Part shown: positions 1 to 47,411 of the stretch, piece after piece
How positions within the stretch are numbered: the stretch's first letter is position 1
How the letters are laid out: each line of letters begins with the position of its first letter
Assembly (NCBI GenBank): GCA_937949915.1
Contig: CALECP010000146.1
Location: 1 to 47,411, forward strand
Origin: an uncultured Anaerolineae bacterium
Lineage (GTDB): Bacteria; Chloroflexota; Anaerolineae; Promineifilales; Promineifilaceae
Length of the DNA: 47,411 nt
Reading direction: 5' to 3'
Position numbers and translations under genes: made by a program
Notes under the pieces: generated by a model
Told to the model about the DNA's origin: nothing
Databases searched by the model: none
What the model saw: the letters and a program-made list of their open reading frames with translations, nothing else

Positions 1-1606
1 CATTATCCTCTTCCATTCGCGCAGTCAGGAGTAATCGAAACGCCGAAAACCCGATCATATCAGTCAAAAATGTACAGGGTGCTTCTGGAAAGGCGGCATA
101 CAATGTTTCATCCGTTACAACACGATAGAACAACGCTTTGGCATTGGCCAGATCGCCTTGATCATACGCCAGCAGGGCTGCGTGAAAGGTTTCACTGCGT
201 AAGCCTGTCTGTTGGACATCGCGGCCGGATGGTCGCAATACGACACCATCCCATTTGAAAGCAGTTGTATGGTTGACTGATGTACACGTCGCACCTCGCG
301 CCCAACGCTCAAGCAAAATCGCGTCGGCCGATTGCCGCAAACCAAGCTCATCGTGGTTTCCATATCCGTAGCGATGCCACAGCAGCGGTTGATCAACGGC
401 CGGAATCTCAATGGCGGAGCGCAATCCCTCACCGTGCGATGTAACAAAATCAAGGTAGAGTGGGCTTGATTTACGCCCCAAACGCCCCATCAGCATCACA
501 TCGACCAAACCATCGGCCGTTTGATCATGGATAAGATATTCGAGGCGGCTATTGTGTGAGGTTGCCCCTAATCGCGTAGATTGCGCCGAATCATAGACGA
601 TTTCTCCTTGCTGGAGAATGAACACCGCTTGGCGATTCTTAACTTCATAAGATCGTCCATCCTGCACCAATAGTCTGACGATCCATTCATCATTATCGTC
701 GCCGTTGAGGTCGGCCGATTCAATTTCAACATCTGCAAAAATATGCAGCGTCAACGCAATTTGATACGGCGGTTCGCCGTTTCGGTTTGCTTGCTCAATC
801 AGTTGGGCAAACATCTCAAACTGCTCATCGGCCGATTTGAGGTTGACTTTCGATTCAAACAGTTGCAACGCAAGCGATGTTGGTTGATGGCACAATTCAA
901 ACAAATGATGGCTTGCCAATGCTACTTTCAGTTCACTGGACGGCATCAGGTTGTGGTAGCGAGACGACAGAAGTGAACGGTTGTACCACCAACTTCTTTC
1001 ATATTTAACACTGTCCGCGTCTAACAATGTGCGGTGAAGGGCTGCATCACAACTGGACTCGATGTTACCTGTGTCACGCCATGTGGTCAGAAAACGCTCG
1101 GCCGCATCAAGTAGCGACCGGTCGAAATGGTACGGATGCCCAACTATCCAATCGATCCATTTCTGCGCGGCTGCCTCATCTTGGTATTGGCTGATATTGA
1201 GTTCAACCAAACGGAAGGCGGCGATATGATACAGGTACGTCAGTCCCAGCTTCCTGTCCCTGTCAGCAAAAAGCTGTTCGTAATGGGTGATCGCGGCCGC
1301 AAAGTCCCCCGCTTCATACGCAGCATCGGCTGTGTTGAACAGATCGATGATCGCTTGTAGCTGTTCGAGAGAGGGGTCAGAGGTCGCGGCCGGGGTTGGG
1401 GTATCAGTCGGCCGAATGGTTCTAGTCAGCCGTGTTGTTTTTGTCGCGGTCGCAGTCGGTGATTGTGTGTTCGTAGGCGCGGCCGTGTGGGTCGGCCGTA
1501 CAGTCACCGTCGGCGCATCTGTCATCAACGGCTCAACGATATTTGACCGCGCACACCCCACACACAACAGCAAAAAAATCAATGAACCAATCACACATTT
1601 CATCAT
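1..1606 (-). CDS. Secreted lipoprotein-like protein with TPR-like repeats (partial; 3' end runs off the left edge)
   Basis: Absent from the ORF track because it is open at the window edge. My own minus-strand translation from ATG 1606/1603 (GGAGGA at 1611-1616) gives MMKCVIGSLIFLLLCVGCARSNIVEPLMTD..., a signal peptide with a lipobox-like VGC. A Thr/Pro-rich linker follows, then TPR-like segments (AAYEAGDFAAAITHYEQLF; ALLAYDQGDLANAKALFYRVV) and DLNGDDNDEW. First ~30 codons checked triplet by triplet. The N-terminal piece is not listed as a closed ORF, which is consistent with read-through to position 1. Confidence 0.6.
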   Translation of the reverse strand, partial: MMKCVIGSLIFLLLCVGCARSNIVEPLMTDAPTVTVRPTHTAAPTNTQSPTATATKTTRLTRTIRPTDTPTPAATSDPSLEQLQAIIDLFNTADAAYEAGDFAAAITHYEQLFADRDRKLGLTYLYHIAAFRLVELNISQYQDEAAAQKWIDWIVGHPYHFDRSLLDAAERFLTTWRDTGNIESSCDAALHRTLLDADSVKYERSWWYNRSLLSSRYHNLMPSSELKVALASHHLFELCHQPTSLALQLFESKVNLKSADEQFEMFAQLIEQANRNGEPPYQIALTLHIFADVEIESADLNGDDNDEWIVRLLVQDGRSYEVKNRQAVFILQQGEIVYDSAQSTRLGATSHNSRLEYLIHDQTADGLVDVMLMGRLGRKSSPLYLDFVTSHGEGLRSAIEIPAVDQPLLWHRYGYGNHDELGLRQSADAILLERWARGATCTSVNHTTAFKWDGVVLRPSGRDVQQTGLRSETFHAALLAYDQGDLANAKALFYRVVTDETLYAAFPEAPCTFLTDMIGFSAFRLLLTARMEEDN

Positions 1607-1672
1607 AATATCCTCCACAAGACAGCTATTATTCAATTGTTCGGCCGCCCTGCCCACCCCAGCGTCAACACA

Positions 1673-3307
1673 TTAGTAAACGGCTAACCTTTCACCCGCG
1701 TACAGTTCTGTTCGTAGTTGCTTCACCTGCTCATTTTCCACATATTCGCTAAACGGCATCCGGCGGTCGATCATGCCATGCGGAGTCAATTCGATGATGC
1801 GGTTCGCCGTCGTATCGATCAGTTCAAAGTCGTGCGTCGCCATCAAAAACACGCCGTCGAACTTTTTCAGGCCATCATTGAGCGACATAATCGCCTCCAG
1901 ATCAAGATGTCCCGTCGGGTCGTCGAGAATGATCACATTTGCGCCACTGAGCATCATGCGACTGAGCATACAGCGCACTTTTTCACCCCCAGATAGCACA
2001 TTGGCTGGCTTCAGGGCTTCTTCACCAGAGAACAACATCCGGCCGAGAAAGCCCCGAATGTATGTCTCGTCATCGCTGGTGGTGTATTGTTGCAGCCACT
2101 CCGCAATACTGATATTGGTATCAAAAAATTCGCCGTTTTCGCGGGGGAAGTAGTTGTGCGTAATCGTTTGCCCCCAGTGTATTTCACCCGAATCGGCCGC
2201 CATTTCACCTGTGATCACATCGAATAGGAGCGTCTTGATCAAATCATTAGGGCCAACAAACGCAATTTTGTCCCCCGGCTCAATAATCAAGTTGAAATCA
2301 CGGAATATCTGCTCCCCATCAAATGTCACGTTCAGGTCTTCGACGCGCAGGATGATGCGGCCGACCGGCCGATCAGGCTTAAAATCGACATACGGGAATT
2401 TGCGCGACGTGTCGGGAAACTCATCAACCGACAACTTCTCAATCATCTTTTTACGCGCCGTCGTCTGCTTCGCCTTCGCCACATTCGCCCGAAAACGCCG
2501 AATAAACTCCTCTAGCTCCTTGATCTTGTCCTCGCTCTTGCGCTTTTGGTCGCCGCGCTGCTTGTTTATCAATTGGCTCGCCCGATACCAAAAGTCGTAA
2601 TTACCGGTAAACATGCGAATCTGGGCAAAATCGACATCCGCGATATGCGTACACACATTGTTCAGAAAATGGCGATCATGGCTGACAACAACCACCGTAT
2701 TGTCAAAATTGCCCAAGAAATTTTCGAGCCACCGGATCGAATTGAGATCGAGTTGGTTGGTCGGCTCATCTAGCAGCAAAATATCGGGATTGCCGAATAA
2801 CGCTTGCGCCAGCAAGACGCGCACTTTTTCTCCCGCTTCGATGTCGCTCATCATTTTGCCGTGCAGGTCTTCAGAAATGCCCAAGCCTGCCAACATGATC
2901 GCCGCGTCAGACTCTGCTTCGTACCCACCCATTTCGGCATATTCAGCTTCGAGATCGGCCGCGATATTGCCATCTTCCTCAGTAAAGTCAGCCTTGCTAT
3001 AAATTTCGTCGCGCAGCTTGCCCACCTCATATAATCGCTTGTTGCCCATGATCACCGCATCTAACACCGGCTGATCGTCATACGCAAATTGATTTTGCTC
3101 TAGCACAGAAATGCGCTCGCCTTTGCCCGTTCGCACCACGCCCTGTGTCGGGTCTAGCTTGCCAGACAGCACTTTGACAAAGGTCGATTTGCCAGCACCA
3201 TTGGCACCGATCAGACCGTAGCAGTTGCCCGGTAAAAATTTGATATTAACTTCTTTGAACAGTGTCCGTTCTCCGAACACGACAGTAACATTTTGCGCTT
3301 CAATCAT
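1673..3307 (-). CDS. ybiT: ABC-F family ATPase (two tandem ABC domains, no membrane domain), YbiT-like
   Basis: 544-aa ORF that aligns along its length with my recollection of E. coli YbiT (NVTxxFGxxxLFxxxxxKFxxGNxYGLIGANGxGKSTF...). NBD1 has Walker A GANGAGKST and Walker B LLLDEPTNQLD. NBD2 has signature LSGGEKVR. Confidence 0.92.
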   Translation of the reverse strand: MIEAQNVTVVFGERTLFKEVNIKFLPGNCYGLIGANGAGKSTFVKVLSGKLDPTQGVVRTGKGERISVLEQNQFAYDDQPVLDAVIMGNKRLYEVGKLRDEIYSKADFTEEDGNIAADLEAEYAEMGGYEAESDAAIMLAGLGISEDLHGKMMSDIEAGEKVRVLLAQALFGNPDILLLDEPTNQLDLNSIRWLENFLGNFDNTVVVVSHDRHFLNNVCTHIADVDFAQIRMFTGNYDFWYRASQLINKQRGDQKRKSEDKIKELEEFIRRFRANVAKAKQTTARKKMIEKLSVDEFPDTSRKFPYVDFKPDRPVGRIILRVEDLNVTFDGEQIFRDFNLIIEPGDKIAFVGPNDLIKTLLFDVITGEMAADSGEIHWGQTITHNYFPRENGEFFDTNISIAEWLQQYTTSDDETYIRGFLGRMLFSGEEALKPANVLSGGEKVRCMLSRMMLSGANVIILDDPTGHLDLEAIMSLNDGLKKFDGVFLMATHDFELIDTTANRIIELTPHGMIDRRMPFSEYVENEQVKQLRTELYAGERLAVY

Positions 3308-3441
3308 TGTAAATAGCTGCCTATAGCTGGTTAGGAATCGTCATCGGTTGGTAGACACAACGCTTTTGGTTGTCCTCACTACCGAGAGGATCATAAAGAG
3401 TGCGCGTGAATTGTCAAGCGATTTTAGTTTATAATCGTAGC

Positions 3442-5262
3442 ATGAATAAAAGAGTAATGGTATTGATAATAATAGCGGCCGTCCTGATACAAATCGGGGT
3501 GGCCACGGCCGATTCACCGAACGCACAACTGCAAACAATGACGCTGGATAGACCCGCCCTGCCTACCTACGATGGCTGTGGGCAAGATAATGCGCCTGTG
3601 CAAGAAGCGACAATGGAGGAACGCGCTGTTGAGCTGATCAATGCCGCACGGAAAGATGCAGGGATGCGGCCGCTAAAAATGGTTGCGCCTTTGCGTGAGG
3701 CTGCACGGTACCATGCGGCCGATATGGTGCAAGACGACTATCGTGAAACGGCGACCTATGACATTGTAGACGGCGTTTTGACTGAAATATGTGATACAAA
3801 CACCCGGTTACGCACCTTTTATTTTGAGCTCGGTAGCTGGACGATGGGAACGTCATACACGGCCGAAACGGCCGAAGAAGCAGTCAGCGGCTGGCTGGCA
3901 GGTGGACAAATGACCGATTGGCTTTTGTCCGCCAATTGGGACGAGATCGGCGTTGGTTACTATGCGAATAGCGAGCAAACGCGCAAATACTGGGTTGTTC
4001 ATCAGGGAACGAGCAGCAACACACCGCTCGTCATCAACTATGAAGCGATAGAAGCATTTTCTACCAGCGTCGATCTATATGTGTACGGCAATTTTGATAC
4101 GATGCGCTTGCGGAACAATGGCGGTGAGTGGAGCGACTGGATACCGTTCCAAAATGAGATCGCGTGGTCGATGGATAATTTTGTAGGACAGCAAACGGTG
4201 GAAGCAGAAATGTGGGGATTTAACACAGTCGTCTTTAGCAGCGACTCAATCACTGTCCTCAACACATCGAGCGAAACGCCCACCCCATCCCCTACGCCAG
4301 AGCCAACAGTAACCCCCACCCCATTGCCAACACCGCCGCCGCTCACCTGCAACCCGTCGAACGGCAGTGGCGGATTGACGGCCGGATATTACGAAACCAC
4401 CCTCTTCGACCACAACGCGGTCATCATCGTGGGTGAAAATTACGATCCGGCCGCGCCAGCCATGCTCGCCTTCTACCTGCATGGCGACGGCGGCAATTAC
4501 GAGTATTACAGCACGCCCGGTCAACCGCTCAACACCTTTATCAATGATCGCGGCTGGATTTATGTGTCGGTGCAATCAAACGTAGCGACCGAAGGCACAA
4601 CGCGCTGGTGGGGTGACGGCGTGGGCAACGACGACATTAATGTGATGATCGAATCGAACGCCCAGCTATTGCGCGATGTCTACGAAGCGATGTTTGATCA
4701 GTACAATCTCTGTCAAAATGTGCTGTTCGGCTATAGTGCGTCAGGTGGCTCGTGGTTTTATGATGGCTATTTTTACCCCACAAGCGGCGCACAATATCCC
4801 GCCTTTATGAATCTCGCGTGCGGCTCTAGCGGTCTCAACACCGATTGGACTCCTTTCAGCTTTTACGATTCGTTGGTGACAACAAGCCAGAACAGTGATG
4901 CGCTGCAACGCACCCATTTGCACTATACGATTGGCACAGATGATTTCCTCTACCCGCGTGCAATAGAAACCGCGCCGCACTATCAATCGTTGGGCTATAC
5001 CGTTTCGACCGATTATTTGGCAAATGTGACGCACTGCGATTTCGATATTCCGTTTCAGGCGATCACATTTTGGGCAGAGAAGGCGGACGCGCTGCAATTG
5101 ACAGACGTTGGCACAGCACCATTGGCCGTCACTATGCAGCCGGGGCAATCGGCCGGACAGATGCATTATTGGTGGCTGACTGTTTTATCGGTGCTGGTGA
5201 CGGCCGCGATGATGGCGAAAAGCAGACAGGCGCATCATGCCGATGCTGATGAAGATGGCTAA
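3442..5262 (+). CDS. Secreted CAP (SCP/PR1-like) domain + Pro/Thr linker + alpha/beta esterase-like domain, C-terminal hydrophobic anchor
   Basis: ORF 3400-5262. Start moved to ATG 3442, giving MNKRVMVLIIIAAVLIQIGVATA (signal peptide). CAP-like segment ELINAARKDAGMRPLKMVAPLREAARYHAADM. Linker TPTPSPTPEPTVTPTPLPTPPP. Esterase-like LAFYLHGDGGN and GYSASGG (GxSxG). C-terminal YWWLTVLSVLVTAAMMAKSRQ. TATAAT at 3430-3435 lies 6 nt before the ATG. Confidence 0.8.
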   Translation: MNKRVMVLIIIAAVLIQIGVATADSPNAQLQTMTLDRPALPTYDGCGQDNAPVQEATMEERAVELINAARKDAGMRPLKMVAPLREAARYHAADMVQDDYRETATYDIVDGVLTEICDTNTRLRTFYFELGSWTMGTSYTAETAEEAVSGWLAGGQMTDWLLSANWDEIGVGYYANSEQTRKYWVVHQGTSSNTPLVINYEAIEAFSTSVDLYVYGNFDTMRLRNNGGEWSDWIPFQNEIAWSMDNFVGQQTVEAEMWGFNTVVFSSDSITVLNTSSETPTPSPTPEPTVTPTPLPTPPPLTCNPSNGSGGLTAGYYETTLFDHNAVIIVGENYDPAAPAMLAFYLHGDGGNYEYYSTPGQPLNTFINDRGWIYVSVQSNVATEGTTRWWGDGVGNDDINVMIESNAQLLRDVYEAMFDQYNLCQNVLFGYSASGGSWFYDGYFYPTSGAQYPAFMNLACGSSGLNTDWTPFSFYDSLVTTSQNSDALQRTHLHYTIGTDDFLYPRAIETAPHYQSLGYTVSTDYLANVTHCDFDIPFQAITFWAEKADALQLTDVGTAPLAVTMQPGQSAGQMHYWWLTVLSVLVTAAMMAKSRQAHHADADEDG

Positions 5263-6495
5263 CTGTGGAGCGATAGGGAAGCGAAAGCGCATATCCGCCA
5301 ACACCCCGGCGACGGCCGTGATCATCACGGCACCGCCAACAACCGATATTAACAAGCCTGCTTGTTTACGATAATGCCAAACGGCCGTCACAAAAAAGAG
5401 ACGGCCGAGTAGGTGAACGCCCCACCAAAAGAGATGAAGAAAATGCGCCAGCCACGTGTGATTGACTGATGGCGCATCATTCCATGCGTTGCCCGTCAGC
5501 ACCTGATACCAAACACGATGTTCGTGTGGCTGCCAAGCACGTATGAAGCCATCCCAATGCGCCTGCAAAAATGCGGCCGGATGGGCGACAATAATTTCGC
5601 CTGCCACCGTCTGCACATCGCGCATTTGCACATAAAGATCATGGGCAGAACGGATCGGCCGTGTCCATCCATATCGCGCTCCGGCCGCTGCGATCACATC
5701 CGCATGATAGACAGCATCCCACGCGGCCGTAAAGGGATGCCCTTCTTGCTCACCACGCACATAAAACAGCGTCGCCACCGCACTGACACGATTCATATTG
5801 TCAATGAAAGCGGTCGATAGAACAGGCTCGCCCACCAACCGTTGATTACGCATCAGCCAGGGCGCAACACACAACCCGCACACACCGATCATCAACCCGA
5901 TCCATCGCCAGCGCACGCGCCATAGCGCCAAACAAACAGCAATCATCGCGGGCAGAAGTATCACATTTGGTTTGGTGAGCAAAGCCAGCGCACACAAAAG
6001 ACCGATAGCGGCACAAATAAATGGCGCATCATGACGATCTTTGGCGCACAGCCCCAGCGCAAACAAGGCTGTCAAAATAAATGCCAGCACTGTTTCGGTG
6101 AGCAATGCGCCAGCAAACAGCCACGCATTGGGGTTGAGGGCGTAGAGGGCGGCCGTCGCCAGCATCACACGCTGGGAGCGCGTCAACCGATAGCTGCACC
6201 ATGCAGCCAGCCAACAAGTGACTGTATCAAGCGCAATTTGCACCAACACAACATGAAATGGATGCGCCCCTGTCAATTGGTAAACAAAGGCGATAAATGC
6301 AGGATAAACGGGGGTGCGAACAAGATTTGGCAGGCACAGATCGGCCGCATAATAAAGACAAAAGCCCCGACCTTCTAACAGGTGGGTCGCCAGCAAGTGA
6401 TAGCCAAGCGGGTCGATTTGTTGCAGCAAATGGTGACGTACAGAGAGCGCGTAGACCAGCCGCAACAATAAGCCGATGGCAACAATACAGCGCAT
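5185..6495 (-). CDS. Polytopic membrane glycosyltransferase, GT39/GT83 (PMT_2/ArnT-like) family
   Basis: 436-aa multi-TM ORF. N-terminus RLVYALSVRHH...DPLGYHLLATHLLEGRGF...VRTPVYPAFIAFVY is typical of dolichyl/undecaprenyl-phosphate-sugar dependent glycosyltransferases. Its 3' end overlaps the convergent upstream gene by 78 nt. Confidence 0.72.
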   Translation of the reverse strand: MRCIVAIGLLLRLVYALSVRHHLLQQIDPLGYHLLATHLLEGRGFCLYYAADLCLPNLVRTPVYPAFIAFVYQLTGAHPFHVVLVQIALDTVTCWLAAWCSYRLTRSQRVMLATAALYALNPNAWLFAGALLTETVLAFILTALFALGLCAKDRHDAPFICAAIGLLCALALLTKPNVILLPAMIAVCLALWRVRWRWIGLMIGVCGLCVAPWLMRNQRLVGEPVLSTAFIDNMNRVSAVATLFYVRGEQEGHPFTAAWDAVYHADVIAAAGARYGWTRPIRSAHDLYVQMRDVQTVAGEIIVAHPAAFLQAHWDGFIRAWQPHEHRVWYQVLTGNAWNDAPSVNHTWLAHFLHLFWWGVHLLGRLFFVTAVWHYRKQAGLLISVVGGAVMITAVAGVLADMRFRFPIAPQLAIFISIGMMRLSAFRHHRGRHQHR

Positions 6496-6534
6496 TAAAT
6501 GATTATCAAATGCGAGAACGTTATCTCTAAATGA

Positions 6535-6876
6535 TTAGTTACTTTCTGTTGTTTTCGTTTTGGCAACTGTCTTTGAGCTACTTTCTTTGGTAGCGGCCGG
6601 GGCTGGCTTCGCATCGGCCGTGCTGCTCTTACTCTCCCCCTCACTCTTGCTCGTGCTTGTGTCGGTGCTGCTCTTGCCATTCGGCGCGGCCGAATTATTG
6701 GCGCGGCTGTCCGTCACATAAAAGCCAGACCCCTTGAACACCACCCCCACACTGTTGATCACACGACGCACCGCCTTGCCACACTCTGGGCAATCAGTGT
6801 CATGTTCGTCGCTAAATTTCTTTCTCTTCTCGTATGTATATTCACACGATTTACACTTATAAACATATGCAGGCAT
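6535..6876 (-). CDS. FmdB-family zinc-ribbon protein with Ser/Thr/Lys-rich tail
   Basis: MPAYVYKCKSCEYTYEKRKKFSDEHDTDCPECGKAVRRVINSVGVVFKGSGFYVTDSR has CxxC...CxxC and the conserved FKGSGFY motif of the FmdB/CxxC_CxxC_SSSS family. Confidence 0.85.
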   Translation of the reverse strand: MPAYVYKCKSCEYTYEKRKKFSDEHDTDCPECGKAVRRVINSVGVVFKGSGFYVTDSRANNSAAPNGKSSTDTSTSKSEGESKSSTADAKPAPAATKESSSKTVAKTKTTESN

Positions 6877-6972
6877 ATAGCAGTTGTACCTCTTATTTGA
6901 TAACTACGCATCAGTATAGGGCAAAAGTGTAAATCGAATGTAAGTTCGTCGCAACTTAGCCAGTCAGCAATT

Positions 6973-7175
6973 CAGGGCAATCGCATTCTATATTTGCCAT
7001 CCAAAACAGTTCGTTTGTTCGCAAAAACGAGGTGTTTTAATATCAAATCAGGCCCAAAATCTGCGCTTATATCGACTTTCATCAATATGTCGTTTAGTTT
7101 TCGAGCAAATTGATGAGCCAAAAACACAATATGCGAAATTTCAGAACTTTTGAAAAATAGAACGCGATTGCCCTG
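6973..7175. mobile_element. 203-bp non-autonomous MITE-like element with 23-bp terminal inverted repeats and a 10-bp target-site duplication
   Basis: Left end 6973-6995 is CAGGGCAATCGCATTCTATATTT. The reverse complement of right end 7153-7175 is CAGGGCAATCGCGTTCTATTTTT (21/23 identical). It is flanked by identical GTCAGCAATT at 6963-6972 and 7176-7185. The interior is AT-rich with no ORF. Confidence 0.65.
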
Positions 7176-7266
7176 GTCAGCAATTCAGCCAGTCAGCAAT
7201 TCAGCTTTGTGAGCAGGTCAGTGTTTGAGGCAGCAGTTTTTGGTTGGGCATGTCAAAGTAGAGTGG

Positions 7267-7929
7267 CTATTTTTTGCGCTGGGCGGCCGTCACCGTTGCC
7301 AGCACAAGAAGCATGGGCAGCAGCCACAGCAACAACGGAAATGCTGTTTCAGCGGCCGGGGGTGTCAGCGTCACGGCCGATTGTGTTTGTAGCGTCATGC
7401 GCTCTACATCGACCAAAGTCATCCCCTCCGCATTGGCGGCCGTGCTGATCAAATTGATGTCACCCGTCAACCCCGCGCTCTGTTTGATATGCAGCGTCAT
7501 CACCACGCCAACCTGCCCTACATCAAAAAACAAGAGGTCGAAGCGGTCATCAAGTTGATGGATCGTACCATCGGCCGCTACATTTAAGATCGGGAACGGC
7601 TCAAATGATCGCCGTGCATCAACCACCGGTTCAACAAGCAGACTCAACTGATCGACTGCAAAATTATCGGTTGCCAACAACACATTAAACTGCCCAACCA
7701 ATGGGATAACGGGAGGGGCTTGTAAGTTAATAGTAGGTGGATTGGGCGGCCGGGGGGTGGGCGTTGGCACAATGCGCGTCGGTATGGGTGTAAAAAAATC
7801 ATCATATCCCTCTACGGTCGGCACAGGATAACCCTGAGCCGACGCACGTGCAGGATATAAAACAGCAGTAACCAAAAGCACAGACAGGCACAAAAGAGCG
7901 GTCAAGAGTAAATTATATTTTTGTAACAT
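7267..7929 (-). CDS. Secreted hypothetical protein with Pro-rich region and C-terminal hydrophobic anchor
   Basis: ORF 7267-7965. Start moved to ATG 7929 (AGGAA about 8 nt upstream), giving MLQKYNLLLTALLCLSVLLVTAVLYPARASA (signal peptide). C-terminus is FPLLLWLLPMLLVLATVTAAQRKK. No family recognised. Confidence 0.6.
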   Translation of the reverse strand: MLQKYNLLLTALLCLSVLLVTAVLYPARASAQGYPVPTVEGYDDFFTPIPTRIVPTPTPRPPNPPTINLQAPPVIPLVGQFNVLLATDNFAVDQLSLLVEPVVDARRSFEPFPILNVAADGTIHQLDDRFDLLFFDVGQVGVVMTLHIKQSAGLTGDINLISTAANAEGMTLVDVERMTLQTQSAVTLTPPAAETAFPLLLWLLPMLLVLATVTAAQRKK

Positions 7930-8026
7930 TGTTGTTTCCTTGTACTGAAAATAAGATAGCATCACAAGTATAACGCTGTCTCCCCTTTTTTGTAGGACAA
8001 ATCAACAAGAATCTTGAGGTTATTCC

Positions 8027-8156
8027 GTTTGTCGGTACATCAGTCGGCCGCAAATAGCTTATCTTGTCGTTTTAACGGCATGACCACCACAAATAGCCGT
8101 AAAAAGTCAAACAGATCGACTGATTCAGTGAAACAGTGAAAAACGGTGACAGAGAT
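8027..8156 (+). repeat. Copy A of a paralogous intergenic element (inverted partner at 18411-18558)
   Basis: Core 8027-8081 (GTTTGTCGGTACATCAGTCGGCCGCAAATAGCTTATCTTGTCGTTTTAACGGCAT) matches the reverse complement of 18504-18558 at 47/55 positions. Weaker similarity continues to about 8156 (AAAAGTCAAACAGA..ACTGATTCAGTGAAACAGTGAA). Confidence 0.65.
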
Positions 8157-8230
8157 TGGCACACACAGAAACAATCGAATAGAATGCGACGATTAAGCAA
8201 TTAGCAACGAGTAAGCATCAATCTATCTCT

Positions 8231-10651
8231 ATGTCGATCCAACCCTTGACCGCCTCCCAACTCCGCCGTGTTTGTGACCCAGCCAGCTTCCCATTTGACA
8301 CCACGGCCGCACTAAAACCAAACGGCAACATTATCGGCCAGCCACGCGGCACACGCGCCATCGAATTTGGCATCGCCATGCAAAGTCCGGGCTACAACAT
8401 CTATATTCTGGGTAGCACAGGCACCGGCCGCACCACGTATATCAGCCGCTTTCTCAAAGAGAAATCACGGACACAAGCCACGCCAGACGACTGGGTTTAT
8501 GTGCAAAATTTTGCCATCCAACACCAGCCCCGCGCCATTGAGTTTCCGGCCGGAGAAGGCGCACTGTTCAAAAAGCGGATGGAAGAGCTGGTGCAGTGTC
8601 TCAAAGAAGATTTGCCCCGCGCCTTCTCGACAGAGGAGTATGAAGAAGCGGTCAACACGCTTTGGGACAAAGTTGAACTGACACAATCATTGCTGATGCG
8701 CGACATCGAACGCAAAGCGCGGGAACGCGGGTTTGCGCTGGTGCGCTCTGCGTCGGGGCTAACGGTGACACCGGTTGTCGATGGCGAAGTGATGTCGGCC
8801 GAACAGTACGACGTTCTCTCGATGGAGCAACAGAACAAACTCGACCAAAATCAAGAGTTTCTGGAGGGAATGCTGGAAGATTTGGTCAAAAAGACACGCC
8901 TCATTCGCCAAAATGCACGGGACGAACTGAAAGCACTAGATCGTGCCGTTGCGGTACAAGCGATAGCCCCCCACACCGACGCAATGGGCGAAGCATACGC
9001 CAAACATGAAGAAGTGCTGCTCTATTTGGGTGAGGTGCAAGAAGATGTACTGAACCATCTCGATGGTTTCCGGCCGAGTACAGAGGAAGGGGAGCAAAAA
9101 AAACAAGACCTGCAACGGTATGATGTCAACATGTTTGTTGACCACAGCAACACAGAAGGTGCGCCCGTCATCGTGGCACAAAACCCGACGTACAACAATT
9201 TGATCGGCCGCATCGAATTTGAAATGCGCGGCGGCATCATGTCCACCAAATTTACGCACATCAAACCGGGCAGCCTGCACCTTGCCAATGGTGGCTATCT
9301 CGTCATCGACGCAACCGAACTTATCTCACAGCCCGATTCATGGGAAGCACTGAAACGCGCTCTCAAAACAGGCGAGATATTTCTGCAACCGTATAACACA
9401 CTTGATGGCAGCCGCGTTTTGGCAAAATCGCTCGACCCCGAAGCGATTCCGCTCGACATTAAAATCGTTTTGCTGGGCAGCAGTGCGCTCTATTACACGT
9501 TGGTCGAAGTGGATGATGATTTTTCGTCGCTGTTCAAGGTGATGGCAGATTTCGGCACGACAATGACACGAAACGAGGAAAACGAACTCGCCTACGCTGG
9601 TTTTATCGCCCAGCTCTGTGCTGATGAGAAGCTGCTTCATTTTGACCGTGCGGCCGTCGCCCGTGTCATCGAATATGGTAGCGAGTTGGCAGAAGAGCAA
9701 GACAAATTAAGCACGCGCTTTAGCACCATCGCCGATCTTGTGCGCGAGTCCAGCTTTTGGGCAACCCATCACGGCCGCACACTTGTCTCTTTGCACGATG
9801 TCGAACACGCCATCAATGAATGGGTGTACCGCTCCAACAAAGTAGAAACGCTGATAGACGAACAGATCGAGAGCGACAGCTTACTCATCGTCACCACCGG
9901 GGAAACCGTCGGGCAGATCAATGGCTTGAGCGTTTTGGAAGCAGGCGAGTATGCGTTTGGTCGGCCGATGCGGATCACAGCACGCACGTACATGGGCAGC
10001 AATGGCATTGTCCAAATCGAGCGCGAGACAAGCATGGCCGACTCTGTGCATAACAAAGGGGTGATGACGATCACCGGCTACTTGGGCGGCATGTACGCAC
10101 ACGAACATGCCCTTTCGCTCTCGGCAAGCCTCACATTTGAGCAACTATATGGAGAGATCGCCGGGGACAGTGCCAGTTCTACAGAGCTATATGCGCTGAT
10201 TTCCAGTCTCTCCAATTTGCCGATCAAGCAAGGGATCGCGGTCACTGGTTCTGTCGATCAGCGTGGTACTATTCAGCCGATAGGCGGGGTCAACGAGAAG
10301 ATCGAGGGCTTTTTCCGTGTGTGTGAACAACGGGGCTTGACAGGCGAGCAGGGTGTCATTATTCCCCAGAGCAATGCGGCCGAACTGATGCTGGACAAAG
10401 ATGTGATCGCGGCCGTCGAAGCGGGTCAGTTCAGTGTGTGGGCGATCAATCATATCGACCAGGGGCTGGAGATATTGCTCGGCCGTCCGGCCGGACAGCG
10501 CGACGAAAACGGCGACTTCCCCACAGACAGCATTCACGCCCTTGCCGAGGATGAACTGTTACGCCTAGCGAAAAAAGAAAGCGGCGAAGACGAAAACGAG
10601 GATGAAGACAACGAAGAAAGCGATCCATTACCCGTAGCAAATGACGAGTAG
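8231..10651 (+). CDS. LonC-type Lon-like protease (AAA-like domain with degenerate Walker motifs and helical insertion + S16 Ser-Lys protease domain)
   Basis: 806-aa ORF. P-loop-like GSTGTGRTT (Arg in place of Lys). Walker-B-like YLVIDATEL (DA instead of DE). Long helical insertion at about residues 110-330. C-terminal Lon proteolytic domain with GDSASSTELYALISS (Ser) and GGVNEKIEGFF (Lys). Acidic tail. Confidence 0.85.
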   Translation: MSIQPLTASQLRRVCDPASFPFDTTAALKPNGNIIGQPRGTRAIEFGIAMQSPGYNIYILGSTGTGRTTYISRFLKEKSRTQATPDDWVYVQNFAIQHQPRAIEFPAGEGALFKKRMEELVQCLKEDLPRAFSTEEYEEAVNTLWDKVELTQSLLMRDIERKARERGFALVRSASGLTVTPVVDGEVMSAEQYDVLSMEQQNKLDQNQEFLEGMLEDLVKKTRLIRQNARDELKALDRAVAVQAIAPHTDAMGEAYAKHEEVLLYLGEVQEDVLNHLDGFRPSTEEGEQKKQDLQRYDVNMFVDHSNTEGAPVIVAQNPTYNNLIGRIEFEMRGGIMSTKFTHIKPGSLHLANGGYLVIDATELISQPDSWEALKRALKTGEIFLQPYNTLDGSRVLAKSLDPEAIPLDIKIVLLGSSALYYTLVEVDDDFSSLFKVMADFGTTMTRNEENELAYAGFIAQLCADEKLLHFDRAAVARVIEYGSELAEEQDKLSTRFSTIADLVRESSFWATHHGRTLVSLHDVEHAINEWVYRSNKVETLIDEQIESDSLLIVTTGETVGQINGLSVLEAGEYAFGRPMRITARTYMGSNGIVQIERETSMADSVHNKGVMTITGYLGGMYAHEHALSLSASLTFEQLYGEIAGDSASSTELYALISSLSNLPIKQGIAVTGSVDQRGTIQPIGGVNEKIEGFFRVCEQRGLTGEQGVIIPQSNAAELMLDKDVIAAVEAGQFSVWAINHIDQGLEILLGRPAGQRDENGDFPTDSIHALAEDELLRLAKKESGEDENEDEDNEESDPLPVANDE

Positions 10652-10689
10652 ACATCTCTGCTCGTGATGAAGCAAAAAAGGAGAACGTT

Positions 10690-12348
10690 ATGACAAATAC
10701 AATCGACTTACTGACAAACGCAAAATGGCACGATCTAAACATCAATTGCAGCATTTTCACGCCACCGTATCCGGGGGAAATGGCGTTGCAGGTTCGTTTT
10801 TTCAAGCGGGTGACAGGCGCGGCCGGAGGCGGACAGGGTGCAAACGGTCAATTGATCGAATGGAGCAATAACACAGGCACGCATCTCGTCGGTGAACGCG
10901 CCTTCCATTCGGGGGCGACAGCGATCAGCGATATGCCGCTCGAAGATGTTTGTGGTGAGGCGGTTGTGATTGACTTGTCGGCCGAACTGTCCGACTACGG
11001 CTTCTATACCCCAGAAATGATCACCTCCAAAATCGACGTGAAAGCAGGGGATATTCTGATCATCAACACCGGCTACCACAAATATGCCTACGAAAATCCT
11101 GATGTAGTCAATGAGAACGCGCAAGGCGGCATCGAGAGCAAAGAGTTTGGCTTTTATTTGCGTCATCCGGGGCCGTCGGCCGACTTTTTCCAGTGGGCTA
11201 TCGACACAGGCATCAAGCTGATCGGGGTTGATTGCGGCTCGGCCGAGCATCCGATGAACACCAACCTACGCTATATGCACGCTCGTGAATTTGACAAAGC
11301 GGCCGCCAAATTACAAGAAACGCACGATCAAGAGTGGGACGACATGTTTCCGCCAGATGACTACTATAAATTGACGCATATCGACATGCCAAAGGCGCAT
11401 TTACGCTTACTCGAATCGCTCGGTGGGCAATTGAATGAAATTGGCACACGACGTATCTGGCTAATGGTGGGTGCGATTCCGTTTATGGAAGTGGAATCGG
11501 CGTGGTGTCGTGTGGCCGCACTGACTGCGCCCGATGGCATGAGCGACGACGATTTTATCGCCGCCATGCACACCGTAGACATGCTCGATCTGACGTTGCC
11601 GTTCTCTGTCCAAACGCCGCAATGGGCGAATTACGAGCCGCTCACATTGACGTACACAAAGCGGGTCGGCGGGCAGTATTTTGGGATGGGGCGCAATAAC
11701 GCGCATTGCAAAGCCAGCTTCCATTTGGCAACGCACATGGACGGCGAGATTCACTTTCACGCGGCCGGGCGTACCATCGGGCAAATGCCATTCGACTATT
11801 GGCGTGGGCAAGGTGTCGTCGCCGACATCAGCGAATTTGTGAGCGACACATCGGTGTACACCCCCGCCATGATCGAGAGCAAAATCGACGTGCAAGAGGG
11901 CGACATTTTGCTGCTCAAAACAGGCTGGCACAAATACGGCTGGAACAGCCCCGACAGCGACGAATTTCGCTACATGATCCGCCATCCCGGCCCATCGCCC
12001 GACTTCGCGCAATGGTGCATCGATAAAAAGATCAAATGGCTGGGCATCGACTGTGTGGCGATGGAACACCCAATGAACACGATTCAGCGTATCTTCCACC
12101 CGAAAACGTTTGAGGAAGCGAACCGCAAGCTGATCGAGCAGTACGGCGCGGATTGGGATACGGTGTACCCGCTCGACACGCACTATCAGGATATGCACCT
12201 CAATTTGTTCCCGAAAGGGATTGTCCACGTCGAGAATATCGGGGGGCAGATCGCGGAAATGGAGAGCGGCCGATACTTCATCAGCGCATTTGTCCAAAAA
12301 GGAATGGAAATGGCTTCATGCTGGCTACGAATGGTGATATTACAATGA
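10690..12348 (+). CDS. Tandem-duplicated putative cyclase / kynurenine-formamidase-like (PF04199-type) protein
   Basis: 552-aa ORF with AAGGAG upstream of ATG 10690. The two halves are homologous: YTPEMITSKIDVKAGDILIINTGYHKY / YTPAMIESKIDVQEGDILLLKTGWHKY; RHPGPSADFFQWAIDTGIKLIGVDCGSAEHPMNT / RHPGPSPDFAQWCIDKKIKWLGIDCVAMEHPMNT. The HxxTHxDxxxH metal motif is present only in the second half (FHLATHMDGEIHFH). Confidence 0.85.
   Translation: MTNTIDLLTNAKWHDLNINCSIFTPPYPGEMALQVRFFKRVTGAAGGGQGANGQLIEWSNNTGTHLVGERAFHSGATAISDMPLEDVCGEAVVIDLSAELSDYGFYTPEMITSKIDVKAGDILIINTGYHKYAYENPDVVNENAQGGIESKEFGFYLRHPGPSADFFQWAIDTGIKLIGVDCGSAEHPMNTNLRYMHAREFDKAAAKLQETHDQEWDDMFPPDDYYKLTHIDMPKAHLRLLESLGGQLNEIGTRRIWLMVGAIPFMEVESAWCRVAALTAPDGMSDDDFIAAMHTVDMLDLTLPFSVQTPQWANYEPLTLTYTKRVGGQYFGMGRNNAHCKASFHLATHMDGEIHFHAAGRTIGQMPFDYWRGQGVVADISEFVSDTSVYTPAMIESKIDVQEGDILLLKTGWHKYGWNSPDSDEFRYMIRHPGPSPDFAQWCIDKKIKWLGIDCVAMEHPMNTIQRIFHPKTFEEANRKLIEQYGADWDTVYPLDTHYQDMHLNLFPKGIVHVENIGGQIAEMESGRYFISAFVQKGMEMASCWLRMVILQ
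12304..12348 (+). repeat. Left copy of the 45-bp direct repeat (functional 3' end of the cyclase gene)
   Basis: ATGGAAATGGCTTCATGCTGGCTACGAATGGTGATATTACAATGA encodes MEMASCWLRMVILQ*. Its first 32 nt match 13486-13517 with 2 mismatches. Confidence 0.9.
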
Positions 12349-13484
12349 GTGATCGAAATAACTTGCGAGACTCCGCGCAAGAACAAGCGGAAATTGAAGA
12401 TAAACCGCGTGCAAGTCGAATAGATATTGAGTGGGGAGCAATAAACGCATTTCGAGAACTGCTTAGAGTTGCGTCCCGAGGTAATATGTCGCACTCAACC
12501 TACCAAAGTGCGATTGAGTTTGGGGGGAGTGTCTATCCTGATTTGCTTGGAGAGGATCGCAGCTTACTGAGACGAGCGCGAGAAAGCCGCCTCACGACTG
12601 AATATCGTCAAAAAGCCGGAGCGAAGCAACAGCTTGGTGAAGATGTCACTGCATTGCAACTTGCCGAGGAGGAATTGAGCGAAATCGAGAACTTGATCAA
12701 TGCCTCTGAATTCGGCGAAGCTAATGCTCTGAGGAGGAAGAAAGCAGATTTGTTGGAAAGTATCAATGAGTTAGACCCACCTGATGCTATTGAACACACG
12801 CTCATATTTCGAGATGTCAATCACGCAGATCGTAATCTACCGTCAATCCGAACTGAACATAACTTCCGCGAATTCAAATTACCAGACGATAATGTGCTTA
12901 GAATTACACTATATCATCCCAGTGTACCTGAACACATTTCTGGTGCAGACCTTATGTATGAGGTTCATGATATTAAGGCGAAAACTGTTAACGTTGTATT
13001 TATTCAGTACAAGATTTGGCATGAACGAACTATGTACTTATCTGATCCAAGAATGAATGCACAACTAGAAAAAATGAGAGAGCATACTTGTAAGGCAGGG
13101 CTGTGTAAAAATGATACAGTCGAATACCGTTTTCCTTACTGTGCAAGCTTCCTTAGACCAACCGATAAACTGCAATCTGCAGATCAAAGCTTGCGCTCTA
13201 CTGGTGAACATCTTCCGATATGCCGAATTGCGGAGTGTACTACTTTGGGACCAAAAGGTGGGGCAAAGCTTGAGTACAATGGCATAAAGAAAACCTCTCT
13301 TGCATATGATGTGTTCGAGGTCATGTTCAATCGAAAACGAATCGGTTCCAGAGCTTTATCATACACAGAGCTTGGGGAGATTTACGAAAAATTCCAGCTT
13401 CTACGTGAGCGGGATAGATTGCTGATCCATGCACAAGATTTCACGCCATTGTTACCTGAAACAGGTGATAACGAGAGTAATTAA
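12345..13484 (+). CDS. Hypothetical protein of an inserted cassette: N-terminal helical/coiled-coil half, C-terminal half with a possible PD-(D/E)xK-like (D...QxK) nuclease core and a Cys cluster
   Basis: ORF track gives 12153-13484. I start it at ATG 12345, which overlaps the cyclase stop (ATGA), because the upstream part lies inside the cyclase gene in another frame. GC is visibly lower than in the flanks and there is no CGGCCG. The candidate core is PEHISGADLMYEVHDIKAKTVNVVFIQYKIW. Cysteines: HTCKAGLCKN...YCASF...PICRIAEC. No family recognised with confidence. Confidence 0.7.
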   Translation: MSDRNNLRDSAQEQAEIEDKPRASRIDIEWGAINAFRELLRVASRGNMSHSTYQSAIEFGGSVYPDLLGEDRSLLRRARESRLTTEYRQKAGAKQQLGEDVTALQLAEEELSEIENLINASEFGEANALRRKKADLLESINELDPPDAIEHTLIFRDVNHADRNLPSIRTEHNFREFKLPDDNVLRITLYHPSVPEHISGADLMYEVHDIKAKTVNVVFIQYKIWHERTMYLSDPRMNAQLEKMREHTCKAGLCKNDTVEYRFPYCASFLRPTDKLQSADQSLRSTGEHLPICRIAECTTLGPKGGAKLEYNGIKKTSLAYDVFEVMFNRKRIGSRALSYTELGEIYEKFQLLRERDRLLIHAQDFTPLLPETGDNESN

Positions 13485-13485
13485 G

Positions 13486-13530
13486 ATGGAAATGGCTTCC
13501 TGCTGGCTACGCATGGTTGTCTATCAGTAA
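13486..13530 (+). repeat. Right copy of the 45-bp direct repeat (displaced, orphan 3' end of the cyclase gene)
   Basis: ATGGAAATGGCTTCCTGCTGGCTACGCATGGTTGTCTATCAGTAA encodes MEMASCWLRMVVYQ*. It begins 2 nt after the cassette stop codon and lies 1182 bp from the left copy. Confidence 0.9.
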
Positions 13531-13555
13531 ACGAAAGACATGCTATACTGAATTT

Positions 13556-13831
13556 ATGAATGCTGTGATTGAGATTCCAGAGGAGATTGCTGCTTCGATC
13601 AAACTCCCCAAACATCGGCTAAATGGGGAGTTGGTTAAGGAGTTGGCATTACAATTATACCGAGAGCGAATGATCTCATTCGCAAACGCACATCGGCTGG
13701 CGGGCATGAGTAAGGTCGCCTTTCATCATTTATTGGGCGACCGTCAAATTCCGCGCCATTATGGCGAAGATGCGTATGAACAAGATTTAGACGCATTGAC
13801 TGAATGGCGCAATGCAAACACAACAGTTTGA
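13556..13831 (+). CDS. UPF0175-family antitoxin-like protein (orphan; no PIN/DUF3368 partner downstream)
   Basis: From ATG 13556: MNAVIEIPEEIAASIKLPKHRLNGELVKELALQLYRERMISFANAHRLAGMSKVAFHHLLGDRQIP. This matches the UPF0175 pattern (IxLPxxL...ELAxxLYxxxxIS...A..LAGMS...F..LL....IP). TGCTATACT at 13541-13549 lies 6 nt before the ATG. Confidence 0.75.
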   Translation: MNAVIEIPEEIAASIKLPKHRLNGELVKELALQLYRERMISFANAHRLAGMSKVAFHHLLGDRQIPRHYGEDAYEQDLDALTEWRNANTTV

Positions 13832-13947
13832 GATTATCCGCTTACAATATTGCGCGTTTTTATTGGTATCAAAATACTTGATTGTGGTGAATTATCGATA
13901 ACAACCAAATTGTTTTTACCCGATGCGAAAAACAATAGTACCATCGC

Positions 13948-14204
13948 TCAATAGTGGAATTTACAAGCCACAATGATCAACTGCTCATCAGTTACTTTGT
14001 AAACAAGTCGGTGTTTTTGGTTAATACGACGTGACCAATAGCCTGCATAATCGTGTTTTAATGGCTCTGGCTTTCCAATCCCCTCAAATGGGTTGCGTTT
14101 CGTTTCGATGATTAACCGAATCAGTCGGTTGAATATCTTTTGTCGGTTGAAGACCAATCGGTGAATTGGGTAAACGCATCAGGGTAAAAGACGATCTGTC
14201 TCAT
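13948..14204 (-). pseudogene. yoeB: YoeB/Txe-family toxin gene disrupted by a -1 frameshift in an A-run
   Basis: ATG 14204 overlaps the antitoxin stop (ATGA) and reads MRQIVFYPDAFTQFTDWSSTDKR, then hits a stop after 5 more codons. The next frame (ORF 13948-14157) continues ...IFNRLIRLIIETKRNPFEGIGKPEPLKHDYAGYWSRRINQKHRLVYKVTDEQLIIVACKFHY. This matches YoeB (TPFEGKGKPEPLKH...WSRRI...HRLVY...C..HY). The junction is at ACCGACAAAAGATATTC, about 14136-14145. Confidence 0.78.
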
Positions 14205-14440
14205 TGATAGTCGTCCATATCAACCGCGATAAGTTCCGCCCCAGCCTCAACGTCGGCAATCGCACGGAGTAGATACTCGCGGTTCGCTTCGGAGCTGTCT
14301 AGGTATTCCGTTTCATCCATTTCATCCAGAGTAGTCACTTCGATCTGAATCTGTCGATTTGCAAACATTTGGCGCAATCCGATGAGAAACTGTTGGTCTA
14401 GCTGGTCGCTGTGTAATGTTACTGTCATGTTCATCATCAT
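14201..14440 (-). CDS. YefM/Phd-like antitoxin (C-terminal toxin-binding region recognisable)
   Basis: ORF 14201-14518. The likely start is one of the clustered Met codons (14440-14428), just downstream of a TATAAT. The C-terminal DETEYLDSSEANREYLLRAIADVEAG resembles the YefM [21 protein letters not shown] region. It is coupled to yoeB by ATGA. Confidence 0.62.
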   Translation of the reverse strand: MMMNMTVTLHSDQLDQQFLIGLRQMFANRQIQIEVTTLDEMDETEYLDSSEANREYLLRAIADVEAGAELIAVDMDDYQ

Positions 14441-14608
14441 ATTATAGTCGATATAGTGGCATTTGAAGCATCGAATGGTGATTTTTGTCGCATCGGCCGT
14501 TATTTTACGTTTGTCCAACGAGAGCTTTTTGCTGGTTAAGTCATATTTGGAATTGCTGTTAGAATGAATGATAGAATAGAATCGGAATAATCAAAGAGGT
14601 CATGTATT

Positions 14609-15148
14609 ATGAAAGGGATTGTTTTTACTGAATTTATCGAAATGGTGGAGGACACATTTGGCTGGGAGATGGCGGAAGATGTGTTGGAAGCGGCCGAACT
14701 GGAGTCGGGGGGCGTGTATACGGCCGTGGGAACATACTCCCACGAGGAAATCATCGCGCTGGTCGTAGAGTTGAGCAAGCGCACCGACATACCGGCCGAG
14801 ACATTGGTCAAAGCATTTGGCAAACATCTATTCAGCACATTTTCAGTCTCGCATCCTATTTTTTTGGATGGCATCGAGACAGCCTTTCAATTTTTGGGAC
14901 TGGTCGAAAACCACATTCATGTCGAAGTGCGAAAACTGTATCCAGATGCTGAGTTGCCATCTTTTGCAGTGGAAACAAATGGCAATGTGATGCTGATGAC
15001 CTATTCATCTGCGCGGCCGTTGGCCGATCTAGCCGAGGGATTGTTGGAGGCATGTATCGCACACTTTGACGAGCCGATCACACTGGCACGAAAAAATTTG
15101 GCAGATGATATGACGGCCGCGCAATTTACCCTGACGCTTGAGGCATAA
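14609..15148 (+). CDS. hnoX: H-NOX (heme nitric oxide/oxygen binding) sensor protein
   Basis: MKGIVFTEFIEMVEDTFG... with the proximal His region ENHIHVEVRKLYP and the YxSxR heme-propionate motif (YSSARP). 179 aa, typical stand-alone H-NOX size. AAAGAGG is upstream. Confidence 0.9.
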   Translation: MKGIVFTEFIEMVEDTFGWEMAEDVLEAAELESGGVYTAVGTYSHEEIIALVVELSKRTDIPAETLVKAFGKHLFSTFSVSHPIFLDGIETAFQFLGLVENHIHVEVRKLYPDAELPSFAVETNGNVMLMTYSSARPLADLAEGLLEACIAHFDEPITLARKNLADDMTAAQFTLTLEA

Positions 15149-15153
15149 GTTAG

Positions 15154-16896
15154 ATGAGTGCTATGAGTGTAGAAGACAAGCTGCACAGGCGCGTTAAACG
15201 CGAACGGGCCGCCCGCAAAGAAGCAGAAGCCATTCTTGAAAACAGGAGTCGTGAGCTTTATTTAGCCAATCAAGCGTTGCGCCAAATGCGCGATATGCTG
15301 GAAGTGCGCGTCGAGGAACGCACTATCGAACTGCAATTGGCGATGGAGCAAGCACGGGCGGCCGATCAAGCAAAATCAGCATTTCTAGCCAATATGAGCC
15401 ACGAAATTCGCACACCGTTAAATGCGGTGATCGGCTTGTCTGAACTATTGCTGGAAACAGAACTGGACGAGGAACAAGCTGATTTTATTAACACCGTCCG
15501 CACCAGTGGCAACAGTTTACTCACCATCATCAACGATATTCTTGACTTTTCTAAAATCGAGGCGGGAAAATTAGAACTAGAGGTGATGCCATTTAATGTT
15601 TACAGTTGTATCGAAGATGTGCTAGATATGTTTGCACCCACGGCCGGGAAGAAACAGATCGATCTCGCTTATGTGCTTGAGCCGACTGTGCCAGATACAT
15701 TGATCGGCGATGTGGTTCGCCTGCGCCAAGTGTTGGTCAATCTAGTGAGCAATGCGGTGAAATTTACCGAAACAGGCGAAGTCGTCGTGTCAGCCAATGC
15801 GCGTCCCATCGAACCGGGCAGCAGTTGGTACAACATCATTTTTTCAGTGCGCGATACAGGTGCAGGGATTCCGGCCGACCGTCTCAATCGTCTATTCAAA
15901 TCATTTAGCCAAGTCGATACCAGCATCACCCGCCGCTACGGTGGCACCGGACTGGGCTTGGCGATCAGCAAGCGCCTGGTCAATTTGATGGGAGGCGACC
16001 TCACCGTCGAAAGTATAGTCGGCACAGGCAGCACCTTCACATTTGATTTCGATGCAGAAGCAAGCGATTCCTTGATCGAATCACAGGTACGCGATGAACA
16101 TGCCGCGCTGTATGGGCTAAAAATGTTGGTGGTTGACGACAACGGCACAAACCGCTTTTTGGTAGAACGCCATGCCAGTACATGGGGGATGATCGCGCAA
16201 CCGGTAGAATCGGCACATGAAGCATTGCAACTCCTGCAAACAGCGTCATTTGATGTCATCATTTTGGACGTACACATGCCCCATGTCGATGGTCTAACAC
16301 TCGGCCGACTATGCAACAAACTGTATCCTGATTTGCCGATCATCTTTCTCAGTTCATCGACTCGGAGCGAACTGACGCTCGATGATCTGACCTACGCATC
16401 GTTTTTGCACAAGCCACTCAAACCGGCTCAATTATTGAATGCGTTGCTGCGCCTCTTTATGCCAAGCGATCAAACGCCGATTGTCATTCCGCCGCACAAC
16501 CCAAACCTAGCAAGCGCAAAAAATATGCCCCCGATGCGAATCGCGGTAGCAGAAGATAATCCTGTCAATCAAAAAGTGATCGGTTTGATGTTGGCTAGTT
16601 TGGGCTATACGGCCGACATTGTGGACGACGGCCGTCAATTGATCACGCTCTTGCGACAAAAAACGGTCGATGTCGTGTTGATGGATGTGCAGATGCCCAA
16701 CATGGATGGTATTCAGACAACCCGGCACATCCGCGAGCAGTTTCCGGCCGACCAGCAGCCGCATATCATCGCCCTCACCGCCCATGCGCTATCCGGTTCG
16801 CGGGAACAATTTTTGGCGGCCGGAATGGACGATTATTTAAGCAAGCCGATAGAAAAAGCAGCCCTCATCAAAAAGCTAAAAACATCGGCCGCGTAA
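15154..16896 (+). CDS. Hybrid sensor histidine kinase (coiled coil-HisKA-HATPase_c-REC-REC), H-NOX-associated
   Basis: H-box [20 protein letters not shown] boxes [31 protein letters not shown]. Two receiver domains ([11 protein letters not shown]...[11 protein letters not shown]...HKP; [11 protein letters not shown]...[11 protein letters not shown]...LSKP). No TM or sensor domain. Starts 5 nt after hnoX. Confidence 0.92.
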
Positions 16897-16915
16897 AAAT
16901 GTTACACTGATACCT

Positions 16916-17947
16916 ATGGAAAATATACTTGTCTTGCTCCTGCTCTTTTTGCCTCTCGGCATGGTTTTGTTACTGGCAAATATCTCTGAACAACGCCGTC
17001 TGGCGGCCGAAAAAAGCACGGCCGCCAACGTCGGTGCGTATGGTTGTACGACGTTGTTGCTTGCCACATTGGTGTTAGTCGGGTGTGGGATAGCCCTTGC
17101 CATCAGCACACCCGAATTTTCCGAAGTGGCTGAAATGATGCCAATGGAACTATCATCCCCCGCCCTAGCCGCGTATGGTATGCTCGTTCCTGCGCTCATC
17201 GGGTTGCTCTGCTTGCTCAAACCGGTGCGCCGTCTGCTGGCAACAATCATTCCCATCGACCCAGACAGCCACGTACACGCCATTGCCCTGGCGATAGCCA
17301 TGCTCGTGCCGATCAGCACATTTTTCACATCGGGTATCGGATTAGGAACGCTGGCAGATGCAGTCGAGGGAGTAGAACGCAGCACGGCCGCCACATTGCT
17401 CGAGCTATGGGGACAACAGCTATTAACGGCCGGACTGGCGATCATTGCAGTCGGCTACACAGTGCGCCGTTCCCCCCGCAAAACATTTGAACGGCTGGGC
17501 ATCACGCGCATTTCGGCGCGACAATTGATCACCGGTATCGTGATCGCGCTCGTCATGTCTTTCTTGGTCAATCTGTCGGCCATTCCGGCCGAAAGTGCAG
17601 GCTGGATCAGCGACGATGTTTCGCGGCTGACCGAATCGTTACTCGGCGCAGCGTTCGACTCATGGTACGGCATTCTCACCATCGGCTTGGCGGCCGCCAT
17701 CGGCGAAGAAACGCTGTTTCGCGGCGCACTCCAGCCCCGTTTCGGTCTCGTGCTAACTACCTTGCTCTTCGTTTTGGCACACAGTCAATATGGATTTGGC
17801 TTCGCCACCGGGATTGTCGCCGTCGTCGGGCTTATCTTGGGCATCATTCGCCACCGCCACAACACAACGATGGCAATGGTCGTCCACGCCGTCTACAACT
17901 CATCCTTGCTGTTCACCGGGCAGTTTGTCGAGTGGCTGTTTTTTTAG
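16916..17947 (+). CDS. CPBP-family intramembrane glutamic endopeptidase (CAAX protease/Abi-like)
   Basis: 343-aa multi-TM ORF with the three CPBP motifs [20 protein letters not shown] and MVVHAVYNS. Confidence 0.85.
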
Positions 17948-17960
17948 GAGCAATCACATA

Positions 17961-18410
17961 ATGAAACGTATTCTCATCATGCACGGGCCCAATCTCAATT
18001 TGCTTGGCACACGTGAACCAGACGTATATGGCGCACAAACGCTGGATGACATCAATACGCTTTTGCACGCTTATGCGGCCGAGCGCGACACCGAACTGCA
18101 CATCGTACAAAGCAACCATGAAGGCGTATTGATCAGTGAAATCCACCTTGCGCGTTTCCCGATGGTAGGCGAACCAAAGCATGGCATCGTCATCAACCCG
18201 GGCGCGTTCACCCACACCAGCATCGCCATTCGAGATGCCCTCGCCGGGGTCGAATTACCCGTTGTCGAAGTGCATTTGTCAAACGTTCATGCACGAGAAG
18301 CGTTTCGCCATCATTCATACATCGCGCCCATCGCCGTCGGGCAAATCAGTGGGTTTGGGGCAAACAGCTATTTGCTGGGGTTACAAGCATTGCTCGATCA
18401 TCTAGGGTAA
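17961..18410 (+). CDS. aroQ: Type II 3-dehydroquinate dehydratase
   Basis: Start at ATG 17961 (AGGAG at 17946-17950) inside ORF 17790-18410. [24 protein letters not shown]...[19 protein letters not shown]...[18 protein letters not shown] is a textbook AroQ sequence. Confidence 0.94.
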
Positions 18411-18558
18411 GCACGTCACGGTGTTCAGTGTTTCAGTAAATAAGTATGTCAGTTTAACTTTTCGTGCCGAAATGCTGTCTTCTTACACATATTTGTAGCG
18501 ACAATGCGGTTAAAAAGATGAGATAAGTTGTTTGCGGCCGACTGATATACTGACAAAC
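18411..18558 (-). repeat. Copy B of the paralogous intergenic element (inverted relative to copy A at 8027-8156)
   Basis: The reverse complement of 18504-18558 is GTTTGTCAGTATATCAGTCGGCCGCAAACAACTTATCTCATCTTTTTAACCGCAT, 47/55 identical to 8027-8081. The extension to about 18411 aligns with about 75% identity after a roughly 20-nt indel. Confidence 0.65.
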
Positions 18559-18617
18559 TGAAGAACTAACAAACGCCGACGCATGTCAGCATTCACTTGT
18601 GCTAAAATCACTCCACT

Positions 18618-19313
18618 ATGTCAGGAAAAATTCTTGTCGTCGATGACGACGTAGCTCTCACCGATAACGTTGTCCAAATTTTGCAGCGCGAAGGGTACAC
18701 CTTCCTCGTCGCACACACGGCCGAAGATGGGCTACACCTTGCCCTCCAAGCACAACCCGATCTCGCCCTGCTCGATATCATGATCCCGGTGATGGGCGGC
18801 TTTGAACTGTGCCGCCAAATTCGCCACCAGTCAGCGTTGCCCATCATTTTCCTGACCGCCATGGAAGACGTAGACAGCATCGTGCATGGTCTCGACATCG
18901 GCGGAGACGACTACCTAACCAAGCCATTTGACGAACCGATTTTGATCGCCCGTATCCGCGCCCAATTGCGCCGGATGCAACGCTTGAGCCAACCAACCAC
19001 ACCAGACACCCTCACCTTTGGTGACGGCGAAATCATTGTCGATATGCCCTCCCATCGTGTCACCGTGCGCGGCGAATTGGTCGATCTGACCCCGCGTGAG
19101 TTCGAGCTATTTTCTGTCCTCGTCACCAATGCAGGGCGCGTCGTAACCAAAGGCGAACTGATCCAAATGGCGTGGGGGCCAAAGTTCAACGACGCGAAAG
19201 AGAACATCAAGCCATACATCCATTATCTACGTCGCAAAATCGAAGCAGACCCGGCCGCGCCTCGCTGGATATTGACAGCGCGGGGTGTCGGCTATCGTTT
19301 TGCCAACGAATAA
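18618..19313 (+). CDS. OmpR/PhoB-family response regulator (REC + winged-helix)
   Basis: ILVVDDDVALTD...DLALLDIMIPVMGGFELC...FLTA...KPF. C-terminal LTPREFELFSVLV...RVVTKGELI...YIHYLRRKIE...ILTARGVGYRF. TGCTAAAAT at 18600-18608 lies 9 nt before the ATG, with no SD. Confidence 0.92.
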   Translation: MSGKILVVDDDVALTDNVVQILQREGYTFLVAHTAEDGLHLALQAQPDLALLDIMIPVMGGFELCRQIRHQSALPIIFLTAMEDVDSIVHGLDIGGDDYLTKPFDEPILIARIRAQLRRMQRLSQPTTPDTLTFGDGEIIVDMPSHRVTVRGELVDLTPREFELFSVLVTNAGRVVTKGELIQMAWGPKFNDAKENIKPYIHYLRRKIEADPAAPRWILTARGVGYRFANE

Positions 19314-19331
19314 GCCCCGTTTCTCCCCATC

Positions 19332-20408
19332 GTGAACACGACTACAAATGAACATACTCACTGGCCGCGCCTTGCGCTCCGGCCGTATCGTCTGCTGCTG
19401 CTCATCGGCCTGTTGCTCCTCACCTTCACCCTCAGCCTCTCACTCGGCTCTGTCAACATCCCATTTGCAGACGTGATCACCATTCTGACCGGGGGCGAAC
19501 CAGCGAAAGCGACATGGAGTGTGATCATTCTCAAAATCCGCCTGCCCCGTGCTATTACGGCCGTGCTGGCAGGGGCCGCCCTCGCCATCAGCGGCCTACA
19601 AATGCAAACACTGTTTCGCAATCCGTTGGCCGGGCCCTTTGTGCTGGGCATCAGTTCGGGCGCCAGTTTGGGCGTGGCACTCGTCGTCTTGTCCGTCAGC
19701 ACGGCCGCGGGTGGATTGCTCGCCTCGCTCGGTTTTCTCGGCAATATCGGCATCGTCTTGGCAGCCACGCTCGGTAGTGCGTTCGTGTTAATCGCCGTCA
19801 TGCTCGTCGCCCACCGCGTCAACAATATGACATTGCTCATCCTCGGTTTGCTGTTCGGCTACGCCACCAGTGCCATCGTCAGCATCCTGCTCTACTTCGC
19901 TATTGCAGAGCGCATCCAAGCGTACATTGCGTGGACGTTTGGCAGCTTTGGCGGGGTCACATGGGGGCAATTGCAAGTGTTAATCCCAGTCATCCTTTTT
20001 GCTTTGTCTATCGCTTGGCTGTCGGCCAAACCATTAAACGCTCTCCTGCTGGGCGAAGCATACGCCCGGTCGCTGGGGCTGACAATACGGCGGGCGCGGT
20101 GGCTGATTTTGGTCAGTGCGTCGATGTTGGCAGGCGCGATCACAGCGTATTGTGGGCCGATTGGGTTTGTGGGGGTGGCAGTGCCGCATTTGTGTCGCAG
20201 TTTGTTTAATACGTCCGATCATCGGGTGCTTGTCCCCGGCACTATTTTGATCGGCAGCGTGGTCGCACTGACGGCCGATCTCGTCGCACAACTACCGGGC
20301 AGCGACACGGTATTGCCGCTCAATGCAGTGACATCGTTGCTCGGTGCGCCAATTGTGGCGTGGGTGATTTTGCGGCAGCGCAACTTACGTGCTTCGTTTG
20401 GAGGCTAG
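19332..20408 (+). CDS. FecCD-family ABC importer permease (iron-siderophore/cobalamin type)
   Basis: 358-aa ORF (GTG start) with about 9-10 TM segments. RLPRAITAVLAGAALAISGLQMQTLFRNPLAGPFVLGISSGASLG is characteristic of BtuC/FepD/FecCD. Confidence 0.9.
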   Translation: MNTTTNEHTHWPRLALRPYRLLLLIGLLLLTFTLSLSLGSVNIPFADVITILTGGEPAKATWSVIILKIRLPRAITAVLAGAALAISGLQMQTLFRNPLAGPFVLGISSGASLGVALVVLSVSTAAGGLLASLGFLGNIGIVLAATLGSAFVLIAVMLVAHRVNNMTLLILGLLFGYATSAIVSILLYFAIAERIQAYIAWTFGSFGGVTWGQLQVLIPVILFALSIAWLSAKPLNALLLGEAYARSLGLTIRRARWLILVSASMLAGAITAYCGPIGFVGVAVPHLCRSLFNTSDHRVLVPGTILIGSVVALTADLVAQLPGSDTVLPLNAVTSLLGAPIVAWVILRQRNLRASFGG

Positions 20409-20412
20409 GGTG

Positions 20413-21375
20413 ATGGCAATGCTACAAACAGACACGCTTACCATCGGGTATCGGCCGCACCGTCGCCCCGCGCACATCGTCAGCGAAAAGCTCGATCTGA
20501 CACTGGAAGCGGGGCAATTGATCTGCTTGCTAGGCCCAAACGGCGCAGGCAAATCAACCTTGATGCGAACGCTGGCCGGGATGCAGCCGCCATTGGGCGG
20601 CCGGGTGCGGTTGGGCGGCGACGATATTGCCAGCCTGCCCTCGCGCACAGTGGCGAAACGGTTGAGCATCGTCCTGACAGAGCGCATCGACGCGGGATTG
20701 CTGTCTGCCTATGCGCTGGTCGCACTGGGGCGGTATCCGTACACCGATTGGCGCGGCCGATTGACGGCCGCCGACGAGACCATCGTGCAAAACGCCATTG
20801 ATGCAGTGGGCGCACGGCCGCTGGCACACCGCCCTGTCAGCCAACTGAGCGACGGGGAACGCCAAAAAATCATGATCGCCCGCGCCCTTGCCCAGCAGCC
20901 AGATGTGATTTTGCTCGATGAACCAACCGCCTATCTCGATTTGCCACGCCGGGTAGAAATCATGCAGATATTGCGACGGCTGGCACACGATGACGGCCGC
21001 GCTATTTTGCTCTCGACGCACGATCTCCATCTCGCTATGCGAAGTGCAGATGCGATTTGGCTGCTGGCAAATGGCAAGCTGCACATCGGTGCGCCAGAAG
21101 ATTTGGTGCTAAATGGCGCGTTTGCGGCCGCGTTTGCGGGTGAAGGGGTAACGTTCGATCCGATGAGTGGGTCGTTTCATGTGGCGCACGCCCACCGGGG
21201 CAGCATCGCGGTTGTCGGTGATGGTGTGCGAGCGGTGTGGACGGCGCGTGCGCTCGAAAGAGTGGGCTTTCAGGTCGATGCGGCCGCCCCCCTGCGCGTC
21301 ATCTGCCATCCGACAACGTGGGAATATGGCACGGCCGAATATAGATCATTAGCTCACCTGACAAAGCATTTATAG
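20413..21375 (+). CDS. ABC importer ATP-binding protein (FecE/BtuD-like) with a C-terminal extension of about 75 aa
   Basis: Start moved to ATG 20413 (GGAGG at 20400-20404), just after the permease stop at 20408. Walker A GPNGAGKST, signature LSDGERQK, Walker B ILLDEPTAYLD, H-loop STHD. About 75 extra residues follow the ABC core. Confidence 0.88.
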   Translation: MAMLQTDTLTIGYRPHRRPAHIVSEKLDLTLEAGQLICLLGPNGAGKSTLMRTLAGMQPPLGGRVRLGGDDIASLPSRTVAKRLSIVLTERIDAGLLSAYALVALGRYPYTDWRGRLTAADETIVQNAIDAVGARPLAHRPVSQLSDGERQKIMIARALAQQPDVILLDEPTAYLDLPRRVEIMQILRRLAHDDGRAILLSTHDLHLAMRSADAIWLLANGKLHIGAPEDLVLNGAFAAAFAGEGVTFDPMSGSFHVAHAHRGSIAVVGDGVRAVWTARALERVGFQVDAAAPLRVICHPTTWEYGTAEYRSLAHLTKHL

Positions 21376-21390
21376 CGTATAATCACGCCG

Positions 21391-22305
21391 ATGAATAATG
21401 TGAACAGGGTCGTTATTTGTGGTATCGGTTTGATGGGTGGCTCGCTGGCAAAAGCGTTACGGCCGCACGTCAAAACGATTGTGGCGGTGGACAGCAACGA
21501 TGATGTTCTTGCCCAAGTGAGGGCGGCCGGGGCGGCCGATCATTGCTACAACACAATCGAACAAGCGAACATCCAGCGCGATGATCTACTGATTCTAGCC
21601 GTCCCTGTGCGGACGATAGCGCAGACAGTAGCGGCGTTGCCTGCCGTTGTACCAGGGGGGTGCATGGTGCTTGATTTGGGCAGTACCAAGCTAGAGATTT
21701 GCCAAGCAATGGACGCGCTGCCGCCCCAATTTGAAGCGATGGGCGGCCACCCGATGTGCGGGATCGAGCGCAGTGGTTTTGCGGTTAGTTTCGCTGAAAT
21801 GTATGTCAAGCAAGCGTTTATTTTGATTCCGACAGCGCGGACAACGACGCGGATATTCCAAGCGGCCGAGGCGTTGGTGGCGGCGATTGGCGCAATTGCG
21901 ATTGAGGTGGCGGCCGACCGCCATGACCAGATGCTGGGCTTGATCAGCCACATGCCTCATTTGGTGTCGATGATTTTGATGAACACCGCGCATGAATGGG
22001 CAGATGGGGATGAGACAGTTTGGTATGTCAGCGCATCCAGTTTTCAAGATATGTCGCGCTTGTCTGGCTCTGACCCGCGTATGTGGCGCGATATTTTTCT
22101 CACCAATCGGGAGGCGGTGCTAGAACATCTTCACTACTATCGAGCGCACTTGGATAATGTGATCATGATGCTACAGTCGGCCGAGGGGGAGACGCTGCAA
22201 GCGTGGCTGGGCGATACGCAAACACGCCACACCGACTATCAGGCGACAAAACGCCGTTTTGAACAAGGGTTGGTTCATGAGCGCCAAGTGAGTGACGAAT
22301 CGTGA
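21391..22305 (+). CDS. tyrA: Prephenate/arogenate dehydrogenase
   Basis: N-terminal Rossmann motif VVICGIGLMGGSLAKAL, catalytic region GGHPMCG, and SHMPHLVS / SGFQDMSRL-like segments typical of the TyrA family. Confidence 0.87.
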   Translation: MNNVNRVVICGIGLMGGSLAKALRPHVKTIVAVDSNDDVLAQVRAAGAADHCYNTIEQANIQRDDLLILAVPVRTIAQTVAALPAVVPGGCMVLDLGSTKLEICQAMDALPPQFEAMGGHPMCGIERSGFAVSFAEMYVKQAFILIPTARTTTRIFQAAEALVAAIGAIAIEVAADRHDQMLGLISHMPHLVSMILMNTAHEWADGDETVWYVSASSFQDMSRLSGSDPRMWRDIFLTNREAVLEHLHYYRAHLDNVIMMLQSAEGETLQAWLGDTQTRHTDYQATKRRFEQGLVHERQVSDES

Positions 22306-22455
22306 TTGAGCTAAAAATGCGGCACAAAATGGTTATGATTCGGTTATAAATTGTTACTTTTGACCAATCATAGGGGTAGCGTACTTGGCTAACACGCCAA
22401 ATTCGATTATGATGCACTATAGTGTCATTTCACCTGGCCGGCTGATTAGACAACA

Positions 22456-22483
22456 GGCTCCCTGCATTTCAGGGAGCCTTTTT
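22456..22483 (+). terminator. Rho-independent terminator
   Basis: GGCTCCCTG (22456-22464), 5-nt loop, CAGGGAGCC (22470-22478), then TTTTT (22479-22483). It lies 150 nt downstream of tyrA. Confidence 0.65.
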
Positions 22484-22540
22484 AATGTCTACCGTAGTCG
22501 ATCAGTTATGAGAAAATCAACGCAAAAATAAGGAGTTTCT

Positions 22541-23044
22541 ATGTCCGTTGTTGTTTGTAAAGTGCTAGAAAATGGGTATGAGATCGCGGCCGATTCGATC
22601 ACAGTGCGTGGTTGGACACAATCGCGGGGGAAAAACACATCGCTCTCTAAATTAGAAGAAGTAAACGACATGGTGATCGGCAGTGTGGGAACGGCGCAGG
22701 AAGGGGTATTGTTTCGCATGTTTGCGGCCAGTCGTCGGCCGACCACTTCAGACATTCCCGGCATCCTCGAATTTCTATCTGACTTCTCTGACTGGAAAAA
22801 CAAAAAGATCGGCGAGAAAGGAATCGATAACTCTTACATCATCGGTTTAGACGGTAAGGCGTTTGCAATTGAGGCATGGCTGATCGAAGAGATCGTGACA
22901 TACGAAGCGATTGGCGCGGGGAAGAACTTTGCATTGGCCGCGCTGTATTTGGGCGAATCGGCCGAGAAAGCGGTCGAAACAGCGATTGAACTATCGGTGA
23001 TGTGTGAAGCGCCGATTCGCTTGATTCGCAAAGTGGTAGAGTGA
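22541..23044 (+). CDS. HslV/proteasome-beta-like Ntn-hydrolase-fold protein, stand-alone
   Basis: AAGGAG lies 7 nt upstream. MSVVVCKVLENGYEIAADSITVRG...MVIGSVGTAQEGVLFRMF...YEAIGAGKNFALAALYLG...AEKAVETAIELS aligns by eye with HslV (TTIVSVRRNG..IAGDGQ...IAGFAGGTADAFTLFE...AIGSGGPYAQAAARAL). Residue 2 is Ser where HslV has the Thr nucleophile. Confidence 0.55.
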   Translation: MSVVVCKVLENGYEIAADSITVRGWTQSRGKNTSLSKLEEVNDMVIGSVGTAQEGVLFRMFAASRRPTTSDIPGILEFLSDFSDWKNKKIGEKGIDNSYIIGLDGKAFAIEAWLIEEIVTYEAIGAGKNFALAALYLGESAEKAVETAIELSVMCEAPIRLIRKVVE

Positions 23045-23165
23045 AGCACTTTGCGAATTGATGTGTTGATATTCCCCCCCTCAGTCCCGCCCGAAGGGGG
23101 AGAGGTCTGATCCTTGAGTTTGGCTTGTAGCAGGGGTAGTAAAAAGGACGCTAACATTGCCGGTA

Positions 23166-23579
23166 ATGATGGCTCTATTCTTAGGCCGTTCCAAAGAAAT
23201 GATCATCCAAGATTTTGGGTTGTACCTCTGGTAAGAACGCACAAAACAGGATGATTTATTTCTGGACAAGCCCTTAATGGCAACTTGGCGACAAATCAGT
23301 GGTGTAAGCGAGTTGTCCCGATTGATACGAGATGAATCTGCTCTCTGGGAGAAGCCAATCAAAGTATCACAACAGGCTATTTCTGAACGGTTGAAAACAT
23401 TGCCACCCGTTCTGGTACTGAATGTCGTCAACAGCTTGATGCCCATCATGCAAAGTCGTTGGGAATCCCGCAAACGCCCTCTGCCACCAGAAATCGCGTG
23501 GGTCAAAAAACAATATGACAACTGCTTGGTAGTCGATGGGTCTACATTGGATGCACTGGTGCGAAAAATTGGATTATAG
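23166..23579 (+). pseudogene. Remnant of an IS4/IS5-superfamily DDE transposase gene (in-frame stop, truncated after the first catalytic-Asp region)
   Basis: A single frame reads MMALFLGRSKEMIIQDFGLYLW*ERTKQDDLFLDKPLMATWRQISGVSELSRLIRDES...VVDGSTLDALVRKIGL*, with TAA at 23232-23234. (V)DGSTLDA is the usual first-D region of IS4-like transposases. Only about 137 of the expected 350-450 codons remain. No CGGCCG occurs in this 0.6 kb. Confidence 0.6.
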
Positions 23580-23580
23580 G

Positions 23581-23609
23581 GTAGAGACGCACCGGTGGTG
23601 CGTCTCTAC
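23581..23609. repeat. GTAG-headed perfect palindrome (REP-like), copy 1
   Basis: GTAGAGACGCACC-GGT-GGTGCGTCTCTAC has 13-bp arms. It lies between the IS remnant and the valS stop. 27 nt are identical to 46037-46063. Confidence 0.85.
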
Positions 23610-23618
23610 CTACGATGA

Positions 23619-26315
23619 TCACATCGTCTTCAACCGGCCGCCAATCTCCTCCCGACTCGCCTCAAGCAACGCTAACTTGTCCCGTTCCGCCTGCACCACA
23701 TTCTCCGGTGCTTTCTTCGCAAACGGGCTGTTCAAGAGGCCGGTGAGCCGCTTGATTTGGCTGTCTAGCTCGGCCGCTTCCTTCTCCAACCGCGCTTTCT
23801 CCTGCGCGAGATCAACCATCCCGGCCAACGGCAAATAACAACTGTAATCACCCAATGAAATCGTCACCGCGTTGTCTGGGGCATCGGCCGCCGTCACAAT
23901 CTCAATCGCGTCCTGATCGAGCCGCGCCAACGCACAGAACACCGCTTTGTTCGCCGTCAGCCATGCCGGATCGGCCGTCACAACCATCGCCGGAATGCGC
24001 TTGCCGGGCGGCACTTTGTACTCCGCACGGCTGGCACGAATCGCGGTCGTTAGCTCTTGCAGACGGCCGAACTGCCCCGCCTCAGCCTCAAATGTCGCTT
24101 GCGCCTCCGGCCATTGCGCGATGATCAACGCCTCTGACCATCCTTCGGCCGGTTCAATCCCCAAATCAGCCTGTTCAAACGCCGCTTTCAACTGTTGCCA
24201 CACCTCTTCCGTGACGAACGGAATGTACGGGTGCAACATTCTCAGAGCCGCATCCAGCACCGTGAACAACGTGTGCAACGTTCCCCACGCCGTCTTTTCA
24301 TTGCTCCGCAACTGCACCTTCGCCGCCTCAATATACCAATCGGCAAAGTCGTCCCACAGGAGCTTTTCAAGCTGTCTACCCGCTTCGCCAAACTGGAAGC
24401 CATCCATCAACCGATTGACGCTGGCCGTTGTCTCTGCCAAGCGGGTCAAAATCCATTTGTCGGCCGCTGTATGCTCAATCTCCGGCTGTGCCAGCAGCCC
24501 CTGATACGGGTCAAGCGCGTCCTCACTCGGAATGTTCGACACGATAAACCGCGCCGTGTTCCACAGCTTGTTGGCAAAGTTGCGGTTGCTCTCAATTTTC
24601 GGGATGGAGAGGTTCATATCGTTGCCCGGCGACCCACTCGTGAGCAACGTAAAGCGCAACGCATCGGTGCCGAATTGGGCGGTGACATCCAACGGATCGG
24701 TCACGTTCCCCTTCGTTTTCGACATTTTCTTCCCTTTCTCATCACGCACCAGCCCATGCAAATAAATCGTCTCAAACGGGATGTCATTCGTGTACATCAA
24801 CCCTTGCATCGCCATCCGCGCTACCCAGAAAAACAGAATGTCATACCCCGTTTCCATCACCGTTGTCGGGTAAAAACGACGCAAATCGGGCGTGTCATCT
24901 GGCCAGCCCAGCGTACTAAACGGCCACAATCCAGACGAAAACCATGTGTCCAACACGTCGGGATCACGCTCTATCGTCACATCGTCACCGTACTTTTTCT
25001 GGGCGATGGCGAGGGCTTCCTCATCGGACTTGGCAACCACAAATTGGCTCTCGTCCCCATTGACGTACCACACCGGGATACGATGACCCCACCACAATTG
25101 GCGGCTAATGCACCACGGCCGAATATCGGTCAGCCAACTTTCCCACGTCTTATTAAACCGTTCCGGCACGATGTTGATCCGGCCGCTTCGCACTGCTTCC
25201 AACGCCATTTTCGCCATCGGTTCCGCGTCCACAAACCACTGTTTGCTCACCAACGGCTCGATAATCTCACCCCCGCGCTGGCTCACAGGCACTTCATGTT
25301 CGTACTCCTTCGCCTCAATCGCATGTCCAGCGGCCGTCAACTCCGCCCACATCCGTTCCCGCGCCGCATACCGATCCATGCCGTTATAATCGCCGCCGTT
25401 CACGTTGATCGTCGCGTTTTTATTCATCACATTAATGATGGGCAACCCGTGCCGCTCACCAATCACGTAGTCGTTCTGATCATGGCCGGGCGTGATTTTC
25501 AACGCGCCCGTTCCAAACTCCATCTTCACGTACTCATCCGCAATTACCGGAATCTCCCGGCCGACATGCGGCACAATCGCCATCTTCCCGATAAATTGCT
25601 GATACCGTTCATCATCAGGATGCACCGCAATCGCCGTATCACCCAAAATCGTTTCCGGCCGCGTCGTCGCCACAGGAATGAAACCGCCGTCCTTTAATGG
25701 GTACTTAAAATGGTACAGCTTGCCAACGTGCGGCGTGAACTCTACTTCGAGGTCAGACACGGCCGTTTGCAATCCCGGCGACCAGTTGACCATCCGTGCC
25801 CCGCGATAAATCAGCCCCATTCGATGCAACCGCACGAACGCCTCAAGCACGGCCGCCGTCAACCCGTCATCCAGCGTAAACCGCTCACGCTCCCAATCAG
25901 CACTCGCGCCCATACTACGCATCTGCTTCGTAATCCGCCCCGCATACCGATCTTTCCACTCCCACGTCATGTCGAGAAACGCCTCACGGCCGATATCATC
26001 CTTCGTCTTGCCATGCTCGGCCAACTGCTTCTCAACCTGCAATTGCGTCGCAATCCCCGCATGATCGGTGCCGGGAATCCACAAAGCCGCCTTCCCCTGC
26101 ATCCGCGCCCGCCGGATCATCAAATCCTCCAGCGACACAAACATTGCGTGTCCCATGTGCAACTGCCCCGTCACGTTCGGCGGCGGAATCGCTATCGTAA
26201 ATGGTTCAGCGTCGTCCGGCCGACACTCCGGCTTGAACCACCCATTCTCTTCCCACCATTTGTATAAACGGTCTTCTACAGTCGTAAAATCGTAAGCCTT
26301 TAGCATTGTTGTCAT
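23619..26315 (-). CDS. valS: Valyl-tRNA synthetase
   Basis: 898-aa ORF with the HIGH motif (PPPNVTGQLHMGH), KMSKS motif (KMSKTKGN), CP1 editing domain and C-terminal coiled coil. Confidence 0.97.
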   Translation of the reverse strand: MTTMLKAYDFTTVEDRLYKWWEENGWFKPECRPDDAEPFTIAIPPPNVTGQLHMGHAMFVSLEDLMIRRARMQGKAALWIPGTDHAGIATQLQVEKQLAEHGKTKDDIGREAFLDMTWEWKDRYAGRITKQMRSMGASADWERERFTLDDGLTAAVLEAFVRLHRMGLIYRGARMVNWSPGLQTAVSDLEVEFTPHVGKLYHFKYPLKDGGFIPVATTRPETILGDTAIAVHPDDERYQQFIGKMAIVPHVGREIPVIADEYVKMEFGTGALKITPGHDQNDYVIGERHGLPIINVMNKNATINVNGGDYNGMDRYAARERMWAELTAAGHAIEAKEYEHEVPVSQRGGEIIEPLVSKQWFVDAEPMAKMALEAVRSGRINIVPERFNKTWESWLTDIRPWCISRQLWWGHRIPVWYVNGDESQFVVAKSDEEALAIAQKKYGDDVTIERDPDVLDTWFSSGLWPFSTLGWPDDTPDLRRFYPTTVMETGYDILFFWVARMAMQGLMYTNDIPFETIYLHGLVRDEKGKKMSKTKGNVTDPLDVTAQFGTDALRFTLLTSGSPGNDMNLSIPKIESNRNFANKLWNTARFIVSNIPSEDALDPYQGLLAQPEIEHTAADKWILTRLAETTASVNRLMDGFQFGEAGRQLEKLLWDDFADWYIEAAKVQLRSNEKTAWGTLHTLFTVLDAALRMLHPYIPFVTEEVWQQLKAAFEQADLGIEPAEGWSEALIIAQWPEAQATFEAEAGQFGRLQELTTAIRASRAEYKVPPGKRIPAMVVTADPAWLTANKAVFCALARLDQDAIEIVTAADAPDNAVTISLGDYSCYLPLAGMVDLAQEKARLEKEAAELDSQIKRLTGLLNSPFAKKAPENVVQAERDKLALLEASREEIGGRLKTM

Positions 26316-26776
26316 ATCGTTTTTCCATAGGTTGCATCAACGCGCAACTGATAAAATTTTTCTAATAATTCAGGTTCGAGATAATTTTCTCGAATTTTTA
26401 GCAAGCGCCGTTTGCCTACTCGCTTGTCTAAAACCGCCAACAGGCGATGCAACGGATCATCTGATGCAACGGCATCTTCAATTGACATATTGAGGAATGA
26501 GAAACAAGCGGCCGTAAACAACCATCCCGGCTGAAACATCTCTACCTTCATCTGATCCTGCACAACATCATCACCTACTGTCCGCCCTCGCTCATACCGT
26601 GCCATTTCATACTGAATCGTACAAAATTCAGCCCACTCTATACCGTCAACGACAATCGTTCCCCGTTGTGGCTGATCATGCGACTGCCGATAAGCCACAA
26701 GGCGCAACTGCACCCGTTCCTGCAACTCAGGCACAAAGTTCGCTTCAACTCGTTGTTTCAACTTAGACCATTTCAT
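26312..26776 (-). CDS. Conserved hypothetical protein (MKWSKLKQRVE... family), translationally coupled to valS
   Basis: 154-aa ORF whose stop overlaps the valS start by 4 nt. It resembles a small family I recall being annotated SF0329-like (recall only). GATACT lies 5 nt upstream of the ATG. Confidence 0.65.
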   Translation of the reverse strand: MKWSKLKQRVEANFVPELQERVQLRLVAYRQSHDQPQRGTIVVDGIEWAEFCTIQYEMARYERGRTVGDDVVQDQMKVEMFQPGWLFTAACFSFLNMSIEDAVASDDPLHRLLAVLDKRVGKRRLLKIRENYLEPELLEKFYQLRVDATYGKTI

Positions 26777-26860
26777 TATTTAGTATCTCATTCATTAAAT
26801 CGAAGCGGCCGATTGGTCATTATCGTCATGGCAACTTCTTGATTTATTAATTAAGCTGTC

Positions 26861-27100
26861 CTAATTATTTTTTGGATGGCTTTTCGCAGTCCGTTCATTT
26901 CCACGCTTGTAATTACCAGTGATCCGCGCCATCCATTGTTGTTGATCACCGAAATCAAGTTGATTCATTTTGCTGATAAACGCGCTTGCTTTTGCGCCGC
27001 GCAATATCGTAGCCAGTTGACCATGATGGTCGATCATGACATCGTTGTTTCTTGTTTCAGTGTACTGAAACCCTAAATCAGCTTGCGATTTGTCATTCAT
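26861..27100 (-). CDS. Small conserved hypothetical protein (79 aa)
   Basis: The ORF overlaps the upstream hydrolase gene's stop by 8 nt. The C-terminal ITGNYKRGNER motif is seen in small conserved bacterial proteins of unknown function (recall only). Confidence 0.55.
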   Translation of the reverse strand: MNDKSQADLGFQYTETRNNDVMIDHHGQLATILRGAKASAFISKMNQLDFGDQQQWMARITGNYKRGNERTAKSHPKNN

Positions 27101-27938
27101 AAAAATGCTCGATCAGCAACGCATTCATGCGCTCTGCCGCATCATGCTGCACCCAATGTGTCGCATGGTCAATTGTCACCAAGCGGCCGTCCTCACACTT
27201 TTCGACACTCGCTTGCGCCATCTCATAGCTCAGGTAACGGTCTTGCTTGCCCCAGATGACCAGCGTCGGCGGTTTGATCCGGCCGGGCTTGGTCACTTTC
27301 GGCCGCGTCTGAAACGCCGCCCGATACCAGTTGAGCATCCCGGTCATCGCCCCCGGCTGACCCCATGCCGCACGATAACGGTCGTACTCAGCTTGCGGCA
27401 AGCGTGGCAATTGGCTGGTCATCGCTTGAAAATTACCGAGCTTCAAAAGCAGCTCTGGCAAGACGGGAAGTTGGAAGAAGAACATGTACCAACTCTTGCG
27501 ACGTTGCTTGCGGTCTTTGCGTAGCTGCCTGAGCATCACTTCGCCATGCGGGGCATTGAGAATCGCCAGCTTTTTGACACGCTCTGGGTACTCTTGTGCC
27601 GTCCACCACGCCACACTCGCGCCCCAATCATGCCCCGCCAAACAAAAACGCTCGTACCCCAGCGCGTCCGCGATGCCGATAATGTCGGCCGCCAGATGAT
27701 CGATCCGATACGCAGCCACGCCCTTTGGTTTATCGCTCACATTGTAGCCCCGCTGATCAGGCGCGATCACCCGAAAACCTGCGGCCGCCAATGCCACAAT
27801 CTGGCTTTCCCAGCCAAACCACGCCTCTGGGAAACCATGCAGCAAAATCACAGGGTCGCCCGTTTCAGGCCCTGCAATCGCTACACGCAACCGAATGCCA
27901 TTTGTTTGAATAAAGCGAAATTTTATGCTTGTTTGCAT
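27093..27938 (-). CDS. Alpha/beta hydrolase, epoxide-hydrolase/haloalkane-dehalogenase-like
   Basis: ILLHGFPEAWFGWESQI (HGxP oxyanion motif), GHDWGASVAWW (Asp nucleophile elbow) and C-terminal ATHWVQHD (His). Confidence 0.88.
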   Translation of the reverse strand: MQTSIKFRFIQTNGIRLRVAIAGPETGDPVILLHGFPEAWFGWESQIVALAAAGFRVIAPDQRGYNVSDKPKGVAAYRIDHLAADIIGIADALGYERFCLAGHDWGASVAWWTAQEYPERVKKLAILNAPHGEVMLRQLRKDRKQRRKSWYMFFFQLPVLPELLLKLGNFQAMTSQLPRLPQAEYDRYRAAWGQPGAMTGMLNWYRAAFQTRPKVTKPGRIKPPTLVIWGKQDRYLSYEMAQASVEKCEDGRLVTIDHATHWVQHDAAERMNALLIEHFYE

Positions 27939-27950
27939 TCTATTTTATCC

Positions 27951-28484
27951 TCACGGCCGCATAGCCCACGGCCGAATCTGACCCACAATCGTCACCGCAT
28001 CCCGCGACTGAATCGCCCCGATCACACCGTCACTGATTTCACGATGCGTCAGCCAGCGCGACCCATTTCCCATCGCCACAAACCCCAGCACCACACGCTG
28101 ATAGCTCAGGTTTTCATATTGGGAAAACGCGGCCGTCTCGCCATCCTGCCAGTTGTCGGGGTCAGCCCCCGCGCTGCCCAGCACATGCACATATTGCACC
28201 GGAATCGCTTGTTGGTCTAGCACGGCCGCCACAGCATCAGGCGCGTCTGGCGCACTGCCATGTATCCAGCACACGGCTCGGTCAATCGCGCCCTGCTCGG
28301 CAATCGCACCTTTCATAGCCGTTTGCAATGTGTCAGTATGGCGATAATCGACAGCCAGCGGGTTGATCACACAGGGCAAATGCGGCCGTCTCGCCACCAC
28401 AGAGACAGTCATCCCCTGCCCCACCAGCCAGCAAGAAACGCCGCCCATCATGCCCGTGCCGCCCACCACCAGTGCGTGACTCAT
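27951..28484 (-). CDS. NAD(P)-binding Rossmann-fold protein (atypical short-chain dehydrogenase-like)
   Basis: Start moved to ATG 28484 (MSHALVVGGTGMMGG...VSVVARR). It overlaps the upstream small gene's stop by 4 nt (ATGA). Confidence 0.68.
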   Translation of the reverse strand: MSHALVVGGTGMMGGVSCWLVGQGMTVSVVARRPHLPCVINPLAVDYRHTDTLQTAMKGAIAEQGAIDRAVCWIHGSAPDAPDAVAAVLDQQAIPVQYVHVLGSAGADPDNWQDGETAAFSQYENLSYQRVVLGFVAMGNGSRWLTHREISDGVIGAIQSRDAVTIVGQIRPWAMRP

Positions 28485-28705
28485 TTGCGCCGCCTCATCG
28501 CACCGACGATGCGCCACAAACCCAGCACAACTGAAAGTGGCCCAAACACGCGATAACCACCGAGCGTTGCGATCACCCGGCCGACACCGCGCACCTGCTC
28601 CGGCGGAATCGCACTAGCGGGATCGATAAATGCCCAATAGCAAAAGAACAACCCAATCGCCAAGAGCAATGTACCGATCAATAATTGTTGTTTTCGATTC
28701 ATCAT
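28481..28705 (-). CDS. Small two-TM membrane protein (74 aa)
   Basis: Start moved to ATG 28705 (GGAAAGGAG upstream). The longer ORF-track start at 28771 lies inside the T-box terminator. Sequence: MMNRKQQLLIGTLLLAIGLFFCYWAF...GPLSVVLGLWRIVGAMRRRK. Confidence 0.6.
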   Translation of the reverse strand: MMNRKQQLLIGTLLLAIGLFFCYWAFIDPASAIPPEQVRGVGRVIATLGGYRVFGPLSVVLGLWRIVGAMRRRK

Positions 28706-28730
28706 TCGCTCCTTTCCGTTAAAATGAAAC

Positions 28731-28768
28731 AAAAAAGCGTTCGCATCCTCATCAAAGGACGCAAACGC
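28731..28768 (-). terminator. Intrinsic terminator of the T-box leader
   Basis: Minus strand: GCGTTTGCGTCC-TTTGATGA-GGATGCGAACGC (12 bp including two G-U pairs) followed by TTTTTT (28736-28731). Confidence 0.8.
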
Positions 28769-29003
28769 CATTGTTTACGCGGTACCACCTTTGTTCGCTT
28801 GCATTCACAAACGCACTCAGTTTTGCTGTAACGGGCAAACCCGTCTTTGCCTACACAGTTTTTACCCACAAAAACATTCAGCCAAGAGACTCACGAGCGA
28901 CATTCGGCGGGGCAGTTTCGAGGGAACTTTCAGCCAATGATTCCCATTCTCTAACGATTACGGCCGCCTACTCTTCTCGGTCAGCGTCAAAATATCAACG
29001 ATG
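28731..29003 (-). promoter_or_regulatory. T-box riboswitch leader, specifier most likely GUC (Val)
   Basis: Elements on the minus strand:
- GA/K-turn context (TGA...GA)
- specifier-loop 5' side AAGAGTA
- AG bulge AGAGA
- distal loop TTGGCTGAAAG
- specifier-loop 3' side GAA-T-GTC-G immediately before helix CTCG (GTC at 28901-28899)
- F-box-like CCGTTA
- canonical T-box AAAGGTGGTACCGCG (28789-28778 for GGTGGTACCGCG)
- terminator + T6
GCGAAC upstream of the T-box can pair with GTTTGC of the terminator's 5' arm (antiterminator). Confidence 0.82.
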
Positions 29004-29009
29004 CAAACC

Positions 29010-29037
29010 AGTATAGCACTGTAAAATCAGTTGGCAA
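29010..29037 (-). promoter_or_regulatory. Sigma-70-type promoter for the T-box leader
   Basis: Minus strand: TTGCCA (29037-29032), 16-nt spacer ending in TGC, TATACT (29015-29010). This is an extended -10 of the form TGnTATACT. Confidence 0.55.
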
Positions 29038-29083
29038 TACCTTATTCGACTGTCATAAATCGCTCAATAGAGAGGGCTGTCAA

Positions 29084-30097
29084 CTAAAGATTGGGAACGC
29101 TGCGTTGCAAAATGGGGAGTTCGGTCAACGCTTTGCCCGCACCCAGCGCCGTACACGCAATCGGGTTTTCAGCGATATAGGCCGGTACACCTGTCTCGCG
29201 GGTCAACAGCATTTCGATACCGCGCAACATCGCTATCCCCCCCGTCAGTGCCATCCCTCGGTCGATAATATCAGACGATAGTTCAGGTGGCGTTTTTGAT
29301 AGTACGCCGCGAATGATATTGATCATCGCGTTCAATGGCTCTTTCATCGCTTCACTGACTTCAGTGGCATGGATGATCGTCGTTTTGGGCAAGCCTGTGA
29401 TCTGGTCACGTCCTTGCACCTGCATCGAATCTTCTACTTCTGGCGTTGTTGCGGATCCCAGTTTAATCTTGACCGCTTCGGCCGTCGGTTGACCGATCAG
29501 CAAATTGTACTTTTTCCGCACATAGTTCTGGATCGCTTCATCTAAATGCAAGCCGCCTACACGTACCGACTCGGCCGACACGATACCATTGACCGACACA
29601 ACGGCCGCCTCTGTGCTGCCCCCACCCAGATCAACCACCATGTTGCCCACAGGCGTACCAATCGGCAGCCCAGCCCCAATCGCGGCCGCCAATGGCTCTG
29701 GGATCAAATGCACTTCACGCGCCCCGGCCGCCCGACCAGCCTCACGAATAGCGCGGCGTTCCACACTGGTCACGCCATACGGATGCGCGATCATCACCAC
29801 CGGCCGACGGCGAAACGGAAATCTGCCTGTCACTTTTTCAATAAAGTATTGCAGCATCCGCTCTGTCACAAAATAATCGGCGATCACACCATTGCGTAAC
29901 GGCCGTACCACTTCGATCTCATCCGGTGTCCGGCCGAACATTTCACGCGCAGCCCGGCCGACCTCCACAATTTTCGTCCCTCCATCCCCAATCGCCACAA
30001 TCGACGGCTCCATCAACACAACGCCCCGCCCTTCTACATGGACGAGAACATTGACCGTTCCGAGGTCGATAGCAACTTGTGGATTAAAATAAGACAT
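29084..30097 (-). CDS. mreB: Rod-shape-determining actin homologue MreB
   Basis: [29 protein letters not shown]...[15 protein letters not shown]...[11 protein letters not shown] are all actin-fold phosphate/adenosine motifs in the MreB arrangement. Confidence 0.95.
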
Positions 30098-30180
30098 CGC
30101 GCAAAAGTTTACCTGATTTATCGTAATAAAACATTATTTATCACACAAGCTCACCGTTTTTCAACCACATCACAACATTC

Positions 30181-32166
30181 TCAATAATCGTAAATGTTGC
30201 GCTCAATGCGGAATACGTGTGCCATTTTGTAGGACGGCCGCAACTCCACATAATTGCTGTAGCCATGCCAAATATACTGCTCATCATTGAGCAAATCGTT
30301 GACGCGATAGGCGGCGTGTTCGTCGATGCCAAAGTGGTGCAGGGGAAGGTGTACCATCGAGCCTTGTGTGCGGAACGGATCGAGATTGACAAAACAGGCG
30401 ATGATATTGCTGCCATCGGCCGTCGCTTTGTAGTAGCCGATGATGTTCGGATTATCAACTGGGATAAAGTGCAAATTGTCGTACTGTTGCAGCGCAGGAT
30501 TGTGCTGGCGAATGTGGTTGAGGCGCGTGATGATATGCTTGATATGCCCCGGCCGCTCCCAATCCCATACCTTGTAATCGTACTTTTCCGAGTTCAGATA
30601 CTCCTCTTTCCCCGGCACGGCCGTATTTTCGCACAGTTCAAAGCCACTATAAATGCCATATACAGATGAGAGTGTCGTCGCCAAAACAGAGCGCATGATA
30701 AACGCTGGACGGCCGCCATTTTGCAACACAGTCGGCAAAATATCAGGCGTATTCGCAAAGAAATTGCCCGTGAAATACTCCACCATCTCTGTTCGGGTCA
30801 ACTCGGTCAGATATTCTGTCAACCCTTCCTTGTCATTGCGCCATGTAAAGTACGTGTACGACTGCGCGAACCCCACTTTTGCCAACATTTTCATCATCTT
30901 CGGCATCGTAAACGCCTCTGACAAATAGACCACATCGGGATACACCTTATGCACCTCCGCGATCACCCATTCCCAAAACGGGACAGGCTTGGTGTGCGGG
31001 TTGTCTATGCGGAAAGTCCGCACCCCTTTTTCTGCCCAAAACAGGAAAATGTTGAGCATTTCCGTCCACAACCCCTCTTTGTCATCGGTGTAAAAGTTGA
31101 GCGGATAGACATCTTCGTACTTTTTCGGCGGGTTCTCCGCGTACTTGATCGAGCCATCCGGCCGATGGTAGAACCAATCTGGATGATCCTTCACATACGG
31201 GTGGTCGGGCGAGCAATTGGTGACAAAATCGAGCGCAATTTCGATGCCCAATGCGGCCGCCTTCTGGCGAAAGCGTTCAAAATCAGCAAAGTCGCCCAAA
31301 TCTGGCTCAATCGCCATGTGACCGCCATGCTCGTTGCCGATAGCATACGGGCAACCGGGGTCATCGGGGCCTGCGATCAATGAGTTGTTTGGCCCTTTGC
31401 GGTTGGTCACGCCGATGGGATGGATGGGCGGGAAGTAGACGACATTGAAGCCCATGCTGGCGATTTCATCGAGCCGCGCGGCCGCTTCGTCCCATGTCGC
31501 GCTTTGTCCTTCCACTGTCCCGGCCGAGCGCGGGAAAAATTCGTACCATGCCGCAAAACGCGCTTCCGGCCGGTTCACCATCACCGTCAAGTATGGCTTG
31601 TACGTGTACGATTCGCTACGGTCTGCATAGGTCGCCATCAATGCGCTCGTTTGCTCATCGGTGCTGATGGCAACGGCCGCGTCCTGTTCACCGTCGGCAA
31701 TGTGTTGCTTGATGTGGGCGACGATTTGCGTGATCGCGGCCGCATCGTCTCCGGTGGCGATGGCGGCCGACCCCGCAATGATCGCGCACCCTTCCAACAA
31801 TTCGCTCGTCAGGTCAGCGTCTGGCAAATTTTTCTTGTTTAGCTCATGTACCCAACTGACATATTTCTCGGCATACGCTTCAATCGTGTATTCGAAATAC
31901 GCATTTTGATCGACAGTAAATGTGCCTGTCCAGCGATCATTATCAAGCGGCTGCATCGGGGCTTCTTGCCATTTGCGCGTCCCTCGCTTGCGCCACTTCA
32001 CCCACGCAGCAAGGTCATCATGCCCTTCCTTATAGATGTCGGCATACAGGGTGACATGCTCGCCTACAATGCGCTTGATCGGGTAGCGGCCGCCATCGAC
32101 AACCGGGGTGATATTTTCGATAACGAGCGAAGGATACGTTGTTGGAACAGACGATTTTTTAGACAT
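30181..32166 (-). CDS. glgE: Alpha-1,4-glucan:maltose-1-phosphate maltosyltransferase
   Basis: 661 aa. N-terminal GlgE-specific domain (IENITPVVDGGRYPIKRIVGEHVTLYADIYKEGHD) and GH13_3 catalytic core (FRIDNPHTKP, ALDFVTNCSPDHPYVKDHPDWF). Confidence 0.9.
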   Translation of the reverse strand: MSKKSSVPTTYPSLVIENITPVVDGGRYPIKRIVGEHVTLYADIYKEGHDDLAAWVKWRKRGTRKWQEAPMQPLDNDRWTGTFTVDQNAYFEYTIEAYAEKYVSWVHELNKKNLPDADLTSELLEGCAIIAGSAAIATGDDAAAITQIVAHIKQHIADGEQDAAVAISTDEQTSALMATYADRSESYTYKPYLTVMVNRPEARFAAWYEFFPRSAGTVEGQSATWDEAAARLDEIASMGFNVVYFPPIHPIGVTNRKGPNNSLIAGPDDPGCPYAIGNEHGGHMAIEPDLGDFADFERFRQKAAALGIEIALDFVTNCSPDHPYVKDHPDWFYHRPDGSIKYAENPPKKYEDVYPLNFYTDDKEGLWTEMLNIFLFWAEKGVRTFRIDNPHTKPVPFWEWVIAEVHKVYPDVVYLSEAFTMPKMMKMLAKVGFAQSYTYFTWRNDKEGLTEYLTELTRTEMVEYFTGNFFANTPDILPTVLQNGGRPAFIMRSVLATTLSSVYGIYSGFELCENTAVPGKEEYLNSEKYDYKVWDWERPGHIKHIITRLNHIRQHNPALQQYDNLHFIPVDNPNIIGYYKATADGSNIIACFVNLDPFRTQGSMVHLPLHHFGIDEHAAYRVNDLLNDEQYIWHGYSNYVELRPSYKMAHVFRIERNIYDY

Positions 32167-32172
32167 GGGCGA

Positions 32173-33384
32173 TTAGCTATCAGCGACTAGCTGTGCATAA
32201 AGGGTTTTGGTTTGGGCCGCAATCGACGACCAGCTAAAGGTGTTATGAGCGCGATTGTAGCCGTTTTGCGCCATCCTGTTTCGCAGTGCGTCGTCAGCGA
32301 CGAGGCGGTTGATTCCGGCCGCCAGATCACGAGCGAATTTGTCCGGGTCAACCGGCTCGAATGGCGCTTCTGTTTGTTGTTCGAGTGGCACAAGGATGCC
32401 TGTTTCGCCATCGACCACCACTTCTTTGATGCCGCCGACCGCACTGGCAACCACGGCCGTATGACACGCCATCGCTTCCAAATTAATGATGCCAAACGGC
32501 TCATAGATCGACGGACACGCGAACACCGTCGCATGGCTGTACATCTGGATCACTTCTGGCTTGCTCAACATTTGCTCAACCCAGATGATGTTGTCGCGGG
32601 TTTGACGCGCTGCTTCGATTTGGGCTTGCATTTCGGCCGCGATTTCCGGCGTGTCGGGCGATCCTGCCAGCAACACAATTTGCACGGCCGGATCGATATA
32701 TTTGATCGCATTGACCAAATGCACGATCCCTTTTTGGCGCGTGATGCGGCCGACAAACAACACAAACGGCTGCGTCGGGTCAACCCCGTATGCTTCCAGT
32801 GCTGATGTATCATCCACATGCTTGTACTCGTCTAGCTGGATGCCATTGTAGATCACATGCACTTTGTCCGGGTCAACATCAAACAGCCGCTCCACATCCG
32901 CTTTTGTCTCGATAGAAACAGCCACTACCGCGTCAGCCATCTCCACGGCCGTGCGTTCGATCCAGCTAGAGAGATCATACCCTCTGCCCAGTTGCTCACG
33001 CTTCCACGGCCGCAACGGCTCTAGAGAATGGGTTGTCACCACCAACGGAATGCCGTACACCAGCTTTGCCAAAATACCAGCAAATTGCCCATACCATGTA
33101 TGACAATGCACCACATCTGCGTCGATACCATCTTGCATCGTCAGCACGTTCGTCTCAATCGTTTTCAGTGCGCCTCGCAATTTTGCGTCCACATTTTGCC
33201 AATTGTCATCCGAAAATGGGTATCCCTTGACACTCAAATGGTCTTTGTGCTGATCTTGGTCGCCAAAACTACGGATTTCTACGTCCATCAGCTTCGCTAA
33301 CTCTTGAGATAGATATTCGACATGGACACCCGCGCCACCATACACATACGGCGGTGATTCTCTGGTCGTGAATAATACTTTCAT
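32173..33384 (-). CDS. GT4 glycogen-synthase-like enzyme of the GlgM (maltose-1-phosphate synthase, 'glgA_Coryne') type
   Basis: Start moved to ATG 33384 (MKVLFTTRESPPYVYGGAGVHVEYLSQELAK). GT4 C-terminal motif EPFGIINLEAMA. It is 6 nt upstream of glgE on the same strand. Confidence 0.8.
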   Translation of the reverse strand: MKVLFTTRESPPYVYGGAGVHVEYLSQELAKLMDVEIRSFGDQDQHKDHLSVKGYPFSDDNWQNVDAKLRGALKTIETNVLTMQDGIDADVVHCHTWYGQFAGILAKLVYGIPLVVTTHSLEPLRPWKREQLGRGYDLSSWIERTAVEMADAVVAVSIETKADVERLFDVDPDKVHVIYNGIQLDEYKHVDDTSALEAYGVDPTQPFVLFVGRITRQKGIVHLVNAIKYIDPAVQIVLLAGSPDTPEIAAEMQAQIEAARQTRDNIIWVEQMLSKPEVIQMYSHATVFACPSIYEPFGIINLEAMACHTAVVASAVGGIKEVVVDGETGILVPLEQQTEAPFEPVDPDKFARDLAAGINRLVADDALRNRMAQNGYNRAHNTFSWSSIAAQTKTLYAQLVADS

Positions 33385-33542
33385 ACAAGCACCTTTTTTG
33401 ATTGTCTTTCTCTCATTATGCGCCATTCCCGGCCGACACAATGATACCGGGAACAGGGCGGCGACACAAAAAAAAGCGACAATTGCCCATTGACAATCGC
33501 CGCCTCTTTTTATCATCTTTTGTTGTAATCGGCCGCGTATGC

Positions 33543-35702
33543 CTACACGTCCACCTCATCCAAAAAATAGGTGACAGTCACATCCCATGTCGCACCCGGA
33601 TCAAGCGTCACGAGCCACGACGAAAGTACGGCCGTTCCCTGGTAGTTCGCCTCATAGCCCGCTTCCGAATTGGTGACAGACTCGAACGGATGCCACCACA
33701 CATCGGCCGCCGCGCTCACCTTTTGCCAGATTTTTGATCGCACAGAGCTGATCGAACTCAACAAGCCAAACTCAACATTGCCAGCCACCTGCCCCGGTTG
33801 TCCCGGATATTGCCGTTCGCCAGCGGCCGTTTCCAACCCCTCAAAGTACGTCCAGGGGTCTTGTCCACCCTCTAGGCCATAATTGTTCTCTAGTCCGATG
33901 CGGTGAGAGATTGCATGGTCGCCATTATTCGTAACTGATAATTTCACTGTCAATTTACCTGAATCAATCGCCAGCTTAATCGTCTTGACCACGCGCACAG
34001 GCACACCTTTGATGTTGCCATCGCGCCACAGCTTGACCACGGCCGACTTCTTGTGCTGCTTCACATCAAACTGGAACGGCTGATTGACAAAATCGCCCTC
34101 TTCGCCATGTGTGCCTGCCCATGTCTCAAATGAGACGGCCGCATCGAGACAGCGCACTTGCAACGCCGCCCGACGATACCAGTCAGCCACCAGCTTATGC
34201 TCCAATCCGTATTCCCGCACCTTCACCGCGCCGCCATGCACATTCTCCACTTCGCCCTCGCCCGTCTCTAGCACGATTTTGCCAGCCGCGGCCGCATTGC
34301 GAATCTCTTGATGGTAGCCTTCTTCACGACGTGTCACCGTGTTCAAAATGTTGTACGGCGCATCGCGCAAATCCCACTCTGTCAGCGCACCGCCATTGCT
34401 TGGCTCGATCAGCAACCACTGCTTTCTATTAAACATGATCACATCTTTCGCGCCATTACACGTGAAGTCAGTTACCTCGGCCGCCAGATCAATGTGGGCA
34501 GTCGCGGCCGTCTCGGCCGCGATCAAATTGCGATAATTCGCCCCGCGAATATGGAACAAATACACACCGCCAAACAACCCATGCCAGTAGCCACAATTAC
34601 ATTGCGCCGCCCACACTTGCTCCAGCGCCGCGTCTTTCGCTGCCCCCTCCGGCATCTCGCGCACCAGGCGACTTGTGTACAGTGCCTTTTTCGTCATCTG
34701 GTTCACTTCCGCATATTTCGATTGGAAGCCGCGCCACAAACCACCTTTGACAAATTGCAAAATATCGTCGCGTCCCTGGTCTTGCAGGTCATGTTTCAAA
34801 TGGGTGATCGCCGCCACTTTTTCGGCCGGTAGCGCCCATTCCGTCATCTCGTCATAGCTGGCAGCAGGCATGTAGATTTGCCCTAGCGACGGCTGCGTTC
34901 GCGCATAATCAGCCAATGTGGTCGTCTCCAGCCAATCAGAATTTGCTTCCAATGCGCTAAAGAAATTCTCGATCCAGCCCCGCTCCCAGCAGTGTGGATA
35001 CGTGCGCGGCCACATGCCGAATTTCTCGCCGTCATCTCCCATCACCGCCACTTTCGTCGCGCCGACTCGTGCATTGGCAGGCGATTCCCGCTCCGCTTCT
35101 GACCGCAACCAGCCGATCACATTATCAACATCGACCCAGGGAATGCGGTAGCGTAGCTCTTTCGCCGTGCCAAAAATTTTGACCGGGTAGCCTTGCTCTT
35201 CGGTGATGTAGTAGCCAAACATGTCGTCGTCGTCCAGCCCCGCATAGCGGAAATGGGTGTCATCGACGATGGTGTAGCCAACCCCGGCCGTATTGAGAGC
35301 GCGTGGCAAATGGGGTTCCCAAATGCGCTCCGCCAGCCACGCACCAGTCGCGGCATAATCGAAGTTGTCGCGCACCGTTTTGGTCAGTTTTGTAATTTGA
35401 GCGTGTTTGTCAGAGTCGGACAGCGCAACAAGAATCGGCTCGTAGTAACCGCCTGTCATGATCTCGATCTGATTCCGAGCAACCAACGCAGACATGCGCT
35501 CGATGTACTCCGGCCGATTGGCAAATAGCCAGTCTAGCAACGGCCCCGTGTTGTGCATAGCCAGCCGCACACCGGGATGCCGCTCCAGTGCTTCCAGCAT
35601 CGGGAGATACGATTTGTTATACGCTTCTTCAAATACAAAGTCGAAATTGCCAACTGGCTGATGATTGTGTAATGCCAGGGCGAGATATATTTTTGCTGCC
35701 AT
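33543..35702 (-). CDS. Glycoside hydrolase family 57 alpha-glucan-active enzyme (amylase/4-alpha-glucanotransferase/branching type) with C-terminal beta-rich domain
   Basis: LALALHNHQPVGNF...MHNTGPLLDWL...GGYYEPIL...WLAERIWEP are GH57 conserved regions. 719 aa. Confidence 0.87.
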   Translation of the reverse strand: MAAKIYLALALHNHQPVGNFDFVFEEAYNKSYLPMLEALERHPGVRLAMHNTGPLLDWLFANRPEYIERMSALVARNQIEIMTGGYYEPILVALSDSDKHAQITKLTKTVRDNFDYAATGAWLAERIWEPHLPRALNTAGVGYTIVDDTHFRYAGLDDDDMFGYYITEEQGYPVKIFGTAKELRYRIPWVDVDNVIGWLRSEAERESPANARVGATKVAVMGDDGEKFGMWPRTYPHCWERGWIENFFSALEANSDWLETTTLADYARTQPSLGQIYMPAASYDEMTEWALPAEKVAAITHLKHDLQDQGRDDILQFVKGGLWRGFQSKYAEVNQMTKKALYTSRLVREMPEGAAKDAALEQVWAAQCNCGYWHGLFGGVYLFHIRGANYRNLIAAETAATAHIDLAAEVTDFTCNGAKDVIMFNRKQWLLIEPSNGGALTEWDLRDAPYNILNTVTRREEGYHQEIRNAAAAGKIVLETGEGEVENVHGGAVKVREYGLEHKLVADWYRRAALQVRCLDAAVSFETWAGTHGEEGDFVNQPFQFDVKQHKKSAVVKLWRDGNIKGVPVRVVKTIKLAIDSGKLTVKLSVTNNGDHAISHRIGLENNYGLEGGQDPWTYFEGLETAAGERQYPGQPGQVAGNVEFGLLSSISSVRSKIWQKVSAAADVWWHPFESVTNSEAGYEANYQGTAVLSSWLVTLDPGATWDVTVTYFLDEVDV

Positions 35703-35946
35703 ACGGGCCTCTACCTCTTCCGTTTAGTTTTTATCGGTTTGCAGACAAACAGTTTATTTATCTGCCCTTCTGATTCCATCACATTATCCAATGCGTTGAT
35801 ATTTCGGGATAATGCCGCCCAATTATACTTTAGTTCCCGCGAAGAGCTATTTTGAGGTAGTGAAGTTTATGGAGACGATTTCCGCCCCGGTCACAAAGCG
35901 ACCACAAGGGTGCGACTCTACGAAACACGGGGCTTTATTGATACAG

Positions 35947-36642
35947 TTACCAGGGCAATTCTGTGCCGTCGTAGTGGAAAAAACGGCCGGTTTGGGCAGG
36001 CGTAAGCGTGGTGATGAGCGTGACAAGATGCGCGGCCGACTCGCTAACAGTCAGCCTCGCGTTAGGGCCGCCCATATCTGACTGTACCCAACCGGGATGG
36101 ACACATACGGCCGTTACGCCGTCCGCTTGGTAAGCAATAGCCTGATTGCTGGTCAGCATATTGAGCGCGGTTTTAGAAACGCGATAGGCAACTGTCCCAC
36201 CGTTGTTTTGGGCGATGCTGGCCATAGTAGAACTGATATTTATAATGCGCTTACCCCGCCCTTGTACCAGCAATGGATAAAGCGATTTGGTAACAAGATG
36301 CACACCGCCCACATTGACATTAAAGGTGATGCTGAGGTCTGTAAAGTCGAGTTCATTGAGCGGCCGATTGCGGTCGATCAAGATACCGGCATTGTTGATC
36401 AGCATATCGAGTCGGCCGAAACTGTCTGCGATAAAGTCGTGCAGGTCGGCGCAATCGCTTTCGTCCGTCACATCGATCTTGAACGGATGCAAACGATCAT
36501 TGGCGGCCGCAAACAAAGATTGTGCGGACGCTTCTGACCGATAGCCAGCAATGACCGTATGCCCTTTTTCGAGTAACAATTGCACCATACCGAGACCAAT
36601 ACCACGATTACCACCACTGACAAAAACGATTGCTTGTTCCAT
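35947..36642 (-). CDS. Short-chain dehydrogenase/reductase (C-factor/CsgA-like SDR)
   Basis: Start at ATG 36642. VFVSGGNRGIGLG (TGxxxGxG variant), NNAG, YRVSKTALN (YxxxK). Confidence 0.88.
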   Translation of the reverse strand: MEQAIVFVSGGNRGIGLGMVQLLLEKGHTVIAGYRSEASAQSLFAAANDRLHPFKIDVTDESDCADLHDFIADSFGRLDMLINNAGILIDRNRPLNELDFTDLSITFNVNVGGVHLVTKSLYPLLVQGRGKRIINISSTMASIAQNNGGTVAYRVSKTALNMLTSNQAIAYQADGVTAVCVHPGWVQSDMGGPNARLTVSESAAHLVTLITTLTPAQTGRFFHYDGTELPW

Positions 36643-36698
36643 GTTTACACTCCAGCACAATTTTTAGCGTCTTTCTTTTGCTTTATAAGGCGGCCGAC

Positions 36699-37625
36699 TC
36701 AAAGGGTTGCCTCGATGCCGTGCGCGTCTGCGATTTTTTGCAGTTTATTTTTGCGTTCGCGCCATGTCACCTTCGACAAGCCCTGGCGCTGACGAATGGT
36801 GTCTTGGTTGATACCCGCTTTCAAATCTTGGATGGCGGCCGTCCAGCGCAAATTCTCAAATGAGAGCAATCCGGCCGGAAGTTCGGCCGCGTTGCCAATG
36901 TCGCGCAAAACATACTCCAGATTACGCGCCGTACAGGTAAACAGCGTATCGGCCGGTTCATATTGCGCCATATATTGATCGAAGACAGCCAGAAAATCGG
37001 CCGATAATGGCAAGTTGCGTTCCTTGTTCGCCATGTTCGGATTTGTGTATCGAATCAGCAATTGAGGATCATCTGCATCGCGCTCGACATGCCCCGGCCG
37101 GATCGCCATCGCCTCCCCTTTCTTGATGCCTGTGTTGATCAACAAGAGCAGCAGCATGTGCGGCCGTGCATCTCGTTTGCCTTTGTTCCCCTCTGTGCGC
37201 CACCGTTCTGTAACGGTCAATGCCTGCGCCAATTGTTGATCATTAGGAATAGTCGGCACCGGGCTGGTCACACTTTTTTGCACCACATTATCGGCCGGAT
37301 CGATCATCAGCACATCGATCTTGTTAAGCCATTTGAAAAACACCTTCAGCGTCGTCACCCGACGAGAATATGTTTTGTCACTACACGGCTTATCTCGCTC
37401 AAACTTCATCCAATACAAAAATTTGTTGAGATCATCCGTTGCAATCGCCCCAATCGCCGTCCCCCCTTCGATATATTGCATCAACAAACGCATATCGCTC
37501 ATAAACGCTTTGACAGAATGAATAGAAAATCCTTCATCCTTCATGTGTTGTTCAAAAATCGGTAACGCTGCTGCCAACGTGGTGTTGGAGTTGAAAATGA
37601 GGTTTGGTTGGGTACTTTTAGCCAT
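36699..37625 (-). CDS. Tyrosine-recombinase (phage-integrase) fold protein with apparently degenerate active site
   Basis: Start at ATG 37625 or 37637. It has an N-terminal SAM-like core-binding domain (FSIHSVKAFMSDMRLLMQYI...YSRRVTTLKVFFKWL). The C-terminal catalytic-domain scaffold is LLLLLINTGIKKGEAMAI...NKERNLPL...ENLRWTAAIQDL...GLSKVTW. The expected R, H, H/W and Y positions are substituted (see findings). Confidence 0.7.
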   Translation of the reverse strand: MAKSTQPNLIFNSNTTLAAALPIFEQHMKDEGFSIHSVKAFMSDMRLLMQYIEGGTAIGAIATDDLNKFLYWMKFERDKPCSDKTYSRRVTTLKVFFKWLNKIDVLMIDPADNVVQKSVTSPVPTIPNDQQLAQALTVTERWRTEGNKGKRDARPHMLLLLLINTGIKKGEAMAIRPGHVERDADDPQLLIRYTNPNMANKERNLPLSADFLAVFDQYMAQYEPADTLFTCTARNLEYVLRDIGNAAELPAGLLSFENLRWTAAIQDLKAGINQDTIRQRQGLSKVTWRERKNKLQKIADAHGIEATL

Positions 37626-37740
37626 TGTATCTCTCATGTTTTTGTGCCATGCAATTGTTTCGCATAGCTGACAGACAACAAGGTTAAAACATCTGTGCGG
37701 AATTGTCAAATAACGGAATGAAAAAGAACGAAAAAAGTGG

Positions 37741-37769
37741 TTGACAGTGATCTAGGCGTATGTTAACCT
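37741..37769 (+). promoter_or_regulatory. Candidate sigma-70 promoter for the leader ORF/ABC exporter operon
   Basis: TTGACA (37741-37746), 17-nt spacer, TAACCT (37764-37769). Confidence 0.45.
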
Positions 37770-37801
37770 GTCTGCATAACTGTTCTACGGAGTTAATCAC
37801 T

Positions 37802-37888
37802 ATGGAAGCAATGCGTACACGGTTCTACACCCCATTTGTAGGCGGCGATAATATCGCCGATAACGCCATGCTTCGCGCTGCTCCGTAA
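37802..37888 (+). CDS. 28-codon leader ORF (candidate attenuation leader peptide)
   Basis: GGAG lies 9 nt upstream. ATG 37802...TAA 37886-37888 encodes MEAMRTRFYTPFVGGDNIADNAMLRAAP. Codons 21-23 (CGCCATG, 37864-37870) are complementary to CATGGCG (37920-37926) in the first terminator. Confidence 0.45.
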   Translation: MEAMRTRFYTPFVGGDNIADNAMLRAAP

Positions 37889-37916
37889 TCCACAGTTAAT
37901 TTAACGTTTGGAAAAA

Positions 37917-37947
37917 GGTCATGGCGCGTTTGCCCATGACCTTTTTT
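37917..37947 (+). terminator. Attenuator terminator 1
   Basis: GGTCATGG (37917-37924) / CCATGACC (37934-37941) followed by TTTTTT (37942-37947), preceded by AAAAA. Confidence 0.72.
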
Positions 37948-37956
37948 GATCTCAAA

Positions 37957-37996
37957 GGCAGTCATGGGCGTTCCAGTCGCATGGCTGCCTTTTTTT
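37957..37996 (+). terminator. Attenuator terminator 2
   Basis: GGCAGTCATG (37957-37966) / CATGGCTGCC (37980-37989; one G-U pair) followed by TTTTTTT (37990-37996). Confidence 0.72.
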
Positions 37997-38067
37997 GTCA
38001 GATAAAGTGTGTGTATGTGGAACGATTGATCAGCCAATTAGATCAATTACCACCGGTATATGAGGAT

Positions 38068-39912
38068 ATGAAAGACAAACAAGAACGATTGATCGATCTG
38101 AGTGAAACGATGACCACCACCAAACGTGCGGCCGGATTGCTGCGCTTATTAGCCGGATATCGGCTGTATTATGCGGCCGCTATTTTGATCGTCGGGTTGG
38201 GCGCACTGGCACGATCTGGCATCTATTATTTACTCGCCTACTTCATCGACGATGTGCTGGTAAGCGACCAGATGGTACAGCTATTGCCCAGGGTCGCGGC
38301 CGGATTTGTGGTGCTGGCAGTGGTGCGCGGTCTGTTTCTGTTCATGGGCGGCCGGATGGCAGCGAGAGCGTCCGAAGAGATCGCACGGCGGCTGCGAAAT
38401 TACATGTACGATCATATTTTGCGCCTCTCCTTTAGCTATCATGATCGGCAGGAAACGGGCGAACTATTGCAGCGCGGCACATCAGACGTAGACACAGTAC
38501 GCAAGCTGTTTGCGGAACAAGCGATTGGCATCGGCCGGATCACGCTCATGTTTATCGTCAACTTTACAGCACTCGCCATTATCAATTTACAACTGGCGTT
38601 GGTGTGCGTCATCATTGTGCCGATTGTGATCATCACATCGATCCTGTTCTTTCGCTTGGCCAGCAAACGGTTCGAGCAGATGCAAGATCAAGATGCCAAG
38701 ATGACCAATCGCCTGCAAGAAGCCCTCAGCGGTGTGCGCGTGGTCAAGGCGTTTGCGCGGCAATCATTTGAGCGGGAACGCTTCACGCATGAGGCACGTG
38801 AACGGCGCAATCGCGGCACAGACCTGACAAAAATCCACGCAACATATTGGCCAAGTACCGATATTTTGTGCGGCTTGCAGCAGGTGGTGGGCTACTATGT
38901 GGGCGGCCGGATGGCGATAGCTGGCACACTAACACCGGGCGAATATATCGCCGCAATGGGCTTTGTGATCGCGTTGATTTGGCCGATTCGCAACCTCGGC
39001 CGCTTTATTGCCGATTCGAGCGCGGCCGTTGTCAGTTTCGGCCGGATCGCGTCCGTTGTGCAGGTGGCAAAAGAGCCAACCGATGTCGGCATTTACCCCG
39101 ATGGTGCGCCACACGGCCGCATCGTCTTCGACAATGTTTCGCTCGCCTACGAAGGAGAGACAAACAGTGTGCTGGACGCTATCAGCTTTACGGCCGAGCC
39201 GGGGCAAACGATTGCGCTGCTCGGTTCAACCGGGTCTGGCAAAAGTTCGCTCGTCAATTTGTTACCCCGCTTTTATGGGTACACGGGTGGCAGCATTACG
39301 CTAGACGGCATCGAACTCAATCAGATCGCGCCCGACTATTTACGAGAGCAAATCGGTGTGGTGATGCAAGAGCCATTTTTGTTTGTCGCCACCATCCGGG
39401 ACAACATCACCTATGGCGTAGACGATGACATCGACTCCAAACAAGTGATCGCATCCGCCTCGGCCGCGGCCGTTCATCACGTCATCGAGAGCTTCCCAAA
39501 AGGGTACGAAACGCTGGTGGGCGAAAAAGGGGTGACGCTATCGGGCGGACAAAAGCAGCGCACAACGATTGCCCGCACTTTGCTCCAGTCGCCCTCTATC
39601 TTGATCTTGGATGACGCGACAAGCGCGGTAGACACCGAGACAGATGCCCAGATTCGCAACGCGCTCAACAACGACGAGCATACTTGTACCACCTTTATCA
39701 TCGCCCATCGCATCCAAAGCGTGATGTCGGCCGATCTGATTTTGGTAATGGACAACGGCCGCATTATCGAGCGCGGCACACATAGCAAACTAATGGCAGA
39801 AGGCGGCACATATCGCCGCATTTACGATGTGCAAAGCGAGATGCTCGTAGGGACGCAAGATGTTGCAAAGACGCAAGATGTTGCGTCTCTACATTTTTCG
39901 GAGGCAGTATGA
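38068..39912 (+). CDS. Heterodimeric ABC exporter subunit 1 (TMD-NBD; degenerate Walker B Asp), BmrC/LmrC/TM287-like
   Basis: ORF-track start 37921 lies inside terminator 1. The likely start is ATG 38068 (MKDKQERL...) or 38110. Six-TM exporter domain. Walker A GSTGSGKSS, signature LSGGQKQR, Walker B ILILDDATSAVD (D instead of catalytic E), H-loop IAHR. Confidence 0.9.
   Translation: MKDKQERLIDLSETMTTTKRAAGLLRLLAGYRLYYAAAILIVGLGALARSGIYYLLAYFIDDVLVSDQMVQLLPRVAAGFVVLAVVRGLFLFMGGRMAARASEEIARRLRNYMYDHILRLSFSYHDRQETGELLQRGTSDVDTVRKLFAEQAIGIGRITLMFIVNFTALAIINLQLALVCVIIVPIVIITSILFFRLASKRFEQMQDQDAKMTNRLQEALSGVRVVKAFARQSFERERFTHEARERRNRGTDLTKIHATYWPSTDILCGLQQVVGYYVGGRMAIAGTLTPGEYIAAMGFVIALIWPIRNLGRFIADSSAAVVSFGRIASVVQVAKEPTDVGIYPDGAPHGRIVFDNVSLAYEGETNSVLDAISFTAEPGQTIALLGSTGSGKSSLVNLLPRFYGYTGGSITLDGIELNQIAPDYLREQIGVVMQEPFLFVATIRDNITYGVDDDIDSKQVIASASAAAVHHVIESFPKGYETLVGEKGVTLSGGQKQRTTIARTLLQSPSILILDDATSAVDTETDAQIRNALNNDEHTCTTFIIAHRIQSVMSADLILVMDNGRIIERGTHSKLMAEGGTYRRIYDVQSEMLVGTQDVAKTQDVASLHFSEAV
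39847..39892. repeat. GTAG-headed REP-like palindrome with an internal 18-nt tandem duplication, embedded in the 3' end of the ABC subunit-1 gene
   Basis: The arm GTAGGGACGCAA (39847-39858) pairs with TTGCGTCTCTAC (39881-39892); one position is a G-U wobble. Inside it, GACGCAAGATGTTGC occurs twice (39852-39866, 39870-39884), encoding TQDVAK/TQDVAS. The inner hairpin AGACGCAA-GATG-TTGCGTCT is followed by CTACATTTTT. Confidence 0.7.
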
Positions 39913-41720
39913 GTAACAATTATTTTGATGAAGAACAGTTCAACGAAACATGGAATGGCAGCATTTTGCTGCGAACGGCACGATTGAGCCTAGAACACTG
40001 GCATCTGGTGCTGGGGTTTGTTGTGGGCATTTCGGCCGTGTCGATTTTGGAGGCGTATCTCACCTACGTCGTCAAACGCATCATTGATGAAGGCGTGATC
40101 GCGGGTGATATTGCCGCCCTCAACGCGCTCTCATTGCAATATGCGCTGATCTGGATACCGTTCGCCTTTTTTGTGGTGCTGTTCATCTTGTCGGCCGGAT
40201 TTCTCGGTCACAATGTCGCCCTCAGCCTCCGCACGCGCATGTTCGACAAAATGCAAGAGCTAGAACTCGCCTACTACAATCGCACCCCCACCGGCTGGCT
40301 GCAAGCGCGTGCCACATCAGATGCAGGGCGCGTGGCTGACCTCGTTTCGTGGGGCTTTCTCGATATGCTGTGGGCGGTGGTCAATATCAGCGCATCGCTC
40401 ATTTTTATGGCGATCATCAATGTGCAGATGATGCTCATCGTGGCGCTGATCATCCCAGTTTTGGTGGTGATCGCGGTCTATTTCAAGCGACTGATCTTGA
40501 AAGAGTACCGCATTTCTCGGCGCATCAACTCGACCATCACCAGCGCGATCAGCGAAGGGATCGCGGGGGTGCGTGTCATCAAAGCGTTGGGGCGCGAACG
40601 GCGCAATTTAGACGTGTTCCAAGAAAAAACAGACGGCATGTTTGAGGCTAGTTTCAAGGCAGCGTGGTTGTCGAAGCTGTTTTTGCCGTTTGTACAATTG
40701 GTCGGTACGAGCGCGATTGCAGCGATTGTGTGGGTGGGTGGCTATCAGGTCAGCGATGGCACGATGACGATTGGCGGCATTCAGGCGTTTGTGGGCTATG
40801 TCACGTTTATGCTATGGCCGATTCAGCAGTTGGCAAGTGTATACGCCAGTATGCAGCAAGCGATTGCCTCGGCCGAACGGATATTCAGCCTCTTGGACAC
40901 CGAGCCGCAAATCGTCGATGCGGCCGATGCGCTGACCGTCCCCAGTTTGGTTGGCGAGATCGTGTTTGATGATGTCACATTTGCGTATGAAAACGGCGAA
41001 ACGGTGCTAGACAACTTCAATTTGCGTGTCGCACCGGGCGAGACGATTGCGCTTGTGGGGCCAACCGGCGCAGGTAAATCGACGATAGTCAATCTCGTCG
41101 CCCGCTTCTTTGAGCCAACCTCTGGCACTATCACAATGGCGGGACATGATTACACCGATTTGACGCTACACACCATCCAGTCGCGGCTGGGTATGGTGCT
41201 GCAAACGCCCCATTTGTTCTCTGGCACCATCATGGACAATATCCGCTATGGTGATCTCGATGCGACAGATGAGGAGGCGATAACGGCCGCCAAAATAGCA
41301 GGCGCTCACAGCTTCATCAGTGAGCTAGAAAACGGCTATGAGACGGAAGTGGGCGAAGGCGGTGTCTTGCTCTCAGTCGGGCAAAAGCAGTTGTTGAGTA
41401 TCGGCCGGGCGATCCTCGCCAACCCCGACATTTTCATCATGGATGAAGCGACCAGTTCGGTCGATACGCTGACAGAAGCGTTGATCCAGAAAGGCATGGA
41501 ACGGGTACTAGAAGGACGCACCAGCTTTGTGATCGCCCATCGTCTCAGCACCATTCGCAGTGCAGACCGCATTTTGGTGATCGACGATGGCAAGATCGCT
41601 GAAATTGGCAGCCACAGTGAACTGATTGGGCGGCGCGGTCATTATTACAGTCTCTATACGAAACAATTTGAGGAAAAAGCGGTGGAACGTAGCTGGGAAA
41701 TGGCGTTAAACGGGGTTTGA
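39909..41720 (+). CDS. Heterodimeric ABC exporter subunit 2 (TMD-NBD; degenerate signature motif), BmrD/LmrD/TM288-like
   Basis: The ATG overlaps the subunit-1 stop (ATGA). Walker A GPTGAGKST, signature LSVGQKQL (degenerate), Walker B IFIMDEATSSVD (canonical E), H-loop IAHR. Confidence 0.93.
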   Translation: MSNNYFDEEQFNETWNGSILLRTARLSLEHWHLVLGFVVGISAVSILEAYLTYVVKRIIDEGVIAGDIAALNALSLQYALIWIPFAFFVVLFILSAGFLGHNVALSLRTRMFDKMQELELAYYNRTPTGWLQARATSDAGRVADLVSWGFLDMLWAVVNISASLIFMAIINVQMMLIVALIIPVLVVIAVYFKRLILKEYRISRRINSTITSAISEGIAGVRVIKALGRERRNLDVFQEKTDGMFEASFKAAWLSKLFLPFVQLVGTSAIAAIVWVGGYQVSDGTMTIGGIQAFVGYVTFMLWPIQQLASVYASMQQAIASAERIFSLLDTEPQIVDAADALTVPSLVGEIVFDDVTFAYENGETVLDNFNLRVAPGETIALVGPTGAGKSTIVNLVARFFEPTSGTITMAGHDYTDLTLHTIQSRLGMVLQTPHLFSGTIMDNIRYGDLDATDEEAITAAKIAGAHSFISELENGYETEVGEGGVLLSVGQKQLLSIGRAILANPDIFIMDEATSSVDTLTEALIQKGMERVLEGRTSFVIAHRLSTIRSADRILVIDDGKIAEIGSHSELIGRRGHYYSLYTKQFEEKAVERSWEMALNGV

Positions 41721-41770
41721 GAACGAAGGCTTTCATCCCCTGAGCGCACATTATGCAACGGCGATGCAGA

Positions 41771-41798
41771 GTAGGTACATGGCAAGCCATGTACCTAC
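41771..41798. terminator. GTAG...CTAC perfect hairpin between convergent genes
   Basis: GTAGGTACATGG-CAAG-CCATGTACCTAC (12-bp stem). It lies between the ABC exporter stop (41720) and the CotH gene stop (41804). The T tract is weak (GTGTTTC). Confidence 0.5.
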
Positions 41799-41803
41799 GT
41801 GTT

Positions 41804-44800
41804 TCAACCATTCGGGGCAGTGTCTTGGGCGCGGCCGAACCGCGAAAACAAGCCCATCAAAAACAAACAGCCGATGAGCAACGGCAGCAGAGAGGGTACG
41901 CCAGTGGTGCTGGTCGTTAGCGTGACGCTGGTCGGCACGGCCGTGTTTGGAATCCCTGGCGTACCGCCCTGTGTACTGCTTGCCACCCAATTAGCCGCTA
42001 TCTGATTGTCGAGGCTGGTCTCGCTCAACGAAAAAGAGGGGCCTGTGCCATCCGGCGCGGCCGTCCATGCCCCTTCATCATCATACGTCACCGTATCAAC
42101 GACATTGCCTTGTGCATCAGACAGCGTAATTTGCTCGCCCCCATTCGCCAGCTTGCCACTGACCCAGCCAAACACCTGATACCCATTGCCGGTGTAGGTG
42201 GCGGGATCGATAGTGATCACGATATATTCGTCTGGCGCAATCGTTGCCCCGGCCGTAAATGTAAATGCCACCCCATCTGTCAGCGCATAGCCACCGAGAT
42301 CGATAGTGGTATTACCCGCATTGTACAGTTCGACAAATTCATACATCTCATCGTCCCCTTGCGTCGGGGCGGGGTTGTAATGGATTTCGTTGATCACAAG
42401 CTGCTCGGCCCGCTCAAAGACGGCCGTCACACTGACATCCCCGGCCGGGTTGATCACCGTTTCCGTCGCTTGGCCAACGGCCGCACCCTGCCAGCCAGCA
42501 AACCGATAGCCGTCGGCCGCGACTGCCTGTAACTGCAACGGCACATCCCGATAAAATGCGGCCGTCACACTGCTATCTGTCATCTTGACCGTATGCGCTT
42601 CGATATGCCCTGGGCCGACAACGTTCATCGTCACATCAAGCAAGTCAGAATCAAGGTTAAAGCGGTTTTCGAGATCGCCACGCATGTAGTCCGGCCGTTG
42701 TTCTGCAAATTGGCGCAGCACATCAACATTCTCCTGCCACTCCGCCATCGTGTCTGGTTGACCCCAGCGGCCGATATGGTTGGGCATTTCCGGGGCGATG
42801 ATGTCTTGCACCGCGTCGATATGCGCCACCACATGATCGCTGGCAAATATCGTGTTGAAATACGCCGCAAACCGTTGCACAAATTCATCCTCAAACGCCT
42901 GATTATCGATCAGGGAACGGAACAACATCGTTGACCAGGGCGGGTTTGGCCATGCAGGGCCACTCGAGGAAAGTGCGAACCCCAGCGTATTGTGCGAAGC
43001 GGTGCTGGTATCTTCATACAGCGCAAAGCCAAAGTCGAGATCGTAGGTGATCCACCGCCAGCGGCCGTCTGGCTGCTCGCGCCAATGTTTTGAGTTATTG
43101 CCCGGCCAATCGGTGTTGGCAAAGTAGATTTGGGCGATTTGATAGTCGATCAATTGGCTTATGTCGAGTTGATCAGCGATAGCTGTATAATTGGCAGCAT
43201 CAGAAAGATCGTTGTTGATGAGCGAATTGAGCAACGCAATGTAATCATCTGCACTGCCTTCATTCACCTCTGTCGCATACTCCAAAATATCGACCTCATC
43301 AGGATCAACATTATGATGCCAGTGCAGGTAATCTTCGTTGATCTTTTCGCGGATATTCATAATGCCCCAATACGCGCCATTGATAAACACGGCCGCAGGG
43401 CGATACGCTTGCCCATCCATATCCATTTCTGGCGCAATCAATGATTGCATCATGCCATCACGCATCATCGTCTCTGGCGCATCGTTGCCCGAATTGCGGA
43501 GAACAAACGCATCGTATTGGTCGAGCGATAGCGTGTCGAACAGTTGATAATCGAGCGTATCTTCACCATATTGATCACGGAAGAAAACGCTGAGTGATTT
43601 CTCTGACATATTGCGACTACAGCCGCCAAAGATGCGCGTCCCAGCATTTTCGTTAAACGCTTGTGTACCGTCTGGCTCGTACAGTTCGATGCTGATCGGC
43701 CGTTCCCATTTCTGGTTCCAGTTGACCGGCCGCCCCGCACAAAATTCGTCGATCCCGTTCGTGCCTTCTACATAGATGCCGATCTCATCGTCCCACAAAT
43801 GGTCGGGCGCAATCCCAATCGACACAATCGGCAACGTGCTTGTTTCGTCGATCAAATACGTTTGCGCCACCACCGCGCTGGGCAGCACCCCATTGCCAAA
43901 CGCCACCGCTTTGACCACCGTGTTGTCGCTGATCGCAATTGCGCCTGTGTAGGTGGGCGAGGTGCGCGTCGGGGTCGATCCGTCTGTTGTGTAATGAATG
44001 GTGTCCGCGGCCGTCAGTGTCACATTAATGGCAGACGCATACACGCCCCCGCTCTCGCTAAATTGGGGCGCGGCCGCCCGTGTTTGGTCAGCCAGCATCA
44101 TGCCATTCGGCTGCTCGGCCGTGCCTTCCATAAAGCCCCACGTCGCCGCGCCATCTGTCTCCCGGCCGTATGCCATATCAAACCCTATCGCCGGATACGT
44201 CACCGTGTCGATCAATTGCTCATTTTGATCGTATAAGCTCACCGTTTCACCATTGTCGCTCAATTTGAAGTTGGTGTGATTGCCGCTCGTTTCTTCGTCT
44301 GCCCAGATGAGTAGATAGCCACCGGGCGCGATCACGCTCCCGGCCGCGATCTCCCATTTGCGGGGATTGGCTTCGTCATCGCTGATGTAAAAACCGGACA
44401 CATCAATCGGCTGCGCGGCCGGGTTATACAGTTCGATCCAGTCGGTAAAGTTGCCAAAATCACGGTCGAGCAACGTCGTGCCATTTAGTGCCATCAATTC
44501 ATTGATCTGCACAGGCACGGCCGCCCCGGCCGCCACTTGCTCCTTCACACTCACATTATCAAAACAAACCAGACCCGTATCATTCCCCACAAGCAGAGCC
44601 AAGTCGATGTAGGAGTCGGTCACAGATGCGGTGTAGACGGCCGTGTATGTCTGCATCGTCGTATCAATCGCTACTGCACCAATGCCCACCGTTTCCCACG
44701 ACGGATCAGCTTCGTACAATTGCCATTCAACAGTGCGCGGCACATCTGCCCGCGCATCAAAACGGATTTCATAGCTCGCCCCCGCTTGTATAAACATTTG

Positions 44801-45955
44801 CCCCGTCGCAATCGACACATGCCATGCGGCCGAACCGCCATTAAACACGTCGATACACGCCTCCCCATCGAGATGACGCAGCAGCGCCCCACCACCATTA
44901 AACCGATTGAGCCACCACCCCTCTGTCTCATCCCAAAAGCCACCATTTTCGACCAAATTGACGGCCGCTGGCGGATCAACTGCCTCAAGAATTACGTCAT
45001 CCAGGCAAAACGCCGTTGTTGAGCCGCCCAGATAAAACGTCAATTGTGTCGTGGTGTCGGCCGTTGCCTGAAAGGTGTGAACATACGTTGCGTCATACGG
45101 TTCGAGCATATGTGTCAGTCGAAAAACAGGCGTGGTTGTCCCCACTTGCACCGTCAGATCGCGCACCACATCAGCCTCTGCCATGTAGCGCAATTGATAA
45201 TGCTGCCCGGCCGTTAACACCACACCACTTTGCGACAGCCGAATCGCTTCGGGCGTTGTGCCACCGTTGCTAATCGTGGCACATGCCGCCTCGCTACTCG
45301 TGCTGATGACGGCCGTCGCCGGTGGCACAGTCACCATTCCCCAATCGATCAGCCCCTCTTCAAATCCTTCATTGTTCAATAAATTGTCGTAAGTTGGCGG
45401 CACATACAGCTCTTCATAGCTCACATTGTCGATGCAAACGGTGTTCTCCCCATGACTGCCCAATTGAAAAACAAGTTCAGACCCATTATCGGTGTACTCC
45501 GATACAAACATCATCGTAAACGTTTCTTTTTCTGTCGTTAACGGCCGTTGGGTATGGTAGTACACCGTCCAGGGTGCTTCGGCCAAGCCAAGATTGAGAT
45601 CGAGCGGCCGGGCTTCTGTCGCATACGCATCAAAGCTGATCTGGTAGCTGCTGCCTTCTTCAACGGACACATTCCCCTGCCCAAACAAAACCGACCATAT
45701 ATTTTGCCCTTCGCCTGTGATGGTGACACACGCCTCGCCGTTGACAACGGAAACAGACGCATTCCCCCCTTCGGCCGTATTGCTATAATCCCACCAGCCG
45801 CTCCGGCCGCTGCTAAAATCCCCATTCGTGAGCAAATTATCCGCCCGTGTCGCCATCGCCGTCGCAAACGACAATTGTTGCTCTGCAAACACAGACGGCA
45901 CAACAACCAACAATACAAACAACAAACAAATTATTTTCAGATGATCGATTTTCAT
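41804..45955 (-). CDS. Giant surface protein: signal peptide, 3 CBM4_9-like modules, LTD, chitobiase/Hex-C-like domain, CotH kinase-like domain, second LTD, C-terminal anchor
   Basis: 1383 aa.
- Signal peptide: MKIDHLKIICLLFVLLVVVPSVFA.
- Three modules of about 150 aa, opening NLLTNGDFSSGRSGWW / NLLNNEGFEEGLIDW / NLVENGGFWDETEGWW.
- LTD-like: VQINELMALN...FTDWIELYNP and LVINEIHYNP...YEFVELYNAG.
- Chitobiase/Hex-C-like: IHYTTDGSTPT.
- CotH-like core: LPIVSIGIAPDHLWDDEIGIYVEG...LSVFFRDQYG...FVLRNSGND.
- C-terminal anchor: SLLPLLIGCLFLMGLFSRFGR. Confidence 0.86.
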   Translation of the reverse strand: MKIDHLKIICLLFVLLVVVPSVFAEQQLSFATAMATRADNLLTNGDFSSGRSGWWDYSNTAEGGNASVSVVNGEACVTITGEGQNIWSVLFGQGNVSVEEGSSYQISFDAYATEARPLDLNLGLAEAPWTVYYHTQRPLTTEKETFTMMFVSEYTDNGSELVFQLGSHGENTVCIDNVSYEELYVPPTYDNLLNNEGFEEGLIDWGMVTVPPATAVISTSSEAACATISNGGTTPEAIRLSQSGVVLTAGQHYQLRYMAEADVVRDLTVQVGTTTPVFRLTHMLEPYDATYVHTFQATADTTTQLTFYLGGSTTAFCLDDVILEAVDPPAAVNLVENGGFWDETEGWWLNRFNGGGALLRHLDGEACIDVFNGGSAAWHVSIATGQMFIQAGASYEIRFDARADVPRTVEWQLYEADPSWETVGIGAVAIDTTMQTYTAVYTASVTDSYIDLALLVGNDTGLVCFDNVSVKEQVAAGAAVPVQINELMALNGTTLLDRDFGNFTDWIELYNPAAQPIDVSGFYISDDEANPRKWEIAAGSVIAPGGYLLIWADEETSGNHTNFKLSDNGETVSLYDQNEQLIDTVTYPAIGFDMAYGRETDGAATWGFMEGTAEQPNGMMLADQTRAAAPQFSESGGVYASAINVTLTAADTIHYTTDGSTPTRTSPTYTGAIAISDNTVVKAVAFGNGVLPSAVVAQTYLIDETSTLPIVSIGIAPDHLWDDEIGIYVEGTNGIDEFCAGRPVNWNQKWERPISIELYEPDGTQAFNENAGTRIFGGCSRNMSEKSLSVFFRDQYGEDTLDYQLFDTLSLDQYDAFVLRNSGNDAPETMMRDGMMQSLIAPEMDMDGQAYRPAAVFINGAYWGIMNIREKINEDYLHWHHNVDPDEVDILEYATEVNEGSADDYIALLNSLINNDLSDAANYTAIADQLDISQLIDYQIAQIYFANTDWPGNNSKHWREQPDGRWRWITYDLDFGFALYEDTSTASHNTLGFALSSSGPAWPNPPWSTMLFRSLIDNQAFEDEFVQRFAAYFNTIFASDHVVAHIDAVQDIIAPEMPNHIGRWGQPDTMAEWQENVDVLRQFAEQRPDYMRGDLENRFNLDSDLLDVTMNVVGPGHIEAHTVKMTDSSVTAAFYRDVPLQLQAVAADGYRFAGWQGAAVGQATETVINPAGDVSVTAVFERAEQLVINEIHYNPAPTQGDDEMYEFVELYNAGNTTIDLGGYALTDGVAFTFTAGATIAPDEYIVITIDPATYTGNGYQVFGWVSGKLANGGEQITLSDAQGNVVDTVTYDDEGAWTAAPDGTGPSFSLSETSLDNQIAANWVASSTQGGTPGIPNTAVPTSVTLTTSTTGVPSLLPLLIGCLFLMGLFSRFGRAQDTAPNG

Positions 45956-46036
45956 TCTTTGCCTTCCCTTTGTCTCTTAAAATTTTGTTCGCATTATAAA
46001 CAATTTCACAAAATGAGCGATCTTCTCCCCCCAAAA

Positions 46037-46063
46037 GTAGAGACGCACCGGTGGTGCGTCTCT
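46037..46063. repeat. GTAG-headed REP-like palindrome, copy 2 (probable terminator of the aldolase gene)
   Basis: GTAGAGACGCACCGGTGGTGCGTCTCT is identical to 23581-23607, with 11-bp arms. On the minus strand it is followed by ACTTTTGG. It lies 54 nt downstream of the ltaE stop. Confidence 0.85.
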
Positions 46064-46116
46064 CTCTTCAATTTTGCGTTCCCTCTTCATCCGTCATACA
46101 CCTCTTACATCTCGTC

Positions 46117-47169
46117 TCAATTAAGATCAATACCGCGCAAAGCAGTCAATAACGCTTCGATTTCCGGCTCGCCGATCCAGTAGTGGGTAACGGCGCGGAA
46201 GTTGCGGTCGCCCCGTTTGTACCCTGCGCCGATCCAAATGTTGGCACGTTCGCGCAATTGTTCCGCCACCTCGGCCGACGATAAGGCAACCGACTCATCC
46301 AAGCTAAAAAACACCATATTTGTGTACACAGTCGCCGGATCGATCACAATGCCGGGAATCGTCGCCAAGCCAGCGGCCAGCATTTTGGCGTGGCGATGAT
46401 CGTCTGCCAGCCGCTCGATATTTTCGTCGAGCGCGACGATGCCAGCGGCCGCCATGAAACCAGCTTGCCGCATACCGCCCCCCACCAGTTTACGGGCGCG
46501 ACGTGCTTTGTGGATAAAGTCGGCCGTGCCAACAACGACCGATCCGACCGGCGCACACAGCCCTTTGCTCAGGCAAAACGTCATCGAATCGACATATTGC
46601 GTGATGGCAGAGACAGGCACATCAAGCGCAACGGCCGCATTAAAAACCCGCGCCCCATCGAGATGCACCAGTAAATGATGCTTGTCGGCAAGCGCACGCA
46701 CGGCCGCCAAATAGTCGAGTGCAAGCGGAATACCATAGCGTCCCCCGGCCGTCGTCTCTAGCGTGATCACGCGGCTACGCGGAAAGTGCGGATCGTCAGC
46801 GCGAATACTGTTTTCGATTTCGTTTAAGTCCATACGGCCGTGCGAATCGGCCGGCAGCACACGCGGCACAATGCCGCCCAGCACCGCCATGCCACCCGCT
46901 TCCCAGTTATACGTGTGGTTCGCCTCCCCTACGATCACCTCATCCCCACGCCCCGCATGGGCCAGCAAACTGACCAAATTGCCCTGTGTGCCACTGGTCA
47001 CAAACAGCCCTGCTTCTTTCTGTGTCAAAACGGCCGCCTGCGCCTCCAGCTTGTTCATCGTCGGGTCTTCGCCATACACATCATCGCCAATCGCCGCATT
47101 CGCCATCGCCTCGCGCATCGTCGGGGTCGGCCACGTCACCGTATCAGATCGAAAATCAATTCGTTTCAT
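46117..47169 (-). CDS. ltaE: Low-specificity L-threonine aldolase (PLP-dependent, beta-eliminating lyase family)
   Basis: Start moved to ATG 47169 (MKRIDFRSDTVTWPTPTMREAM...GDDVYGEDPT...TSGTQGN...CLSKGLCAPVGS, with the PLP Lys). Confidence 0.9.
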   Translation of the reverse strand: MKRIDFRSDTVTWPTPTMREAMANAAIGDDVYGEDPTMNKLEAQAAVLTQKEAGLFVTSGTQGNLVSLLAHAGRGDEVIVGEANHTYNWEAGGMAVLGGIVPRVLPADSHGRMDLNEIENSIRADDPHFPRSRVITLETTAGGRYGIPLALDYLAAVRALADKHHLLVHLDGARVFNAAVALDVPVSAITQYVDSMTFCLSKGLCAPVGSVVVGTADFIHKARRARKLVGGGMRQAGFMAAAGIVALDENIERLADDHRHAKMLAAGLATIPGIVIDPATVYTNMVFFSLDESVALSSAEVAEQLRERANIWIGAGYKRGDRNFRAVTHYWIGEPEIEALLTALRGIDLN

Positions 47170-47200
47170 ATCTCTATCTCTATCTCTCGTCTCTATCCAC
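47170..47200. repeat. Short hexamer microsatellite (TCTCTA)n at the lspA/ltaE junction
   Basis: Plus strand: ATCTCTATCTCTATCTCTCGTCTCTATCC. It spans the lspA stop (TAG, 47182-47180) and the 10-nt spacer before the ltaE ATG. Confidence 0.6.
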
Positions 47201-47411
47201 TTCCTCATCCAGTTTATGCGCCGCAAACAGCGACAAATACCCCAAAATGATCGCCCCGCTCACCACCGCCATATCCGCCACATTGAACACATACCAATCG
47301 GCCCAGCGAAACGGCAAAATCGAACTAAGATCAAAGTCGAGAAAGTCAGTTACATGCCCCAGCCAGATGCGGTCTATCAAGTTGCCAATCGCCCCGCCCA
47401 AGATCAAGCCC
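47180..47411 (-). CDS. lspA: Lipoprotein signal peptidase II (partial; 5' end beyond the right edge)
   Basis: [26 protein letters not shown]...[16 protein letters not shown] contains the conserved LspA GNxxDR and FN(V/I)AD motifs. The frame stays open to position 47411. Confidence 0.88.

What the first reader, a model, noticed from the sequence alone, without database searches (positions are those of the whole stretch)
12304..13530. Single-gene cassette inserted at the 3' end of the cyclase gene, bracketed by a 45-bp duplication of the gene's last 14 codons
12304-12348 encodes MEMASCWLRMVILQ* and 13486-13530 encodes MEMASCWLRMVVYQ*. They are direct repeats 1182 bp apart. The first 32 nt differ at 2 positions and the last 13 nt have diverged while keeping similar coding.

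This is the signature of integrative elements that target a gene's 3' end and bring a replacement end, displacing the original copy. Here the unit carries one gene and no recombinase. The left copy is the AT-richer one, as expected if it arrived with the low-GC insert.

The cassette ATG (12345) overlaps the rebuilt cyclase stop (ATGA). The foreign gene is therefore translationally coupled to a host gene.
Basis: seen in the sequence. Interest (0 to 1): 0.8.

Follow-up and report, generated by a model that had tools for sequence, protein, structure and literature searches.

The report
Foreign nuclease gene spliced onto cyclase gene end
A single foreign gene for a predicted DNA-cutting enzyme, probably an anti-virus defence gene, has been inserted into the last 45 bases of a bacterial metabolic gene, with a spare copy of that gene's end left behind; this looks like the footprint of an unusually small mobile insertion, but it could not be shown to move.

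Summary
12304-12348 and 13486-13530 are direct repeats (36/45 identical; 30/32 in the first 32 nt). Both encode the cyclase C-terminus, and they bracket one 1140-nt low-GC ORF whose ATG overlaps the cyclase TGA. An independent assembly of run ERR9287622 has the identical structure, so it is not an assembly artefact.

The left copy has cassette-like codon usage. Its diverged last 13 nt are too tail-like to be unrelated DNA. The right copy looks like the displaced native end. This supports the "replacement end" reading.

No recombinase, attC site, third copy or second instance was found. No close relative exists, so no empty site could be checked. Mobility as a unit is therefore unproven.

The cargo belongs to a large unannotated family of about 356 aa with a predicted PD-(D/E)XK nuclease core. 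Elsewhere the family occurs as an integron cassette (Vibrio cholerae superintegron, attC-flanked metagenomic loci) and between primase and att in P4-like satellites. That points to a candidate anti-phage gene.

The best reading is a Campbell-type integration of DNA that carried a mimic of the gene's tail. The cassette is now expressed by read-through and translational coupling.

The main rival is "insertion with long target duplication", known for restriction genes. Interest is moderate: a new variant of a known kind.

The parts
10690..12348 (+). Target gene: a 552-aa two-domain 'putative cyclase' (kynurenine formamidase-like) protein. Its last 14 codons are the left repeat copy.
   Evidence: Pfam PF04199 matches twice, E 1e-55. 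449 relatives were confirmed by tblastn, and the 80 loci kept, mostly Chloroflexota MAGs, cover essentially the full length. Its length matches orthologs of 547-557 aa.
12304..12348 (+). Left repeat copy. It is the current 3' end of the cyclase gene (MEMASCWLRMVILQ*) and probably arrived with the insert.
   Evidence: Codon-usage log-likelihood ratio is +3.76, typical of the cassette (mean +4.2) and above every cyclase window (maximum 2.1). GC3 falls from about 12286 onward.
12304..12335 (+). 32-nt high-identity core of the repeat (30/32). All mismatches lie at position 15 or later, so a crossover would fall within the first 14 nt (ATGGAAATGGCTTC).
12333..12338 (+). GGTGAT, a Shine-Dalgarno-like motif inside the cyclase's last codons, 6 nt upstream of the cassette ATG. 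The right copy reads GGTTGT here.
   Evidence: Read directly from the sequence. That it functions as a ribosome-binding site is inference.
12345..13484 (+). Cassette ORF of 379 aa: an N-terminal helical domain plus a predicted PD-(D/E)XK nuclease-like core with four invariant Cys. Its ATG overlaps the cyclase TGA (ATGA). It has no promoter or terminator of its own.
   Evidence: 305 homologs. Invariant D202, Q221, Y222 and K223. AlphaFold2 model pLDDT 79.9. Best structural matches are Hjc and RecU resolvases, probability 0.85-0.97. No hit in Pfam, PADLOC, NCBIfam or PHROGs. No + strand promoter-like or terminator-like site between the cyclase gene, the cassette and the UPF0175 gene. An MSD-type N-terminus is shared with family members.
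13486..13530 (+). Right repeat copy: the displaced, now non-coding original end of the cyclase gene (MEMASCWLRMVVYQ*).
   Evidence: It keeps an aromatic residue where orthologs have F. 45 of 78 ortholog tails are closer to it than to the left copy.
13556..13831 (+). UPF0175 (antitoxin-like) gene, the presumed original downstream neighbour of the cyclase gene. It is part of the low-GC stretch 12.3-14.6 kb.
   Evidence: Pfam PF03683, E 1.6e-21. Composition.

Best explanation
A foreign, promoterless single gene was integrated into the 3' end of the cyclase gene. The event was a reciprocal (Campbell-type) recombination between the gene's native last 45 nt and a diverged copy of that end, which the incoming DNA carried directly in front of the cassette's start codon.

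The crossover fell in the first 14 nt of the repeat. The cyclase now ends in the imported copy (...MVILQ*). The last bases of that copy contain a GGTGAT ribosome-binding motif and the cassette ATG, which overlaps the TGA stop. The native end (...MVVYQ*) was pushed 1182 nt downstream and survives as a non-coding relic.

The cassette is transcribed by read-through from the cyclase promoter and translated by coupling to the cyclase stop. Its product is a predicted PD-(D/E)XK-fold nuclease from an uncharacterised family. Elsewhere that family travels as an integron cassette and sits in P4-satellite defence hotspots, so it is most likely an anti-phage gene.

The enzyme that made the joint is not encoded here. 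It could have been a site-specific recombinase acting in trans or since lost, which would make this a minimal CIME-like element. It could also have been host recombination on short homology.

Shown: the repeats, the foreign composition, the overlap, the family's genomic contexts, and the reproducibility in a second assembly. Inferred: the direction of origin of the two copies, the crossover position, the mode of expression, the nuclease and defence function, and any mobility.
For: - The repeat is real, specific and reproduced in an independent assembly.
- Both copies are homologous to ortholog C-termini.
- The two copies are closer to each other (36/45) than to any ortholog tail (at most 30/42).
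- Cassette GC is 0.44 and GC3 0.37, against 0.54 and 0.67 for the cyclase.
- The left copy's codon usage is cassette-like and the right copy's is not. Every mismatch lies 3' of repeat position 14.
- Mismatches cluster in the last 13 nt (p = 0.001), as with an identity block followed by a diverged replacement end.
- Only 0.04-0.2% of unrelated 13-mers would give a tail of the same length and equal similarity, or 2.6% if they end in ATGA. The 13 nt are therefore a diverged tail, not random leader.
- ATG 12345 is the family's native start, given the conserved MSD/MND N-termini. The tail mimic is therefore contiguous with the cargo.
- No + strand promoter-like or terminator-like site lies between the cyclase gene, the cassette and the UPF0175 gene.
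- The cargo family occurs in the V. cholerae superintegron between VCR repeats, in attC-flanked metagenomic loci, and between primase and att of P4-like satellites. The last position is a minor defence hotspot according to PMC13586616.
- Elements that keep attL and attR but have lost their integration genes are a defined class, CIMEs (PMC5704250).
Against: - There is only one instance. No empty site is available, because no genome is closer than 78-80% cyclase identity.
- The core is absent from the metagenome and viral collections.
- No integrase lies in or next to the unit. The only tyrosine-recombinase-like ORF is 23 kb away and scores weakly.
- The insert is flush with the ORF at both ends: 1 nt after the stop and the start inside the repeat. 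That is odd for a decayed island.
- Neither the closest relative (62% identical, downstream of gyrA) nor any of the other 58 family loci tested shows a duplicated host-gene tail.
- Mismatch density within the presumed imported part is uneven (2 of 18, then 7 of 13). This also fits a junction at position 32/33.
- Both copies share the unusual terminal Q. The 'mimic' therefore came from a very close lineage or arose in place.
Confidence: 0.5

Rival explanations
1. This is an 'insertion with long target duplication', the recombinase-independent mode described for restriction-modification units and solitary restriction-type nuclease genes. The ORF was inserted into the cyclase tail, and 32-45 nt of native target was duplicated on both sides. 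The left copy's last codons were later remodelled by a 4-nt deletion plus substitutions, which created the ATGA overlap and the GGTGAT motif. Breakage by the encoded nuclease itself may have promoted the event.
For: Furuta et al. 2010 (PMC2853133) describe direct repeats longer than 30 bp flanking RM genes, or a lone mcrA nuclease gene, with no other mobility genes. [quoted passage not shown] Here the repeat is 32-45 nt, spans the stop codon, and flanks a lone predicted PD-(D/E)XK nuclease gene with no mobility gene. The two copies are each other's closest relatives and share a rare terminal Q. Deleting GTAA from ...CAGTAA+ATGAGT gives the observed ...CAATGAGT; this can be read from the sequences.
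Against: This route needs five further substitutions within 9 nt, against 2 in 32 nt of the core. The left copy's differences all point towards cassette-like A-ending codons. The insert would have had to start exactly at its ATG. No methyltransferase partner is present. No empty site is available to show that a single native copy existed.
Confidence: 0.22
2. The cassette is a selfish, homing-endonuclease-like gene. Its nuclease cuts cassette-free cyclase tails, and repair copies in the cassette together with a cleavage-resistant replacement end. Free-standing endonuclease ORFs at the 3' ends of fungal mitochondrial genes behave this way (from my own knowledge: the Allomyces macrogynus atp6 case, Paquin et al. 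1994; not verified here).
For: The product has a predicted PD-(D/E)XK nuclease core. The insert is ORF-only and extremely compact. The host gene is kept intact by a diverged replacement end, and the displaced original end is retained.
Against: None of 82 other cyclase loci carries a family member, and none of about 95 family loci carries a cyclase. The family is absent from 50,697 phage and 72,556 plasmid records, and only 1 relative was confirmed in a pattern-based scan of 2.9 million viral contigs. Elsewhere it sits as passive cargo in integron arrays and satellite hotspots. It is typically single-copy. The right copy would still carry most of any target site.
Confidence: 0.07
3. The unit is the last surviving gene of a once larger genomic island or prophage that integrated at the cyclase 3' end with its own integrase. 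Later deletions removed everything but one useful gene, and part of attR as well. This is a sub-case of the best explanation that differs in history: decay, rather than a unit that was always minimal.
For: Decay of integrated elements to att-flanked remnants is common (PMC5704250). The neighbouring 13.5-14.6 kb is also low-GC accessory DNA, with an orphan UPF0175 gene and a frameshifted yoeB next to its antitoxin gene. A deletion ending inside attR would explain why the repeat begins exactly 1 nt after the cassette stop.
Against: A deletion endpoint 1 nt after a natural stop codon is a coincidence. No pseudogene fragments of integrase or other island genes remain, because there is no spare DNA at all. 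No third tail copy marks an outer boundary.
Confidence: 0.15
4. The structure is an assembly or chimera artefact, or the repeat is a chance match.
For: The contig comes from a metagenome. Other contigs met in this work carry artefacts: L095 has Nextera adaptor sequence at both ends.
Against: An independent assembly (L183) gives the same structure, with SNPs elsewhere. The copies differ at 9 positions and share at most 14 consecutive bases. No shuffle reached even one match.
Confidence: 0.02

Closest known systems
Integrative elements that target the 3' end of a gene and supply a replacement end, and their recombinase-less remnants (CIMEs, cis-mobilizable elements; PMC5704250). Classic protein-gene examples from my own knowledge, not checked here: e14 and phage 21 in icd, and ICESt1/ICESt3 and their CIMEs in fda.
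   Same: [quoted passage not shown] The copy next to the gene body differs from the displaced copy but keeps the reading frame and similar residues. No integration genes lie inside, as in a CIME.
   Different: The whole unit is 1182 nt, one ORF plus the 45-nt repeat, with no spare DNA. The cargo's start codon lies inside the replacement end. No cognate integrase or parent element is known, and no second copy or empty site was found.
Insertion with long target duplication of restriction-modification or solitary nuclease genes (Nobusato et al. 2000; Furuta et al. 2010, PMC2853133)
   Same: A repeat longer than 30 bp flanks a restriction-fold nuclease gene, with no mobility gene present. The repeat spans the stop codon of the target gene, which therefore stays intact.
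   Different: In that class both copies are native and start out identical. Here the last 13 nt differ at 7 positions, and the left copy has foreign codon usage. There is no methyltransferase. The empty site that defines the class is unavailable.
Integron gene cassettes
   Same: The gene is a compact promoterless single ORF that depends on upstream transcription. The same protein family is a genuine cassette in the V. cholerae superintegron and in attC-flanked metagenomic loci. A circular form of the window's unit would be the ORF plus a spacer of about 42 nt, which is cassette-like in size.
   Different: The window has no attC. The flanks do not fold (z = +0.3 to +0.7), whereas true attC sites give z = -3 to -5. 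There is no R''/R' pair and no IntI or attI. The repeat is host coding sequence.
Free-standing homing endonuclease ORFs at gene 3' ends with a duplicated C-terminal coding region (fungal mitochondria; own knowledge, not verified here)
   Same: A nuclease ORF is fused or abutted to a replacement 3' end of a host gene, and the original end is displaced downstream.
   Different: The family shows no association with a fixed target gene. It is essentially absent from phages and behaves as cargo of other elements.

Membership tests
Integrative element at a gene 3' end, or its recombinase-less remnant (CIME) | Direct repeats (attL/attR) that contain the 3' end of the target gene and bracket the element | tested here: met
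   The two copies are 36/45 identical (30/32 in the core), and both encode the cyclase C-terminus.
Integrative element at a gene 3' end, or its recombinase-less remnant (CIME) | An integrase or recombinase in the element. This is required for an autonomous element and is absent by definition in a CIME. | tested here: not met
   The only ORF between the repeats is the nuclease-like gene, which has no Pfam hit. The only recombinase-like ORF in the window, 36699-37709, is 23 kb away and scores near or below the curated cut-offs.
Integrative element at a gene 3' end, or its recombinase-less remnant (CIME) | An empty site (attB) with a single copy of the repeat in a related genome | tested here: inconclusive
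   All 78 ortholog loci have a single tail and no cassette, but the nearest is only 78-80% identical and not syntenic. No empty-site contig is on record for the identical UPF0175 or H-NOX proteins.
Integrative element at a gene 3' end, or its recombinase-less remnant (CIME) | Excision to a circle, or mobilisation by a related element | not testable with these tools
   This needs reads or PCR across a 13485->12336 circle junction.
Integrative element at a gene 3' end, or its recombinase-less remnant (CIME) | The same att sequence or element recurs at the same target in other genomes | tested here: not met
   A degenerate pattern for the core gave 0 matches in the metagenome and viral collections. 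No family member occurs in 82 cyclase loci.
Integron gene cassette | An attC site (R''-L''...L'-R' imperfect hairpin) directly 3' of the ORF | tested here: not met
   There is no attC-like candidate in 12-15 kb. Segment 13462-13523 folds at -2.7 kcal/mol, z = +0.7, whereas control attC sites give z = -3.2 and -5.4. The feature is met for homologs in L095, L119, L126, L128 and L180.
Integron gene cassette | An IntI integrase, attI, or an array of attC sites nearby | tested here: not met
   Pfam scans of 25 window ORFs (20 of the larger ones outside the locus plus the five at it) found no IntI. The window has no attC array.
Insertion with long target duplication (Furuta 2010) | A direct duplication of target sequence longer than 30 bp flanks the insert, with no mobility genes present | tested here: met
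   A 32-nt core at 94% identity within 45 nt of homology. No mobility gene is present.
Insertion with long target duplication (Furuta 2010) | Both repeat copies derive from the single native target, shown by an empty site in a relative | tested here: inconclusive
   No empty site is available. Cassette-like codon usage of the left copy and clustered divergence argue against. The rare terminal Q shared by both copies argues for.
Insertion with long target duplication (Furuta 2010) | The insert carries restriction-modification genes (R and M, or a solitary restriction-type nuclease) | tested here: inconclusive
   A predicted PD-(D/E)XK core rests only on the fold match and a conserved motif. There is no methyltransferase and no hit to a known restriction family.
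PD-(D/E)XK nuclease superfamily (cargo protein) | A restriction-endonuclease-like alpha/beta core fold | tested here: inconclusive
   The AlphaFold2 model has pLDDT 79.9 and pTM 0.77. The best Foldseek hits are Hjc resolvases (probability 0.95-0.97, E 0.01-0.04) and RecU (probability 0.85, E 0.2), with TM-scores on the target of 0.39-0.46. No match reaches E <= 0.001.
PD-(D/E)XK nuclease superfamily (cargo protein) | A catalytic D ... (D/E/Q)xK motif on adjacent strands | tested here: met
   Invariant D202 (in GADxxYE) lies just before predicted strand 203-209, and invariant Q221-Y222-K223 lies in strand 214-226. Catalytic activity was not tested. The window protein has S in place of the nearly invariant D193.
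PD-(D/E)XK nuclease superfamily (cargo protein) | A profile match to a curated family | tested here: not met
   No hit in Pfam, NCBIfam, PADLOC or PHROGs. The profile search against PDB sequences gave only E = 0.21.
Homing endonuclease gene | Recurrent presence or absence at one conserved target site across genomes | tested here: not met
   Family members occur in 0 of 82 cyclase loci, and the family sits in many unrelated contexts.
Diversity-generating retroelement (template and variable repeat at a gene's 3' end) | A reverse transcriptase gene, and repeats of about 60 nt or more with adenine-specific differences | tested here: not met
   No RT is present. The repeat is only 45 nt, and the right copy is not part of a gene.

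The most novel reading that the evidence does not exclude
The 1182-nt unit (one ORF plus a 45-nt mimic of a host gene's tail) may be a living representative of an undescribed class of minimal mobile cassettes that encode no recombinase. Such cassettes would use a gene-tail mimic as their attachment site instead of an attC hairpin, and would plug themselves into a host gene's transcription and translation. Alternatively, its own PD-(D/E)XK nuclease may drive 'insertion with long target duplication', which would extend Kobayashi's proposed virus-like life cycle of restriction genes to a non-RM defence nuclease.
Probability: 0.1. Interest if true: 0.8.

Novelty: new variant of a known kind. Interest (0 to 1): 0.45.

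Why it matters
If the reading is right, a defence-type gene can be delivered as a bare ORF that repairs the host gene it interrupts. It would then borrow that gene's promoter and ribosomes through an engineered-looking stop/start overlap.

That would be the smallest form of "replacement-end" integration. It would link three delivery formats for one gene family: an integron cassette, P4-satellite hotspot cargo, and a gene-tail insertion.

Independently of the insertion, the cargo family has 305 hits at E <= 0.001 in the homolog search. It spans Vibrio, Klebsiella, Salmonella, Edwardsiella, Aeromonas, Burkholderia, Planctomycetota, Cyanobacteria and Chloroflexota-like metagenomes. Every public annotation seen calls it "hypothetical". 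It is a concrete, testable candidate for a new single-gene anti-phage system.

Tried and rejected
1. attC or integron origin of the window's repeats: rejected. There is no hairpin, no R''/R' pair and no IntI.
2. A third tail copy marking the outer edge of a larger island: none found anywhere in the window.
3. A duplicated gyrA tail around the closest relative in L081: the alignment score is no better than shuffles.
4. Direct repeats around 59 other family loci: the only strong ones are attC-type.
5. Diversity-generating retroelement (template/variable repeats): rejected. There is no reverse transcriptase, the repeat is too short, and the A-bias is explained by codon usage.
6. Rfam families on related loci: none.
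7. Phage and plasmid records: no homolog. The viral-contig scan confirmed 1 relative.
8. Literature search for accession WP_110216236: nothing. No supplements are held for PMC13586616.
9. An empty site via the degenerate core pattern in metagenomes and viral contigs: 0 hits. Via exact look-up of the flanking proteins: only a second copy of the same structure.
10. PMC3434094 was read as a possible mitochondrial precedent, but it describes an atp9 duplication, not a clean analogue. The Allomyces precedent is therefore cited from memory only.
11. Assembly artefact: rejected.

Full report
**1. The observation**

- The left segment, 12304-12348, encodes MEMASCWLRMVILQ* and forms the last 14 codons of a 552-aa ORF.
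- The right segment, 13486-13530, encodes MEMASCWLRMVVYQ* and belongs to no long ORF.
- They are 36/45 identical, 30/32 in the first 32 nt, with a start-to-start spacing of 1182 nt.
- Mismatches lie at repeat positions 15, 27, 33, 34, 36, 38, 39, 42 and 44. That is 2 of 32 against 7 of 13 (Fisher p = 0.001).

The repeat is specific. The 32-mer with up to three mismatches occurs only at these two places in 47 kb, and no match appeared in 100 shuffles. It is the only long, high-identity repeat pair in the window.

The ATG at 12345 overlaps the TGA at 12346-12348. One base separates the cassette's TAA (13482-13484) from the right copy.

An independent assembly of sequencing run ERR9287622 (L183, 3835 nt) aligns to window 10283-14117 at 99.66% identity without gaps. 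It carries the same cyclase, cassette, right copy and UPF0175 order. All 13 differences lie elsewhere, and both repeat copies are identical to the window. The two copies also share at most 14 consecutive bases. An assembly artefact is therefore effectively excluded.

**2. The target gene**

ORF 10690-12348 has two PF04199 "putative cyclase" domains (E 1e-55). It has hundreds of full-length relatives, mostly in Chloroflexota MAGs (Anaerolineae, Ardenticatenaceae, Promineifilaceae).

Orthologs end ...ASCWARFVAFK*...ASCWGRFVAFK(E..)*. The three closest (78-80% identity) end ...ASCWLRMVAFK*...ASCWLRLVAFR* and ...ASCWLRMVAFKG*. Both window copies are therefore homologous to the natural C-terminus.

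None of 78 ortholog loci has a second tail, and none carries a relative of the cassette gene.

The two copies resemble each other (36/45) far more than either resembles any ortholog tail (at most 30/42). More ortholog tails are closer to the right copy (45) than to the left (16). The right copy keeps an aromatic residue (Y) where orthologs have F.

**3. The insert**

The ORF 12345-13484 (379 aa) has GC 0.44 and GC3 0.37, against 0.54 and 0.67 for the cyclase and 0.52 for the window as a whole. The low-GC stretch continues to about 14.6 kb across a UPF0175 gene and a yoeB/antitoxin pair.

No + strand promoter-like or terminator-like site lies between the cyclase gene, the cassette and the UPF0175 gene. 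A GGTGAT motif sits 6 nt upstream of the cassette ATG, inside the cyclase's last codons; the right copy reads GGTTGT at that position.

Family members begin MSD..., MSN... or MND..., so ATG 12345 is the native start of the gene.

**4. Which copy is foreign?**

I computed a codon-usage log-likelihood ratio (cassette against host genes).
- The left copy scores +3.76. That is typical of the cassette (mean +4.2) and higher than every 14-codon window of the cyclase gene (mean -3.9, maximum 2.1).
- The right copy scores 0.07.
- GC3 along the cyclase falls only from about 12286 onward.

The last 13 nt of the left copy are unlikely to be unrelated leader sequence. Only 0.04-0.2% of 13-mers from this window would give a stop at the same codon with residues at least as similar to VYQ. 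The figure is 2.6% even among 13-mers ending in ATGA.

The simplest reading is that the incoming DNA carried a diverged copy of the cyclase tail, contiguous with the cassette's start codon. Recombination within the first 14 nt of the repeat then produced the present structure, with the native end displaced.

**5. What could not be shown**

- No genome or contig closer than 78-80% cyclase identity exists in the collections searched.
- The two nearest relatives have a small PDDEXK_3 gene after the cyclase, and different neighbours.
- A degenerate pattern for the core found nothing in the metagenome or viral collections.
- Exact look-ups of the flanking UPF0175 and H-NOX proteins found only the second copy of the same structure, with no empty site.
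- No recombinase lies in or beside the unit. The single tyrosine-recombinase-like ORF (36699-37709) is 23 kb away, with scores near or below the Pfam cut-offs.
- No third tail copy exists.
- Across 59 other loci of the cassette family, the only strong flanking repeats are attC sites.
- The closest relative (62% identical, L081) lies 27 nt after gyrA with no tail duplication.

Mobility of the 1182-nt unit is therefore an inference from a footprint seen once.

**6. The cargo**

The protein has 305 homologs at E <= 0.001, most of them 350-375 aa. They are patchily spread across Vibrio, Aliivibrio, Shewanella, Aeromonas, Edwardsiella, Klebsiella, Salmonella, Citrobacter, Pectobacterium, Burkholderia, Methylobacter, Planctomycetota, Acidobacteriota, Cyanobacteria and Bacteroidota. 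Essentially all are named "hypothetical protein".

It has no hit in Pfam, NCBIfam, PADLOC or PHROGs, and none in the phage or plasmid records. A pattern-based scan of 2.9 million viral contigs confirmed one relative.

The alignment shows invariant D202 (in GADxxYE), invariant Q221-Y222-K223, four invariant Cys and an invariant His. An AlphaFold2 model (pLDDT 79.9) has an N-terminal helical domain and a C-terminal alpha/beta core. Its best PDB matches are the PD-(D/E)XK Holliday-junction resolvases Hjc (probability 0.95-0.97, E 0.01-0.04) and RecU (probability 0.85, E 0.2). This suggests a restriction-endonuclease-fold nuclease but is not conclusive.

**7. Where the family lives**

- In Edwardsiella, in E. 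coli 63-2 (WP_110216236.1) and in a metagenomic contig, it is the gene directly after the primase of a P4-like satellite. In E. coli 63-2 host genes follow it, so it lies between the primase and the end of the satellite. PMC13586616 reports that 7% of P4 defence systems lie in this position. The main P4 hotspot is described in PMC9122126.
- In V. cholerae it sits in a co-oriented array of small genes separated by 120-138-nt repeats, with copies immediately before and after it. This is the superintegron.
- Several metagenomic members are flanked by canonical attC sites (GCCTAAC...GTTAGGC and similar) that fold as strong imperfect hairpins, z = -3.2 and -5.4.
- The second-closest relative of the window protein (P0003, L095) is flanked by about 103-nt attC-like repeats.

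Integron cassettes are now known to carry phage-defence genes (bioRxiv 10.1101/2024.07.02.601719). Together these contexts make an anti-phage role the most likely function. That is an inference and was not tested.

**8. The window's repeats are not attC sites**

They are host coding sequence and do not fold (z = +0.3 to +0.7). No R''/R' pair is present in 12-15 kb. The gene has therefore reached this genome in a third "format".

**9. Comparison with known kinds**

Two known footprints fit.

(a) Site-specific integration at a gene's 3' end with a replacement end, followed by loss or absence of the integration genes. This is a CIME as defined in PMC5704250.

(b) "Insertion with long target duplication" (Nobusato 2000; Furuta 2010, PMC2853133). 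Here restriction-modification units, or a solitary nuclease gene, are flanked by direct repeats of target sequence longer than 30 bp with no mobility genes. [quoted passage not shown]

Evidence for (a): the clustered divergence, the foreign codon usage of the left copy, and the contiguity of the mimic with the native start codon. Evidence for (b): the flush ORF-only insert, the absence of any recombinase, the nuclease cargo, and the rare terminal Q shared by both copies.

I put (a), including its decayed-island variant, at roughly 0.5-0.65 combined, (b) at about 0.2, and a homing-endonuclease-like reading at under 0.1. The homing reading is unlikely because the family shows no fixed target and behaves as cargo.

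**10. Verdict**

The feature is a real, reproducible single-gene insertion that rebuilt the end of its target gene and is set up for translational coupling. Its cargo is an uncharacterised, probably defensive nuclease family that is otherwise an integron cassette and satellite-hotspot gene.

It is a new variant of known kinds rather than something categorically new, and only one instance is known. Interest is moderate (0.45). It would rise sharply if reads or relatives showed excision, an empty site, or recurrence.

Noticed in passing
window 13948-14200 (- strand): The yoeB toxin gene is split by a frameshift. MRQIVFYPDAFTQFTDWSSTDKRYSTD* is in one frame and ...VFNRQKIFNRLIRLIIETKRNPFEGIGKPEPLKHDYAGYWSRRINQKHRLVYKVTDEQLIIVACKFHY* in another. 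The upstream antitoxin-like ORF (14201-14518, -) ends with an ATGA overlap onto the yoeB start. This is either a pseudogene or an assembly indel.
   Followed up: partly
L180 5827-7191 (Vibrio cholerae GCA_034554415.1): A homolog of the cassette protein (P0021) lies in the V. cholerae superintegron. Copies of the 120-138-nt array repeat sit immediately before and after it, among acetyltransferase, glyoxalase, DUF645 and HNH cassettes.
   Followed up: yes
L095 425-527 and 1695-1797: The second-closest relative (P0003) is flanked by about 103-nt attC-like imperfect hairpins (ATAAC...GTTCACCGGGCCGCGG...CCGCGGCTCCGTGTGCAAC...GTTAT). The downstream one overlaps the ORF's stop codon.
   Followed up: partly
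L095 34-52 and 1800-1818: This public metagenome contig carries Nextera transposase adaptor sequence (AGATGTGTATAAGAGACAG / CTGTCTCTTATACACATCT) at both ends, an untrimmed-adaptor artefact.
   Followed up: no
window 13466-13472: GATAACG lies 9 nt before the cassette stop. It matches the R''-box region of the attC copies in L095 (AGATAACGG / GTATAACGT) at nearly the same distance from the conserved ...PL codons. It may be a vestige of a truncated attC, but a 6-7-mer match is weak and was spotted after the fact.
   Followed up: partly
L087 9694-10065 and L088 3224-3595: In the two closest cyclase relatives, the gene directly after the cyclase is a small (123-aa) PDDEXK_3 (PF13366) protein, 46-50 nt downstream. 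A different small nuclease-fold gene therefore occupies the same position.
   Followed up: no
window 12300-14600: The whole stretch between the cyclase body and the H-NOX/histidine-kinase operon is low-GC (0.38-0.47 against 0.52). It holds only accessory-type genes: the cassette, an orphan UPF0175 gene, and the yoeB/antitoxin pair. It forms a small variable islet.
   Followed up: partly
L081 865-1992 and 2009-2028: The closest relative of the cassette protein (62% identical) lies 27 nt after the stop of a gyrA gene and is followed by a GC-rich hairpin (GGGCGAAATGTATTTCGCCC). It appears to be inserted between a housekeeping gene and its terminator, without any repeat.
   Followed up: partly
window 10588-10615 and 14100-14107 compared with L183: The 13 differences between the window and the independent assembly are clustered: 7 within 28 nt of the acidic C-terminal tail of the LonC-like protease gene, and 4 within 8 nt in yoeB near the end of L183. 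These are micro-heterogeneity hot spots or contig-tip errors.
   Followed up: no
window 36699-37709 (- strand): A 336-aa ORF gives weak tyrosine-recombinase hits (Phage_int_SAM_1 28.3 bits, Phage_integrase 23.6 bits, the latter below its 27.1-bit cut-off). It is probably a Xer-like housekeeping recombinase, and nothing links it to the repeat.
   Followed up: no
window 6951-7204: Short direct repeats GCAA(C/T)T(T/C)AGCCAGTCAGCAATTCAG occur three times within 250 nt, in an intergenic region upstream of ORF 7267-7965. Unexplained.
   Followed up: no

Follow-up and report, generated by a model that had tools for sequence, protein, structure and literature searches.

The protein encoded at positions 12345..13484 (+ strand) of the window, by which we mean the whole stretch of 47,411 nucleotides analyzed here, belongs to a large, medically relevant family that was missed by all annotation and defense-finder libraries tested here, and that we consider a good candidate for a new bacterial immune system consisting of a single gene. 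On balance, we think it probable, if only modestly so, that the family is a self-contained, single-gene anti-phage defense nuclease. PD-(D/E)xK nucleases, the kind of enzyme to which it would belong, are already known; what is new is the unnamed family. An earlier note on this DNA had suggested a nuclease with a role in defense, and this interpretation is supported by the analysis below, in which each of the three refuting conditions that the note had named was checked and none came true.

The open reading frame is as the earlier note had given it, 379 amino acids and a stop codon, and full-length homologues are 43-62% identical to the encoded protein, which contains all the motifs quoted at the time. 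The gene caller chose an alternative ATG located upstream at 12318 (P0001), which would result in a protein of 388 aa. The ATG at 12345 is supported as the start codon by the alignment of the closest homologue (P0002, ~60% identity), which starts at the Met of this ATG, and by a GGTGA sequence 7 nt upstream. It overlaps, as ATGA, the TGA of the upstream gene that codes for a 552-aa double-cyclase protein. Searches with the window protein in Pfam, NCBIfam, PADLOC 2.0, PHROGs, and PDB sequences gave no match, be it with a housekeeping family, a non-nuclease family, or any other, with zero families in PADLOC-DB 2.0.0 at E <= 1, in agreement with the earlier view that it cannot be placed in any named family. 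Transmembrane or signaling domains were not detected in it either. The family is widely transferred and consists of ~379 clusters at 50% identity, distributed over at least six phyla, and its proteins are ~355-400 aa long. It occurs in Klebsiella, Salmonella, E. coli, Vibrio cholerae, V. vulnificus, and V. parahaemolyticus, and also in Aeromonas, Pseudomonas syringae, and Burkholderia, as well as in Bacteroidota, Cyanobacteria, Planctomycetota, and Acidobacteriota. The members examined were named 'hypothetical' throughout, apart from one automatic 'C3H1-type domain' label, and a literature search by accession found no paper.

The N-terminal domain (aa 1-147; 12345..12785, + strand) is all-helical in the AlphaFold (AF2) secondary structure, with helices at residues 5-43, 53-63, 82-96, 103-120, and 127-143. 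A conserved block at ~aa 25-91 (E29, W30, R37, Y53, P65, L68, S73, E80, and A91) precedes a helical hairpin that is less conserved. The N-terminal half had been described as charged and helical up to residue ~190, and it is indeed helical, but the helices are predicted only to ~aa 158. No known domain matched this region, and none of the known readers of modified bases (SRA, EVE, winged helix) was recognized in it. The domain is homologous throughout the whole family, and in the best 150 of the 379 representative clusters the architecture is uniform, with 0 fusions to other architectures; thus, this is not a Shedu-type 'variable N-domain' protein, and the analogy with Shedu drawn in the earlier note does not hold on this point. 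Both the N-terminal domain and the nuclease-like domain that follows are kept between phyla at ~45% identity.

The domain model, Foldseek, and conservation together delimit a predicted PD-(D/E)xK nuclease core at aa 148-247 (12786..13085, + strand). In the AF2 domain model this core is formed by a helix at residues 150-159 (E150, D157), strands at 184-189, 203-209 (D202, E206), and 214-226 (Q221, K223), and a helix at 235-247, after which comes a strand at 268-274. The motif string PEHISGADLMYEVHDIKAKTVNVVFIQYKIW (aa 195-225) holds E196, D202, and Q221-Y-K223 with the spacing D-(x18)-QxK, so that the E...D...QxK pattern noticed earlier is present. E150, D202, E206, Q221, and K223 are invariant in alignments of 32 and 120 sequences, and in representatives of 22-43% identity E150, D202, E206, and Q221-x-K223 are at least 90% conserved. 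The Cys cluster, which had also been spotted before, is located at aa 249-298 (13089..13238, + strand) and comprises C249, C254, C266, H289, C293, and a variable C298 that is replaced in 3 of 32 sequences; RFP and RPTDxLQ motifs are conserved in the same region. The four main cysteines, which all follow the QxK strand, are spaced C-x4-C-x11-C-x26-C. None of the four varies in the closer sets (32- and 120-sequence alignments), and among the divergent representatives (22-43% identity) C249, C254, and C293 are invariant and C266 is at least 90% conserved. The cluster, which is modeled at a pLDDT of just 71-79, is probably a metal site. E150, D202, E206, Q221-x-K223, and the four cysteines are kept down to 22-30% identity and, judged by these alignments, the motif and the cysteines are not chance features of one sequence. 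The protein ends with an alpha/beta subdomain at aa 299-366 (13239..13442, + strand; pLDDT 90-95), in which G334-S335 is invariant and F324, F328, Y347, and Q364 are conserved.

The AF2 domain model covers aa 140-379 with a mean pLDDT of 78.5, and reaches 90-95 across aa 200-249. D202 and Q221-x-K223 sit on a predicted beta2-beta3 hairpin (pLDDT >90), with the acidic D202 at the start of strand 2 and Q221-x-K223 on strand 3, as in the PD-(D/E)xK signature. When the model was compared with the PDB using Foldseek, 13 of the 20 top rows were PD-(D/E)xK nucleases, so that the fold suspected in the earlier note is indeed predicted. The best match was the Hjc-type resolvase 2eo0 (E 2.5e-3, probability 0.99, target-normalized TM-score (TMt) 0.47), and the other PD-(D/E)xK matches included RecU (1zp7, probability 0.77, TMt 0.42), HinP1I, MspI, NhoI, SPARDA, and PaqCI. 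Among the matches from the viral library BFVD, the best two had a probability of 0.99 and a TMt of 0.55-0.59, and herpesvirus UL24 and Holliday-junction resolvases were among the lower matches. The model thus points, with moderate confidence, to a core alpha-beta-beta-beta-alpha-beta PD-(D/E)xK fold in the C-terminal half; the confidence is moderate because none of the Foldseek matches reached E <= 1e-3. At the sequence level, no PD-(D/E)xK clan family of Pfam matched the 120 members consistently at E <= 10 (ERCC4 matched 2 of 120, E 0.0066), and PDB sequence and profile searches came back empty. Mrr_cat matched neither the window protein nor any of the 120 members at E <= 10, and hhalign of the family profile against EcoKMrr returned a probability of 0.2%; the 'Mrr-like' label of the earlier note is therefore without HMM or profile backing. 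TnsA, Mrr, and MspJI-type enzymes likewise have the D...QxK variant of the motif. Based on the model, we infer a metal-dependent nuclease activity for the family.

In the window, the gene is part of a foreign low-GC insert, as was noted before. Its GC content is 0.435 against 0.524 for the window, its GC3 is 0.37 against 0.55-0.66 in neighboring genes, and the lowest-GC 1,140-bp stretch of the 47-kb window begins at 12851. The insertion target is the upstream gene (10690..12348, + strand), which encodes two Cyclase domains (PF04199, Pfam E 1.1e-55) and whose stop codon shares nucleotides with the start codon of the inserted gene. A repeat search revealed a 32-bp direct repeat, by which the 3' end of this cyclase gene is present twice. 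The left copy (12304..12335) is identical to the right copy at 30 of 32 positions, with a spacing of 1182, and both differences are C-to-A at third codon positions. This left copy now encodes the last codons of the cyclase gene (...MEMASCWLRMV-ILQ*) and appears to be element-derived; the GC3 of the cyclase gene is 0.67-0.80 and drops to 0.38 only within its last 13 codons. The right copy (13486-13517) continues to an in-frame TAA (13486..13530) and, read from the sequence, this copy with its extension is the 3' end that the cyclase gene had originally, now displaced (MEMASCWLRMVVYQ*). A cyclase orthologue in a Cellvibrionaceae MAG stops at the same position (...MASCWARFVAFK*), and the sequence of the empty target site is ATGGAAATGGCTTCCTGCTGGCTACGCATGGT. 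The repeat-bounded unit measures 1,182 bp, is low in GC, and has the studied gene as its sole gene, fitted tightly with 9 nt from repeat to start codon and 1 nt from stop codon to repeat. As far as the repeats tell, the gene gain is very recent and has exact boundaries, and such boundaries are rarely so clear. The window copy would thus stem from the recombination of an incoming 1.18-kb unit with the last 11 codons of the cyclase gene, an event that gave this gene a substitute 3' end. No promoter-like or terminator-like site was found on the + strand between the cyclase gene and the studied gene, which argues for co-transcription, so that the latter is probably transcribed by read-through from the cyclase gene. 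The window copy is not an integron cassette, since it shows no attC-like palindrome and its stop codon lies 1 nt from the direct repeat. Two toxin-antitoxin loci had been reported alongside the insert, and toxin-antitoxin-type genes do adjoin it, but neither locus is intact: one is an orphan UPF0175 antitoxin-like gene without toxin partner, and the other a YefM-like/YoeB pair with a frameshifted yoeB. The UPF0175 gene lies downstream, outside the repeat boundary, and is absent from other homologue loci. The genes flanking the insertion in the window are metabolic or signaling genes, which, like the decay of the toxin-antitoxin neighbors, speaks against a defense role.

Homologues move as a lone gene and are enriched next to defense genes and on defense-carrying mobile elements. 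In V. cholerae, the homologue is a single-gene integron cassette of 1.23 kb (1,235-bp unit) flanked by VCR repeats, in an array with all cassettes on the same strand. In enterobacteria, P4-like satellites carry it as cargo between their primase and att site (attR), directly beside the primase and replication-origin-like TGAACAG repeats. This primase-att position has been reported as a minor defense hotspot (PMC13586616). Four of 5,426 E. coli genomes contain a homologue, one copy each, as a 1.48-kb module, with a clean empty site in genomes that lack it; of the ~1,093 genomes with the P4-like satellite primase, 4 carry the module and the ~1,090 others do not. Other homologues adjoin GajA/GajB (Gabija), Old, and RM methyltransferases, one is located beside a type I-E CRISPR, and others beside Type I RM, DRT, and PD-T4-6. 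The comparison of neighborhoods proposed in the earlier note gave, for two sets of neighbors, matches to 266 PADLOC models (104 ORFs) and 431 models (78 ORFs), against 14 weak models in 104 ORFs of control neighborhoods processed in the same way, a metric that counts redundant models in naively called ORFs; the defense neighbors identified individually were GajA/GajB, Old, and methyltransferases. A conserved partner gene was found neither in 11 contexts with precomputed or RefSeq annotation nor in ~40 metagenomic contexts with ORFs called here, and the homologue loci examined showed no conserved adjacent antitoxin in the style of type II toxin-antitoxin systems. Plasmids and phage genomes contained no family matches, and viral contigs one in 2.9 million. 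As a point against a defense role, some homologues stand alone among housekeeping genes, as in Aeromonas and Pectobacterium loci and downstream of gyrA, where the copies lie 27 bp after the gene. Apart from the integron's own attC sites, six other homologue loci had no flanking repeats, and the insertion sites shared no common target sequence.

In the single-gene defense reading that we favor, the C-terminal half would fold as a Mg2+-dependent PD-(D/E)xK endonuclease, in whose active site E150 from the first helix would come together with D202 and E206 from the beginning of strand 2 and with Q221-x-K223 from strand 3. A structural metal next to this core would be bound by C249, C254, C266, and C293, and perhaps by H289 as well, and the conserved helical N-terminal domain would dimerize the enzyme and select its target. 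The action that we favor is direct cleavage of invading DNA, comparable to Type IV restriction or to a resolvase, with recognition through an invariant DNA feature, for instance a base modification or a branched or replicating structure. The analysis shows the family membership, the conservation, the predicted fold, the genomic contexts, and the boundaries of the insertion; nuclease activity, metal binding, target, and defense role are all what we infer in this scheme. Since both domains are kept across phyla and the gene moves without an immunity or partner gene, direct DNA cleavage is favored over the sensing of a fast-evolving phage protein. We also raise, as a tentative idea of rather low probability, that the conserved helical N-domain, the PD-(D/E)xK core with its D...QxK motif, and the Cys4 metal site form a new three-module, one-gene immune system, possibly combined with an undescribed mobility of the window copy. 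Such a system would recognize invading DNA by an invariant feature and do so by a mechanism outside the known Type IV enzymes and Shedu, and the window copy might move as a minimal circle of ~1.2 kb that lacks a promoter. By a 32-bp match, this circle would integrate into a host gene at its 3' end, restore the reading frame of that gene, and hijack its transcription.

The same protein and fold might also serve as an abortive-infection or toxin-like effector, held inactive by, for example, the N-terminal helical domain or the oligomeric state, until infection triggers an indiscriminate degradation of host and phage nucleic acids that leads to cell death or arrest. The co-localization with other abortive-type systems and toxin-antitoxin genes, and the presence of the collateral nuclease SPARDA among the structural neighbors, are consistent with this, and many single-gene cassette defenses cause lysis or growth arrest, several of them being nuclease fusions (bioRxiv 10.1101/2024.07.02.601686). 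However, there is no antitoxin, sensor, or partner conserved beside the gene, a transmembrane or signaling domain was not detected, and the ~45% inter-phylum identity in both domains fits an invariant target better than variable phage proteins, so that we regard an abortive mechanism as unlikely. Considerably less likely still is a selfish mobile nuclease, either homing-endonuclease-like or an addiction module, that promotes or stabilizes its own insertion. This would explain precise insertions of a lone gene at the ends of conserved genes: the window insertion, with its margins of 9 nt and 1 nt and its 32-nt repeat, regenerates the 3' end of the target gene, and other copies are found 27 bp after gyrA or as clean modules of 1.2-1.5 kb. 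There is also precedent, as PD-(D/E)xK homing endonucleases are known and the transposase subunit TnsA has the same D...QxK motif. Yet flanking repeats are lacking at the six other loci, integron attC sites aside, the insertion sites have no target sequence in common, and the mobility is explained by integrons and P4-like satellites, vehicles that bring recombinases of their own. Moreover, the four E. coli carriers have a single copy per genome, the family is essentially missing from phage genomes, a setting in which free-standing homing genes do well, and neither TnsA nor a transposase was matched in Pfam.

The match with Holliday-junction resolvases as the best structural neighbors could point away from defense altogether, to a structure-specific DNA-processing or regulatory protein of mobile elements, such as a resolvase-like factor for satellite or cassette replication, and the position beside the primase and TGAACAG repeats of P4-like satellites would suit this. 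The weak Foldseek E-values and the lack of a sequence-level link to nucleases would even allow for a different catalyst that resembles a nuclease superficially. However, with the gene in 4 of ~1,093 primase-bearing E. coli genomes, the P4-like satellite does not need it; it is equally found in integron arrays and on the bare chromosome, and its neighborhood is strongly enriched in defense genes compared to the control, making a non-defense function improbable in our view. If the family does protect against phages, as the defense nuclease reading holds, this would add a compact one-gene nuclease system to the defense catalog, account for so far unexplained cargo in the P4-like primase-att hotspot and in chromosomal integrons, and provide a simple model for how a lone nuclease avoids self-damage. 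If it does not, there is still the role of an abundant, mobile, nuclease-like gene to explain.

Among known systems, the archaeal Hjc and bacterial RecU resolvases, which are minimal PD-(D/E)xK enzymes, come closest in structure to the C-terminal domain and have the same order of elements, a helix with an acidic residue, a beta hairpin with D and (E/Q)xK, and a helix. There is no detectable sequence similarity with them, and the studied protein is 2-3 times their size owing to the added helical N-domain, Cys cluster, and C-terminal subdomain. Furthermore, the family is patchy and accessory, whereas Hjc and RecU are housekeeping proteins. The solitary restriction enzymes HinP1I, MspI, and NhoI are also among the top structural matches, and the D-(x18)-QxK arrangement is shared with solitary modification-dependent (Type IV) enzymes such as Mrr and MspJI. 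Like such enzymes, most homologue loci have no adjacent cognate methyltransferase, and they occur in defense islands, but neither Mrr_cat nor another restriction-enzyme HMM matched the 120 members at E <= 10. Cas4, AddB, and Dna2-type proteins resemble the family in having a PD-(D/E)xK core with four cysteines, which in these proteins hold an iron-sulfur cluster; in the studied family the four cysteines near the core are invariant, and the putative metal may be Zn or Fe-S. In Cas4 and AddB, one Cys lies upstream and three lie downstream, whereas all four are downstream of the QxK strand in the studied protein, which moreover had no match in PADLOC, whose models include Cas4. Shedu (SduA, DUF4263) is likewise a single-gene defense protein with a C-terminal PD-(D/E)xK nuclease behind an N-terminal regulatory or sensor region, the architecture predicted for the studied family. 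The PADLOC SduA and Pfam DUF4263 models gave no match, the N-terminal domain is homologous family-wide whereas that of Shedu is swapped, and, to our knowledge, Shedu has no Cys4 cluster. Single-gene nuclease defenses have been described from V. cholerae integron cassettes, namely Epona, Divona, and Damona, with Mrr_cat and holin, DUF4365 and RecB-like, or DUF6602 domains (bioRxiv 10.1101/2024.07.02.601686). These domains are unmatched in the studied family, but the likeness lies in the single-gene V. cholerae integron cassette, the same vehicle and scale, and in nuclease-type effectors, as predicted here, that are missed by both DefenseFinder and PADLOC.

The cassette gene (12345-13484, + strand) encodes a protein of 379 aa. 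The ORF could also be read from further upstream, at TTG 12153 or ATG 12318; the alignment with the closest homologue begins at the methionine at 12345, and a GGTGA sequence lies 7 nt upstream of this ATG, which overlaps the TGA of the preceding gene, encoding a 552-aa double-cyclase protein (10690-12348, + strand), as ATGA. The GC content of the cassette region is 0.435 versus 0.524 for the window, the GC3 of the gene is 0.37 versus 0.55-0.66 in neighbouring genes, and the lowest-GC 1,140-bp stretch among all 47 kb lies inside it. The region is thus compositionally foreign, in line with the low-GC insert described in the earlier note. No promoter-like or terminator-like site was found on the + strand between the cyclase and cassette genes, so that read-through expression of the latter is likely.

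The cassette ORF is bracketed by a 32-nt direct repeat, which ends 9 nt before the ATG (left copy, 12304-12335) and resumes 1 nt after the stop (right copy, 13486-13517), with 30/32 identical positions and a spacing of 1,182 bp. The repeat corresponds to the final 11 codons of the cyclase gene; after it, each copy stays in frame and reaches a stop three codons later (at 13530 in the right copy), ending in MVILQ on the left and MVVYQ on the right. The uninterrupted cyclase 3' end would read ...MEMASCWLRMVVYQ followed by the stop codon; a search for cyclase orthologues confirmed where the gene normally ends, the Cellvibrionaceae orthologue stopping at this position too. Both mismatches are C-to-A changes that lie in the left copy and are synonymous, and the GC3 of the cyclase gene collapses solely in its last 13 codons, indicating that the AT-rich insert brought the left copy with it and that the native end, now displaced, is the right copy. 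On the simplest reading, a circle of ~1.18 kb integrated through the 32-nt match, either in a Campbell-type event or by a recombinase acting in trans, much as in elements that supply their target gene with a new 3' end. Neither a P4-int-like integrase nor an attC site was found in the window, and there was no third repeat copy anywhere. The cyclase orthologues did not yield an empty site, the nearest relative being 77% identical and followed by a different gene. Six other homologue loci lacked comparable flanking repeats, integron attC sites apart, and bounding by repeats is therefore a property of the copy in the window and not of the family. As to the target gene itself, its closest relatives (60-74% aa identity; loci L013-L092, from other genomes) are almost entirely from Chloroflexota MAGs (Anaerolineae, Ardenticatenaceae), and the only gammaproteobacterial one found is that of the Cellvibrionaceae MAG (77%), which suggests that the cyclase gene may also have moved between phyla.

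Downstream of the insert lies a UPF0175-family antitoxin-like gene (13517-13831, + strand; Pfam E 2e-21), whose real start is likely ATG 13556; prior to the insertion, it would have been the next gene after the cyclase gene. A toxin partner, of the PIN type or any other, was not found downstream of it. On the opposite strand, a yoeB-like toxin gene (13948-14215) is frameshifted, its N-terminal part (MRQIVFYPDAFTQFTDWSSTDKR...) and the Pfam-matching remainder (from ...FNRLIRLIIETKRNPFEG...) lying in different frames, and the YefM-like antitoxin gene upstream of it (~14201-14440, - strand) looks intact; either this toxin-antitoxin locus is decaying or the frameshift is a sequencing error. The low-GC islet has its right edge at an H-NOX (haem-NO-binding) gene (Pfam E 1e-37) and the 580-aa ORF immediately after it (together 14609-16896, + strand). 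The latter reads like a hybrid histidine kinase, and the two would be a typical nitric-oxide sensing pair. To the left, an 806-aa Lon-like protease (8231-10651, + strand) gave a weak PADLOC match to BrxL (E 0.0013) in its C-terminal protease part; since no other BREX genes were seen, it is probably not a defence gene.

The cassette protein had been put forward as a member of an unrecognised family, and this proved to be the case. There was no match in Pfam (best E 0.12, a chance CHASE8), NCBIfam, PADLOC 2.0.0 or PHROGs, and searches of PDB chains with the full protein, a family profile and a domain-only profile gave coiled-coil noise or one chance match only. When 120 members were compared with Pfam at E <= 10, no consistent weak nuclease family emerged, the matches being zf-C4H2 and leucine-zipper noise, with ERCC4 in 2/120. 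The protein is not an orphan, since a word-indexed search of 5.8 billion proteins returned 305 relatives, and an exhaustive profile search of 1.84 billion cluster representatives returned 379 clusters at E <= 1e-3. The 120 relatives listed are mostly 350-370 aa long, with ~90% coverage and 43-62% identity, and the best 150 of the 379 representatives are full-length family members or fragments (116-455 aa), none of them fused to another domain. Among the named hosts are Vibrio, Aeromonas, Edwardsiella, Klebsiella, Salmonella, Citrobacter, Pectobacterium, Shewanella, Pseudomonas syringae, Burkholderia, Bordetella and Aquimarina, as well as one cyanobacterium, one planctomycete and one acidobacterium. 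The cluster members listed are named 'hypothetical' or 'uncharacterised protein', the one exception being an automatic 'C3H1-type domain' label, and our literature searches found no paper on this family.

All sequence features quoted in the earlier note are present in the protein. Residues 195-225 read PEHISGADLMYEV...FIQYKIW, placing E196, D202 and Q221-x-K223, and the cysteines are at positions 249, 254, 266, 293 and 298. Conservation was assessed in alignments of 32 and 120 members and in a divergent set reaching 22-30% identity. Invariant or nearly so in the first two are E150, D157, R186, H191, P192, E196, G200, D202, Y205, E206, Q221, Y222, K223 and W225, followed in the cysteine region by C249, C254, R262-F-P, C266, P272-T-D-x-L-Q, G287, H289 and C293, and towards the C-terminus by G334-S335 and Q364. 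In the divergent set, G200, C249, C254, C293 and G334-S335 remain invariant, and E150, D157, H191, E196, D202, Y205, E206, Q221, Y222, K223 and C266 are at least 90% conserved. A metal, which could be Zn or Fe-S, is probably bound by the four invariant cysteines.

A full-length AF2 model (pLDDT 74.9) consists of helices to ~aa 158 and then an alpha/beta domain; compared with the PDB it gave no significant match, the long helices being dominant. We therefore modelled aa 140-379 from 120 sequences, with a pLDDT of 78.5 (90-95 over aa 200-249 and 289-349). The best PDB match of this domain model was the Hjc-type Holliday-junction resolvase 2eo0 (E 2.5e-3, probability 0.99, TMt 0.47), and 13/20 top PDB rows were PD-(D/E)xK nucleases, among them HinP1I, MspI, RecU, NhoI, the SPARDA nuclease and PaqCI. 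Among viral models, two unnamed phage proteins came first (probability 0.99, TMt 0.55-0.59), with herpesvirus UL24 and phage resolvases ranking behind them. In the model, E150 sits on a predicted helix (aa 150-159), D202 and E206 at the start of a predicted strand (aa 203-209), and Q221-x-K223 on a second strand (aa 214-226) followed by a helix (aa 235-247), an order that puts the conserved residues at the canonical PD-(D/E)xK active-site positions. The catalytic residues of Hjc are E12, D42, E55 and K57 (S. solfataricus numbering), and the D...QxK variant has precedents in Mrr, MspJI and TnsA. The PD-(D/E)xK-like core proposed from the sequence is thus borne out as a probable fold of the C-terminal half, and is graded no higher because no structural match passes E 1e-3 and no sequence profile links the family to any nuclease family. 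The likeness to Mrr did not hold as a matter of membership, as Pfam gave no match and hhalign against E. coli Mrr showed no relationship.

Some homologues are carried by mobile elements. In a V. cholerae contig, the homologue is a single cassette in an array of short cassettes that all lie on one strand, and the VCR (attC) repeats on either side of it are spaced 1,235 bp apart. Complete P4-like satellites of Citrobacter and E. coli (int, psu, delta, sid-like, alpA, ash, DUF5375, alpha) carry the homologue behind their alpha primase-helicase gene, and in Edwardsiella it follows a degraded P4-like element adjoining a type I-E CRISPR-Cas locus. A 22-nt att repeat in E. coli 63-2 (positions 2259 and 13408 of locus L097) places the homologue (WP_110216236.1) inside the satellite. 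The family gene occurs in 4/5,426 complete E. coli genomes and a related alpha 3' end in 1,093; strain KL53 has the empty configuration of the site, which defines the cargo as a discrete ~1.48-kb module between the alpha terminator and TGAACAG repeats. The classic P4-like hotspot lies between psu and int (PMC9122126), and in the E. coli 63-2 satellite this hotspot holds an AAA ATPase and HNH endonuclease pair (L097, 3491-5384), so that with the homologue at the primase-att end two cargo positions are filled. A second cargo slot in P4-like satellites has already been reported (PMC13586616) and is not a novelty. Plasmid and phage collections contained no family matches (tblastn), and 2.9 million viral contigs (IMG/VR) contained one, at a contig end; the ORF spacing just upstream resembles the Edwardsiella remnant, and this contig may therefore be a satellite rather than a phage. 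The closest homologue, P0002 (~60% identity; L179, 1-1992), begins 27 bp past the stop of a gyrA-like gene and has a hairpin after it; here too, a lone gene is inserted very tightly behind a core gene.

Known defence genes are enriched beside the homologues relative to a control. With ORFs called identically, three per side of the target, and PADLOC matches counted at E <= 1e-5, two sets of homologue neighbours (104 and 78 ORFs) matched 266 and 431 PADLOC models, versus 14 (single matches, best E 5e-28) for 104 control ORFs beside cyclase orthologues, a contrast of ~20-30-fold in a count inflated by redundant models. The Aquimarina homologue adjoins an OLD-TOPRIM ATPase and a UvrD helicase, the Burkholderia homologue has two DNA methyltransferases as neighbours, and GajA and GajB adjoin the homologue in two metagenomic loci. 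Other neighbours are a P2-Old-like nuclease, a cytosine methyltransferase with a helicase, Type I RM, UG5 reverse transcriptases, PD-T4-6 and mads genes. OLD-family genes, namely Gabija GajA/GajB (E down to 1e-284) and the P2-Old-like nuclease, occur directly beside the homologue in ~5/50 loci, several of them unrelated, on the same strand as the homologue and in varying order (L099, 2882-6683; L115, 2267-5969; L095, 7107-9894; L110, 5549-7312); the genes are thus co-localised without forming an operon. The idea that Gabija is an obligate partner was rejected, because gene order differs between loci and most lack it. No gene is conserved beside the family in the homologue loci compared; together with the varying order relative to Gabija, the lone V. 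cholerae cassette and the discrete E. coli module, this upholds the claim of a stand-alone unit.

The integron, the satellites, the Gabija, Old, RM and CRISPR neighbours and the PADLOC contrast agree with the defence or accessory context expected in the earlier note; some copies are solitary among housekeeping genes. None of the three outcomes that the earlier note named as refuting was observed: there was no confident match to a non-nuclease family, structure prediction did return a PD-(D/E)xK-like core, and homologues occur in accessory and defence settings. Our reading, held at somewhat better than even chances, is that the cassette family is a single-gene anti-phage nuclease. Such an enzyme would cut directly and target-selectively, in a Type IV-like or structure-specific manner, which we favour because both domains are conserved between phyla, there is no immunity or partner gene, and the closest structural matches come from resolvases and restriction enzymes. 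The main rival is the abortive effector of the earlier note, activated by infection; the same three observations weigh towards direct cleavage, and we consider it rather unlikely. A selfish, homing-type nuclease and a DNA-processing role outside defence are each regarded as improbable. As an anti-phage nuclease, the cassette family is a strong and easily testable defence candidate, present in major pathogens.

Defence islands, integron cassettes and satellite hotspots are already well known to harbour stand-alone PD-(D/E)xK nuclease genes. The cassette family is uncatalogued among them and its domain combination is unusual; none of the new systems named in a 2026 P4 paper, and none of the 16 V. 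cholerae cassette systems of Darracq et al., fits the protein. The earlier note had drawn an analogy with Shedu, in which the N-domain is variable. In the cassette family, by contrast, the N-terminal 90 residues, strongly conserved among closer members and weakly among distant ones, are homologous throughout, and the analogy therefore does not apply.
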